A DNA stretch of 64,000 nucleotides, taken from Octopus sinensis (lineage: Eukaryota). A program made the position numbers and the translations under genes. The number at the start of each line of letters is the position of its first letter. Position 1 is the first letter of the stretch. The notes below the pieces were generated by a model. The model was not told where the DNA came from and did no database searches. It saw nothing but the letters and a program-made list of their open reading frames with translations. The stretch spans positions 43,772,001 through 43,836,000 of the forward strand of contig NC_043009.1 in assembly GCF_006345805.1 (NCBI RefSeq), written 5' to 3'. Below are positions 1 to 64,000 of this stretch, piece after piece.

Positions 1-324
1 ATGCATATGTGTATATCTACGAATGCATGTGCGTATAAATGCACATATAAGTATGGCTATTATACACAGACATGCATTCATATGCATACTCAAAACACAG
101 ACATACACACATGTGTCTGTATATGAGTGTGCGCGTGTCTGTAAGGGGAGAGAGAGAGAGAATAGAAGAAAAGAGAGAAACAGAGAAGAAACATAGAGGT
201 AGAGGGAGAAAAGGAGAGAGGAAGAAAGGGAGAGACAGAGAGAGAATTAGACAGACATACATAAAGACATTTAGAGACGTTACACTGAAATATGCATCAG
301 TTATTGGTCGAAGTGGACGATATC

Positions 325-367
<43 letters not shown>

Positions 368-414
368 CGTGCGTGCGTGTGTGTGCGTCTGTGTGTATGT
401 GTATTCCTTTATTG

Positions 415-801
415 GTTTCATTGTTTCACTCATTTGACTGTGGCCATGCTGCAGCACCATATTGAAGTGTTTTAAAATCGACCCCAGGACATTTTTTTTA
501 AAGCATGGTACTTATTCTTTCGGTCTCTTTTGCCGAAAAGCTAGATTACAGGAACATGAACACACCAATACCGGTTGCCAACACAGTCTTGAAGACATAC
601 ATAGTTATATACATATATATATATATATATATGTGTGTATACGACGAGCTTCTTTCAGTTTCCGTTTTCCAAATTCACTCACAAGGTTTTGGTTGACCTG
701 AGACTACAGTACAAGACACTTGCCTAAAGTGCCACGCAGTGGGACTGAACCCGAAATCAGGTGTTTGGAAGCAAGCTTGTTATCACAGCCTTGCTTGCGC
801 C
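415..801 (-). mobile_element. SINE family A (tRNA-like head, CORE-like segment, internal TA microsatellite), diverged full-length copy
   Basis: Reverse complement aligns by eye with the 40455-40860 copy: B-box-like GGTTCAGTCCC, GGCAAGTGTCTT segment, tail CAGCATGGCCACAGTCAAATGA. Confidence 0.85.
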
Positions 802-942
802 TATGCATATATATACATAAATAAATATAAATAAGAAACAGAAATTAGAAGTCTCAGTAAATAGCATAGGAGAGAGAGGGGGAGTGAGAGAGAGAGGGGA
901 GAGTGAGAAATAGAGAGAGAAGAAGAGAGAGGTGCAGAGAAC

Positions 943-944
943 GA

Positions 945-1040
<96 letters not shown>

Positions 1041-1121
1041 AGAAAGAAAGAAAGAAATAAGAAAGAAAGAAAGAAAGAAAGAAATAAGAAAGAAAGAAAG
1101 AAACAAAGAAACAAAGAAAGA
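943..1121. repeat. (GAAA)n microsatellite
   Basis: Directly visible. Confidence 0.97.
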
Positions 1122-1545
1122 AATAGAGGGAGAAGCAAAGAGAGGAAAACAGACAGAAACAGGCATGTCTTCGAGATAAAAATCGGTAGATGCTTGATCT
1201 GACAAGGTATCACAATTTAGTATGACACCCATAAATATTAGGGGCCGCCAGATGGTACTTTACTGTCCTTGGTTTTAACAGATTCATCTATAGAGATGAG
1301 ACCCACCGCCGTATATATATATCATATCACCAGTGCAGCTATTTGAACCCCGCGGCGCTTACATAGCGCAGATTCTAGATAAATGAAAGAATGCGTTAAA
1401 ATAACTGACCATTTCTCTGCGACTATCGAAAACATGTTTGTCTTGCTAACGAGTAACGTTTCCACGTATTGAATGTCTTACGATGCAGCTTTTGACTCCA
1501 TGGGTGGTAAACACCGTTATATGTGCTTGTGCACACATACACACA

Positions 1546-1576
<31 letters not shown>

Positions 1577-1637
1577 CATCACACATATACAACACACACG
1601 CACATTCACAGATACACACACATACACACATACAAGC

Positions 1638-1698
<61 letters not shown>

Positions 1699-1705
1699 CA
1701 AGCAT

Positions 1706-1748
<43 letters not shown>

Positions 1749-2064
1749 GCACACAGACATATACATAGTACAAACATGCATATACGTGTACATACATACG
1801 TACATAAAGATATACGTATATATAAACATATATACTTGCTTCTACGTACACACCAATACACATACGTATACCCAAATGCACACACGCACTCACAAACACT
1901 TATACATACGTGTGTATAAATGTGTGTGTGTATGTGTGTGTGTGTGAGTATGTATGTATTCATGTATGCATGCTTGTATGCAACACACATTCTATTGAGT
2001 TAAAATAAATTTAAAGAATAAAGAAACTTTACCTGCTTTCTCCCGTTTTATTTCTGTCCCCCCT

Positions 2065-2096
<32 letters not shown>

Positions 2097-2519
2097 ACTC
2101 TTTCTCTCATTTCTCTCTCCCTCTTTTTCTTCTCTATTTTTTTCATTGTCTAATTCTGTCTCTCCCTCTCTTTCTTACTCTATGTGCTTCGGTGGCAGAG
2201 ATCCACAAGTAAGGCTCAATTCGGCAGAGGCCCACAAATAGGGGTTGCTTAGCTGCAAACATGGGATACTCTGGGAGAGAGTCACAGATATGGATTGCTT
2301 TTTGTTAGAGTGCCACAAATACAGGTTTCTTAAATTGAGTGCTACAAATCCGCATGCTATATTGTCAACAAAATCTATTGAAATAATACCCGAAGAAACG
2401 GGCAGCTGAGTCATCTGTTGTAGAATTCGAACTTAGAACGCGGAGGGACAAAACTGAATTTCTATTTTCTTGATTTCGAACGTTCGGTTAACTCAATAAA
2501 ATCGCTGATTTTCTGCTTT

Positions 2520-2670
2520 CAACGTTTGAACTGTAAGTTTCCCTCGAATCACACCCGTTTTCTTCAAAAAGGAAAATATATTTCTAAATACAATGTGCCT
2601 TGAAAAAGAGGGGATTGTCATGGTTACAACGTCTTTGATCAAAGGGTGATAAGGCCGATCTAACCAACAA
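2520..2670 (+). repeat. Dispersed repeat family D (unclassified, about 180 bp)
   Basis: Motifs CTCGAATCACACCC...AAAAAGG and GTCTTTGATCA are shared with 47960-48160, 19715-19845 and, on the minus strand, 21480-22040 and 30150-30350. Confidence 0.6.
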
Positions 2671-2859
2671 AAGCGAAAGGTCAATTTTCTAGCCGATAAT
2701 CTTGACTACAAGCTTAAATTTTAATTTGCCATATTGAATTCCGGGAGTGGTTTGTAATATGCAAAATTAAGTATCCCAGAAATCATTTAGCTTACATAAT
2801 TAATACTTAATTACAATAGAAATCTTGCTATATATGAAACTGGAAAAACGGCTAGTTGG

Positions 2860-3030
2860 CATAATCATTAACACGCAGGGGCAAAATCTCTATCGGCATT
2901 TCGTCGATCTTTACGTTCTGAGTTTGGATTCTGCCAGGGTCTCAATTTTGCGTTTCATCCTTTTGGGGTCGATGAAATAAGTACCAGTTACACACTGGGG
3001 TAAATGTGATCAACTCATCCCCTTTCCTTG
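2860..3030 (+). mobile_element. SINE family B, diverged copy
   Basis: TTTCATCCTTTTGGGGTCGATGAAATAAGTACCAGTTACACACTGGGG core; a second remnant lies at 3192-3340. Confidence 0.8.
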
Positions 3031-3356
3031 AAACCAACATTGACAAGAATTTTAAAATTTACTGCAAGAAGCAATTTTGTAGTCTTCAAAATTAAGTATA
3101 AAAAAAAAATTAATCCTGTATAAGATCAACTACATGTACAATTTTTTAAGTATGTAAATTTGATTATGAATTCTACTTACTGCAAAAGTAAGGCAGCAAA
3201 TTGGTAGAATTGTTAATACGTCGGACAGAATGCTCAGCGTCATTTTTTTCAGGCTCTTTACCTTGTGTTCAAATCCCGCCAAAGTTAATTTTGCCTTTTA
3301 TCCTTCTGGGGTTAATAAAATAAGTAACACTTCAGCATTGTAATTGATATAATCTA

Positions 3357-3741
3357 AAGGAAAGCACTCCGTCGGTTACGACGATGAGGGTTCCGGTTGA
3401 TCCGAATCAACGGAACAGCCTGCTCGTGAAATTAACGTGTAAGTGGCTGAGCACTCCACAGACACGTGTACCCTTAACGTAGTTCTCGGGGATATTCAGC
3501 GTGACACAGAGAGTGACAAGGCCGGCCCTTTGGAATACAGGTACAACAGAAACAGGAAGTAAGAGTGAGAGAAAGTTGTGGTGAAAGAGTACAGCAGGGA
3601 TCACCACCATCCCCTGCTGGAGCCGCGTGGAGCTTTAGGTGTTTTCGCTCAATAAACACTCACAACGCCCGGTCTGGGAATCGAAACCGCGATCCTATGA
3701 CCGCGAGTCCGCTGCCCTAACCACTGGGCCATTGCGCCTCC
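3357..3741 (-). mobile_element. SINE family C, full-length young copy with 15-bp target-site duplication
   Basis: Minus strand starts GGAGGCGCAATGGCCCAGTGGTTAGGGC (A box) and has GGTTTCGATTCCC (B box). Perfect direct repeat AATTGATATAATCTA at 3342-3356 and 3742-3756. Confidence 0.92.
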
Positions 3742-4284
3742 AATTGATATAATCTATCAGGTTGAGTAAAAGGTTTTTTGAAGAAAACGGGTGTGATTCG
3801 AGGGAAACTTCTGAACAGGTCAAACGTTTTGAACCATGAAGAAGTTGTATCGATTTTTGCAGAGTTTTGGATCTTTTTAAAACATTTTTTTTTTTTTGCA
3901 ATTCTCTGATAATACAGATATAGACTTGCTCAAATGCATCAATAAATTAACATTGATATTTTTTTCCCCGTTGTTACAATCATCTGAACTTGTTTGTGAG
4001 TGTTGCTTGTGGTGTTGTTCGAAAAGTTTGGTTGTAAGTTGTAAAATTTGTGGTTAAGCTGTTGGATTTGCACTGTTGAATTATCACGTTGATGAACTTT
4101 TGTCGGGTGTTTTTTAAACACCTATTTTTCTGCTTGTGGCAGTCCTTTGTTAACGTTTTCTCCCTTGTTTGAAGGGGGAAAATATTACAATTTTCGTCGG
4201 GCATTTAAGCCCAGCTATGAATAAATCTCCAGTAAAAATACAACCAACTTTGTAAATTGCGAAAGCAGTTCTGTCTTAAAAAGC

Positions 4285-5400
4285 ATGCCAACAGACGATG
4301 AATTTATAAATGGAAAAAAAAAAACGAATTTTGCAGCAGCCGCAGGTGTAACGCTCAAAAATCTAAAATGTGACCACGACAAATTAACGAAAGACAAAGG
4401 AATGATAAAAAGGGAGGAGAGCGAAACTAAAATTACCCCTCCCAGTGAGACAACGCACAAAGCTCTTCGATTTACGCTAATCTACAAATTGTTTTTGTTA
4501 AAAACTTTAAAATTGGATATGACCAGCAAAGAAGCGGTCGAGTTGTGTCTGAGACCAGTGTGGAATGATGTGGCATACCTTACAAGGGAAACCAAATATG
4601 CCACGATCGAAGTGCGTTTTAAGACCAAAGAAAAATCCAAGCAGGCGTCGACAGAATCTCTAAAAACATCAGAGGTGGTTCTCCTGCCTACATATCTTGG
4701 AAGGCGGGCTTTCAAAATTAAGGTGGGAGATATACCACCTGAGGTGGACCCTGCTTGGCTAGTGGCTGCTATCACCGCGGGCTTGGAGGACAAAATAACT
4801 ATCCTCCAAACCACTGCAACGGAGCTCCAAAATTGGTAAGAGCAGGGGCTTGAAATGTTGATACAGGCGGTCCCTGCTGACCTAGAAAATATCATTGATA
4901 GTATACTGGTGGTGGAGACCAAGCTGCGAGCGATGGTCGAAGGGAGAAAGCTTCGTTGTTAGAAATGTTGCCAAAGAGGCCACAATAGAGCTGAGCGCCA
5001 ACCTCCCCCCGAGAAAGAGACGGTGCTCCCACCTACCGAGACACTCAAAGAGACACCAAAAGAGATACCAACGAAAACTGAATTCACACACCTTGATAGT
5101 TTCCTGCGAGAGAAGAAGTTAAAAAATCAAATCGATGCATTCAAAGAGTTCATCAGCTCCAGAACTCCAAATTTTTATGTTACCGGAATAAACAAACTTG
5201 TAACTCGTTAGCAAAAATGTGTTGATTGTAACAGTACTTACTTTGATGAATAAAATTTATGTATTGTTGAAAAATATTTTGATGAATTTCATCAGGCTAT
5301 TTTGCAAAGATTAATAACAGCCAAACAATTGTGTTGTCGTCAAAATGAAGAAATCTATGATTTCATTCAGAAACAATTTTATAGAGTAACAATTTATTAC
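4285..5400 (+). pseudogene. Decayed ORF1/gag-like gene of a non-LTR retrotransposon (L1/Tx1-like) with zinc knuckle
   Basis: The 184-aa ORF continues in frame through stops: *EQGLEMLIQ...VEGRKLRC*KCCQRGHNRAER is CX2CX4HX4C with the last Cys as CGC. It joins the 5023-5211 ORF. N-terminal FAAAA motif and RRM-like KIKVGDIPP. Confidence 0.7.
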
Positions 5401-5710
5401 AAGTGTGCAATTCTTAGCGTAAAAATATTACTGCAAAAGCAATGTTTGTGGCGTAAAATATAACTGAATTACTTCTTGAATGTTACTGATAGCTATTTTT
5501 ATTGTTTCCGATTGGATGATCAATGTGATTTGAATGCAGACATTATGAGATCGAAGACACAGTGATCACAAAACATCGCATCCGGTATATACCGTTTGAT
5601 AAAAAGTTCAAAATAGGTATAAAGTTAATAAACCTTCAGGGGTGTAGCGAGTAAAGTTTCTAGGAGTGAGAAAACGCATTAAAGGGTGTTGTAACTGGGA
5701 ATTCAGGCAC

Positions 5711-5739
5711 TTCTTCTTCTTCTTCTTCTTCTTCTTCTC

Positions 5740-5781
<42 letters not shown>

Positions 5782-5806
5782 TTTCTTCTTCTTCTACTTC
5801 TTCTTC

Positions 5807-5838
<32 letters not shown>

Positions 5839-5884
5839 CTTCTTCTTCTACTACTACTACTACTACTACTACTATTTCTTCTTC

Positions 5885-5916
<32 letters not shown>

Positions 5917-6065
5917 CTACTACTACTACTACTACTACTACTATTTCTTCTTCTACTTCTTCTTCTTCTTACTTCTTCTACTTCTTCTTCTTCTTCTTCT
6001 ACTTCTTCTTCTTCTACTTCTTCTACTTCTACTTCTACTTCTTCTACTTCTTCTTCTTCTACTTC

Positions 6066-6136
<71 letters not shown>

Positions 6137-6146
6137 TTACTTATTC

Positions 6147-6210
<64 letters not shown>

Positions 6211-6313
6211 TATACTTCTTCTTCTTCTTCTTCTTCTACTACTACTACTACTACTACTACTATTTACTACTAAACTAATACTTATTCTACTTCTTCTTCT
6301 TCTTCTTCTTCTT

Positions 6314-6345
<32 letters not shown>

Positions 6346-6470
6346 TATACTTCTTCTTCTTCTTCTTCTTCTACTACTACTACTACTACTACTTCTTCTT
6401 CTACTTCTTCTACTTCTTCTTCTTCTTCTTCTTCTCCTTCTTCAGCAACTACTACTATTTCTTCTTCTTC
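5711..6470. repeat. Compound (TTC)n/(CTA)n microsatellite, about 760 bp
   Basis: Directly visible; source of the spurious 307-aa F/Y/L ORF. Confidence 0.97.
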
Positions 6471-6884
6471 TCATATCTTCCTTCTGTTTCTCTTCCTTCT
6501 ATTTTCATTCTCGTCGTCGTCGTCGTTATCATCTTCCTCGTCGCCTCTTCGAATTTTCCAATACTTCTTCATTTTCATCTTCCCTTTAGTTTTTTTTTTT
6601 ATTTTCCTTCTTCCTGTTTCCCTTGTTTGTACGCTTCTTTTCTCTTCTTCTTCATCTTCACCTTCTTATATTTCAACTTCTTCTTCATCATCTTCATCTT
6701 CTTCATTAATTATTCTTTCACCATTCCTTGTTTTCTTTCAATAATACTTTTCCTACATCATCTTTCACAAGTTTTTGGGGGTTTTTTTTCGAAAACATTT
6801 TCTTGTTTCTTGTTCTTCATCATTAATTCCTCTTTCTTCTTGTCGGCGTTGTGCTTATAGTTGTCGCTATTTTATTTCTTACAC

Positions 6885-6885
6885 T

Positions 6886-6919
<34 letters not shown>

Positions 6920-7279
6920 CCACTATCACCATTTTCGTTTTGTTTTGAATGTATATTATTTTTCTTTCTTTATAGCCATTTTTTCCGATTCTCTATTATT
7001 TAGACGTGTTCATGTCAGCTTGTAGCAGTACCACAAGACAACATCTCTACAGGTTATTCTATTATTACAATTATTATTATTGTTATTATTATTATTTTAT
7101 TGTTGTTGTTGTTGTTATTGTTATTGTTATTGTTGTTACTATTACTCTTATTATTATTGCTATTATTTTTGCAGTTTGTTACTGATATTGTTTTGTTTTT
7201 TCGTTATAGTCAGTATGGTAATCATCATCATCTGCTACTTCCTAGTCCTCGTCGTTGTTGTTATCAGCAGCATCATTAC

Positions 7280-7369
<90 letters not shown>

Positions 7370-8235
7370 AACTACCACATCATCACCACTGTCATCATCA
7401 TCATCATCACAACGCCTTCGTCGTCGTCATCATCATCGTCATCCTCTTTTTCCTCCTCCCTTCACCTCCTTTTCCTCCTCTTCATCATCACCACCTTCAT
7501 CATTATCATCATCGTCACCATCATCATCATCAGTAGCAGCACCATCATCATCGTCTCCATCCTCCTCCTTCTCCTTATAGTCGTCGTCGTCATCATCATC
7601 GTCATTATCGTCGTCGTTGTCATCCTCTTCATCATCATTATCATCACGCTCACCATCATTATCATCACCACCACCATCATCATCATCATTGTCATGATCA
7701 TCATCATCATCGTCGTCGTTGTGATCATCATCATCACTATTATTATTAATGTTTGGCATTGTCCTCTGATGTTCAGTATGTTACGATCTTTTATTTTTAC
7801 ATTATATATATATATATATTATTATTATTATTTATTTTTTTATATTTTTTTCTTTTTCTTTTTCTTTGCTTTGGTCTTTGTAACATCTTGGCATGCTTTT
7901 AGTGGTAAGACGCTTAAGTTGTTTCTTTAGAATTCAAGAATTTTCCGTGATGTTCTCAGCCTTTGTTTATTGCTTCAAGGTCTGTTGAATCCCAATTAAG
8001 AACTGCACACTCGTAAAAGGTGTTAATTGCAATCATGATGTTTTGCAAGTTTTATTCCACATCTCGTCCTTCACAGAATCTCATGAATTTTACCTTTTTT
8101 TCTTTACTTTTTCTCTTTATTTTTCCATGTGTTTTTTCTATTCTTTTATGTGTCCTTGTCGTTCTTTATTTTTATATTATTATTATTATATTATTATTAT
8201 TATTATTATCATTATTATTATTATCATAATTATTA

Positions 8236-8310
<75 letters not shown>

Positions 8311-8350
8311 CATTATTATTATTATTATTATTATCATCATTATCATTATT
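6885..8350. repeat. Cluster of (CAT)n, (TTG)n and (TTA)n microsatellites
   Basis: Directly visible. Confidence 0.93.
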
Positions 8351-8877
8351 TTACTGTGATCATTTTGCCGCAATTTTCCCCCAAACGTTTGAAAAAACAA
8401 AATCATGTTTTTGTTTGTACTTTTGGGGGTTTTTTTGTAGTTTTTTTTTGTTTATTTCTGTTTCAATTTTTACTTTTTGAGGAGCGATGGGTATTTCCAC
8501 CACCAAGACCACCCTCCCCGATAGACTCATTTGATGTGTTAATTTGTTTTTTGTTTAATTTATTTTATTCTAATTCCATTTTTAAACATAATTTTATCAA
8601 TCTGTTGAAGATATTTCTGGTGTTGTTGCTATTATTGTTGTTGATGATTATGATTTTGATGTTGATGTTATGTTGTTGTTGCTGTAGTGTATTATTATTA
8701 TTATCATCATCATCATCATTATTTTTGTTGTTGTTTCTGTGGTTGTTTTAATTTTGTAATTTGCAGTGTCATTTCTGTTGATGAATTTCCTCTGTTCGTT
8801 CTCTGAATAATAAAGACATTCATTTTGTTTACTATTGTTTTACATCTGATTCGAAGCTGGCTCATGTATGGATGCAT

Positions 8878-8884
8878 ATACATC

Positions 8885-8948
<64 letters not shown>

Positions 8949-9053
8949 CATACATACATATATACATACATACATACATACATACGTACATACATACGTA
9001 CGTACATACGTACATGTATGTGTGTGATTGTATATGTATGTGCGTGTATCTAT

Positions 9054-9087
<34 letters not shown>

Positions 9088-9174
9088 TTAATAGGTAGAT
9101 ATATAGATAGATAGGTAGGTAGGTAGATAGATAGATAAGTTTCTTTATTGGCCACACAGGGCTGCACACAGATG

Positions 9175-9211
<37 letters not shown>

Positions 9212-9805
9212 TACATGATGCACACATATATGCATGCGTATATTAAAATGCACATACATGCATACATTTATGCTTGCACACATATATACCCATACATACG
9301 TACAAAACATAAACAAACACACATGCATATATATATATATAAACACATATATACACAAACACACATACATACAAAAACATACACACACATACATATACAC
9401 AAACACATATGTACATACATACATATATACAAGCATACATACATACATATATACATACACAGACACATATACATACATAAATACACAAACACATACATAT
9501 ATACACAAGCATGCATACCTACATACATACACAGGCACACATACATACATACATACATACATTCATACGTACATATATACATAAATACATACACAAACAC
9601 ATATATACACACGCATACATACGTGCATACATACATACATAAGACACACATACAAACACACATACATATATACACAGGCATACATATACAAACACATATA
9701 TATATATACACAAGCATACATACGTGCATTCATACATATATACACACATACATACACACATACATACATACGTACATACATACATAATACATACATACAT
9801 ATATA
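8878..9805. repeat. (ATAC)n/(GATA)n and degenerate CA/TA low-complexity tract
   Basis: Directly visible. Confidence 0.93.
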
Positions 9806-9883
9806 AGTCAGTTAAATCCTTACACGCTACAATCGCTTAGTAACTATTGAGTGCTTTGTTAATATGCAATATGAGATTTGTGA

Positions 9884-10170
9884 GGGCTTATAGCCTTGTG
9901 ATTATTGCGATACACTCACAATCGCGAAATCACGGTTTCGATCCTTGGACAGGGCAGTGCTTTGTATTCTTTGTATTCTTCAGCAAAACACATCATCTTA
10001 TATTTACTCTGCGATCACTTTGGCACCTGACGTGTGGCACACCGTGCACCTGTTCAGGTAACGTCGATCATGTGGAGGGAGTGTGCTAATATACAGCACA
10101 TAGATTTGATCAATATAAACAAATCATCTGCGAATGTTGTTCTCCGAAAAATTGCAGAACCGTCTTTCTC
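9884..10170 (+). mobile_element. Old tRNA-headed SINE-like element
   Basis: TAGCCTTGTGATTA (A-box-like) and CACGGTTTCGATCCTTGGACAGGGC, which resembles the family C head; the body differs. Confidence 0.5.
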
Positions 10171-10312
10171 GGACTCGGGTGATTATCATTAATATGCGAT
10201 TTAATTCCTCTCGTGGGACCAAACCTCTAACAGACACAACCTATTATAAACCACGATTTAAATAAGCTTTAGAACTCGAGTAAAATCAAAATTTTACATG
10301 GAATGAAACCAT

Positions 10313-10647
10313 TTCTTCTTCACCTCCTTCTTCTTTTTCTTCTCTTTTCTTTTTCGTCTTCTTTTATTTTCTTTTTTCTTCCCTTCTTCTTACTTTTCTT
10401 CTCTTTTCTATTCTTTTTTCCTGCCCTTTCTTCTTTCTTTCCTTCTTCTTCTTCTTCTTCTTCTTCTTCTCTTCTTCTTCTTCTTCTTCTTCTTCTTCTT
10501 CTATCTTTTTTCTTCCCTTTTTCTTCTTACGCCTCTTCTTTTCCTCTTTCTATTCATTTTCTACACCCTTTTCTTCTTTCCCTCTTCTTCTTCTTCTTCG
10601 TCTTCTTCTTCTTCTTCCTTCTTCTTCTTCTTCTTCTTCTTCTTCTT

Positions 10648-10678
<31 letters not shown>

Positions 10679-11550
10679 TACTACTACTATCTCTTTTCTT
10701 CCCTTTTTCTTCTTACTCCTCTTCTTTTCCTCTTGTTTATTCTTTTCTCCACCCTTTTCTTCTTTCCCTCTCCTTCTTCTTCATCACTTTCTTCTTCTTC
10801 TTCTACTTCTACTCCTCTTTTCTTTTCTTCATCTTCTCTTCCTCCTCCACCTCTTATCTTCCCGTTCCTCCTTCCACTCTTTCTACTCCTACTTACTCTC
10901 CCTTTTGCAGGGGACTTATCGCAGTTTCCTCACCCACACCCCCATTATCTCAAAAAACACTCAACAAGTTTAACATCAAACTAAGAGCAACCTACACAAT
11001 CTTTTACACCACCGCCACCATCACCACCGCCACCATCACCACCGCCACCATCACCACAGCCACCATCACCACCGCCACCATCACCACAGCCACTATCACC
11101 ACCACCACCAGCATTACCATCACCATCATCATCACCACTGACATGAACAACTACCATCACTAGCACAACCAACACCACTACAACGATCAGCATCAACACC
11201 ACTACTACGACGACGATCACCACCACCACCACCACCATCACAATCATCATCCTTACCACTACAACTATCATCACCAACACTATCAGCACTACGGCGACCA
11301 CCGACCACCATCACAACTACGACGGCCACACCGTCCACCACCAACCACTATGACTGCCACCACCGTCACTAGCTCCACGACCATCATCACCACTATGATT
11401 ACGACCAACACCACCTACGACGAGGACCACGCCCACCACTACGACCACCGGCCCCATCATCGCCACCTCCACCGTACCATCATCATCATCATCATCATTA
11501 TCTTCATCATCATCATCATCATCACCATCATCATCATCGTCACCATCATA
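10313..11550. repeat. (TTC)n, (CTA)n and (ACC/ATC)n tracts including a 15-bp unit ACCGCCACCATCACC
   Basis: Directly visible; the 15-bp unit repeats at about 11008-11100. Confidence 0.92.
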
Positions 11551-11609
11551 GAAGATGTTTATAGGAGGGAAGGAGCAATTATTTCGTGGAAGCCATATTT
11601 ATCATATGA

Positions 11610-12052
11610 TGGAATCATAAAAGTGCTTTGGCGAAATCGTTACCAGCGTCGGATAAAAATAACCTGCGTTCAAATCGCCCTGAAGTCGACTTTACCTTTC
11701 ATCGTTTCGAAGTTGATATGATAAAGTACCAGTCGTATACTAGGGTGTCAATGGTATCGACTAACCCTCTCCCTTAAAACTGCTGGCATTGTATGTTAAT
11801 TAAGCGGCATTATTGAGGGAGGTGGATTGACAGAATGCCTTGTGGTATTTGTCCGGTTCTTGACATTTTGAATTCAAATGCCATCTCTCCCAGGGTCGAT
11901 ATAATAAAGTAACAGTCAAGTACTGCGCTTCGATGTAATCGTGTAAAGATTCCTCCAGAATGTCAGGCTTAAGACGGCGAGCTGGCAGAATAGGTAGCAC
12001 GCCAGGAAAAATGCTTAGCGGCATTTCGTCTGTGTTCACGTTCTGAGTTCAA
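11610..12052 (+). mobile_element. Cluster of three diverged or truncated SINE family B pieces
   Basis: Heads such as GGCGAGCTGGCAGAATAGGTAGCACGCC and core GTCGACTTTACCTTTCATC. Confidence 0.7.
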
Positions 12053-12055
12053 ATA

Positions 12056-12484
12056 CCCATCATGACTACCCGTCTGATAAGGGTACACTAGGCACATGCA
12101 TCACAACCACATGTGCGCGACGTGGTGATCTCATATCAAGATAAATAGCACATGACCTTGCCGGTAGGGCTCAGCTAGAATTTTCTTCAGGTTGAGTAGC
12201 CCATCCCGCTCAAGATGTCCCTGAATAAGGGTTGTTTAAGGATGTTGAACAAAACACCCATGCTTCCAGAGGTGAATTATTCAAATCCCAAACAATTCCT
12301 CTCAACCCGTGGCTATGATGCTCCCCCACTACTTCTGCTTGTGTTCAGAGATGCACATATCGTCAGCCACTAAGGAACATGCTCAACAGATTAAGGTCAA
12401 GCAACTGACAAGTAAATCTGTGGTACTGAGCAGAATATTTGCTGTAGTCCATCTTTTATATCAAGACAAAACAATGTACATGAT
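12056..12484 (-). mobile_element. Non-coding element E embedded in (TAA)n
   Basis: 12056-12175 is nearly identical to 12618-12750; the right end abuts (TTA)n; no ORF. Confidence 0.7.
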
Positions 12485-12508
12485 TTATTATTATTATTAT
12501 TATTATTA

Positions 12509-12560
<52 letters not shown>

Positions 12561-12561
<1 letters not shown>

Positions 12562-12736
12562 GAGAGAGCAGTTCATGCCATCAAAGTGACACTGGGGTAG
12601 AATATACGAAGCCCAGTATACCCATCATGACTACCCGTCTGATAAGGGTACACCAGGCACATGCATCACAACCATATGTGCGCGACATGGTGATCTCATA
12701 TCAAGAGAAACAGCACATGGCCTTGCAGATGGGGCC

Positions 12737-12750
<14 letters not shown>
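12561..12750 (-). mobile_element. Element E terminal fragment flanked by (TTA)n on both sides
   Basis: The terminus TGAGAGAGCAG..CATGCCATCAAAGTGACACTGG recurs at 39406-39444, also beside (TTA)n. Confidence 0.75.
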
Positions 12751-12797
<47 letters not shown>

Positions 12798-12800
<3 letters not shown>

Positions 12801-13181
12801 GAAAACTTATTTTGATGGGCATGATGGAAAGCGTCACAGCCAGCAGGCCAAGGCGACACTTGTTTACTGGTCACGCTTCAAGAACCCTTCGAAAAATATT
12901 TCTTGCAACTCCAAGCAATGCTGATTTTTGTAGGTGTTCTACCTTCATACTTGCACCGATCTTTTTTAACCATGCTGGTAGTTGAGTGCTGATACTTCCA
13001 AGTGCACCAATTACTATTGGTATCATTTCTACTCTCTTCATTGACCACAACCATCTCATTTCCCACTTCAAATCGTCATAGTTGTTTATTTTCTTCTTCT
13101 TCTTTGACATTGATCCTGATGTCACTGGGGCAAGCTACGTCGATTATTATACATGTTCTTTCGTTTTTATTCACCATAAAA
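12798..13181 (-). mobile_element. R4/Dong-like non-LTR retrotransposon, 5'-truncated 3' end (REL endonuclease C-terminus and 3' UTR)
   Basis: Translates ...IIDVACP...YDDLKWEMRWLWSMKRVEMIPIVIGALG...LQKSALLG; the 3' end runs into (TAA)n. Confidence 0.88.
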
Positions 13182-14222
13182 ATGTCTTTTATCCTTTCGG
13201 AGTCGATAAATTAAAGTACGCCGAACAGAAAGCATAACGACATTTCTTCTGGCTTTATGCTCTCAGTTTAAACTCCGCAGATGGTGATTTTTGCCTTTCA
13301 TCCCTTCGAAGTCGATAAAATAAGTACCAGTTGAACACTGGGGTCAATGACACCGACTGGTCTTGTCCCCGAACCCCACCCGCCCCACCCCCAAAATTTC
13401 AAACCTTGTGCCTATGAAAGAATTATTATTGTTATTGCTATTTTGTTTGTTTACTGTTGTTGCTATTTTGTTTGTTGTTGTTGTTGTTGTTGTTGTTCTT
13501 ACTGTAAGGGTGAATAGCCAGAATAGTAAGAGCGTTGAACAAGACGTTTAGCAGTTTGGCTGCTGTTCTTTATGTTCTGAGTTCAAATCCTGCCAAAATC
13601 AACTTTTTCTTTTCATATCCCTCCCAGGTTAATATAATCTTTTCTACTCTAGGCACAAGGCCTGAAATTTGGTGAGTGGGGGAGGGAAGGATTAAGTCGA
13701 TTACATCGACCCCAAAAGGATGAAAAGCAAAGTCGACCTCGGCAGAATTTGAACTCAGACGTAGCGACGGGCGATATACCGCTAAGCATTCTGTCAAGCG
13801 TTCTAACGATTCTTATTTCTTTATTACCCACAGAGAGGACAAACAAGGACAGACAAACGGATTAAGTCTATTACATTGATCCCAGTGCTTAACTGGTACT
13901 TAATTTATCGACCCCGAAAGGATGAAAGGCAAAGTCGACCTCGGCGGAATTTGAACTCAGAACGTAGCGGCAGACGAAATACCTATTTCTATTTTTTTAC
14001 TACCCAAAAGGGGCTAAACACAGAGAGGACAAACAAGGACAGACAAACGGATTAAGTCGATTACATTGATCCCAGTGCGTAACTGGTACTTAATTTATCG
14101 ACCCCGAAAGGACGAAAAGCAAAGTCGGCCTCGGCGGAATTTGAACTCAGAACGTAACGGCAGACGAAATGGCGCTAAGCATTTCGCCCGGCGTGCTAAC
14201 GTTTCTGCCAGCTCGCTGCCTT
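13180..14222 (-). mobile_element. SINE family B cluster: plus-strand remnants (13180-13630) and a minus-strand head-to-tail array (13650-14222)
   Basis: Repeated ~180-bp unit GGACAAACAAGGACAGACAAACGGATTAAGTCG...GGAATTTGAACTCAGAACGTA ending in a complete head at 14222. Confidence 0.9.
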
Positions 14223-14534
14223 CTTCCGGGGTTAATATAATACGATGCAGCAGTCAATGCCAGAGGTCAATGTTATCGCCTGACGTCATTCTCCCTTAGA
14301 TTTCAAGTCTTGTACATCTGCTAGAAACCAATATAAGTTAAAATGACATCCATTTTTTGTTCGTTGGGTTTTATTGAATGTTAATCTACCCCACCATTTC
14401 TCATCCGTTAATCTAGAAAATATATTAGGAGGACGAATTGATAAGAATTGGTAAGAATTTGAACTCAGGAGAATCAAGACAAAACAGCTTGCTCGTTTCA
14501 AGTTTCTCTTGTTTTACCAGCACTACCTGTTGCT

Positions 14535-15440
14535 ATGTATGTGTGTGTATGAGCGTGAATGTGTGAGAGTGTGAGAGAGAGAGAGAGAGAGAGAGTGTGT
14601 GTGTGTGTGCATGTGTGTGTGTATGTGTGTGTGTGTGTGTGACACAATGTGTATGTGTTTATATATGTGTGTGAGTATATGTACGTGTGAATGTGAGAGC
14701 GTGTGTTTACGTATAAGTTTGTGTGTGAGTGTGTGTATGTGTGTGTTAGTGTGTGTGCATGTTACTGTGTGAGTGTGTGTACATGTGTATGTGTTAGTGT
14801 GTGTGCATGTTACTGTGTGTGAGTGTGTGTACGTGTGTATGTGTTAGTGTGTGTGCATGTTACTGTGTATGAGTGTGTGTACGTGTGTATGTGTTAGTGT
14901 GTGTGCATGTTACTGTGTGTGAGCGTGTGTACGTGTGTATGTGTTAGTGTGTGTGCATGTTACTGTGTGTGAGAGATAGAATATGTTTATGTATGTGCTT
15001 ATGTGTGTGTGTGTGACAGAGTGTGTGTGTATGTGATAGAGTGTTTGTGTGTGTAAGAGAGAGAGAGAGAGAGAGAGTGCGTGTGTATGTGAGTAGATGT
15101 ATGTGTGAGTGTGAGAGAAAGAGTGTGTGTGTGTGAGTGTGTGTGTGTGTGTGCGTGTGTCTTTATGCATGAGACAGCGAGTGTGTATGGATTTGTGTAT
15201 CTGTGTTTACGTGAACATGTCTGATTCTGCATGCGTATGCATGTGTGTGTGTATGCATGTGTCTGTGTGTGTGTGTGTGTCTGTGTGTGTTGAATACCTG
15301 CACGCATGTATGAGTGTGTACTTATCTGTCTGTATATCAGTGTGCATGCACGCGTGAGGCTGCCTATATGCATACACGTGCACATACGTGCCTGCTCCTA
15401 GGTGTATGTACATGCGTATGTATGAATGTGTAAGTGTGAA
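14535..15440. repeat. (GT)n-rich tract with a 50-bp higher-order unit
   Basis: GTGTTAGTGTGTGTGCATGTTACTGTG recurs at 14743, 14791, 14841, 14891 and 14941. Confidence 0.93.
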
Positions 15441-15810
15441 TATGTCGTGGGTAGATGACGGTTGATAACATATCAAAGCCATTGTCTCAGAATTGGGTAT
15501 GATATAGCCAACCCGATCCTGACCTTCACTGACAAAACAACAAAATTGGCATGTGTCAAGAAGGCTTCTTTTTTCTTTGTTTTTTCTTTTTCAAGGTTAA
15601 AGGCTGGTTCCTCCTTTCTTGTAAAAATGGAAGGGAGTATCAGAATTTCTTTGCTTCTTCTACGATCGAAGAAATGCCGGAACAGTACTTCTGTTATTGA
15701 CCTTTAAATAATTAATTTCCAAGAAATTTGGTAAGATTCGATGCCATTTCCGCTTTTAATCACAACCCCTTGACAGCCTCTGTACCAGGCATAAGCAGAC
15801 TTTTTCCAGA

Positions 15811-16022
15811 AGCGGGCTGGATGAGATGTGGTTCATCGTCATCATGAGATGTGAATCATCAACAGGCGGGCCGCATGAGATGTGAATCATCATCAGGTGG
15901 GCCGCATGAGATACAGACCATCATCAAGCGGGCCTCATGAGATGTGTTTCCTCGTTAAGGTGGCCACATGAGATGTGAATCATCGTCAAGTGGGCCGCAT
16001 GAGATATGGCTCATCGTCAGGC
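15811..16022. repeat. 31-bp minisatellite, about 7 units
   Basis: Consensus GGCGGGCCGCATGAGATGTGAATCATCGTCA. Confidence 0.9.
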
Positions 16023-17439
16023 AAATCGATTACATCGACTTAGTATTTGGCTGGTACTTTATTTTATCAACCCCGAGAGGATAAAAGGCTAAGTTGAACT
16101 CGATGGGGTTTGAACTGGGAAACACCAGCTTAATAATAGCAAAATTATTTTATCAGATGTTTCATTATTTTCAAAATTAATTGAAACAACTGCAGTATTT
16201 GGTACAGAAATTTGGTAATAAAAGGGTTATTTGTCATACACGTCTCGCCATATTTCTCATTAGTCTAGGTTAAAGGTTTTTCCTATATCATAAGTTATTT
16301 TCACATGAAAGTCTCAGATTATTATTCTTCGGTGAAAAGAGAGAAAAAAAAAGAAGTGTTAACTTAATTGGCTCCAACGTCAGATTTTCGAGTTACCTAA
16401 ATGCGGCATTATAATCTCTTAATGGGATTACACGCAAAGTTAGGCACGTGTTTAAGAGCATTCTTTGTGGAATAACATTTGCCATTCTCTAGATAGTATG
16501 CTAAATCTACTTTCATTTATATCGAAATCTCTAAAGTCTCCTGAGACTTCTGTTATTTAATATGAGATTTTACAGTTAATGCTTAAACCTCACCGCTATC
16601 GTTTTCACTGCAAACAATTCAAAAAAGCCTCCAAGTAGTTTTGGTAAGAATTAACGAAGTCAAATAATAGCAGTCGTCCTTTGCAATTCTGTAGAGAATG
16701 CCACATTTCTTTTAATTGGAATGCCTAACAATAGAGAGAACTGCTAAACAAGGTCACAGTTCATGAGATATACGTGTGTTTGTGTTAAACAATTAAAGAA
16801 ATAAAAAAAAATCTTCTGATTTTGATACTTTCGAAATCTCAAAGTAAGTAACAAATATGTTTTTCTTTGTTTCGTTTCTTGTTTGTTTGTTTGTTTGTTG
16901 GGTTTCTCTTTTTTTTTTTTTTTCGTTTGTTTCTAAGAATTTGAAGTAACGAAAATAACCCCCCTCCCCTCCCCAAAAAAAATCAAGAACAAAAGCCAAA
17001 AATATAAGACCATGTGTAGTGTATTTTTATGCTTGTCTAAATATAAATTTACTAGTGATAGGTGCCTATAGTATTTCTTACGAGAGAGAGAGAGAGAGAG
17101 AAAAAAAAATACGGAGATTAAGTTGTCGAAATGCGACTCACAGCAAGAGTGCCAACAGACTGGCACCAGCCAGTATTTCGTTCCTGATTTTAATCTAATA
17201 CTGGAATCACAGTGGAAAGGTATTCCTGTTTCAAAAGAACAACTTCCAGAGACCATAACACAGCCAGATATAAACAATTTCTCCTGGATATTTTGCAATG
17301 ATACAGACACAGACAGAATTCGGTGTAGAGTTTTCGTTGAAGACGTCGTTGCGAGTATATATCAGCGTCACATTGACCCAAGCACTTTCAAATCGCCCCT
17401 TGAAAAAGTTAGGATCATTGTGATCAATAATAATAATAA

Positions 17440-17658
17440 CCCTTTCTACTAAAGGCAGAAGACCTGAAATTATGGGGGAAGGGGACTAGTCGATTACATC
17501 GACCCCAGTGTTCACCTGGTACTTAATTTATCGACCCCCGAAAGGATAAAAGGCAAAGTCGACCCCGGCGGAATTTGAATTTAGAACGTAGCGGCAGACG
17601 AAATACTGCTAAGCATTTTTTCGCTCGGCGTGCAAACAGTTTCTGCCAGCTCACTGCC

Positions 17659-17698
<40 letters not shown>

Positions 17699-18375
17699 CG
17701 ATGATGATGAGAGGGACGAAACAAACAGACATAAAGTGTTGGGGTTTACATACAATGAAATGATAAAGTAAGGAAATAATAAAAGGAAAAATAAAATAAT
17801 CCTTTCTACTATAGGCACAAGGCATGAAATTTGGAGGGAGGGTCCGAGTCGCTTACACCGACCCCAGTGTTGCAACTGGTACTTATTTCATGGAACCCGA
17901 AAGGATGAAAGACAAAGTCGACCTCGGTAGAATTTGAACTCAATACGTAAAGACGGGTGAAATACCCATTTCTTCACTACCCACAAGGGGCTAAACACAG
18001 AGGGGACAAACAAGGACAGACAAACGGATTAAGTCGATTATATCGACCCCAGTGCGTAACTGGTACTTAATTTATCGACCCCGAAAGGATGAAAGGCAAA
18101 GTCGACCTCGGCGGAATTTGAACTCACAACGTAACGGCAGGCGAAATACCTATTTCGTATTTCTTTACTACCCACAAGGGGATAAACACAGAGAGGACAA
18201 ACAAACGGATTAAGTCGATTATATCGACCCCCAGTGCGTAACTGGTACTTATTTCATCAAACCCGAAAGGATGAAAGGCAAACTCGACTTTGGTGGAATT
18301 TGAACTCAGGACGTAAAGACGGGTGAAATACCGCAAAGCATTTTGCCGACGTGCCGACGAGTCTGCCAGCCCGCC
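17440..18375 (-). mobile_element. SINE family B: single copy (17440-17660) and tandem array of three units (17800-18375)
   Basis: Core ATCGACCCCGAAAGGATGAAAGGCAAAGTCGACC is repeated; junctions read GAAATACC(C/T)ATTTC. Confidence 0.9.
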
Positions 18376-18771
18376 AATGATATAATGAAAACAATGATAA
18401 TAAAAGAATTAGGTTCTATAACCTTCAAATAAATAAACAGGCATACATTTCACGAGCATGCTAACAAGTCGAAAAAGTGGGGAGATATCCATGTAGATTT
18501 TATCAGCGAAACAGATATGAAAGTTTAAGCTAAACCAATGGAAAGACACTGTGACATATTGTGACATTATGGTATTTAAAGAGCACGGAACACTATAATC
18601 TGCTATTGCCGTTGACTCAGAGGCCAAAACAAAAACAATAAATATATAAAAAGTGAAAGAAAGAAAATGAAGGTTTTCTGAGATTGACTGTAATCGTAGA
18701 ATTTCTCTTGGTGGAAAAAGAGAAACTTGGAAAACAACGATGCATATTTATGGTTTATTTGCAATATTGTT

Positions 18772-18981
18772 CCGGAGATGTACTTGCATAGCAAGTGATT
18801 TGATCTGAGATCGTGTGCTGGAACGAAAACAATTGCAGCGTGGAAGGTGTTTGTAAGTCATTTAAGAAACACACAAAAGCCGTTCGATTCACTTCAACAT
18901 TTAAGTTTAATTTGTCAAAATATTTTCGTCGCTATAAGACCGCGACTTGTTCACTGACAAAATCCGTGCTGCATCTCTTGG
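18772..18981 (-). mobile_element. 210-bp non-autonomous element with 14-bp target-site duplication and an internal hammerhead-shaped fold
   Basis: TTTGCAATATTGTT at 18758-18771 and 18982-18995; imperfect terminal inverted GAGATG.A / TGCATCTC. Confidence 0.75.
18911..18961 (-). ncRNA. Hammerhead-like fold with non-canonical core
   Basis: TTTGTCA-GTGAACAA-GTCGC(9 nt)GCGAC-GAAA-ATAT-TT-TGACAAA: 7-bp helix I, 5-bp helix II and palindromic helix III, but the core is not CUGANGA. Confidence 0.5.
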
Positions 18982-19030
18982 TTTGCAATATTGTTTAATC
19001 CATCTAATGTCGACATGTCTTAATTTCAGA

Positions 19031-19259
19031 ATAAAATAGCAATTATTGATCCATTTATCTTATGGTTGAGGGTTGTTATACCAGGGATTAATATTGCGTC
19101 TTTATCTCACCATAAAATAGCAGCTATTTATCTATTTATTTTGTGAGTTAGGGTGTTTAATCACGGATTAATATTGTGTCTTTATCCGTAGTAAAGTAGC
19201 AACTATTGATCCCTATATCGCGCGGTTGACGGTCTTTTACCACACATTAATATCGCGGT
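19031..19259. repeat. Tandem repeat, three diverged units of about 80 bp
   Basis: Units begin RTAAARTAGCA at 19031, 19112 and 19191 and contain ATTAATAT. Confidence 0.85.
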
Positions 19260-19889
19260 AAAATATCCTTCATAACTCTGTCGCTCGTCAAGAGCCGTTA
19301 TATTACGAAGACTGATATTTCTTTTCATGAAACGGCCGCAACCGAGATGTGTTTCACCACACTGTACCACGAATCTAATATCTGTGTTCCTAATTAGTAC
19401 GCCCTCAATTCCATGTTTCGTGCCTCAGACAATTACATTAATATCGTTGATGAGTTTTCGTCTTCTATTCGGGTGCGGAACCCTCCAAATAAAGCATACT
19501 ATATAGCTTAGTGTTCGGTACCATAGTAGCAGCCAGCAAACCAGCAATAGTAGATATGGGTGGAATGTGTCCATAAATCTCCTCTCTAGTCTTGGGCTCA
19601 TAAAATGAGATGTTTTAAGTCATCATGAGAAGCCTAGCGTATGTACTGTCAAGTCGATCTTAAAACTTCCGCTACGTTATCATTGCTAATGAGGGATCCT
19701 TCAATATACAGTCGTTCTAATCACTAAAAACAACAGCCAAACATCACTCAAATCAAATCCTGATAAAAAAAACAAAAGGTCACAGCTGGGACGCTTTTGG
19801 TCATAGGTTTACTGGTTTGGGTTTGACTACCAGCTAAACAATTACAAGAACCGGGTTACACTCAAAAGTTTCATTTTTTATAATTTAGA

Positions 19890-20325
19890 TGCAAAGAGCA
19901 GCAGTTTTGAGGGGAGGGTTTTGGTTGATAGCACCTGGATCAGTAAGTTACTGGTACTATATTTTATCGACCCCTGACGGACGAAAGGCAAAGTTGACCT
20001 TGGTGGTATTTGATCACAGAATGCAAAGAATCAAAATGAATACGGTAAAGCATTTTCCGATGTTCTAACGATTCTGCCAGTTCGCCGTTCTTCCTCATGT
20101 CTACGATATCTAATTTAGGAACAGATCCAGCAGTTTTGAGGAGATGGGTTTTAGCTGATACTACCGACCCCACTAATTGACTAGTACTTATTTTATCAAT
20201 ACTGAAAAGATTAAAGCAAAAATAGCACTAGCTGGGATTGAACTCAGAAGGTAAAGAGTTACCGGGTCAAATTCCACAATGGATTTTTTTTCCACCGGCA
20301 AGCTAACGATTCTACCAGCTGCTCG
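19890..20325 (-). mobile_element. Two adjacent diverged SINE family B copies
   Basis: Each has CAGCAGTTTTGAGG...GGTACT...AAAGGCAAA...TAACGATTCT(G/A)CCAG. Confidence 0.75.
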
Positions 20326-20761
20326 ACTTTCCCCTCGTCTATAATTAAATATCTAAAGACAGGATTATCTCGTAGTGACACACTCACAGCGACCGATATA
20401 GAAAAGTATCTACGACGAAGCCTGCCAAGTATGAGATACAGGTTCGTTTCCCGAGCGAACCATTATTATTTTTTTTTTTTTGGCTACATCTCCTCATTAC
20501 TGATATTATTCAACCGTAGTTAATAAGTTAGATAAGTATGGACCCCAGTAGGCTAACGTGCTCACGACAGCCTTCAATATAAAGGCGAAACCTTTTGGTA
20601 GTGTTTCACCGCCGTGTCAATAAGAAAGGTTGGGCGACATATTCACATCTGATTATCAGTTACAGCTCCAGTTACACCCCAAGTTATGTAAATATAACTT
20701 TATACTCTAATATCTTAAACAGGCAAACTCTACACAGATATTTAAACCTTCAATCTATCTA

Positions 20762-21360
20762 ACTTCTCTCTCTCCCTCTCGCCCCTATCTCTCTCTCTCT
20801 CTCTCTTGCTCCTCACACTCTCTCTCTCTCTCTCGTCCCTTTCTCTCGCCCCCTTTTCTCTCGCTCCCTCTTATTCTCGTGCTCTCTCTCTCTCTCATCC
20901 CTCTCACTCTCGCCCCCTTTCTCTCGCGCTCTCTCTCTCATCCCTCTCACTCTCGCCTTCTCTCACACTCACCCCCTCTCACCCTCGCCCCCCTCTCTCT
21001 CTCTCTCGCCCCATCCCTCTCTCGCTCCCTCTTTTTCTCTTGCCCCTCTCACTCTCTCACCCTTTCTCTCTCTCTTCTTTCTCTCTCACCCCTTCTTTCT
21101 CACTCCTTTCTCGTCTTGTCATTTTCTCTCTCCCTTCTTTCCTTCATTCCCCTTACTTTCTCTTTTCCTCACTTTCCCTTCTCTCTCTCTCTCTCTCTAC
21201 CTGCTATTTATCCGCACACACACTCTCTCTCACTTATTCTCACTCCCTCTTTCTTTCTTCTACACTTACCATCTCTTTTCTGTCCTTCTCTCCCTCTTTT
21301 TCTCTCTCTCTCTCTCGCCCCTCTCCCTATCCCTCACTCCTTCACCCTCCCTCCCTCTCC
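20762..21360. repeat. Degenerate (CT)n polypyrimidine tract
   Basis: Directly visible. Confidence 0.93.
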
Positions 21361-21479
21361 AGCCTTATTCTAGTTGATTTAGTGAGGTTCCCCAAGATGG
21401 AATTACACTATTGTGATATTTATTCTTAAAGTACGCTGAAGGTAAGATTAGAAATGGTAAAGTTGATAGCATTCTTTTG

Positions 21480-22040
21480 TTGTTTAGCTTTAAATCAGCC
21501 CTGACCGAGCCGACCTATGTTCAATGACGTTCCTGTCGTGACCACCCCGTCTCTTTTTCCTCACATCAACTGCATTATCCAATGTGTCTGTCTTTTATTT
21601 TTCGGACAGTGTTGTGCAATTTGTGGGAGGTTTAGTTGCTATCTTTAGATCTAGAAACCATATACGGACGACCAATGATCAAAAGCGTTCCAGTTATGAC
21701 CATCCTGTCTCTTTCTTTTTTCTTTTGTTTTTTTTTCTGTCAGTGATCTACAATAGCATTATGCAATAAGCTATTGCTTGTTTCTCAGACAGTGTCGTGG
21801 AATTTGTGATTGGTTCGGCAGCTATATCTGCCAGACAGAATGACCACAAAATAATGACCATATAGAATCGACTATTGATCAAAAGCGTTCCAGTCATCAC
21901 CATCTCGTCTCTTTTTTATTCAGACACCTACAACTGTATTATCCAATATGCCTTTTCCTTTTTCAGATACTATGGTACAATTTGTAGGAGATCTTGCTGC
22001 TATTTCTAGCATATCTAGTGATCACGAAGAGGCTCTGTCT
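21480..22040 (-). repeat. Three tandem units of repeat family D
   Basis: TGATCAAAAGCGTTCCAG and CATTATCCAAT motifs recur three times at 160-200 bp spacing. Confidence 0.8.
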
Positions 22041-22559
22041 TTTCTCCTTTACAGATTAGTGAAGTTGGAAATAATCATTTCTTTAAAATATTTGGTGTGA
22101 TTAGAAATTTGTAATTGTAATTTGCAATTAAGGAATTAAAGTAAAAATACAGACTTCACACATTTAATTTCTTTTTCTTTTTCTTTCTTTTTTGTTTACT
22201 TATTTCGAAGTCCTTTAAAAAACTAAAGCAAACCAACACACTACTCTGCAGCCATACAATGGGGTTGCAACATATATTTTACAGGCATGTAGTTTAACTT
22301 TATTGAGAGGAGGGATTTGGCAGAGTCGGAAGAGCGCTGAATAAAAGGTAAAGTGGAATTTATGTCTCTCTACACACTGATTTCCAATCCACACAGCTGA
22401 TATTTCGAAATCGATAAAAAAAAAACGTATCAATCCAGAACAGTGTATTGGCGGAACTATTAGAGAGTCGTGAAAAATACCTTGTAGTGTTTGATCCGGC
22501 TTTTTGCCTTCTGTCAGCAATGCACAAGCTCTATCGACCCAAGTGAAACCTCAATGTAA

Positions 22560-22800
22560 TTATCGGGGAGAATCAACATGACACAGTTTGACAAAAGTGA
22601 ACTTTTAAATTACACGATCTGCGATCTATCCATCCGTCCATCCGATAGGTTTCCACACAATTTCCGTCCACCCAATTTTATTCCCTATGCTGAATAGTTT
22701 TAAAGCTATAAGAACGTCATTTGCCCATGACACCACACAGTTGGTTCGAAACCACGACTTCATAATTGCTGAGTAAGCTTCTTAAGCATTCGGCCATACT
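22560..22800 (-). mobile_element. Old chimeric SINE (family A-like head/core with family C-like tail)
   Basis: TTTCCGTCCACCCAATTT and TTGCCCATGACACCAC match family A; GGGGAGAATCAACATGACACAG matches the family C tail. Confidence 0.55.
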
Positions 22801-22821
22801 GTACTCTGGTATCGAAACAAA

Positions 22822-23040
22822 TTTGCTATAAAAACAATAGCTAAACTATAGCCTATAAAATAGTCAATTTCCTACAAAAACTATGACTGATAGTTCTGAC
22901 ATAGAAGCTTTAGCTAAGCTATGGCCCGCATAGAACACTAGTTGCCGTAGATATTATAGCAGTCTATAGCTTACACTATATACTATTTCCTATAGAAACT
23001 ACAGCTAAGCTGTAGACTATGCAGTCTACTATTTGCTAAC
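22822..23040. repeat. Degenerate tandem repeat built from CTATAG/TAGCTA palindromes
   Basis: Recurrent TAGAAACTATAGCTAAGCTATAG-like units. Confidence 0.65.
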
Positions 23041-23268
23041 CCTATAAAGCATCTTCTAACTGAAATTACTAAGTCTCTCCAAACGAAGTTCTCAAATTAT
23101 AAAATCACTTTGATAACTCGTAGACATGTTAGAACAGTTGACTCCAGCGCAAAACCCCGTTGTTTCCTTAATTCATAAAATCTAAGTGATTTCATTGTTT
23201 TTCCAATAAGGGTTATGTTTTCCCCGAATAGAAATTATTTTCCTCTAAAAAATAGTGGTTTTTCTTAA

Positions 23269-23512
23269 CCCCTTTACTGCGAAAAACAGATATAACCATT
23301 CAAAATTTAATTACCCTTAACTGCGGAAGGCAATTTTATAAACCAATCTATCTTTCGTTGAGGGACGTCATGTGTGAATCTATTTTCCATTGGGATATGC
23401 CAAGTTTACTGAGGCAACGTAACTTGCAGAAAATTCTAATTCTACCTGTTGGTAGATATTTATTTACGTCGTTAATAGCATAACCATGAAATCTTATTTC
23501 GCAGTGAAAGAG
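23269..23512. mobile_element. piggyBac-type MITE
   Basis: TTAA at 23265-23268 and 23513-23516. Left end CCCCTTTACTGCGAAAAACAGAT versus reverse-complemented right end CTCTTTCACTGCGAAATAAGAT. Confidence 0.82.
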
Positions 23513-24228
23513 TTAAATTGACAAAATAAGGTCACGAAGGAACATCAGAGTTAGGGATGCGGTCATCATCGATTGAATTGGCGCCAGAACATGAAGAAAT
23601 CTTATTCTGAAGGCATCTAGAACATTGAGAAACAAAAATCAACTCCAATAGGTTTTGAACTTTGCAGGAACGAAACTAAATATTGTTTGGCTTTCAATCT
23701 GTCATGCTTCTGTTTCGGTCGTTTAGATGCTTTCAATTTTTCTCGAAGAATATTGATTTATTGATTGAATTACAGAATAGAATGGTAGGCACACTTACCC
23801 TTCTGGAAGCATATCACTTGCTTTACGGTGCTAGTCATTCTACTTATGAGATATAGATCTTTATGGTAACGTAACAGCAACCATATATATAGCTCTTTGT
23901 GGTGGCTGAGTCTGCAACTAACTTTACTTTCACTGACATATGAGCTCTTAACGTCTTTAGTGTGTGACAAAGTTGAACCTTTTAATTATTGATACAATCA
24001 ACACAACGGCTTCCACACAATTTCCACCATTCATTCTTTCATTCATTAATCCTCTTATTCATTAATCCACCAATTCATTCATTCATTCATTCATTTATTC
24101 ATTCATTCATTCACATTTATCTTTAAACTCACCGAAACTACGCTGATTCAGGTCTCTGTACGTGACAAGAAGCCTTCGGTGTTTAATTTGTCCTTTTCCA
24201 TTTCCATATTCCACTGAGGATTTTTATC

Positions 24229-25700
<1,472 letters not shown>

Positions 25701-26263
25701 CCTCCTCCTTATCCTATCCTCCTCCTCCTGCTCCCCTCCCCCTTTAGTATTTCGATTGTTGTACGTTATCTAGACTATACAATTACCAAAAGTAATTGTC
25801 TTCAAGTATCGCACAACCGTAAAGGGAGCCAGCCCCTTCCTTATCTCCCTACTCCCCCCTCGCCCCCACTCTCTCTCTCTCTCTCTCTCTCCTTTTCTCT
25901 GATTCTTCCCGACCACCACACCCGAGGTGGAGAATACCTCAACTTCACCACCCCGACCACGACCACCACCACCAATGCTATCAGTTGTTTTTATCTATGT
26001 TGCCCCCCACCCTCACTGTTTTTATTGCTCCAGTGGTTGTCGTTGTTTCTCATTGTTTCCATTGATGCTGCCGATGTAAATGGTGCTTCTGTTGTTTTAG
26101 GTCCCTCATTTTTTTAGTATCTGCTTTTTTGGGGGTTGTTTTTAAGGGGATACAATCAGTAAAACGAAGAACGACAGGCTAAATTTTCGAAGATATTGTA
26201 TTATATACCATTTTTTTACGTTCTGGGTTCAAATCACCCTGAAGTCGATATTACATCTCATCA

Positions 26264-26500
26264 AGGCGGCGAGCTGACAGAAACGTTAGCACACCGGGCG
26301 AAATGCGTAGCCGTATTTCGTCTGCCGTTACGTTCTGAGTTCAAATTCCGCCGAGGTCGACTTTGCCTTTCATCATTTCGGGGTCGATTAAACAAGTACC
26401 AGTTATGCACTGGGGTCGATATAATCGACTTATTCCGTTTGCCTGTCCTTGTTTGTCCCCTCTGTGTTTAGCCCCTTGTGGGTAGTAAGGAAATAGATAT
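26264..26500 (+). mobile_element. SINE family B, full-length copy
   Basis: GGCGGCGAGCTGACAGAAACGTTAGC head, GAGTTCAAATTCC B-box-like motif, GCCTTTCATCATTTCGGGGTCGAT..AAGTACCAG core, tail GCCCCTTGTGGGTAGTAAGGAAATAG. Confidence 0.9.
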
Positions 26501-26756
26501 TACCGCTCATCGTTTTGAAGCCAATGGAATAAATAATAGGTTCTAATTTAAATACAAAGGATACAAATATTTGAAGAGAGGGTGGGGTTAGTGGATCCGA
26601 TACTATTGACCCCAGAAGTTGATTGGTACTTTGTTTTATTGATCCCGAAGAGATCAAAGATGCCGTCGGGATTCGAACTTAAAACGAAAAGAACCAGAAC
26701 GAATAAAAGGTATGATGAGATTATGATTCTCCGATTTTCTTCACCATCATCCTCAT

Positions 26757-27179
26757 TCTTCTTCTTCTTCTTCTTCTTCTCCTTCTTTTTATTCTTCTTC
26801 TTCTTCTTCTTCTTTTTCTTCTTCTTGTTCTTGTTCTTGTTCTTCTTCTTCTCCTTCTTTTTATTCTTCTTCTTCTTCTTCTTCTTTTTCTTCTTCTTGT
26901 TCTGGTTCTTGTTCTTCTTCTTCTTCTCTTCTTCTTCTTCTTCTTCTTCTTCTTCTTCTTCTTCTTCTTCTTCTTCTTCAAAATTGTTGTTGTTGTTATT
27001 TGAGACTGGAAGAATCGCTACTGCGGCGTATAAAATGTTCAGCGGTATATCTTCCGGCTCTTTGCCGTCTGAATTCAAATTCCGCTGAGGTCGGCTTTTC
27101 TCCTTTTTCATTCTTTCGGAGTCGATGAAATCGACTAAACCCCTTTCTCCAAATTTTGGTCTTTGTGCCTGTAAGAGAA

Positions 27180-27244
<65 letters not shown>

Positions 27245-27425
27245 GGTGGTGGTAGTGGTGGTAGTGGTGGTGGTGGTGGTGGTGGTGGTAGTGGTGGTGG
27301 TGGTGGTGGTGGTGGTGGTGATGATGAAAGAAGAAGATGGTGGCGGTGGTGATGATGAAAGAAGATGGTGGTGGTGGTGGTGGTGGTGGTGGTGGTGGTG
27401 GTGGTGGTGGTGGTGGTGGTGGTGG

Positions 27426-27466
<41 letters not shown>

Positions 27467-27472
27467 AGATGA

Positions 27473-27506
<34 letters not shown>

Positions 27507-27536
27507 GCTGGTGGTGGTGGTGGTGTGATGTGCGCT

Positions 27537-27567
<31 letters not shown>

Positions 27568-27575
27568 TGATGATG

Positions 27576-27608
<33 letters not shown>

Positions 27609-27673
27609 GCTGGTGGTGGTGGTGGTGGTGGTGGTAATGATGAAAGAAGAAGATGGTGGTGCTGATGATGATA

Positions 27674-27717
<44 letters not shown>
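26757..27717. repeat. (TTC)n, (GAT)n and (GGT)n microsatellites around a SINE B remnant (27005-27180)
   Basis: Directly visible. Confidence 0.93.
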
Positions 27718-27718
<1 letters not shown>

Positions 27719-28000
27719 AATATCTGCCTAGTGAGACATATTTCAGCAATGAGGATGTGAAAGTGCTGCGATAATTGACAGAGCTTGTTGGTTTACTATC
27801 CGGCAGCGTAGCTGTTTATGATGCACAAAAAATATCTAATGTCTCGTTCTAACTATGCTTGTATACATACATATATACATATATACATATATACATAAAT
27901 ACATGCATTCAAACATACATACAAACATACACACATGCATACATACACAATATAATACAAATAATACATATATACATATATATATATAATATAATATATA

Positions 28001-28059
<59 letters not shown>

Positions 28060-28653
28060 ACGATGAATTGTATACAGCTGTAGACATTGTCATTGCAGCT
28101 TCACTACTGCTGTTGTTGATATTTGAGCAATTGTTGCCATCCTTATTAATACCGCTGTTGTTTAGAGGTGGGGGTTGTTGGAGGTACCCACCCTGAAGAG
28201 AAAACATTATCCCCAATCGTTTCAAGGTCTTCTAGATTCGAAAGAGACACCGAGGGAGTGAGAGAGAGAGAGAGAGACAAAGAGAGACAAAGAGAGAGAG
28301 TGAGAAAGAGAGAAATAGAGACAGACAAACAGAACTGGTTGAAATTGACATAGTATATGTTTATGTTCAGTTTTAATTCTAGCAGGTTTGATGCCCGATT
28401 GTGTCAGGCGAGAAGCAAAGATTCTGCAGATACGCAATTCTTTTTGAAGGATTAGTGAAAAGCATATAATTATTCATGAGGTGCATGCCAAACAGCATGA
28501 ATCCAGACAATAATATATCTGTACTTTCTCTCTGTACATTCTAGCAGTTTCGAACGTCCATAACAAATCATATTTTGTTTTTCGTCATCAGAGAATACTT
28601 CTCTTTCAACGATATGTGTTCATAAACACACGTAGTTCACTGGTATAAGGGGA

Positions 28654-28704
28654 CTTCAAAACACCGCGATGTTTCAACCTTTTTGTGTATCTTCTCAGTC
28701 GAAA
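28654..28704 (-). ncRNA. Degenerate minimal type-I hammerhead ribozyme
   Basis: TTTCGA-CTGAGAA-GATA-CACAAAAA-GGTT-GAAA-CATC-GC-GGTG-TT-TTGAAG. Confidence 0.6.
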
Positions 28705-28918
28705 ACTACCCCGCTGGACGGATGAATAAAAGAAAAAAAAAGCATGAGCTCTTCTTTATATCAGCAATAATAATTCCTGAGATGTTCTCAGAACAGCTAG
28801 AATCGAAATAGTAATGCATCTATTCATTTTTAATACGTTCTGGCAGATACGAAAATGGATATGCCATCGCTGTTACTTTTCGTCATCAGAGATCACCTCC
28901 TCCCTTGAAAGGATGCGT

Positions 28919-28969
28919 TTTCGGCCGAGGAGACCCAGAACGAGGTCGAAACATCGCGGTGTCTCGAAG
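28919..28969 (+). ncRNA. Minimal type-I hammerhead ribozyme, one substitution from the canonical core
   Basis: TTTCGG-CCGAGGA-GACC-CAGAACGA-GGTC-GAAA-CATC-GC-GGTG-TC-TCGAAG. All three helices pair, the GUC triplet ends at 28963, and the core has CCGA for CUGA. Confidence 0.78.
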
Positions 28970-29496
28970 TCCGATTACACAGGTGAATCGCGTGTGTTGT
29001 GAACATACATTGCCAAAAGGGAAGAGATGTTCTCCGATGACGAATAACAATTGCGATCAGACATTCATATTCTAATCTGCCAGAACGTATTAAGAATGAA
29101 CAGATACGCTATTGATTGATAAAAAAAAAACTTTTGCCTACAATGTGTATGAAAAAGAATCTACACAGATGGGCTTAAATAGGGTTGATAAAGAAACAGC
29201 TACTTGAAAAAAACGGAGACTGGTGTAGTGACAATAAAAATCGCATTAAGAATCATGGCACACCAATGAACATAGTGTGGCTGTAGTGTGGTAATTGCAT
29301 ATGTTAACGGTTTAATTATTGGTTAACCAGAGATCTGACACGTGCCATTTACTGGTTTTAACTGATTAAATATAAGTGTAATATGCTAACTAAGGATTGG
29401 TTGTGCAAATGATGTTCAAGAGCATTTTTTGATGGCGTCATTCTATCAATGTAGCGATTGTACAAGGCCTTTCTAATATAAGACCTGATTTAAAAA

Positions 29497-29710
29497 GGTG
29501 GCGAGCTGGCAAAATTGTCAGCACGCCAGGATAAATGCTTAGCGGCATTTCGTCCGTCTTAACGTTCTGAGTTCCACTTTGCCTGTCTTCCTTTCGGGAT
29601 CGATAAAATAAGTACCAGTGGAACACTGGGGTCGATGTAATCGACTTAGCCACCCCCAGCCCCACCCCACGAAATAGCTGGCTCTGTGTCAAAATCTGAA
29701 ACCAATATAA
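29497..29710 (+). mobile_element. SINE family B with apparent long target-site duplication
   Basis: AATATAAGACCTGATTT occurs at about 29475-29491 and again at 29704-29720. Confidence 0.85.
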
Positions 29711-29789
29711 GACCTGATTTGAGGAATGTATAATTATTTTGAAGATATAATGGCACTTTACTATTGATATAATATATCTGTGTGTTGGT

Positions 29790-30135
29790 GAAGTATGTTG
29801 AATGGTTATGAAGCTCCTTTTGCAGCAACAAGGTGCCGGTTTCGATCTCGAAACATGCTATCTCGGGCAAATTCCATTTTCTTATAACTTAGGGTCGTCT
29901 CATACGTTACGAGTGAAATAAGGTGGACGGAAACTGTACGGAAGCCAATCGAGTGCATTGTACCTATAATTCAAAATATAGCCTTCTCATACACTGTGTC
30001 ATGCTGGTTCTCCCTCAGAACTACATTAAGGAAGTATTTGTCTGTGGAATACTCCGCCACTTAAATAATAATTCAATGATTAGGTAATTCCTTTGATTGA
30101 ACAAGTGAATCCTCATCGTCGAACGACGGAGATCC
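29790..30135 (+). mobile_element. Old chimeric SINE (A-like head/core, C-like tail)
   Basis: GGTTTCGATCTC, CTCGGGCAA and GGACGGAAACTGTACGGAAGCC resemble family A; AGAACTACATTAAGG...TCTGTGGA...CCTCATCGTC matches the family C tail. Confidence 0.7.
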
Positions 30136-30449
30136 ACCACTACTTCCAGTATTTTTTTGTCACTTAGCCTTAAGTCAACCCTTATTTCATAGACCCATGG
30201 TCTTAAACATTCAATTCGTGGCCATCCCGTCTTTTTTACAACATGAACACCGTTGTTCAATTTATCCCTGTTTCAAGCCGAGAGTATGTAATTTTAAGGA
30301 AAATTCACAACTATTTCTAGCAAGTTGTGAAACTACCTGGGACTCCCTTGTACTCGTATTGTGATAAAGGGTAAATATGAGTGTATATTTACTTGTCAGA
30401 GTTTTCGTTATTGGTTTGGTAGTGAAGAAGGAGTTGTACCATCCATGGT

Positions 30450-30830
30450 ATTTGCGGGTTCTCAGAAACCAGAGACTGATGCTGCTGATGTTCTTCTGGG
30501 ACAGTTACAAGTCAGTGGCTTCATAAAATGTATGAACAAGGAACGGATATGGGGTTCCAGATGTCTGAGGAGGAAGAATTTAGCATAGTATTCAGTGTTG
30601 ATCGCGGGGCTTGTGGACTAAATAAGGAAGAGATGAGTGAATTGGGAGCAAAGGAGTAGAAGTGGGGCAAGACGTGTCGGCTCCAAAGAGTAGTAGCCAT
30701 TGCAGTGGTTGTAGATTATACAGAGAGTGAACAAACTACATCTAAGGGCCAAAGGCTGGAGTGTATTGGCGAGTAAATTCATGCTAATCAGTCGGGTTAG
30801 CATTTTAGAGATATAGTCGATGGATTAAAA
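30450..30830 (-). mobile_element. Decayed CR1/L2-group LINE ORF2 C-terminal fragment
   Basis: Peptide RLISMNLLANTLQPLALRCSLFTLCIIYNHCNGYYSLE resembles the LQPL.HRR...L..FY.Y..G.CS.EL region. Confidence 0.6.
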
Positions 30831-30894
30831 AAGAAATGTGTATTTATATGTTGGGTTTAACGTAGTAGATATGGGAGTAATATGAGTTTATTTT

Positions 30895-31115
30895 AGAGCA
30901 GTGAGTGGTAGAATCGTTAATATGCCGGGAAAAATGCTTCGTGGTATTTCATCCGTCTATGTTCTGAGTTCAAATTCCGCCGAGGTCGACTCAGCTTTTT
31001 ATTCTTTCGGGTATCGATGAAATAAGTACAAGTTGGGTACTGGGGTCGATGAATTGACTTAACTCATCTTTCACCCCCGAACTTGCTGGCGGCGTTGTGC
31101 CAAAATTTGAAAACA
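30895..31115 (+). mobile_element. SINE family B copy with the TTGTGCCAAAATTTGAAA tail
   Basis: Head, B-box-like motif and core are recognisable. Confidence 0.85.
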
Positions 31116-31470
31116 ATATAACAGTTTATTTCGTCCAGGCTTATGCATACATGTGCACAGGTATATGATCACCCTTGACCGACAGATGCCTAGTTTAAGG
31201 ACAGCTAGTGAAAATGTTATGCCAATTATTCTTTCTAAATTAGGCATGAGGTTAGTAATTTCAAGGAGAGAATGCTAATCGTTAACATCGAATACAGTTC
31301 ATGACTTTATCAACATTGGAGAGATAAAAAGCAACGTTAATCTCAGCAGGGTTTGAAATCAGGACTTAAAGAACTAGATGAAATACATCATGGCGTTTTG
31401 TCTCGTCGCAGCAACGATTCTGGAAGACGCATCGATGTCTTTGGGATGAATTCTTGACTTTATGATGGTA

Positions 31471-31593
31471 CAGGTTAATAGTCATTTATCAGAAATACTT
31501 GGAACTAGAAGTGCTTCGGATTACGGACTTTTTTCTTTCTTTTCGAATATGATTATATATTTGCATCTATAGAATGGGAGAACTTTGGGGATA
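31471..31593 (+). mobile_element. Tigger/pogo-type DNA transposon terminal fragment (Tigger4/Zombi-like)
   Basis: TA followed by CAGGTTAATAGTCATTTATCAGAAATACTTGGAACTAGAAGTGCTTCGGATT, resembling the Tigger4 terminus as I recall it. Confidence 0.6.
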
Positions 31594-31639
31594 GAAATTC
31601 GGAAGAATGCGGAATCTTACATTCATGGTGCTTCTTATA

Positions 31640-32100
31640 GTCGAAAACCCCTTGAATTGCAAAAGTTTTCATATTTGTCTTTAAGGGAATACACGAACAG
31701 GGATGAGATTCCAGAAGGTTGAGATTCTTGGGAGGAAGAACTGGACATAGTTAATGGGGAGGCATGGCGATGGATGCAACATGTTGAAGAGAAGAGGGGA
31801 GACAAGTGGATTGGGATTGCGTGAGTGGTGGAAGCATGAAACCAGTCAGATTTAAGGAAGAGAAGTCATTATAATAATGACAGAAAAGAGAGAGAAAGGA
31901 GGCAGCTTGCCTATGGGTAAGTGTCTGACGTGTATCTGGTAATGATTTGAATTCAAATCATCGGAATAGCCGTTCTCTAAATACGATCCAGCGCTGTTCG
32001 AGATGTGGGAGCGATACACCATTGTGGACCTCACTTGAACTTTGTTGAGTGGTGCTGGATATTGGAGGCTGGGAAGAGGTTAAACATTTTCTGGCCTTGA
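31640..32100 (-). mobile_element. Decayed CR1/L2-group LINE 3' fragment
   Basis: Broken frames give TLNKVQVRSTMVYRSHI, LDRI, LTHRQAASFLSLFCHYYN and FFLPRISTFWNLIP. Confidence 0.65.
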
Positions 32101-32149
32101 CAGTATTACCAGCCCATTAAATTACAAGACCTTATACATTTCTAGACAT

Positions 32150-32383
32150 ACCTATTTCTTTACTACCCACAAGGAGCTAAACACAGAGGAGACAAACAAG
32201 GACAGACAAACGGATTAAGTCGATTACATCGACCCCATTGCGTAACTGGTACTTAATTTATCGACCCCGAAAGGATGAAAGGCAAAGTCGACTTTGGCGG
32301 ATTTGAACTCAGAAAGTAACGGCAGACGAAATACGGCTACGCATTTCGCCCGGGGTGCTAACGCTTCTGCCAGCTCGCCGCCG
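32150..32383 (-). mobile_element. SINE family B, full-length copy
   Basis: Near-consensus match to 26264-26500; flanked by related CATTTCTAGACATACC sequences at about 32137 and 32393. Confidence 0.9.
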
Positions 32384-32739
32384 CCTATATGTCATTTCTA
32401 GACATACCGTTGTACACTAGTACAGTAGGGACTTCGTGTATTTTTGAGAGAAATGTAGAAACAGCGACTGGGCGGCGGTAGTGTCGGTAGGAGGTACTGA
32501 CTGAAACTAGGTTGTTGTTATGTATACGTGCATATATATATAAACACATACATATATATATATACACATTCATATTTGTATGTATGTATGTATGTCCACA
32601 GATATAATTGCCATTGTTTTTGTTGCTATTGTTTCTATCTCATTCTTTCTACATTGATGACCTTCGTCTTTCATCTATTGTTGTTGATGTCGTTATTGCA
32701 GCTGCTCCTATTACTATTGTTTCTCTTGGCGACCTTGCT

Positions 32740-32823
32740 GCTACTGTTGCTACCGCTGCTGCCACCACCGCTACTGATGTTGTTGTTGTTGTTGTCGTCG
32801 TAATAGTAGTAGCAGCAGCAGCT

Positions 32824-32854
<31 letters not shown>

Positions 32855-33137
32855 TAGTAGTAGCAGCAGTAGTAGTAGTAGTAGTAGTAGTTATTGTTGT
32901 TGATGTTGTTATTACTGACGATAATGACGGTGGAAATATCTCTGTTATGTAGTTGCTACTGTTGCTGCTGCTGCTGCTGCTTTGTTGTTGTTGTTGCTTT
33001 TGTTGCTGTTGTTGCTGTTGTTATTGTTGATGATGATGATGATGACGATGATGATGAGTCCCATGTTATGTAGTTCTAATTGCTATTGTTGTAGAGCTGC
33101 TATTTGCTCTTGATTATCAAACTTCTACAGTTCTGTG

Positions 33138-33169
<32 letters not shown>

Positions 33170-33292
33170 GGTGGTGGTGGTAGTGGTGGTGGTGGTGGTG
33201 GTGGTGTTGCTGCTGTTGCTGCTGCTTTTCCTGCTGTTGATGCTGATGATGATGATGATGATGATGACGATGACGATGATGACGATGATGAC

Positions 33293-33327
<35 letters not shown>

Positions 33328-33372
33328 GACGATGATGATGATGATGACGATGACAACGACGACGATGATGAC

Positions 33373-33446
<74 letters not shown>

Positions 33447-34060
33447 CGATGATGACGATGATGACGATGATGATGATGATGATGATGATGACGATGATGA
33501 TGATGATGACGATGACAACGACGACGATGATGATGACGACGATAATGAAAATAGTAGCTCGCGTTTATTATTGCTGCTGTTGTTGCTGTTGCTGCTGTTG
33601 TTTTTGAAGTTGTTGCTTTTGTTATTGTTAACATCAACAATACTCCAGCTCAGTAACTGCTGCAGATGCTGCTGTTGCTATTTTCACTGTTGCTCTTCTT
33701 GTTGTTGTTATTGTTGTTGTAGCTGCTGCTGCTGCGGCTGCTGCTGTCAGTGCTGCTGATGTTGTTGTTGTTGTTGTAATTGTTAATAACAATACTCCCG
33801 TTCTATAATTGCTTCTGATGCTGCTGTTGCTGCTCCTTATCCTCACTGCTGCTGCTGCTACTGCTGCTGCTACTGCTACTACTGCTGCTGCTACTACTGC
33901 TACTGCTGCTACCGCTACTGCTATTACTGCTGCTGCTACTGCTACTGCTACTTTTGTTGTTGTTGTTGTGATGGAGGTTGTTGTTGTGATCGTTGTTGTT
34001 GTGATTGTTATTGTTGTTGTTGTTGTTGTTGTTCTTGTTCTTGTTCTTGTTGCTGTCGTT
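32740..34060. repeat. Trinucleotide microsatellite cluster (GAT, GTT, GCT, GTA, GGT)
   Basis: Directly visible. Confidence 0.93.
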
Positions 34061-34443
34061 GATATTGTTATGAAATACCATCCAGCGTACTGTTTGTGTA
34101 CTTTTGTCTCTCCATTACACCATTCCGTCGCTGGTCTACAATAATACAATTATTTTATTGCCACTACTTGCAACCAGATGCTAGCATAAGGTCACAGAGT
34201 CTGAACGTTCCCGGGTTCAAATAACATTCGCTTCCCTTTTATATGTATGTATGTATGTGTGTGTGTGTATGTGTGTGTGCTTTTTTATTTCCATACACCT
34301 CTCCTCCCCATCTTTCGTTTATGTTTGTTTATATTTGTTGATATTTGTTTAAATATTTATTTATATTTCTCAAGTGCTCTATTAACTGCAATATAACTCT
34401 GAGTAAATAAACAGAGTAAACATGAACCGATAAACGAGTCGAT

Positions 34444-34499
<56 letters not shown>

Positions 34500-34549
34500 A
34501 TATATATATATATATATACATAGTTATATATACACACACACACACATAT

Positions 34550-34583
<34 letters not shown>

Positions 34584-34796
34584 ATTATATATATATATAT
34601 AAATATATTCATTATATACACTCATACATATCACATACATAAGTATATATGTATATGTACCTGCATATACATTCAAAGGTACGTGTATATATAAATTTAC
34701 ATGTGCGAGTATATGTATACGTATCTTTGGGCCTGTATACATATATATATATATAAACACATATACATATATACACACACATATATATATATACAT

Positions 34797-34845
<49 letters not shown>

Positions 34846-35499
34846 CACACACATACAGTGTGTGTATTAATGTATATAGAACGAAATCTGACCTAAGTTG
34901 TCGCTCTTGTTATTTCTAAACAGAATTAGTCATCGACTGTATGCTAGAACCCGGTACTCCAGCGTGGTCATAGCCCATTTGTTGAAACCATTAAAATAAC
35001 ATAAAAGAACAAAAACATGAAAAAGAAAAGTAATCCTAGAAAAACAAATTTAGTATTGTTCCGCCTTGGCGTCCTTCTTTCCTTGTTCGAACTACTTAAT
35101 ATTTCAGTTTTGTATAATCATTCCTCCTCCTCCTCCTCCTCCTCCTCTTCCTCCTCCTCCTCCCCCCCTCTCTCCCTCTTTCCATATATATATATATATA
35201 TATATATATATTCTAGAAATTAACGGTCCGATATTTATTTTATCAACTGGTTCTTACTTCATCATGAAGGAGTTCAAAGGAAAAAAATAATCGAAGAAAT
35301 ATAGCCAAGTGTTCGACCCGAATAAGGAGAAAACGCATCAAAAATAATTTTTTATGGCATCTGAAATATAATGCAGACAAGTACCAGATGATGAACGAAA
35401 GATTAAACTGCTATTTAATTTCCAAAAGAGCAAAGCCTTTATTAGTTTTCTCTTAAATCTACCCAATTCTACTCCACCCGGCAAGCCACACGGTGTACA

Positions 35500-35735
35500 C
35501 ACATGCTAACTGTTGAAATAGTTCTAGTTGCATCTAACAAACAAGGCCTCCGGCTTCGATAATGTCTCTTCTATAGCATTCCAATAATGCACCATAGCAC
35601 GTACTCCTATTCCCGCCAAATTCTTTCATTCTCGGGGTCTCCACAAGTATATACCCTGACATGCCTCAGTGTGTACCGTTCTCAGATCCAGCCAACTATC
35701 ATCCTATTGCACTCATCCCTAACATACTTAAGTTA
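35500..35735 (+). mobile_element. Highly decayed LINE RT N-terminal fragment (CR1/L2 group)
   Basis: Residual motifs KASGFDNV and SDPANYHPIALIPNILK (K.PGPD and NYRPI.L). Confidence 0.55.
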
Positions 35736-35829
35736 AAAAATTTCCCCGGTCTTGCTCTCAAATTTATGCCCAGTCCATCTTTCCAAGGATGAATATAATA
35801 TTAGAAAAGAATATAATATGTTCTGCATG

Positions 35830-36045
35830 ATGCAGTTATGGACTGCGGTCATGCTAGGACATAGCCTTGAAAGGTTTTAGTCGAAAAACTTGTCCACGGG
35901 AGTTATATTTTCAATACTGGCACTTATTCCATCGTTCTCTTTTGCCGAAACGCTATGATACAAAAACGTAAACAAAGCAACACAAGTTTTCAAGCGGTGG
36001 GTGAGGGCAAACACAGCACACACACACTCATGCATACATGCATAC

Positions 36046-36088
<43 letters not shown>

Positions 36089-36276
36089 TATGTATATATA
36101 TGTGTGTGTGTGTATGTGTGTGTGTGCTTTTTTTTCATACACCTCTCCTCCCCATCTTTCGTTTATGTTTGTTTATATTGTTGATATTTGTTTAAATATT
36201 TATTTATATTTCTCAAGTGCTCTATTAACTGCAATTCTACAATTCTACAATATACATATATATGTATATATGTGTG

Positions 36277-36325
<49 letters not shown>

Positions 36326-36500
36326 GAGCACACGCACACACGCACACACAGACACATCGGGCTTTCAAATAATATCCGTCAACCAAATTCATTCACAATG
36401 TTTTGGTTGGCCCTGGGCTATAGTAGAAGAGACTAGCCCAATCCAAAGTACCACATCGTAGAAGTGAATCAAAGACCACATGATTCAGAACCAAATTTCA
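35830..36500 (-). mobile_element. Diverged SINE family A interrupted by microsatellites and a local duplication
   Basis: Tail GACTGCGGTCATGCT near 35842; head part CCGTCAACCAAATTC...GCTATAGTAGAAGA near 36375-36430. Confidence 0.65.
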
Positions 36501-37065
36501 TACTTTTATAGTTACACTCGATATTTCGACCTAAACTTGGAATTCCTAATTAAGGTAGTAGAATGGTGAATTTTTCTTCAAATTATTTGTTGAAAAAAAA
36601 AATTGAATGGTTTGCGAAAATTTGCAAGGTTTCATTGGTGGATAGTACTAACCAACAAAGTGTAGAATATCTGGAAATACGAGAGTACTCCAAGTTGCTT
36701 GAAACTAAGAGGTGTGACAAATTATATTGATAAACCACTTTAAATTGACGCAGGTCATATGCTGAAGAGGGTGGGCTGGGGAGAAACACTTATGAGGTAA
36801 ATTTGAACCAGATGGTGATTGAAAGAGAAAATTAGATGGAATAATAGGAGAGAGGGAGAGAGAGACTGAGAGAGAGAGAGAAAGAGAAATAGAAAGATTT
36901 TTGAGTGTGTCAAGAGTATCGGATCGACGGTGTTCCTTTGTATGTTCGCACGTTACTTTTTTGTGAGGTGAAGGGTTGCATGTGAAGGGTCGGATAGTTG
37001 ATGAGATATATGATTAGATGACTTGGGATTATATATACATAAATATATAAATACATACCGGGTGT

Positions 37066-37148
<83 letters not shown>

Positions 37149-37303
37149 CGTGTGTAAACTTCCGCATTCTTTAATCCTTGTTTAATGTTTAACAGGCTGA
37201 TACGATAATAAATTATTCGAAATAACATTTAGACAAAGCTATAAAATTATTTCCTGTACAGAAATTTTGTTGTTGTAGTTATTGTTGTTGTTGTTATTGT
37301 TAC

Positions 37304-37339
<36 letters not shown>

Positions 37340-37358
<19 letters not shown>

Positions 37359-37755
37359 GCTCGATTTTACTCAGATTTGTTCTGACTCCTGGTAGAATTT
37401 ATGTGGGTAGCAGGTTACTACCTATAGCATTAGATATCCATAAACTTTCAATGATCTTTCAAGTCCTCAAAACCCTTCTGGTAATCTTTTCTGATCAGCA
37501 GATGCTCAACAAGATATTCTCTTCCAATTTCCTTCAACAATTTGTCTATATCATTATTCGCAGTTACTAATACACCAATTATTATAGGCACAACCTTCGC
37601 CGCTTTCATACTCTAAAATTCTCGCAATTTCAAATAAGAGATTGTATTTTCTTTAATCTTTCTTCTTTCTTTACAATTCTGGAATCAAACGGACATAATG
37701 AATCAATTAGTAAGCAACTTCGCTTTTCTTTGTCTATTATTGTCATGACTGGTTT
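37340..37755 (-). mobile_element. Decayed R4/Dong-like 3' fragment
   Basis: KPVMTIIDKEKRSCLLIDSLCPFDSRIVKKEE and KVVPIIIGVL; bounded by (TTA)n on both sides. Confidence 0.75.
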
Positions 37756-37779
37756 ATTATTATTATTGCTGTTGTTATG

Positions 37780-39218
37780 ATTGCCCTTGCACAGCTTCTA
37801 ACGCTGGAGATGTACTACGGTGTCAGCTGTTCACTACCAGTGACCTAAGGTAACACCTCTTATTTTTCGAGCCCCTTCCGGAGTATTCGAGCGGTTCCAA
37901 TCAGTGCTGTTTTCTGCAAGTACTCCACCCTTATTGCAGCCCCTATTTGTTCCATGTACTTCTCAAGATTTTTACTCACTGTTCCCACTACTCCGACAAT
38001 TATTGGTACAACTGCTACCTTTTTCAGCGACCACAACTGCTTAATCTCCCAAGCTAACCTGGCATATCTATTGACTTTTCTGTCTTCCTTATCGCATACC
38101 TTGTTGTCAGCTGGGCATGCTATATCTATGATCCAGCATAGTTGGCTTTCTTTCTCAATTAACACTATGTCCGGCTTCCTATTCTCTACCTCATGGTCGC
38201 ACTGAATCATAAAATCCCATAGGACATTTGCATTATCATTTTTGATGATGCCTTCGGGGTTGTGGTCGTACCAATTTTTCGCTATAAGTCCAAACTTGTT
38301 GCAAAGTGTCCAGTGGACAAGCCTTGCTATATTGTCGTAGCGTCTCTTATATTCCTTCTGGGCTAGTGGCGTACATTGGCTGGTAATATGCCATACGGTT
38401 ACACCATTTTGTCCACAGATTCTGCACTTATCACTTTCTGATGTGTTGTCTATTCTGTATTTTATGTAGTTTATTCTTAGTGCTTGCTCTTGGGCAGTAC
38501 AGATTAGAGCCTCCGTTTCCGGTTTTAAATCACTTTTAATCATCCACAGCCATCTTTTTTCTTGCTGTCTCATCTTCAACATCCCTATGAAATTCTCCAT
38601 GCATTGTTTTCTTTACCCACCTATTTTCAGTTTCATTCGTTTTCAATTTCTTGTATAATACTTTATCTTTGCAATCCTACACAAGCTTGACCTTCTTACT
38701 TCTAATAATAGTGGTTCTGTTGCATTTTTTACATGCCATGCTATGTTGTATTCTTCCGCTCTAATGCTGTGTTCGCATCCAATAACTCCTCTTCCTCCTT
38801 TTTTTTCTTGGTACATACAGTCTGTCTGTGTCACTTTTTGGGTGGAGTGTCCCATATCTAGTTAGCAACTTCCTTGTCTTTCTATCTAAGCTGTTTAGCT
38901 CGTCTACAGTCCATGCGATTACCCCTGCTCCATATCTAAGGAGTGAAACCGCCCAGGTGTTGATAGCTTCAATATTATTCCGTCCGTTTAATTTCGACTT
39001 AAGGATCAGTCTTAGTCTGCGCAAGTACGCCACCTTAAATTTTTCTGTGATTTATTTCTCCATCAATTTATCCATTTCCAAAATCCCCAGGTACTGATAG
39101 CCCGTTTTTTCTATCTGCTTCATAAGTTCCCCCGACGGTATCGATAACACGTCCATACATTTGATTTTGCCTCTCTTCAAGACTAACACACCACACTTTC
39201 TCAGTCCGAACTCCATTC
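37780..39218 (-). mobile_element. R4/Dong-like non-LTR retrotransposon, 5'-truncated (late RT, CCHC, REL endonuclease), frameshifted
   Basis: MEFGLRKC...YQYLGI; KSKLNGRNNIEAINTWAV...DRLYVPRKK; CRICGQNGVTVWHITSQC; RKPDIVL...IDIACP. (TAA)n lies at both ends. Confidence 0.93.
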
Positions 39219-39270
39219 TGATTATTATTATTCTGATTATTATTATTCTGATTATATTATTATATTATTA

Positions 39271-39315
<45 letters not shown>

Positions 39316-40454
39316 AATTATTATTATTATTATATTATTATATTATTATTATTATTATTATATTATTATTATTATTATTATCATTATTATTATTACTATT
39401 ATTATTGAGTGAGAGAGCAGTGCATGCCATCAAAGTGACACTGGTAAATCTTTCTGTATCAGCAGCATACCGTATTATTATTATTATTATAGTTGCGTCT
39501 GAGATACTGCTTGAGTTCATATAGTCACTCACGACCATTCTGCTGTTGTGCTTATTATTTTGCCCATTCTCGTCCATCGCGATCTCTTTACTGTCGTCCA
39601 GGCATCACCACAAAGTTTTTTCTACTTCTCTTATTTTTACCCCTTATTTATACCATTATTTTGAATTTGTCCTTTTGGGTTGAAATCGAACTTTTTTGTT
39701 TCCTCCAAATAATCGCTGTTTCCATTACCATTAGTTTTTTTGCGTCTTAATGAGGATCTCTTTTCTTTCAAAGGTTCTCTGATTTCAAGTACATCTTATT
39801 AAATTACGTTTTATTTCTTCGGTATTTAGCACTTCTTTTTGTTCAATTGTGTCTTTCGTTTTTGATCTCATTAAGGACTGAGAAATATTTTATTCAACTT
39901 TCTTCCTTTTTTTTTTATATCATTCACGATGATTACTTGGGTTTTGATGCTCCTCTGTGAGTAGATCTAAAGGAGAATTCACTTTCTTTTACAACAACCA
40001 CAACTATAGTATTATGTTATTTTGTTTAACCTGGTGCAATTGATGTTCATGTTTGCTCTTATTAATTTTACATTTTTATTGTTGTTGCTACTCCATCGTT
40101 AATTATTATCAATAGGAAGGTCTTCTACTAGTCCATAGGGAGATTTATAATTATAATTTTTTGTTAATTATCCTCACCTTCATATAATTGTCATGTTCAG
40201 AATTTTTACTTTTAAAATGTTCTGTTCTAAAGCCACGCAGATTTACCCTTCACCAGAAACAAATAAGCTGATTTCCACTGAAAACCTCACCAACTTAAAT
40301 AACATTTACTTTTAGCATTCCGTAGATGTTTTATGACTTAATTTTATTGGGATTATTTATTGTGCACGGGATAGAACTCTCTTCGCGGTTTACGTCTTTA
40401 ATATACAATTCTTTTATTGTCGTTATTTAATTTGTTTTTAGTTCTTTGTTTATA

Positions 40455-40860
40455 GGCGTAGGAGTGCCTGTGTGGTAAGTAGCTTGCTTACGAACCACAT
40501 GGTTCCGGGTTCAGTCCCACTGCGTGGCACCTTGGGCAAGTGTCTTCTACTATAGCCTCGGGCCGACCAAAGCCTTGTGAGTGGATTTGGTAGACGGAAA
40601 TTGAAAGAAGCCCATCGTATATATGTATATATGTGTGTGTGTGTGTATGTGTTTGTGTGTCTGTGATTGTCTCCCCAACATCGCTTGAAAACTGACGCTG
40701 GTGTGTTTACGTCCCCGTAACTGAGTGATTCGGCAAAAGAGACCGATAGAATAAGTACTAGGCTTACAAAGAATAAGTCCTGGGGTCGATTTGCTCGACG
40801 AAAGGCGGTGCTCCAGCATGGCCACAGTCACATGACTGAAGCAAGTAAAAGAGTAAAAGA
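40455..40860 (+). mobile_element. SINE family A, full-length copy
   Basis: GTGCCTGTGTGGTAAG (A box), GGTTCAGTCCC (B box), CCTTGGGCAAGTG CORE-like segment, internal TA/TG repeat, (GAGTAAAA)n tail. Confidence 0.92.
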
Positions 40861-41235
40861 ATATTCTTCCTTTTAAATGTCCTATTTCTTATATCTGATA
40901 CCATTTTGCTTCTGGAATTATATTCTAAAACTTAACTACACCTTAGGGGCGCTAAAGTTACTTTTAGATCAGGAATATATTCTTTCAAAATTTTACGCGT
41001 GGATTTGAATAAAGTTTGATTTTAAAGTTGGTGTAGATGTAAATTACGCACCTAGTATAGAAACGTATCCCTATCGCATCTATCTATGCATTTGTTGTTG
41101 TTGTTGTTGTTGTTATATTTGTGACACTTGGTGAATTTCGATGGGTTTTTTTTATTCAGAGTGTCGACATTTTCATCGAGTACCGATACGTTTATGTATT
41201 TGTGAAATATTTTGTGCATTGCAGAACCAGAACTA

Positions 41236-41300
<65 letters not shown>

Positions 41301-42607
41301 CTGCAAACGGTAGAGCACCGACCTGATATCTTTGTGAGGTCTAACCCAGTATCATATTTCTGTCCAGAATTCCTATCCACATAAACTTCAACAATAAAGT
41401 CTTATATGAACCCACAAGGAACATGTGGACCCCGGTTAAGAACCACTGGTCCAACCAAATATACGTGCCTCCCAAAAAATGTGACCTTATGCTTAGAACC
41501 CATTATGATTAGTATCATCGTTATTTTTGTTGACAAACGGTTTATAAGAATGTTTTAGAGATGATAAAATATTTCAAAATAAAATTAGTCATTTTTTGTA
41601 TTTTTTGCATTCCAATTGTTTTTAAAGATTGTCACGTTTTTTTAAATATTTTTTTAAATCTCTATCTGGAATGAAACATGTTTTCTTCTTTCTCTACCCC
41701 CTTTCTCTCTCTCTCTCTCTTTCTATCTATCTATCTTATATTCTAACTCATTTGATATATACATATATGTACTTTCATAGTTATTTCTCTCTTACCGTCT
41801 ATTCCTCTCTCTTTTTCTTTCTTTGTCTCTCTCAGACACACATATACTCCCTTCCACACACACACACACAAACATATTCTAGTCAAGCTCACTTAGTTCC
41901 GGTTAGTAATGCTCTGTAAAGGGTATTTCTTCCGGTCAATAAGCCTTACTTATTAATTTTACCGCAGTTGTGATATTTTTCCTTCTCCGCCAACATTCAT
42001 CGCCACAATTACCATTCTGTTTCTTCCTTTCCTTCCTTACCTCCCCTTCGTCTCTCTTTAATTTTCCACGCCCTCATTTTCTTTCTCTCTCTCTCCCTCT
42101 CTCCCTCACTATTTATCTATCTCTCTAGCTAGCTATCAACCTTTCTATCTTTCAAATCAGTGATTTACTGATTAAGCTCAGGCCAAAACATCATGTTTAT
42201 TCTTGAAATGTTTCAAGTGTAAACATCTTCACATCATCATCGTCGTCGTCGTCGTTATCATCATCATCATCATTATCGTTATTAGTATTACCACCATCAC
42301 CATTGTCATCATCATCACCATTTTCTTCATCATCATCCTCATCATCACCGTCATCATCCTCATCATCATCATTACCCTCATCGTCGTCGCCATCATCATT
42401 ATCATGGTTTTCGACATTTCCACCAATTGCCATCACGCTGCCACCGACACTCCTACCAACACCTCTTCCCCATTTTCTATTTCCTCCTCATAAGTACCCC
42501 TAAAGTTGTCCTCACTAAACAAATAAAGTGTAATACACGTTAATCCCTACTTCGTATTGAGGAAGTTCATTCTACTCGTTTGATACTTTCTGCAACTTTA
42601 ATATGGC

Positions 42608-42829
42608 TACTCTTACTCTTTACTCTTTTACTTGTTTTAGTCATTTGACTGCGGCCATGCTGGAGCACCGCCTTTAGTCGAGCAAATAGACCCCGGGACT
42701 TATTCTTTGTAAGCCCAGTACTATTCTATCGGTCTCTTTTTGCCGAACCGCTAAGTGACGGGGACGTAAACACACCAGCATCGGTTGTCAAGCGATGGTG
42801 GGGGGACAAACACAGACACACAAACATAT

Positions 42830-42860
<31 letters not shown>

Positions 42861-43030
42861 CATATATACGACGGGCTTCTTTCAGTTTCCGTCAACCAAA
42901 TCCACTCACGAGGCATTGGTCGGCCCGAGGCTATAGCAGAAGACACTTGCCCAAGATGCCACGCAGTGGGACTGAACCCGGAGCCATGTGGTTGGTAAGC
43001 AAGCTACTTACCACACAGCCACTCCTGCGC
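42608..43030 (-). mobile_element. SINE family A, full-length copy
   Basis: Reverse complement matches 40455-40860. Confidence 0.92.
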
Positions 43031-43064
43031 TACTGGATAATAATTAATAAACAACTGAAAGAAA

Positions 43065-44630
43065 TTATTTCAAATTTTGGCACAAGGCCAGCAAGTTTGA
43101 GGAAAGTGTGTAAGTCGACTACATCGACCCCATTGTTTAACTGGTACTTATTTCATCGACCTCGAAATGATAAAAGGCAAAGTCGACCTAGGCGGAATTT
43201 GAACTCGGAACTTAAGGACGGACGAAATACAGCTAAGCATTTAACCAGGCGTGCTAAAGATTCTGTCAGCTAGCCGCCTTGATAATAATGATTTTAAATT
43301 TTTGCACAAGGCCAGCAGATTTGGGGGTGGAGCTAAGTCGATTACATTTGATCCCAGTATTTCATTGGCAAGCCGGGCACAACGCTTAGCGGTATTTCGT
43401 CCGTCTTTACGTTCCGAATTTCAAATTCCTCCGAGGTCGACTTTGCTTTTCGTCCCTTCGAGGCCAATATAATAAGTACCACCCAAATAAGGGAGTCGAT
43501 GTAATCGACTAGCAGCAAAACCACTATCACCACCACCATCATCCTCAGAAACTGCTGGCCTTGTGCCAAATTTTGAAACCATTATTGCTTAAGCTTTGAG
43601 TAAGGTGGCGTGCTGGCAGAACTGTTACCGAGCATTGGACAAAATGTTTAGCGACATTTCGTCCGTTTTTACGCTCTGAGTTCAAATTTCGCCACGGTCA
43701 ACTTTACCTTTCATCCTTCCGGTATTCGATAAAATAAGTACCAGTCAGCTACTGAGGCTAATGTATTCGACTAACCCCCGCCCATCCAAGAATGTCAGGT
43801 CTTTTGAACCAAGTAGAAAGAATTATTAAGGCGGTGAGCTGGCAGCATCATTAGAACGCTTTTTTTTCTCTAGTTTCAGCTCAGAGCAGCGGCCATGCTG
43901 ATGCACTGCCGTTAAAAATGTAAACACAGGAAAAATACCTATTTCTTTACTACCCACAAGGGGCTAAACACAGAAAGGACAAACAAGGACAGACTAACGG
44001 ATTAAGTCGATTATATCGACCCCAGTGCGTAACTGGTACTTATGGATGAAAGGCAAAGTCGACCTCGGCGGAATTTGAACTCAGAATGTAGTGGCAGACG
44101 AAATACTGCTAAGCATTTCGCCCGGCATGCCAACGATTCTGCCAGCTCGTCGTCTTGGACGTTGCACAAAATACGTAGCGGTTTATCTTACAGCTTTCTG
44201 TGTTCTGAGTTCAAATGCTTTTTATCCCTTCGAGTTCGATAAAAAAAAGTACCAGTTGAGTACTGGAGTCGATGTAATCGACTTACTCATTCTCCCTCCA
44301 AATTGCTGATTTTGTGCCAAAATTAGGAAGGCAAAATAGACTCCGGCGGAATTTGAACTCGGAACGTAAAGACGCTAAGCATTTTGCGCTGCGAGCTAAC
44401 GATTCTGTGGCGGCGAGTTGAAAAGAATTGTCAGCAGGTCAAGCGGAACGTTTAAGGTTATTTCGTCCGTCTTTACGTTCTGAGTTTAAATTCCGTCGGG
44501 ATCGACTTTGCCTTTCATCCTTTCGGGGTCGATAAAATAAGTACCAGTTGAGCACTGGGGTCGATGTAATCAACTTACTCAAAATTTCTGGCCTTATGCC
44601 AAAATTTGAAACCATTATTATTATTATTAT
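43065..44630. mobile_element. Dense cluster of SINE family B copies in both orientations
   Basis: Cores at about 43170 (-), 43440 (+), 43700 (+), 44060 (-), 44230 (+), 44345 (-) and 44510 (+). Confidence 0.88.
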
Positions 44631-45070
44631 TATTCCTATTATTGTTATCAACTTAGTATATTCTAAAATTCCTCTCCACAGAGAATTGGAAGAATATTGT
44701 GCGTCTCTGATTGAAAAGACCATTCTCTACACACACTTATCTCTCCCACCCCTTCTTTCTCTCTCACTCTCTCCATTTCTAACACCTCCTCCTTTCACTT
44801 AGCCTTTCCCCACCCACTTCTTATCTCTTTATCTCTCTATCTTTGCGGATCTATCTGAAATGATAAAGAATTGTGCTCTAAACAAACCATTCTGTTTATC
44901 AATGCCGTTAAACTCAAAGAATGAGGATTTTGTTTAATTCAGTCAAGCGTGACTCGCTTTGCACTAGAAACATATCCACAGAGTCACATTTGGTAAAAGT
45001 ATGAAAAGATCATTATTACGATTATCATTACTATAACCATTATTATTATTGCTGTTCTTGTTCTTGTTGC

Positions 45071-45125
<55 letters not shown>

Positions 45126-45913
45126 GTTTCGTTGTTGTTCTTTGTTGTATAAATTTATATTCTATTTTATGTCTTTGTCTTTTATCAGACTGTTTGCTCA
45201 TTATCGGGTGAGGAAGAATTATGGCTTCAAAATGACCTTATTGAGGTTTGGAGGTTGGGGGTTGGGGTTGGGGTTGGATGTGGGGGGGGGTTAGAGTTAG
45301 GGACTGAAGTGTGTATGGTTGTGGTGGTGGTGGTGGTGGTGGTGGTGTTGGTGGTGGTGGTTTTGAAGTTTAGGTGTGACAATGAGTGTTGTTACAGCAA
45401 TGATAATAAGGAAACGACCGGTGCTGAGGACAACAATTAACTGCCGAAAATAAATGGCATCAAAGATAAAAGGTAAAAGTTTATGGAAGCACACAGAATA
45501 CCGTAATGGTAATGAAACAGCTACGTAAATACATATACTTCGCGCATACACACACACACACACATATATATATATACACACATATGTGCGTATACAAAAG
45601 CATATACACATACACGCACATACTTACAAACAAACGATCTTCGCTCTATCTTTCGCTATCTCTCGGTTTGTCTCTGTTTTTACATATGTCTGTGTGTGTA
45701 TACACATACACACACAGATATATTATAATGTATATGCAATGTATATGGTAAATATAATTTATATATATATATATATGAAGTTGCGTGTGTGTATCATAAT
45801 ATATATATATAAATGATACATACGTATAATTATAGTTATATTCATATATATGAGTGGTACATGACCACACTTCTGTAAATAAATATGAACATACCAATAG
45901 ATTGCTATGCATA

Positions 45914-45979
<66 letters not shown>

Positions 45980-46049
45980 GGTGTAGATATACATACAGAC
46001 AGATTGATAAATAGAGAGATGATAGATAAGTAGATAGATAGATAATTAA

Positions 46050-46115
<66 letters not shown>

Positions 46116-46901
46116 TGAGGGTAAAACCTGACGCGCCCCACCATCGCCACCACTACTGCGGCGACTACTACTACTATTACTACAACTACTACTACTACTA
46201 ATAATAATAATACTAATGATAATAATACTAGAAAGAGACATCTGGCGAGACTAATGGATGATGGACAGGGCGTTAGATTGTCTGTGGGAGGAGGAGAAGG
46301 AGAAGAAGGAAGAGAATGAAGATTTTAGAAAATGGCGGCTGGCGAGTGGTGTGTTGGAGTAGGGGTGGGAGAGGACATAGATAAGCATTGTTTGTTTTAT
46401 CATAAGAATAAGATGAAGACGAGAGGGAGAGAGTGAGAGATGGCATATAGAATGTTCTCAGTTATACCTTATTATAAGAAGTTCTAACGCTCTACTGACC
46501 GAAATACACAACCAAGTACACTTGCCGATAAGAACTCACTCCCCAAAGAAACTAGAGACAATGTCAGAACAGGGCTGGGTCGGTGGATGGAGTGGGGAGT
46601 ATAGAAAGGAAGAAAGGAAGAAAAACTACCCTTCAAATAATTCACCAGTATTTATTTGTTTGTTTGTATGTTTTGTTGGGGAGTATGTTGTTGTTTTTTT
46701 ATTTGATTGGATTTTGTTAGCCTTCTTTGAGTGACGTTTTTGTTTCAGAGGAGATATGTTTTAGAATGAAGCAATAAAAACATAAATAAAAGAAAAGGAA
46801 AGGAAACCCCTACCGAATCGAAGATACAGTTATCTAAATAAGGACCTCAAACTGTGACCCCTAACAACAGAAATAATAACAACAACAAAAACAACAGCAA
46901 C

Positions 46902-46932
<31 letters not shown>

Positions 46933-47354
46933 TAGTAGTAGTAGTAGTAGTAGTAGTAGCAGCAGTAGCAGCAGCAATAACAGTAACAATATTATCACCA
47001 GCCACGAACCACCACTACTTCTACGTACACGACAGTTTCCTCTGTCACCTCCAACACTACCCCCACCATCATTACCAAACGATGACCTCACTAAGGTCAT
47101 TTGGCCGCCACAATCCAGCAGGAGAGTGTGCCACAAAGAGGTTGCTTGACACAATAGATATAGCAACCAAGTCTCAACTTAAGTTAAATCCTATAATTTA
47201 TGGGGCGCACGTAGAATAGCAAGATTTCGAATCATTAACGTATCTGTTAATCTGTTTGGTAGACATTTGCACACATCAGTAAATAACGTGTTTCCTGTAA
47301 ACAAAAGCTCCTGTTTTTGTGAGATTCATCGGTCCGGCAGTGGGGATTGTTTCT

Positions 47355-47410
47355 GAGCTTCTGATGAGACATACAACGAGGTTGAAACACTGCGCTGTGC
47401 CTTAAATCCG
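47355..47410 (+). ncRNA. Degenerate hammerhead of the same family as 28919-28969
   Basis: CTGATGA-GACA-TACAACGA-GGTT-GAAA-CACTGCGCTGTG-CC: canonical core, but helix I and the cleavage triplet are decayed. Confidence 0.5.
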
Positions 47411-47421
47411 TGTATCCATAA

Positions 47422-47791
47422 ACCTATTTCTTTACTACCCACAAGGGTCTAAACATAGAGAGGACAAACAAGGACAGAGAAACGGATTAAGTCGATTATA
47501 TCCGAAAGGATGAAAGGCAAAGTCGACCTTGACGGAATTTGAACTCAGAACGTAACGGCAGACGAAATACCTATTTCTTTATTACCCACAAGGGGCTAAA
47601 CATAGAGGGACAAACAAGGACAGACATAGGTATTAAGTCGATTACATCGACCCCAGTGCGTAACTGGTACTTAATTTATCGACCGCGAAAGGATGAAAGG
47701 CAAAGTCGACCTCGGCGGAATTTGAACTCAGAACGTAACGGCAGACGAAATACCGCTAAGCATTTCGTCTGGCGCGCTAACGTTTCTGCCA
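47422..47791 (-). mobile_element. SINE family B head-to-tail dimer
   Basis: Junction GAAATACCTATTTC at about 47564-47577. Confidence 0.9.
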
Positions 47792-47949
47792 GTGCATGCA
47801 TAAACCATCGCTCAATGGGAGGAATCGTTCTCTGACGCCGAAAAACAACAGCGATCCTACCAAAACTTAAATAAAAACAACATCACTAAGCACTTACCCA
47901 CATTAATAAGCACAATAACAATAATAAACAGTAAGATATGAGTAAACGA

Positions 47950-48165
47950 AGGAGCCTCCGAGTAGTGACATGATATGCTAGAACTACCAGTCAAATGTCC
48001 CTCAAATCATGCATTACTGTCTTACAAAAAAGGGAAGGATACATTGAAAATGCAGTCTTACGTACAACTATGCTCTCTACCTCACTCACAACACAAATTT
48101 GATGGTCGTGCTTGGACCGCCTTTGATCATAGATCTCTTTGGTCAATGTTGACCTTGGGCGACAC
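47950..48165 (+). repeat. Repeat family D copy
   Basis: ATGCTAGAACTACCAGTCAAATGTCCCTCAAATCA...GCCTTTGATCATAGA. Confidence 0.7.
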
Positions 48166-48602
48166 AACTGACTATATACTGCAACACCAACAGCAACTAC
48201 AGCCAGCTAGGACCACTGCCACTACTACAGTAACCACAATAACAACGAAAGCTACAGTACCAGCTTTAACAACAGTAGCAGCAACAGCAACAACAAGATT
48301 GACAAAAACAAATCAACCAGTTGCTCCTCCTCTTCTTCCTCTCCTTCCTCCTCCTCCTCCTCCTCTCCTACTCTTCCTTCTCCTCCTTTTCCTCCTCCTC
48401 TTCCTCCTTCTCATCCCCTTCTTCCTCCTCTTCCTTCTCCTCTTCTTCTTCTTCTTCTTCCTCCTCCTCTCCTACTCTTCCTCCTCCTCCTCATCCCCTT
48501 CTTCTTCCTCCTCTTCCTTCTCCTCCCCTTCTTCTTCTCTTCCTCCTCATCCCCTTCCTCCTCTTCTTCTTCCTCCTCCTCATCCCCTTCCTCCTCCTCC
48601 TC

Positions 48603-48639
<37 letters not shown>

Positions 48640-49209
48640 AGTAGCAGCAATGACAACAGCAAAACAGTGAAATCTGAGGAGATAGTCTATTGATAAATGA
48701 AACCCCTTAAAAGAAACAAAAACAATTGTTACAAAGTCAGGAAGTCCCTTTATTTATAGGAAAGGGACTAAATGAGAATTTGTGGCATTTATGGCCCTCC
48801 TTTTAGAAGTATAGAGACAAACAACGAGGAAGATGCTTGGCGGAGATGTGGAACCATTAATGGGGAGGGACGACGGTGGTGGTGGTGGTGGTGGTGGTGG
48901 AGATGACAATAATCATCATCATCATTATCCTCGTGGTGATTGTAGAATCGGTGGCGGCGATGGTGGCGGTGGTGGTGGTGAAGGTAGTGATGATGATCAT
49001 GATCATGACGACAATTATTATGGTAATCATGGAGTAGTGGTAATAGTGGTGGAGGTGGTGGTATTGGTGGTAGCGGTGGCGATTATAATGGTGGTGGTGA
49101 TGGCATTAATTATGATAATGATGATGATCATCATCATGATGACTGTGGTGGTGGGGATGTGGCGGTGGTGGTTTTGGTGGGGATACTGATCATGATGATA
49201 ATAATGGTG

Positions 49210-49595
49210 GGTACTTTTTGGTTATCTCACCCCCATTAAAAATTTGGCTTATCTCCCCCAACTAAAAAAAATTGCTTAACCCCCAATAAAACAAGAAAAA
49301 CTGAAAAAATTAATGAACATGATAACTGAAAAAATTAAATGAATCTAATAACATTTTTATAACAAATCATACCATGCCTATTGAGGGGGTCAAACGTCAA
49401 CAATGTGTTGAAGTATTGAATCAAAAGGGTCTAACGCTTTTAATCCAGTCTCTTGTCGCCACATAAAATCAACTTTTTAGTGAGGAGATTAACCCAATTT
49501 TTAATGGCATTTTTTAATGGCGATTTTAATAGCAATTTTAATGTCAATTTTCAAAGGCAATTTTTTTAATGGGGATCAGTTAACCCAAAAGTACC
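49210..49595. mobile_element. Merlin-type MITE
   Basis: Imperfect TIRs of about 37 bp starting GGTACTTTT; 8-bp TSD TAATGGTG (49202-49209) versus TAATGATG (49596-49603). GG-starting TIRs with an 8-bp TSD fit Merlin. Confidence 0.78.
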
Positions 49596-49739
49596 TAATG
49601 ATGGATTTAAATAATTAAGTCTTAACGACAGCATTTATCAGTGCTGGAAGGGAACCATCGACGTGATCGACGAGTGATCCAATAACTTAGCGAATTGGTT
49701 AACAGACCTTTTTTTTTTATTTGTTTGTTTATTTTTTTA

Positions 49740-49982
49740 TTCGACTGCGGCCATGCTGGGGCACCGGCTTGAAGAATTTTTAGTTGAATGGATCGATCAC
49801 TGTACTTATATTTTTTTTTAAACACTTGGTACTTATTCTATCGGTGTCCTTTTGCCGAACTGCTAGTTTATAGGGATAGAAGCACATCAAAACCAGTTGC
49901 AAGGCAGTGGTGTTAGACAAACACAGATAGAAAGACAGACTCACTCACGCACTCACACACACGCATACACACACACACACAC

Positions 49983-50030
<48 letters not shown>

Positions 50031-50858
50031 TATAAGGATATTACTGTTAATAATTTACAGTAATATCACTAGCTAGCATGCGTAAAAGAAGCATAAAGGC
50101 AAAATTATCAATTAATAATGAAGGGTACTATTTGTAGGACCAGCATGCTAAAGATAGCAGTCAAAATGACACAAAACAGCAGTTTTCACTTGTACACAAG
50201 AGTGAAATCAACGGGCCACAAACGTAGTTTTAAGTCGTTTTGACTGCTATCTTTAGCACGCTGATAATACTTCTGTTTGCTGTTTACACACCCGTCTTCG
50301 TCTTTTGTTTTGTTTTGTCTTTTTTTTTGTAAATTCTCACTATACAAACACACATACACATACGTATATGACGGGCTTCCTTCTGTTTACGTCTACCAAA
50401 TCCACTCAAGGCTTTGGTCGGCCCAAGGCTACAGAAGAAGAGGTGCCATGCAGTGGGACTGAACCCGGAACTATGCGGTTGGGAAAGCAAGCTTCTGGTT
50501 AAAGGACATTAACAACTAATTAAGATTAAGAGATGGTTTGCAAATATCTTTTATCTTTTACTTGATTCAGTTTTTTTGTAAGTCTGGTACTTATTCTAAC
50601 GGTTTCTTTTGTCGTACCGCTAAGTTATGGGGACGTAAACACACCAACACTGGTTGCGTATGTTTATATGTCTATATGTTTATGTGAGTGTGTCTTTATG
50701 TCTGTGTTTATCCACCGCTAGCGCTTGACAACCGGTGTTGGTGTGTTCACGTCCCCGTGCATTCAGTGCACCTAGTATGACTTTATGTCCGTTTGTTTAT
50801 TACTATATGTGCTTGACTGCTGAAATATATATATAGACAGACAGACAGACAGACAGAC

Positions 50859-50912
<54 letters not shown>

Positions 50913-50918
50913 GCAGGC

Positions 50919-50997
<79 letters not shown>

Positions 50998-51130
50998 CAG
51001 ACATACGACGGGCTTCTTTCAGTTTCACCTCCAAATCCGCTTTCAAGGTTTTGGTTGACCCGAGGCTACAGCGGGGAACACATGCCCAAGGTGTCATGCG
51101 ATGGGACTTGTTTAACAAGCAGTTAAGGGA
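49740..51130. mobile_element. Fragmented, nested SINE family A copies
   Basis: Tail at 49740-49930, head at 50367-50500, and further pieces at 50550-50760 and 51003-51130. Confidence 0.75.
50141..50263. mobile_element. Short foldback (MITE-like) element
   Basis: 30-bp arms 50141-50170 and 50234-50263 match at 28 of 30 positions as inverted repeats. Confidence 0.75.
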
Positions 51131-51289
51131 CATTAGTAATTGGTTAACCGATTGCTAAAACATAGCCGTCACTCGCAAGTGTGTGTAACCAAATAAGTAT
51201 GTACCAAGCTATCGCTAATCTTTTTATGTGCCTACTATGTTATAGTCGTGTGTTGAGGTAGATACCCTCTTTGCCCTTTCAACCTTGTT

Positions 51290-51320
<31 letters not shown>

Positions 51321-51353
51321 CGGCGGCGGTGGTGGTGGTGATGGTGATGGAAA

Positions 51354-51394
<41 letters not shown>

Positions 51395-51777
51395 ATGTTG
51401 GTGGCGTCGCCGGCGGAGTTATGATGACAGGAATACAGAAAATCTTAATAACGTATCAACAAGTATCACGAAGAACAAAAAACGAGGAACAGCAACAGCA
51501 ACAATAACAACAAATACAACGAATTAAACTGTAACATCGACAAGAAAAACTATCACAGAAAATAAAAAGAGGAGGAGGAGGAGGAGGAGAAGGAGGAAAA
51601 GAATTTGAAGAAGAATTAGACGATGGAACTGACGATGATGATGATGATGATGATGACGACGACGACGATGATGATGACGATGATGATGATGATGATGATG
51701 AAGAAGAAGAAGGAAGAAGAAGAAGAAGAAGAGAAAGAAGAAGAAGAAGAAGAAGAAGAAGAATTAAAGGATGGTAT

Positions 51778-51847
<70 letters not shown>

Positions 51848-52119
51848 AACGGAGTACGAAGAGAAGAGAAGAGAGTGAGGAATCGCTCTTACTGCAAGTT
51901 TACAATAGTCATCACTCAATGAAGATTTCGTATAATTTCATTACCTAGTTTATTGGCTTCCTTCCTTCCTTCTTTCTTTCTTTCCTCCCTTCCTTCCTTC
52001 CTTTCTTTCTTTCTTTCTTTCTTCACTTCTTCGTATCACACGTTTTTTTTTTTCTTCTTGTTTCTTCATCTTGTGTTTTCTTACTACATTACCCACCAAC
52101 TCTCACCTCCGCCTCTTTC

Positions 52120-52260
52120 CCTCTCTGTCTCTCCCCTCTCTCTATCTCTCCCCCTCTCTATCTCTCCCTCTCTCTATCTCTCCCCCTCTCTATCTCTCCC
52201 CCTCTCTATCTCTCCCCCTCTCTATCTCTCCCCCTCTCTATCTCTCCCCCTCTCTGTCTC
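52120..52260. repeat. ~16-bp CT-rich minisatellite (TCTCTATCTCTCCCCC)
   Basis: Directly visible. Confidence 0.9.
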
Positions 52261-52644
52261 TCTTCATATATGTCTCTGTCACTTTCTCCTGGTTTCCTTC
52301 TTTCATTCTCTCATTCCTCTCCTTTCGCCATCTTCAGAAATCTCTGACGATCTTCCATTCTCCTCAGACATTGTTTCCAATTCTTATCTCTCTTCACTCC
52401 AACATTCCATTTTAACTTTTTATTTTTACCTTTTTAACTTTAATTTTATCTATTATATGTATGTTTGTGAACGTGAGTTTGTGTGTGTGTGCATGTGTGT
52501 GCGCGCGCGTGTATGCGTGCGTGTGTGTGTGTGAGAGAGAGAGAGAAAGAGAGAAAGGGTGTGTATGTGTATATTTTCTTTTCAATTATCATCTGAAACA
52601 ACAAAGAATATCCACAGTGAATTAGCATACAACAGAAACAGGGT

Positions 52645-52684
<40 letters not shown>

Positions 52685-52732
52685 GCAACAACAACAACAA
52701 CAACAACAATAGCAATAATAATGATAATAATA

Positions 52733-52770
<38 letters not shown>

Positions 52771-52774
52771 GTAA

Positions 52775-53535
52775 CGGAATACTGAAAAAAGAGATTGAGA
52801 GCACTCTACTAGCAGCGCAAGACCAAGCTTTGTCCACGAATTGGAGGGTCTACCTTAGGAATGAGCAAGTGTCTCCCCTGTGCCGCATCAAAAATAGGGT
52901 GGACGAAACCATTGTCCATATCAAGAACAAATGCCCTAGACTTGTCCGAAAAGTAGGGGCTAGAGAAAACTGTCCGAAAAGTAAGGGCTAGAGAAAGGCA
53001 AGTCGTAGTATGAGCACAAACCGCAGAGACTTACAGATTCGGAGACAAGCAAAATCCTCTGGGATTTCCCAATCCAAACAGATCAGGTGCTAGAGCATAA
53101 CAGACCGGATCTAGGGACCTAGAGGTGGTCAACAAGGTGCACCATATGTACTATATAGTTGATGTTGCATGCCACTCTGATCCACGAATAATCAAGAAAG
53201 AAGGCAAAAAGATAGATAAATGCAACCCTCTTAAGTACGAAATAGCCTAGCTATGGAAAATGAAGAAGGTGAAGATAGTGTCAATTATTGTTGGGTCCTT
53301 GGGAACAGTATCAGAAAGCATCAAGAAAATGAAGGAAATTGGAAAAGAGTGCCCAGTAGAACTTTTACAAAAGTTTTACCTCTTTGGCAAGGCCAGAATA
53401 ATCAGGAAAATGTTAGATAGCTGAGAAGAATGAATAGCATAGTACCGTAGGCTGCAGGTTGCAAGCCCGCTACGCATGCAAGATTTCATGAGTGCCAACA
53501 AAACCTGTGATAAAGAGAAAACAATAAAATAATGA
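52775..53535 (+). mobile_element. Decayed R4/Dong-like 3' fragment (CCHC, REL, 3' UTR)
   Basis: GILKKEIESTLLAAQDQALSTNW; ILWDFPIQTDQVLEHNRPD; VDVAC..DPRIIKKE; IIVGSLGTVS. It starts directly after (TAA)n. Confidence 0.88.
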
Positions 53536-53559
53536 TATTAGAATATGCCAAAATAAGAG

Positions 53560-54800
53560 AAGAACAGGATCAAGCACCCGACAATCTGAAGCACATTGAT
53601 TGACGCAAGCTCATAGTTGAAACCGAAATGATAGATTCGGTTCTTGAGCTATTCCAGACGAGAAATATAACTGAAACTAACATAATTTGGGCTGAAGCGA
53701 TGGTTGCTGCAGATAAAGTTGGATACAAAAGAAAAGAACAAACAGAACGTAAGGAACTATTCTGGCGTAGACGAATTTGTGAGAAACAAAATTAGAAAGA
53801 CATTTAGGATAAAATGATAGATTGAGTAGAGGGGAATTGCAGAACGAAAGCATAAGAATAATGTTGGAAAGAACATATATAATAAGAGATAACGGTTAGG
53901 ATGTGATAGTGGAAGAATTGAAACAAAGAGTAGTAACAATCGAAGCAAAACTGGAAAGACAGGACAATAGAACGAAACAATTCGAGCAAAAGAGATTGTT
54001 TGAAGCAAATCAGAAGAAACTGTTTCAGGATCTAGATGGAAAACTACACGTAACGATGTTACCAGATGCAGAGAAAAGCAGGGCTTTCTGGAGAGGGATC
54101 TGGGACCAACCTGTAGAGCATAATGATGAAGCGGATTGGCTGCATGAAATCCATGATAGGTTAAGAAATATAAAGGGCCAAAAAGACATAAAGATAACTA
54201 CAGAAATGATAAAAAAAGCAGTTTGAAAAATTCTCAGATTGGAAGAGCTCAGGACAGGATGGGTCCAAAGTTATTGGATCAAGAAACTGAAGGGGGCCCA
54301 TGAAAAGATAGCGCAGGAGCTAGATGAGTGCTTCCAGAAAGGAGCAGTGCCCAGCTGGATGACAAAGAGAAAGGCACTGTTATGTGCTAAGGATCTTGAA
54401 AAGGGAAATGTTGCATCCATCGTTATATCAATAACGTGCCTTTCGCTAATGTGGAAACTAATGTCAGGTGTGTTGGCCGGAGAACTGTATAGATACCTGG
54501 AAAACATTGGGCTGCTACCTATTGAAGAGAAAGGGTGACGAAAGAGGAGCCTGGGAACGAAGGATGAGCTCTTAATTGATAATCTTAATTATCAGTAACT
54601 GCAAAAGAAGACACACAAACCTGAGCATTGCCTGGGTTGACTATCGTAAAGCATGCGATATAATACCACACTCCTGGATAATAAAAACAGTGGAAATGTA
54701 TGGAGGAGCAGAAAATATGAGAAGCCTTATATGGAATAGCATGAAATGCTGGAGAACGGAATTGACAGCACGGAAGCAATTATTAGGAAGCAAGTAAAAA
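53560..54800 (+). mobile_element. Decayed R4/Dong-like internal fragment (pre-RT and early RT domains)
   Basis: QKRLFEANQKKLF; PDAEKSRAFWRGIW; ITCLSLMWKL; AWVDYRKACDIIPHSWI. Confidence 0.88.
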
Positions 54801-54889
54801 TCAATATATATATACATATATGCATATATATGAGGACACCTTTCAAGATTTCCAACTTATTCTTTTATCTTACTCTTCGGATAAATAGC

Positions 54890-55915
54890 GTCACATGTCA
54901 GGTTGACTCAGCAAATAAAAAAGACACGCTACAATCGTTACCTTTAAAAGTGCAGCATAGTGATACAAAGATAGCTTGCTTCCTGTAAGTTGCTCGATCA
55001 TTCGTTGTCAAAGTTCGAACGGAGATAGGAGCTGCTGACAGGGATCAAACGTCAGTAGCTAAACGTAAACGCATGCACAGGGTCTTAATATCATCAGAAC
55101 GCACAACTTTGTACAACAAATCCAAGAATTAATCGATGAAATCCCCGACAAGTCAATCAGAGCCATTGCAAAGAACCTTAAGGTTTCAGAATGCACTCTC
55201 AGAAGAGTTGTGCATGAGGACATCTGGTAAAAATCGTATGTGATGCAGAGGGTTCAGTTTATGTCATATGTGACAAGAGAGAATCGTTCGATCCGTGCAG
55301 AGCGGTTGGTTAACACGTTAAAACACCAAGGAGCTGGAATACTTTGGTGTTTCTCTCTTGAGGAAAATTACGATTAGGACCAATAGGTAAACTAAAGGAA
55401 CGACAGCTGGTTATGCAGAGACCCGAATGTAGCTCCAACACTCATGCATATAAGTTCCCAGCAGTAATGAAGGCTCTAGAAATCGTTAGCAACGAAAGAG
55501 ATGTCATGCCTCGTTAAGGTTTTTCACAGGCTTATAAGTCAATGCTGCTGTCTACACAGAGGTGCTGGAGAAAGTTGTGAGGCCCTGGATAGAAAGGGTA
55601 TGCAACGGAAGACCGTATGTTTTAGAACAAGACTCTGCGCCGTCTATTAAGATTAGGGCAACCCAAGCATGGATACATGCCAGTTTCCATGATCCAGACA
55701 CATGGCCCCCTAGCTTACCAGACCTCAATCCACTGGACAACTACGCGTTGACGTGAGAGAGGTCAATCAACACTCCCATAACAGAATACAATCTCTGAAG
55801 TCCGTCATAACTAGCACTATGTCCAAAATTCGTAACGATCATTTAACTCGGACATGCCAACACTTCCGACCTCGTATTGAATCAGCCATTGATGCTAACA
55901 GTGTATTCATTGAAC
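54890..55915 (+). pseudogene. Decayed Tc1/mariner-superfamily transposase (maT-like DDD)
   Basis: HTH-like KSIRAIAKNLKVSECTLRRVVHED; YVLEQDSAP and WPPSLPDLNPLD catalytic motifs; multiple stops and frameshifts; TIRs not found. Confidence 0.88.
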
Positions 55916-56029
55916 ATGTTTGATAAAAAGATTCTCAAGACTATTTTTACGAATTTCTTTTCAAATAGAGCTTTTTTATGAGCTAAATTCATACAGAAAA
56001 CCCAAAAAACTGACGCATCCTCTGTGTGT

Positions 56030-56066
<37 letters not shown>

Positions 56067-56255
56067 TATGTTTGTGTGCGTATGTATGCACAAGATAGGC
56101 TTTTTTCAGTTTCCACTCGCCATATCCACTCTTAAGGTTTGGTGTGCCTGGGGCCAGAGTAGAAGATACTCGCACAACGTGCCACGAAGTAGGACAGAAC
56201 CTGGAACCATGTACTTAGAAAGCAAACTTCTTACCATACAACAAACCGGGCCCGC

Positions 56256-56286
<31 letters not shown>

Positions 56287-57035
56287 CATACATACATACA
56301 TTACATACATACATACATGCATACATACATACATACAGAAACACACACACGCACATATATTTATATATACAAGCATACATATTTACATACATGGAACAGG
56401 CAAAAAGAGAGAGAGAGAGAAATGAGTGGGTGGGAATAGGTGCAGCAGAATAATTTGAGACTAAAGTAGGGTGTGACGTTATATCAGACATGATGAAGAA
56501 GAGAGGAGGGCAAAGTGAGAGAGAGGGAGAGAGAGAGAGAGAGAGGGGGGAGAAAGAGAGAGGTGATATATGCTAGGAGACAGTGTAAGGGTGACAAATC
56601 TATAGGGACTTGTAAATGGAGTTAGGAAAAGAAAAGGATGCATGAAAATGGAAAAGAGAAGAGACTGTAAGTTAATAATGTATTTAAAAGAGGAAGAATG
56701 GCGGAATATAGATATCAGGGTAGGAACTGGAGGTAATATGTACCGTGGAAGTAGGGAGGAGATATGACGGGTGCTTTAGGTAGATATGAGTGGGATGAGA
56801 ATATTTGATATACAGATTTGTATTCAGTGAAGATGTCGTCTGCTCGAGGATATAATTCAAAGAACAAGCGGGAAGTGGCAGACGATAGACGAAAAACCCC
56901 TTCATCAAGATAAGATGAAGCGATAAAAGGGGTATTACTCGAGATAACAAATGATATATACATACATACACACAAAAAAACACACACACACACATACACA
57001 CAGACGTATAAAAATACGCATACCTATGAGCCTGT

Positions 57036-57072
<37 letters not shown>

Positions 57073-57137
57073 AATGGCGTGTTTATAGGCGTATATATAT
57101 ATACGTATGTATGTATATATATGTATATATATGTATG

Positions 57138-57178
<41 letters not shown>

Positions 57179-57199
57179 CTGTGTGTGTATGTATGTATG

Positions 57200-57365
57200 T
57201 ATAGTTGAAATTTACAGAAAAACAAAAGAGGAAGACAGGTGTATAAATAGCAAGCAGGTGTATTAGTTTGACGCTCGGTAAAGTGAAAAAGTCTTTTACG
57301 TTTCGAGCCTACGCTCTTCAACAGAGAGTAATATAAGGAAATTAACAGAGATAGAATAAAAAAAA
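57200..57365 (-). mobile_element. Short repeat carrying a minimal hammerhead-like motif (57293-57328)
   Basis: CTCT-CTGTTGAA-GAGC-GTAG-GCTC-GAAA-CG-TA-AAAG. Confidence 0.55.
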
Positions 57366-57387
57366 CTTATATGTATATAAATATATA

Positions 57388-58190
57388 GGCGCAGGTGTGG
57401 CTGTGTGGTAAAGGGCTTGCTTCCCAACCACATGGTTCCAGGTTCAGTCCCACTGCGTGGCACCTTGAGAAAATATCTTTCGATCAAAGCCTTTCGAGTG
57501 GATTTGGTAGACGGAAACTGAAAGAAACCCCGTCGTATATATATATATATATACTCTTTTACTCTTTTACTTGTTTCAGTCATTTGACTGCGGCCATGCT
57601 GGAGCACCGCCTTTAGTCGAGCAAATCGACCCCGGAATTATTCTTTGTGAGCCTAGTACTTATTCTATCGGTCTCTTTTGCCGAACCGCTAAGTGACGGG
57701 GACGTAAACACACCAGCACCGGTTGTCAAGCAATGCTAGGAGGACAAACACACACATGCATATATACATATATACGACAGGCTTCTTTCAGTTTCCGTCT
57801 ACAAAATCCACTTACAAGACATTGGTCGGCCCGGGGCTATAGCAAAAGACACCTGCCCAAGATGCCACGCAGTGGGACTGAACCCGGAACCATGTGGTTG
57901 GTTAGCAAGCTACTTACCACACAGCCACTCCTGCGCCTATATATATACATATATATACATACACACACACATTTGTGTGTCTGTGAGTGTCCCTCGACTA
58001 TCGCTTGAATACTGATGTCGGTGTGTTTACATCCCCGTAACTTAGCAGTTCGGCAAAAAGATCGATAGAAAAGTACTAAGTTTACAAAGAATATGTCCTA
58101 GGATCAGTTTTTTTCGACTAAAGGTGGTGCTCCAGCTTGGTCGCAGTCAAATGACTGAAACAAGAAAAAGAACAAAAAAATAAAAGAATA
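57388..58190. mobile_element. Nested SINE family A: minus copy (57553-57937) inside the (TA)n of a plus copy
   Basis: Plus head 57388-57540 and plus tail 57970-58190 flank a complete reverse copy. Confidence 0.9.
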
Positions 58191-58471
58191 TGTGTGCGTG
58201 TATGTATTAGTCTATATATAAATATACATATATGTGTATGTGTATGAGTCTGTATGCACGCGTACAAATAAATATACATACACGCACGTATGTAAATCGA
58301 TGTTTTGAGGCTCTAATGCCGTGTATGTGTGTGTGTGTGTGTGTGCGTGTGTGTGTACCAGTGTGTTATGTTTTTACCATTTCTACGTGGGTGTTCTTCT
58401 CTGGAATGCTCCTTGCCTTTTGTCGGTTTTTGCTTGTCTTCCTTCTTGCTCTTTTCACATTTCACTCTAAA

Positions 58472-58697
58472 CCTATTCCTTTACTACCCACAAGGGGCCT
58501 AAACACAGAAGAGACAAGCAAGGACAGACAAACGGATTATATGGATCCCAGTGCGTAACTGGTACTTATTTAATTGACCCCGAAAGGATGAAAGGCAAAG
58601 TCGACCTCGGCAAAATTTGAACTCAGAGCGTAGCGACAGACGAAATACTGCTGATTATTTCGCCCGGCGTGCTAACGATTCTGCCAGCTCGCCGCCT
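58472..58697 (-). mobile_element. SINE family B, full-length copy
   Basis: Near-consensus sequence. Confidence 0.9.
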
Positions 58698-58989
58698 TAA
58701 AGAAAGACAATGTCCGAAACGGTATCAGAACGAATATTTTCCATTTTTCTCAGAGTAAATCTAATGATTTTGATCGCGAACGGGATCCGTCAGATTTCTT
58801 TCTTTTTTTCTTTTTAATTGTTTCTATACATTTCGCCATACATGTATACACACGCGCGCGCACACACACATGCACGCGCATACATATATATGGCGAAGAA
58901 CAAAGAAGCAATAAAAAGAAAGAAATCAGTCGATTTCATGATCAAATATATAAATATATGTTTGTGTGTGTGAGTGTGTGTGTGTGTGT

Positions 58990-59037
<48 letters not shown>

Positions 59038-59111
59038 ATGTGTGTGTGTGAGCCTGTGTGTGTGTAGATAGACAGATAGACAGATAGACAGGCAGATAGA
59101 CAGAAAGACAA

Positions 59112-59169
<58 letters not shown>

Positions 59170-59178
59170 TGATTGATT

Positions 59179-59235
<57 letters not shown>

Positions 59236-59336
59236 ATAGATCTTCATGTATATATACATATACATATTATATTAGTATACATATATTATATATGTATATA
59301 GTTATATCTGTATCTATCTATTTATATTTGTCTTTC

Positions 59337-59373
<37 letters not shown>

Positions 59374-60021
59374 CTATATATATATATATATATATACACA
59401 TGCATATATGTGTGTGTATATGTGCGTGTGTGTGTATGTATGTATATGTATGTACGAATGTATGTGTATATAATGAGCTAGTTCTTTTTTATTTGTGGAG
59501 GTGAGCGCTCACTTGTACGTTTGTGTGAATTCACTAGTTGGACGGGTGCAACGGGGAGATGATTGTAAAGAATGAGCGAGGTAAGGACGGGTAGAAGAAG
59601 CTTTGGCAGCCTGTGTAGCTATCAATTATCGGTGTGTTCACCCGATTCACATCTACTTGACGATATGGCAGGGTATGAAGTTACTAGTTACTAAGAACAA
59701 AGTTGTTTATCAACATCACACCATCGGCAGCAGCAGCAGCAGCTGCAACGTCGGCACCACTAACGCCACCAGACGACGACCACCACCACCACTACCACCA
59801 CCACCACCACCACCACCATCACCACCACCACTACCGCCACCTCCAGTAGCAGCAACAGCGGTAGAAGTATGAGTATTTTCCCATCTGCAACTCATCATCA
59901 TTATTATCATCGTCAACGTCAACCTAGTGAACTGCAGCAGTAGCCGTGGCAGCAGCTACACATTATAGTCATCACAATAGTTATGGGAACAACAATAACA
60001 ACAACAACAACAACGATAATA

Positions 60022-60520
60022 ATGATTTCAAATTTTGGCACAGGGCCTGTAATTTAGGGGAAAGGGTAAGTCGATTGCATCGACCCCAGCGTACTATCGT
60101 TTTTTTTATTTCTTTATTGCCCACAAGGGACTAAACATAGAGGGGACAAACAAGGACAGACAAAGGGATTAAGTCGATTGCATCGACCCCAGTGCTCGAC
60201 TGATAATTATTTTACCGACCCCGAAAGGCAAAGTCGACCTCGGTGGAATTTGAACTCAGAACATAAAGACAGACGAAATACTGCTAAGCATTTCGCCCGG
60301 CCTACTATCGCTTCTTATTTCTTTATTGCCCACAAGGGGCTAAACGTAGAGGGGACAAACAAGGATAGACAAAGGGAGTAAGTCAATTGCATCGACCCCA
60401 GTGCTCGACTGATAATTATTTTACAGACCCCGAAAGGCAAAGTCGATCTCAGAACATAGAGACAGACGAAATGCTGCTAAGCATTTCGCCCGGTGTGCTA
60501 ACGATTCTGCCAGCTCACCA
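60022..60520 (-). mobile_element. SINE family B tandem array
   Basis: Two ~210-bp units share the private variant CAGTGCTCGACTGATAATTATTTTAC. Confidence 0.88.
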
Positions 60521-60764
60521 CCCTATACAACAACAACAACAAAAAAGAATAATAATAGTTGTAATCATCATCGTCATCGTCGTCGTCGTCGTCATTGTCG
60601 TTGTCATCACCGTATGCTGATCGTCCTTGCTGTCGTCGTCATCATCATCATTATCATCATCCTCATCACCTTTCCAATCATGGTAGCTTAATGATAAAGA
60701 CGGCGACGTTAATGATGCTGATGATGAGGCGGAGGAGGACAGCAAGGCGGAGGAAGAGGATTGA

Positions 60765-60904
60765 AAATAATAGCAATAATACTAATAACAACAACCATAA
60801 CGATAATAATAATGATGATGACAATAATAATAGCAACAACAACAATGATAATAATGACGTCTTCAATAACAATAATAATAACAATAATAATAATAACAAT
60901 AATG

Positions 60905-60971
<67 letters not shown>

Positions 60972-61338
60972 TAATAATAATGATAATGAAAATAATAATA
61001 ATGAACAAGAAGAAGGGGGGAGAGGAGAGGAGAAGGAGAAGAACAAGAAGAAGAATGAATAATAATAATAATAATCCTTATCATCGTGATGACCACCATC
61101 GTCCCCGTTGCCATCGCCAGAATCTGCAGCATCTTCATCACTACCAGCAGCAGTAGTGATATCATCACAGCCATTACTTAAACCTCGCCACAATATGAAT
61201 AACAGTAATGACAAAAGCAGCCACAGGGTATTTATTATATTCCCCGAAAATATCATTAAATATACTGCTGATAACGGCTATATATATATATATGTATGTT
61301 ATATATCTATATATGTATATATATATATATATATATAG

Positions 61339-61408
<70 letters not shown>

Positions 61409-61799
61409 ATATATTATATTATATATATATATACATATATATATAGACACACAACATCGCATGCAAAGTTTAATATGACACACATGCACATATCGTGTAT
61501 TTATTGTATATGTTATATATATATATATATTATATATATATACAATATATAGACACACAACATCGCATGCTAAATGTTAATATGACACACGCACATATAC
61601 GTGTATTTATGTGTATATGTATATATATATATATATATAATATATATATATATATATTTATATATGGTATACATATATATATGTATACTATATATATATA
61701 TATATAATAATATATATATATATACATATATATATATCTATATATATATATATACATATTATATGTATATATATATATATATGTATATATATACGTATG

Positions 61800-61834
<35 letters not shown>

Positions 61835-61975
61835 ATATATATACAAACATGCATATGTCTATATCACTCTAACTACATGTGTGCATATATTTATATATAT
61901 ATATATATATATATATAGATATATATATATATATAGATATATATATATATATATAATATATATATATATATAGAC
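60765..61975. repeat. (AAT)n and long (TA)n tracts
   Basis: Directly visible. Confidence 0.95.
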
Positions 61976-62360
61976 ACACATTCACGTGCGTGTGTCTGTC
62001 TGTGTCTGTGTGTATGCTTATATATGTCAGTGTGCGTTTTTATGTATGAAATGATGAAATCAGTCTTGCAGCATCATTTTCGCAACTTTTTATCAAACCC
62101 ATTCCTGTTTGTGTAATTCCATATTCATTGTGCCGTTCGCCATATTTTATACAGTCACCAAATGAATTATTGTTGTCGCCGCCGGCGCCGCCTTCGTCGT
62201 TGTTCTTGTTCTTGTTGTTGCTGCTGCTGACTAAGTCCTCCCTTTCGTTGATACGCGGTTTATTTTTCAAGGTTTGCCGTTTTTCAGAGATTTTTACGCT
62301 CACTTTTTACCCCTTCATGTCGTCTGCAACTTTTGCCAATCTTGATATCATTATCATTAT

Positions 62361-62553
62361 TCTCTTTTACTCTTTTACCCTGTAACTTGTTTCAGTCATT
62401 TGACTGTGGCCATGCTGGATCACCGCCTTGAGTCGAGCAAATCGATCCCAGGACTTATTCTTTGTAAGCCTAGTACTTATTCTATTGTTTCTTTTGCATC
62501 GGTTGTCAAGCGATGTTGGGGGACAAACACATACACACAAACATATACACACA

Positions 62554-62614
<61 letters not shown>

Positions 62615-62779
62615 TACGACGAGCTTCTTTCAGTTTCCGTCTACCAAATCCACCCAATAGGCTTTGGTTGGCCCGAGGCTATAGTAGAAGATACTTGCCC
62701 AAGGTGCCACACAGTGGGACTGAACCTAGAACCATGTGATTAGTAAGCAAGCTACTTACCACACAGCCACTCCTACGCC
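62361..62779 (-). mobile_element. SINE family A with internal deletion and duplicated 5' end
   Basis: Matches family A; the 30-bp 5' segment repeats at 62755-62784 and 62785-62814. Confidence 0.9.
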
Positions 62780-63141
62780 TATAACTTACCACACAGCCAC
62801 GCCTAAGCCTATAATTATTGTATAAGTTATGATGATTTTTGCTTATCATACATTATGCCTCAAAGATTTGCTATGCTATAGACATATACCAACACACACA
62901 CACACACACACATTAGCGACAGAGGTAGCATTAATACTGAGAAGTAAAACTTATTTCCACTTAAATGTGGATGTTCTATGAGAACAAACTTTACTGCGGT
63001 AGTTGCCATGAGAGAAACTCTCACTTTGACTTTTTGATGCAAAATGGACGCTACCAGCAGCGTGGAGACCACTAGATCACGAGATTTCGACCTTATTTGG
63101 TCTTATCAATGATGGACACTTGAACTTTAGAGACGGCAACA

Positions 63142-63197
<56 letters not shown>

Positions 63198-63267
63198 TGT
63201 GTGTGTGTGTATGTGTGTGTGTATATGTGTGTGTGTGTTGTGTGTGTGTGTGGTGTGTGTGTGTGTG

Positions 63268-63560
63268 TGGTTAGGCAGCGGACTCGTGGTCGTAGGATCG
63301 CGGTTTCGATTCCCAGACCGGGCGTTGTGAGTGTTTATTGAGCGAAAATACCTAAAGATCCACGAAGCTCCGGCAGGGGGTGGTGGCGATCCCTGCTGTA
63401 CTCTTTCGTCACAACTTTCTTTCACTCTTTCTTCTGTTGGCCTGCTCGCTTAGCCAGTGGGGTGGCGTTATTTGAAGGCTAAAACAATGCGAAGCGCATT
63501 GTGACCAGCGATGTGTAGCAACATCTGATAGCCTGGTCAGTCACGGTGATCACGGTGATA
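63268..63560 (+). mobile_element. SINE with family C head and body and a different 3' tail
   Basis: 63268-63435 matches the reverse complement of about 3550-3725; the tail is unrelated and ends (CACGGTGAT)2. Confidence 0.88.
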
Positions 63561-63734
63561 TATATATATATATTATATATATATTATATTATATATTAGT
63601 ATATATATATGTATGTATGTATGTGTATGTATGTATGTTGTATGTATGTATGTATGTATGTTTGTATGATGTATGTATGTTTGTATGTATGTATGTGTAT
63701 GTATGTATGTATGTATGTATGTATGTATGTATAT

Positions 63735-64000
63735 GAGCAGATTTGTATGTTTGTTTTATGTAGGTATTCTCATGCATATATTTGCATATCTAGATGATGC
63801 TCATATATATTTAAATTTTAAACTTCTGGAAAGTTTTACTGATTTTTAGTTCCAGTGATGGACTGGATCAGTAGTCTTCGAATTAGCTTTCTCCTTTTTG
63901 GTTCTGAGTAGCGTATTTTCTCAAGATTGGTATTTAGGCAGTGTGTTACGTATCTGAGGGCTCCGATAATTACAGGTATAAATCTGAACTTGTAATCTGG
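63735..64000 (-). mobile_element. REL-type non-LTR retrotransposon 3' end (continues beyond the window)
   Basis: PDYKFRFIPVIIGALRYVTHCLNTNLEK...LIRRLLIQSITGT; the 3' UTR runs into (TACA)n. Confidence 0.75.

Follow-up and report, generated by a model that had tools for sequence, protein, structure and literature searches.

The window analysed here, a 64-kb stretch of octopus DNA, contains at 28460-29118 a compound insertion that in all likelihood is a decayed copy of a protein-free, 339-nt hammerhead ribozyme repeat, likely mobilized by a borrowed Penelope-type reverse transcriptase (RT) and endonuclease and possibly derived from a predicted circular RNA. Judging by its sequence, the element appears to be a decayed non-LTR retrozyme or, in other terms, a non-autonomous Penelope-like element (PLE). 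This class is already known, and the useful contribution is a clean insertion footprint that points to the Penelope machinery; the insertion is an old decayed relic, and the locus itself is ordinary decayed repeat DNA.

The window is repeat-rich, and the assembly from which it comes spans 2.72 Gb. We delimited the insertion by a BLAST comparison of the window with the majority sequence of the family monomer, which moved both boundaries outward from those given in an earlier, sequence-only reading of this DNA (28530-29113). Two minus-strand pieces in partial tandem are joined 5'-to-5' to one plus-strand piece, with both 3' ends facing outward. The features, with monomer positions numbered from the predicted cut, are as follows.

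28460-29118, no strand: the whole compound insertion, two minus-strand pieces and one plus-strand piece
28460-28767, minus: 5'-truncated piece, monomer 234-339 followed by 1-199, ending in the tail; 76% identity to the majority sequence (monomer alignment)
28460-28503, minus: the tail, about 40 nt long and covering monomer 156-199; the insertion has it on the left but not on the right (alignment and end peaks)
28654-28704, minus: hammerhead copy 2, damaged by G8A, a GUU triplet and wobble pairs in helix II (sequence, alignment of copies and family model R1)
28767-28922, minus: 5'-truncated piece, monomer 38-193, with its tail at 28767-28805; 81% identity (inverted arms and monomer alignment)
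28920-28922, no strand: 5'-to-5' inversion joint, which intrudes into the 5' strand of helix I; its 3-nt overlap (TTC) is compatible with either arm (sequence against the arm alignments)
28920-29118, plus: 5'-truncated piece, monomer ~297-339 followed by 1-155, without tail; 87% identity over 28927-29118 (monomer alignment)
28919-28969, plus: type I hammerhead copy 1, with U4C at 28926 and the predicted cut between 28963 and 28964 (sequence and Rfam)
47250-47409, plus: separate insertion of the 339-nt family, monomer 192-338, with a damaged hammerhead at 47354-47409; it resumes at 47806-47856 beyond a SINE-like repeat (R1 model and monomer BLAST)

Two pairs of inverted arms are recognizable, 28625-28706 against 28917-28998 (82 nt, 77% identity) and 28818-28906 against 29017-29105 (89 nt, 79% identity). 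The second pair bears out the inversion between a third partial copy at 28806-28910 and the sequence at 29011-29113 that had been proposed earlier, but a 39-nt tail, absent from the right-hand arm, carries this copy further left, to 28767. With its tailed left end and untailed right end, the insertion is typical of the family. The hammerhead of the separate insertion at 47250-47409, which is split by a tandem SINE-like repeat, scores 41.4 bits on model R1. Weak R1 matches were also detected at 63067-63119 (minus; 19.3 bits, E 0.01) and 9940-9991 (minus; 14.1 bits, E 0.27), neither with a monomer BLAST match. A SINE-like repeat of about 180-190 nt is abundant and at times tandem; in the window it occurs at 26263-26432, 29495-29648, 30958-31050, 13829-14170 and 17847-18332.

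The plus-strand copy has the layout of a minimal type I hammerhead, letter for letter as read earlier: helix I UUUCGG/UCGAAG, core CCGAGGA, helix II GACC/GGUC, GAAA, ACAUCGCGGUGU and GUC, with the predicted cut after 28963. The CCGA noted in place of CUGA is the U4C substitution at 28926. The suggested check with covariance models of the Infernal type yielded a full-model match to Rfam RF00163 (Hammerhead_1), although at 26.3 bits (E 0.0036 in 6 kb) it lies below the gathering score of 34. Helix II comprises 4 bp in this copy alone, the family majority having 3 bp. The sequence CAUC-GC-GGUG, previously taken as helix III, is indeed a near-palindrome, but its 2-nt loop 3 cannot close, so that the monomer fold consists of 4 bp and a CGCG loop, the alternative being a 12-bp palindromic dimer helix. 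The sister copy on the minus strand keeps CUGA and, as anticipated, is damaged elsewhere, by G8A, by GUU at the cut and by a helix II weakened by wobble pairs; it scores 63.3 bits on model R1, of whose training set it was a member. Thus, neither of the two window copies, with U4C in one and G8A in the other, has an intact core. In neither copy is the hammerhead the fold of lowest energy, and neither folds better than shuffled sequences (z 0.40 and 0.23), which says little in the case of a small, multi-branched ribozyme. Two consecutive complete hammerheads, which a recent preprint takes as the mark of active elements, are absent at 28460-29118, where the copies lie on opposite strands and are both damaged; this concerns the activity of the insertion, not its descent. 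To judge from its letters, copy 1 has mutated since insertion and likely no longer cleaves.

Genome searches with three probes uncovered a dispersed family. The probe 28800-29010 gave 48 matches from the best 40 of 125 candidates, a second probe, from the other half of the monomer, gave 42 from the best 40 of 246, and a third, which covers the 3'-end region, gave 44 from the best 40 of 302; altogether, at least about 112 distinct family loci were retrieved. Each genomic place was counted only once, the exception being L108/L128 in the comparison of PLE protein matches described below. The majority sequence of 29 copies aligned with their flanks closes on itself, with a 128-nt self-overlap at 88%, and this periodicity defines a monomer of 339 nt rather than the unit of about 200 bp estimated initially. 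The monomer has 44.5% GC and no long ORF in any of the six frames, in agreement with the non-coding nature proposed for the family. Head-to-tail units are present, 37 of the 175 mapped fragments being longer than one monomer (the longest is 787 nt), and tandem pairs of hammerheads occur in L022, L047, L049, L062 and L063. Long arrays are rare: 7 of the 175 fragments exceed 1.5 monomers and 2 exceed two monomers.

The family appears to be old. The median Jukes-Cantor (JC) distance to the majority is 0.216 (range 0.13-0.29, 78 fragments), CpG columns are heavily decayed (0.63 conserved), and no young copy of the 339-nt family turned up in any of the genome searches run. This age would coincide with the PLE wave at JC 0.2 reported for Octopus vulgaris (PMC13282606). 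A subfamily (L130-L155) with 26 exact motif matches differs from the majority by approximately 10% and carries a one-base insertion near position 95, suggesting at least two source lineages. No family copies were found in 60 arbitrary 10-kb stretches (599,900 bases), and the absence of matches in approximately 600 kb places the family below about 14,000 insertions (95% bound). About 300 nt from one family copy, in L033:2011-2125, there is a 5S rRNA-like sequence (46.1 bits).

The family majority restores the canonical ribozyme core, as had been predicted for a consensus, with CUGAnGA, GAAA and GUC. Among 64 copies, the majority core is canonical at 12 of 12 positions (C3 in 53 copies, U4 in 51, G5 in 54, A6 in 59, G8 in 55, A9 in 61, G12 in 50, A13 in 61, A14 in 61, A15 in 55, U16 in 58 and C17 in 52), and the core is fully intact in 12 individual copies. 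The majority helices consist of 6 bp, of 3 bp with a 10-nt loop and, at helix III, of a perfect 12-nt palindrome that folds as 4 bp plus a tetraloop or pairs with a second copy (-22.7 kcal/mol). The genome search and consensus proposed earlier delivered a dispersed family without ORFs and with a canonical ribozyme core. In an Rfam scan, none of 16 family loci from the first search reached the cut-off, and the family copy in L033, which came from an Rfam search, scored 37.6 bits. According to PMC4209133 and PMC6765202, metazoan hammerheads whose loop 3 is palindromic act as dimers and have a helix III of 1-2 bp; since that of the family is longer, its dependence on dimers is uncertain.

Core columns outside CpG are more conserved than base-matched columns (0.906 vs 0.838, permutation p 0.0003, 57 loci) in a test that omits loci found by the core pattern, which inflate conservation; this suggests that cleavage mattered in the source lineages. 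The three helices are pairable in 83.9% of 721 cells compared to 22-43% for slid partners, a result that is favored by the derivation of the structure from the same sequences. Absence of helix covariation had been named beforehand in the sequence-only reading as evidence against it, and within the family none was found: the score is 0.194 vs 0.199 for shuffled alignments, with 349 of 500 shuffles reaching it, and for the helix III pairs, p is 0.12-0.79 (84 copies). Old copies decaying neutrally would be expected to show none, and the reading stands. Even for the majority sequence, the hammerhead is not the minimum-energy fold (-6.0 vs -11.9 kcal/mol).

The ends of the copies carry the most telling signal. 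Pooled end mapping covered 175 fragments from the 89 of 110 loci that gave matches (those that gave none include other hammerhead families), with the diverged L031, L108 and L109 left out, as they were from the mapping of the first 70 loci. The 3' ends of 118 of the 175 fragments fall at monomer positions 135-200 and form two peaks about 40 nt apart, with 48 ends at 140-160 and 48 at 186-200; in the first 70 loci (66 with matches, 129 fragments), 87 of 129 3' ends fall in positions 135-200, against only 25 starts. The 5' ends are scattered, that is, 5' truncation is variable. BLAST ends on copies diverged by 20% are uncertain by several bases, and the loci were chosen by similarity to the three probes. 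A third, smaller 3'-end cluster lies at monomer 47-60 (16 of 175); some of these ends are internal deletions towards 90-130, and a minor start site could account for the rest. The polarity of the junctions is strict: pooled, there are 41 5'-to-5' inversions, none 3'-to-3', and 22 direct junctions. The first 70 loci contribute 28 of 28 adjacent inversions in the 5'-to-5' arrangement, and 23 new loci contribute 13 against 0; in the latter, the end positions are biased by the probe but the polarity is not. Where both ends of an inverted pair are at a peak, one is short and the other tailed in 7 of 8 cases (first 70 loci). Over the first 25 nt past the peak ends, A+T content is 73%, and a search of 31 inverted clusters for target-site duplications revealed nothing consistent.

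These ends and inversions match the published PLE footprint. Partial tandems, an inverted 5'-truncated copy and a 30-40 bp tail at one end are described for PLE insertions (PMC8557442); two internal start sites of reverse transcription delimit the tail, a feature that PMC11167929 calls unique to PLEs, and insertion nicks and extends both DNA strands at AT-rich targets (PMC11167929). Together with the canonical majority ribozyme and the lack of ORFs, the Penelope-type ends and 5'-to-5' inversions bear out the suggestion of a Penelope- or retrozyme-type non-coding retroelement family.

The structure at 28460-29118 predates at least some species splits. Contigs assembled from runs of other species read across both ends of the insertion and, in organisms B, D and E, across the inversion joint; therefore, the structure is not an assembly error and was in place before those splits. 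Contigs of organism E differ by about 4-7%; beside the joint, at 28919, they have the G expected of the minus arm. The plus-strand hammerhead of organism E shares U4C and adds C3U at 28925 and two changes in helix III, so this ribozyme is not being conserved.

Two further readings were weighed. The repeat could be a DNA-level one (a satellite, foldback or MITE-like element) with a chance hammerhead-like motif and with inversions caused by recombination or misassembly; the Rfam score below the cut-off and the failure of the local copies to fold better than shuffles are as expected under such an explanation, but it has to contend with the 41 to 0 polarity and the fixed 3' ends, the complete canonical core of the majority and the bridging of the joint in other species, by which it is already largely refuted, and we consider it very unlikely. 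Co-option of this particular copy as a working ribozyme or hairpin RNA would fit its retention in organisms B, D and E and the long hairpin that its arms could form; given U4C in copy 1, shared by organism E with C3U and two helix III changes on top, and G8A in the copy of the other arm, we find it hardly credible.

We searched for the element that might have supplied the enzymes. Intact PLE ORFs, with open frames of about 750-1000 codons, are present in the genome, and we take their linker cysteines to resemble those of the Neptune clade, a label that follows the mention of this linker in PMC8557442 and was assigned without a tree. Two abundant PLE families (L074, L075 and L083-L097; L247-L265) have long frames, with a recurrent length of 781 codons and a maximum of about 1000; on the strength of many near-identical copies, they are possibly recently active. 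The comparison with these potential partners covered 3-kb stretches from a few, mostly young PLE families. No real monomer match was found in 30 GIY-YIG loci, and none in 20 RT loci of the second PLE family, save for one locus that coincides with L133. In L133, an RT fragment lies about 670 nt from a family piece but belongs to a separate, abundant PLE family, and the proximity looks coincidental. The more diverged copies L031 and L108/L128 (67-70%) were considered as partner elements and rejected. An ORF encoding RT and GIY-YIG domains, which the sequence-only reading had advised looking for nearby, was found neither in the monomer, nor in the window, nor beside 112 of 113 family loci: PLE protein matches occur at 1 of 113 family loci (355 kb) compared with 6 of 60 arbitrary 10-kb stretches (600 kb), that is, without enrichment over the background. 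Many matches to residues 1-50 of the L265 frame are equally frequent in arbitrary DNA and represent a common-repeat artefact. The 63 5' flanks and 113 3' flanks of family copies share only common SINE-like or simple repeats, and the loci retrieved with the hammerhead motif yielded no partner element that shares the 339-nt monomer. The mobilizing element may be extinct.

The form of RNA that served as the template is constrained by the same fragments. The predicted cut site is crossed by 94 of the 175 fragments, and starts within 8 nt of the cut number 11 compared to 8.3 expected, with no pile-up; because of this read-through, the absence of a 5'-end pile-up and the 37 fragments longer than a monomer, the template was usually something other than the cut linear monomer. 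The read-through would fit either a circle or an uncut multimer. As a circle, the majority monomer folds at -111 kcal/mol (z -5.2, 0 of 100 shuffles as low, 64% paired), and the linear form folds equally well (-115.6 kcal/mol), so folding does not show circularity. Variants are shared within insertions at 2.15% and between insertions at 1.73% (p 0.08, with no pair dropped as near-identical). Two runs that we guessed to be RNA contain only short family-like pieces, none over the hammerhead, and give no evidence either way; contigs cannot tell a circle from a tandem. Ligated circles are documented for retrozymes of coral, mussel and axolotl (PMC7229834), and for an anole PLE, the one element of its kind assayed in vitro, hammerhead cleavage is dispensable, with uncut RNA as the main template (PMC11167929).

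From the closed monomer, the two 3'-end peaks, the scattered 5' ends, the 5'-to-5' inversions and the read-through, which are the observed elements, we infer the following course of events. A source array would be transcribed and cut by the hammerhead after GUC, probably aided by pairing of the 12-nt palindromic helix III between neighboring units. The monomer would then be ligated into a circle, for which, on the fragment data, the chances seem about even; an uncut multimer used directly would be only somewhat less probable than that, and jumping of the enzyme between cut monomers an improbable one. A GIY-YIG enzyme would nick both strands of AT-rich DNA, each nick priming cDNA from an internal start about 150 or 190 nt past the cut, and two unfinished cDNAs would join 5'-to-5' at a short overlap, which would leave an inverted insertion tailed on one side only. 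In its fullest form, to which we give slightly less than even credence, the proposal is that the family preserves, in fossil form, the traces of a 339-nt circular RNA made by the ribozyme, on which a Penelope-type RT started at two internal sites and ran round the circle from both nicked strands. If this is true, the insertion ends are direct genomic evidence for the movement of an animal retrozyme and name two RNA sites recognized by the enzyme.

At the step of template formation, the ribozyme might have had no part at all, uncut multimeric transcripts being the template for the Penelope machinery without any circle. This is conceivable although, on balance, doubtful: hammerhead mutants had no effect on insertion of the anole element in vitro (PMC11167929), long arrays are rare (7 of 175 fragments above 1.5 monomers) and helix covariation is absent, but the core is conserved above background, which suggests that cleavage mattered, and yet 94 of 175 fragments cross the cut, a combination that ligated circles of the kind documented in coral, mussel and axolotl reconcile (PMC7229834). 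A different question is whether the repeat is an independent non-autonomous unit, as we favor, or whether its pieces are truncated pseudo-LTRs (pLTRs) of an extinct autonomous PLE. Length, hammerhead and tail would all suit a pLTR (PMC8557442), an old ORF could escape detection, and among 57 retrozyme families of Xenopus, 24 match known elements, 21 of 22 being PLEs (bioRxiv 10.64898/2026.07.22.740005). However, either reading direction stays inside the 339-nt cycle, the 63 5' and 113 3' flanks share only SINE-like or simple repeats, and PLE protein matches at 1 of 113 family loci do not exceed the background; we regard the pLTR origin as unlikely.

With the independent unit as the preferred reading, the 339-nt family would act as a non-autonomous PLE while also having, by sequence, the defining properties of a metazoan non-LTR retrozyme. 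Like the retrozymes described in PMC7229834 and by Li, Clavereau and Pollet (bioRxiv 10.64898/2026.07.22.740005), it is a non-coding unit within 150-450 nt, with GC under 45%, one type I hammerhead per unit, no ORF, a strongly self-paired RNA, and both tandem and solo copies. In contrast to them, it consists mostly of solo or partial copies and inverted pairs, not arrays, is decayed by about 20% and is known from DNA alone. It resembles endonuclease-bearing (EN+) PLEs of the Penelope/Poseidon and Neptune groups (PMC8557442, PMC11167929, PMC4209133) in several ways: copies are truncated at the 5' end, arranged in partial tandems and joined to an inverted 5'-truncated copy, one end bears a tail of about 40 nt, the targets are AT-rich, and a type I hammerhead whose helix III is palindromic precedes the start sites. 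It differs in having neither an RT/GIY-YIG ORF nor an identified parent. The predicted start sites, at about 150 and 190 nt past the cut, also differ from one site in the anole element, which lies about 85-92 nt past its cut (PMC11167929). Non-autonomous PLEs of Chlamys, such as MRC1 (PMC8557442), are likewise non-coding, with pLTRs and head-to-tail insertions; according to the same source, their 3' ends as a rule resemble those of an autonomous family, and most Chlamys elements lack a canonical hammerhead, whereas the 339-nt family has a hammerhead and no known partner. The type I topology and core are those of Rfam RF00163, from which the family departs in the 3-bp helix II with a 10-nt loop and the 12-nt palindrome at helix III.

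Mobilization of retrozymes by PLEs was proposed by Cervera and de la Pena in 2020 (PMC7229834) and again in bioRxiv 10.64898/2026.07.22.740005, where animal retrozymes are argued to be non-autonomous PLE derivatives. In these sources, the mode of retrozyme insertion is still a hypothesis, with PLEs named as a strong candidate in PMC7229834 and the argument of the preprint drawn from pLTR homology, with the mechanism left to work out. The link to PLEs made here comes from insertion ends, as opposed to the pLTR sequence homology and co-occurrence used in bioRxiv 10.64898/2026.07.22.740005. A protein-free hammerhead repeat with a Penelope-specific tail and inversion footprint supports the mobilization hypothesis at the level of single insertions, and the footprint predicts that cDNA synthesis starts at about 150 and 190 nt past the cut. 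In the literature searched (main texts, with few subscription journals), we found no description of an octopus retrozyme, of the 339-nt family or of a PLE tail footprint on a retrozyme.

Tests would be better made on younger families, the 339-nt family being old and without a known partner. Another hammerhead repeat family, seemingly of younger age (L034, L035, L036, L098, L100-L125), accounts for 17 of the 30 loci of the hammerhead-motif retrieval; its core and helix II are similar, helices I and III and the flanks are different, its copies frequently terminate in (TA)n, and a search within 1.5 kb found no PLE ORF. L032 carries a type I hammerhead of a different kind at 1501-1547 (41.9 bits), about 900 nt after a frame at L032:1-605 that presumably resembles the end of a non-LTR retrotransposon protein. 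In one of the two abundant PLE families, a hammerhead-like motif was recognized by eye at L075:2362-2399 (plus strand), approximately 570 nt after the ORF, with U3-A8 replacing C3-G8; a hammerhead variant of the U3-A8 type has been described in Schistosoma (PMC4209133).
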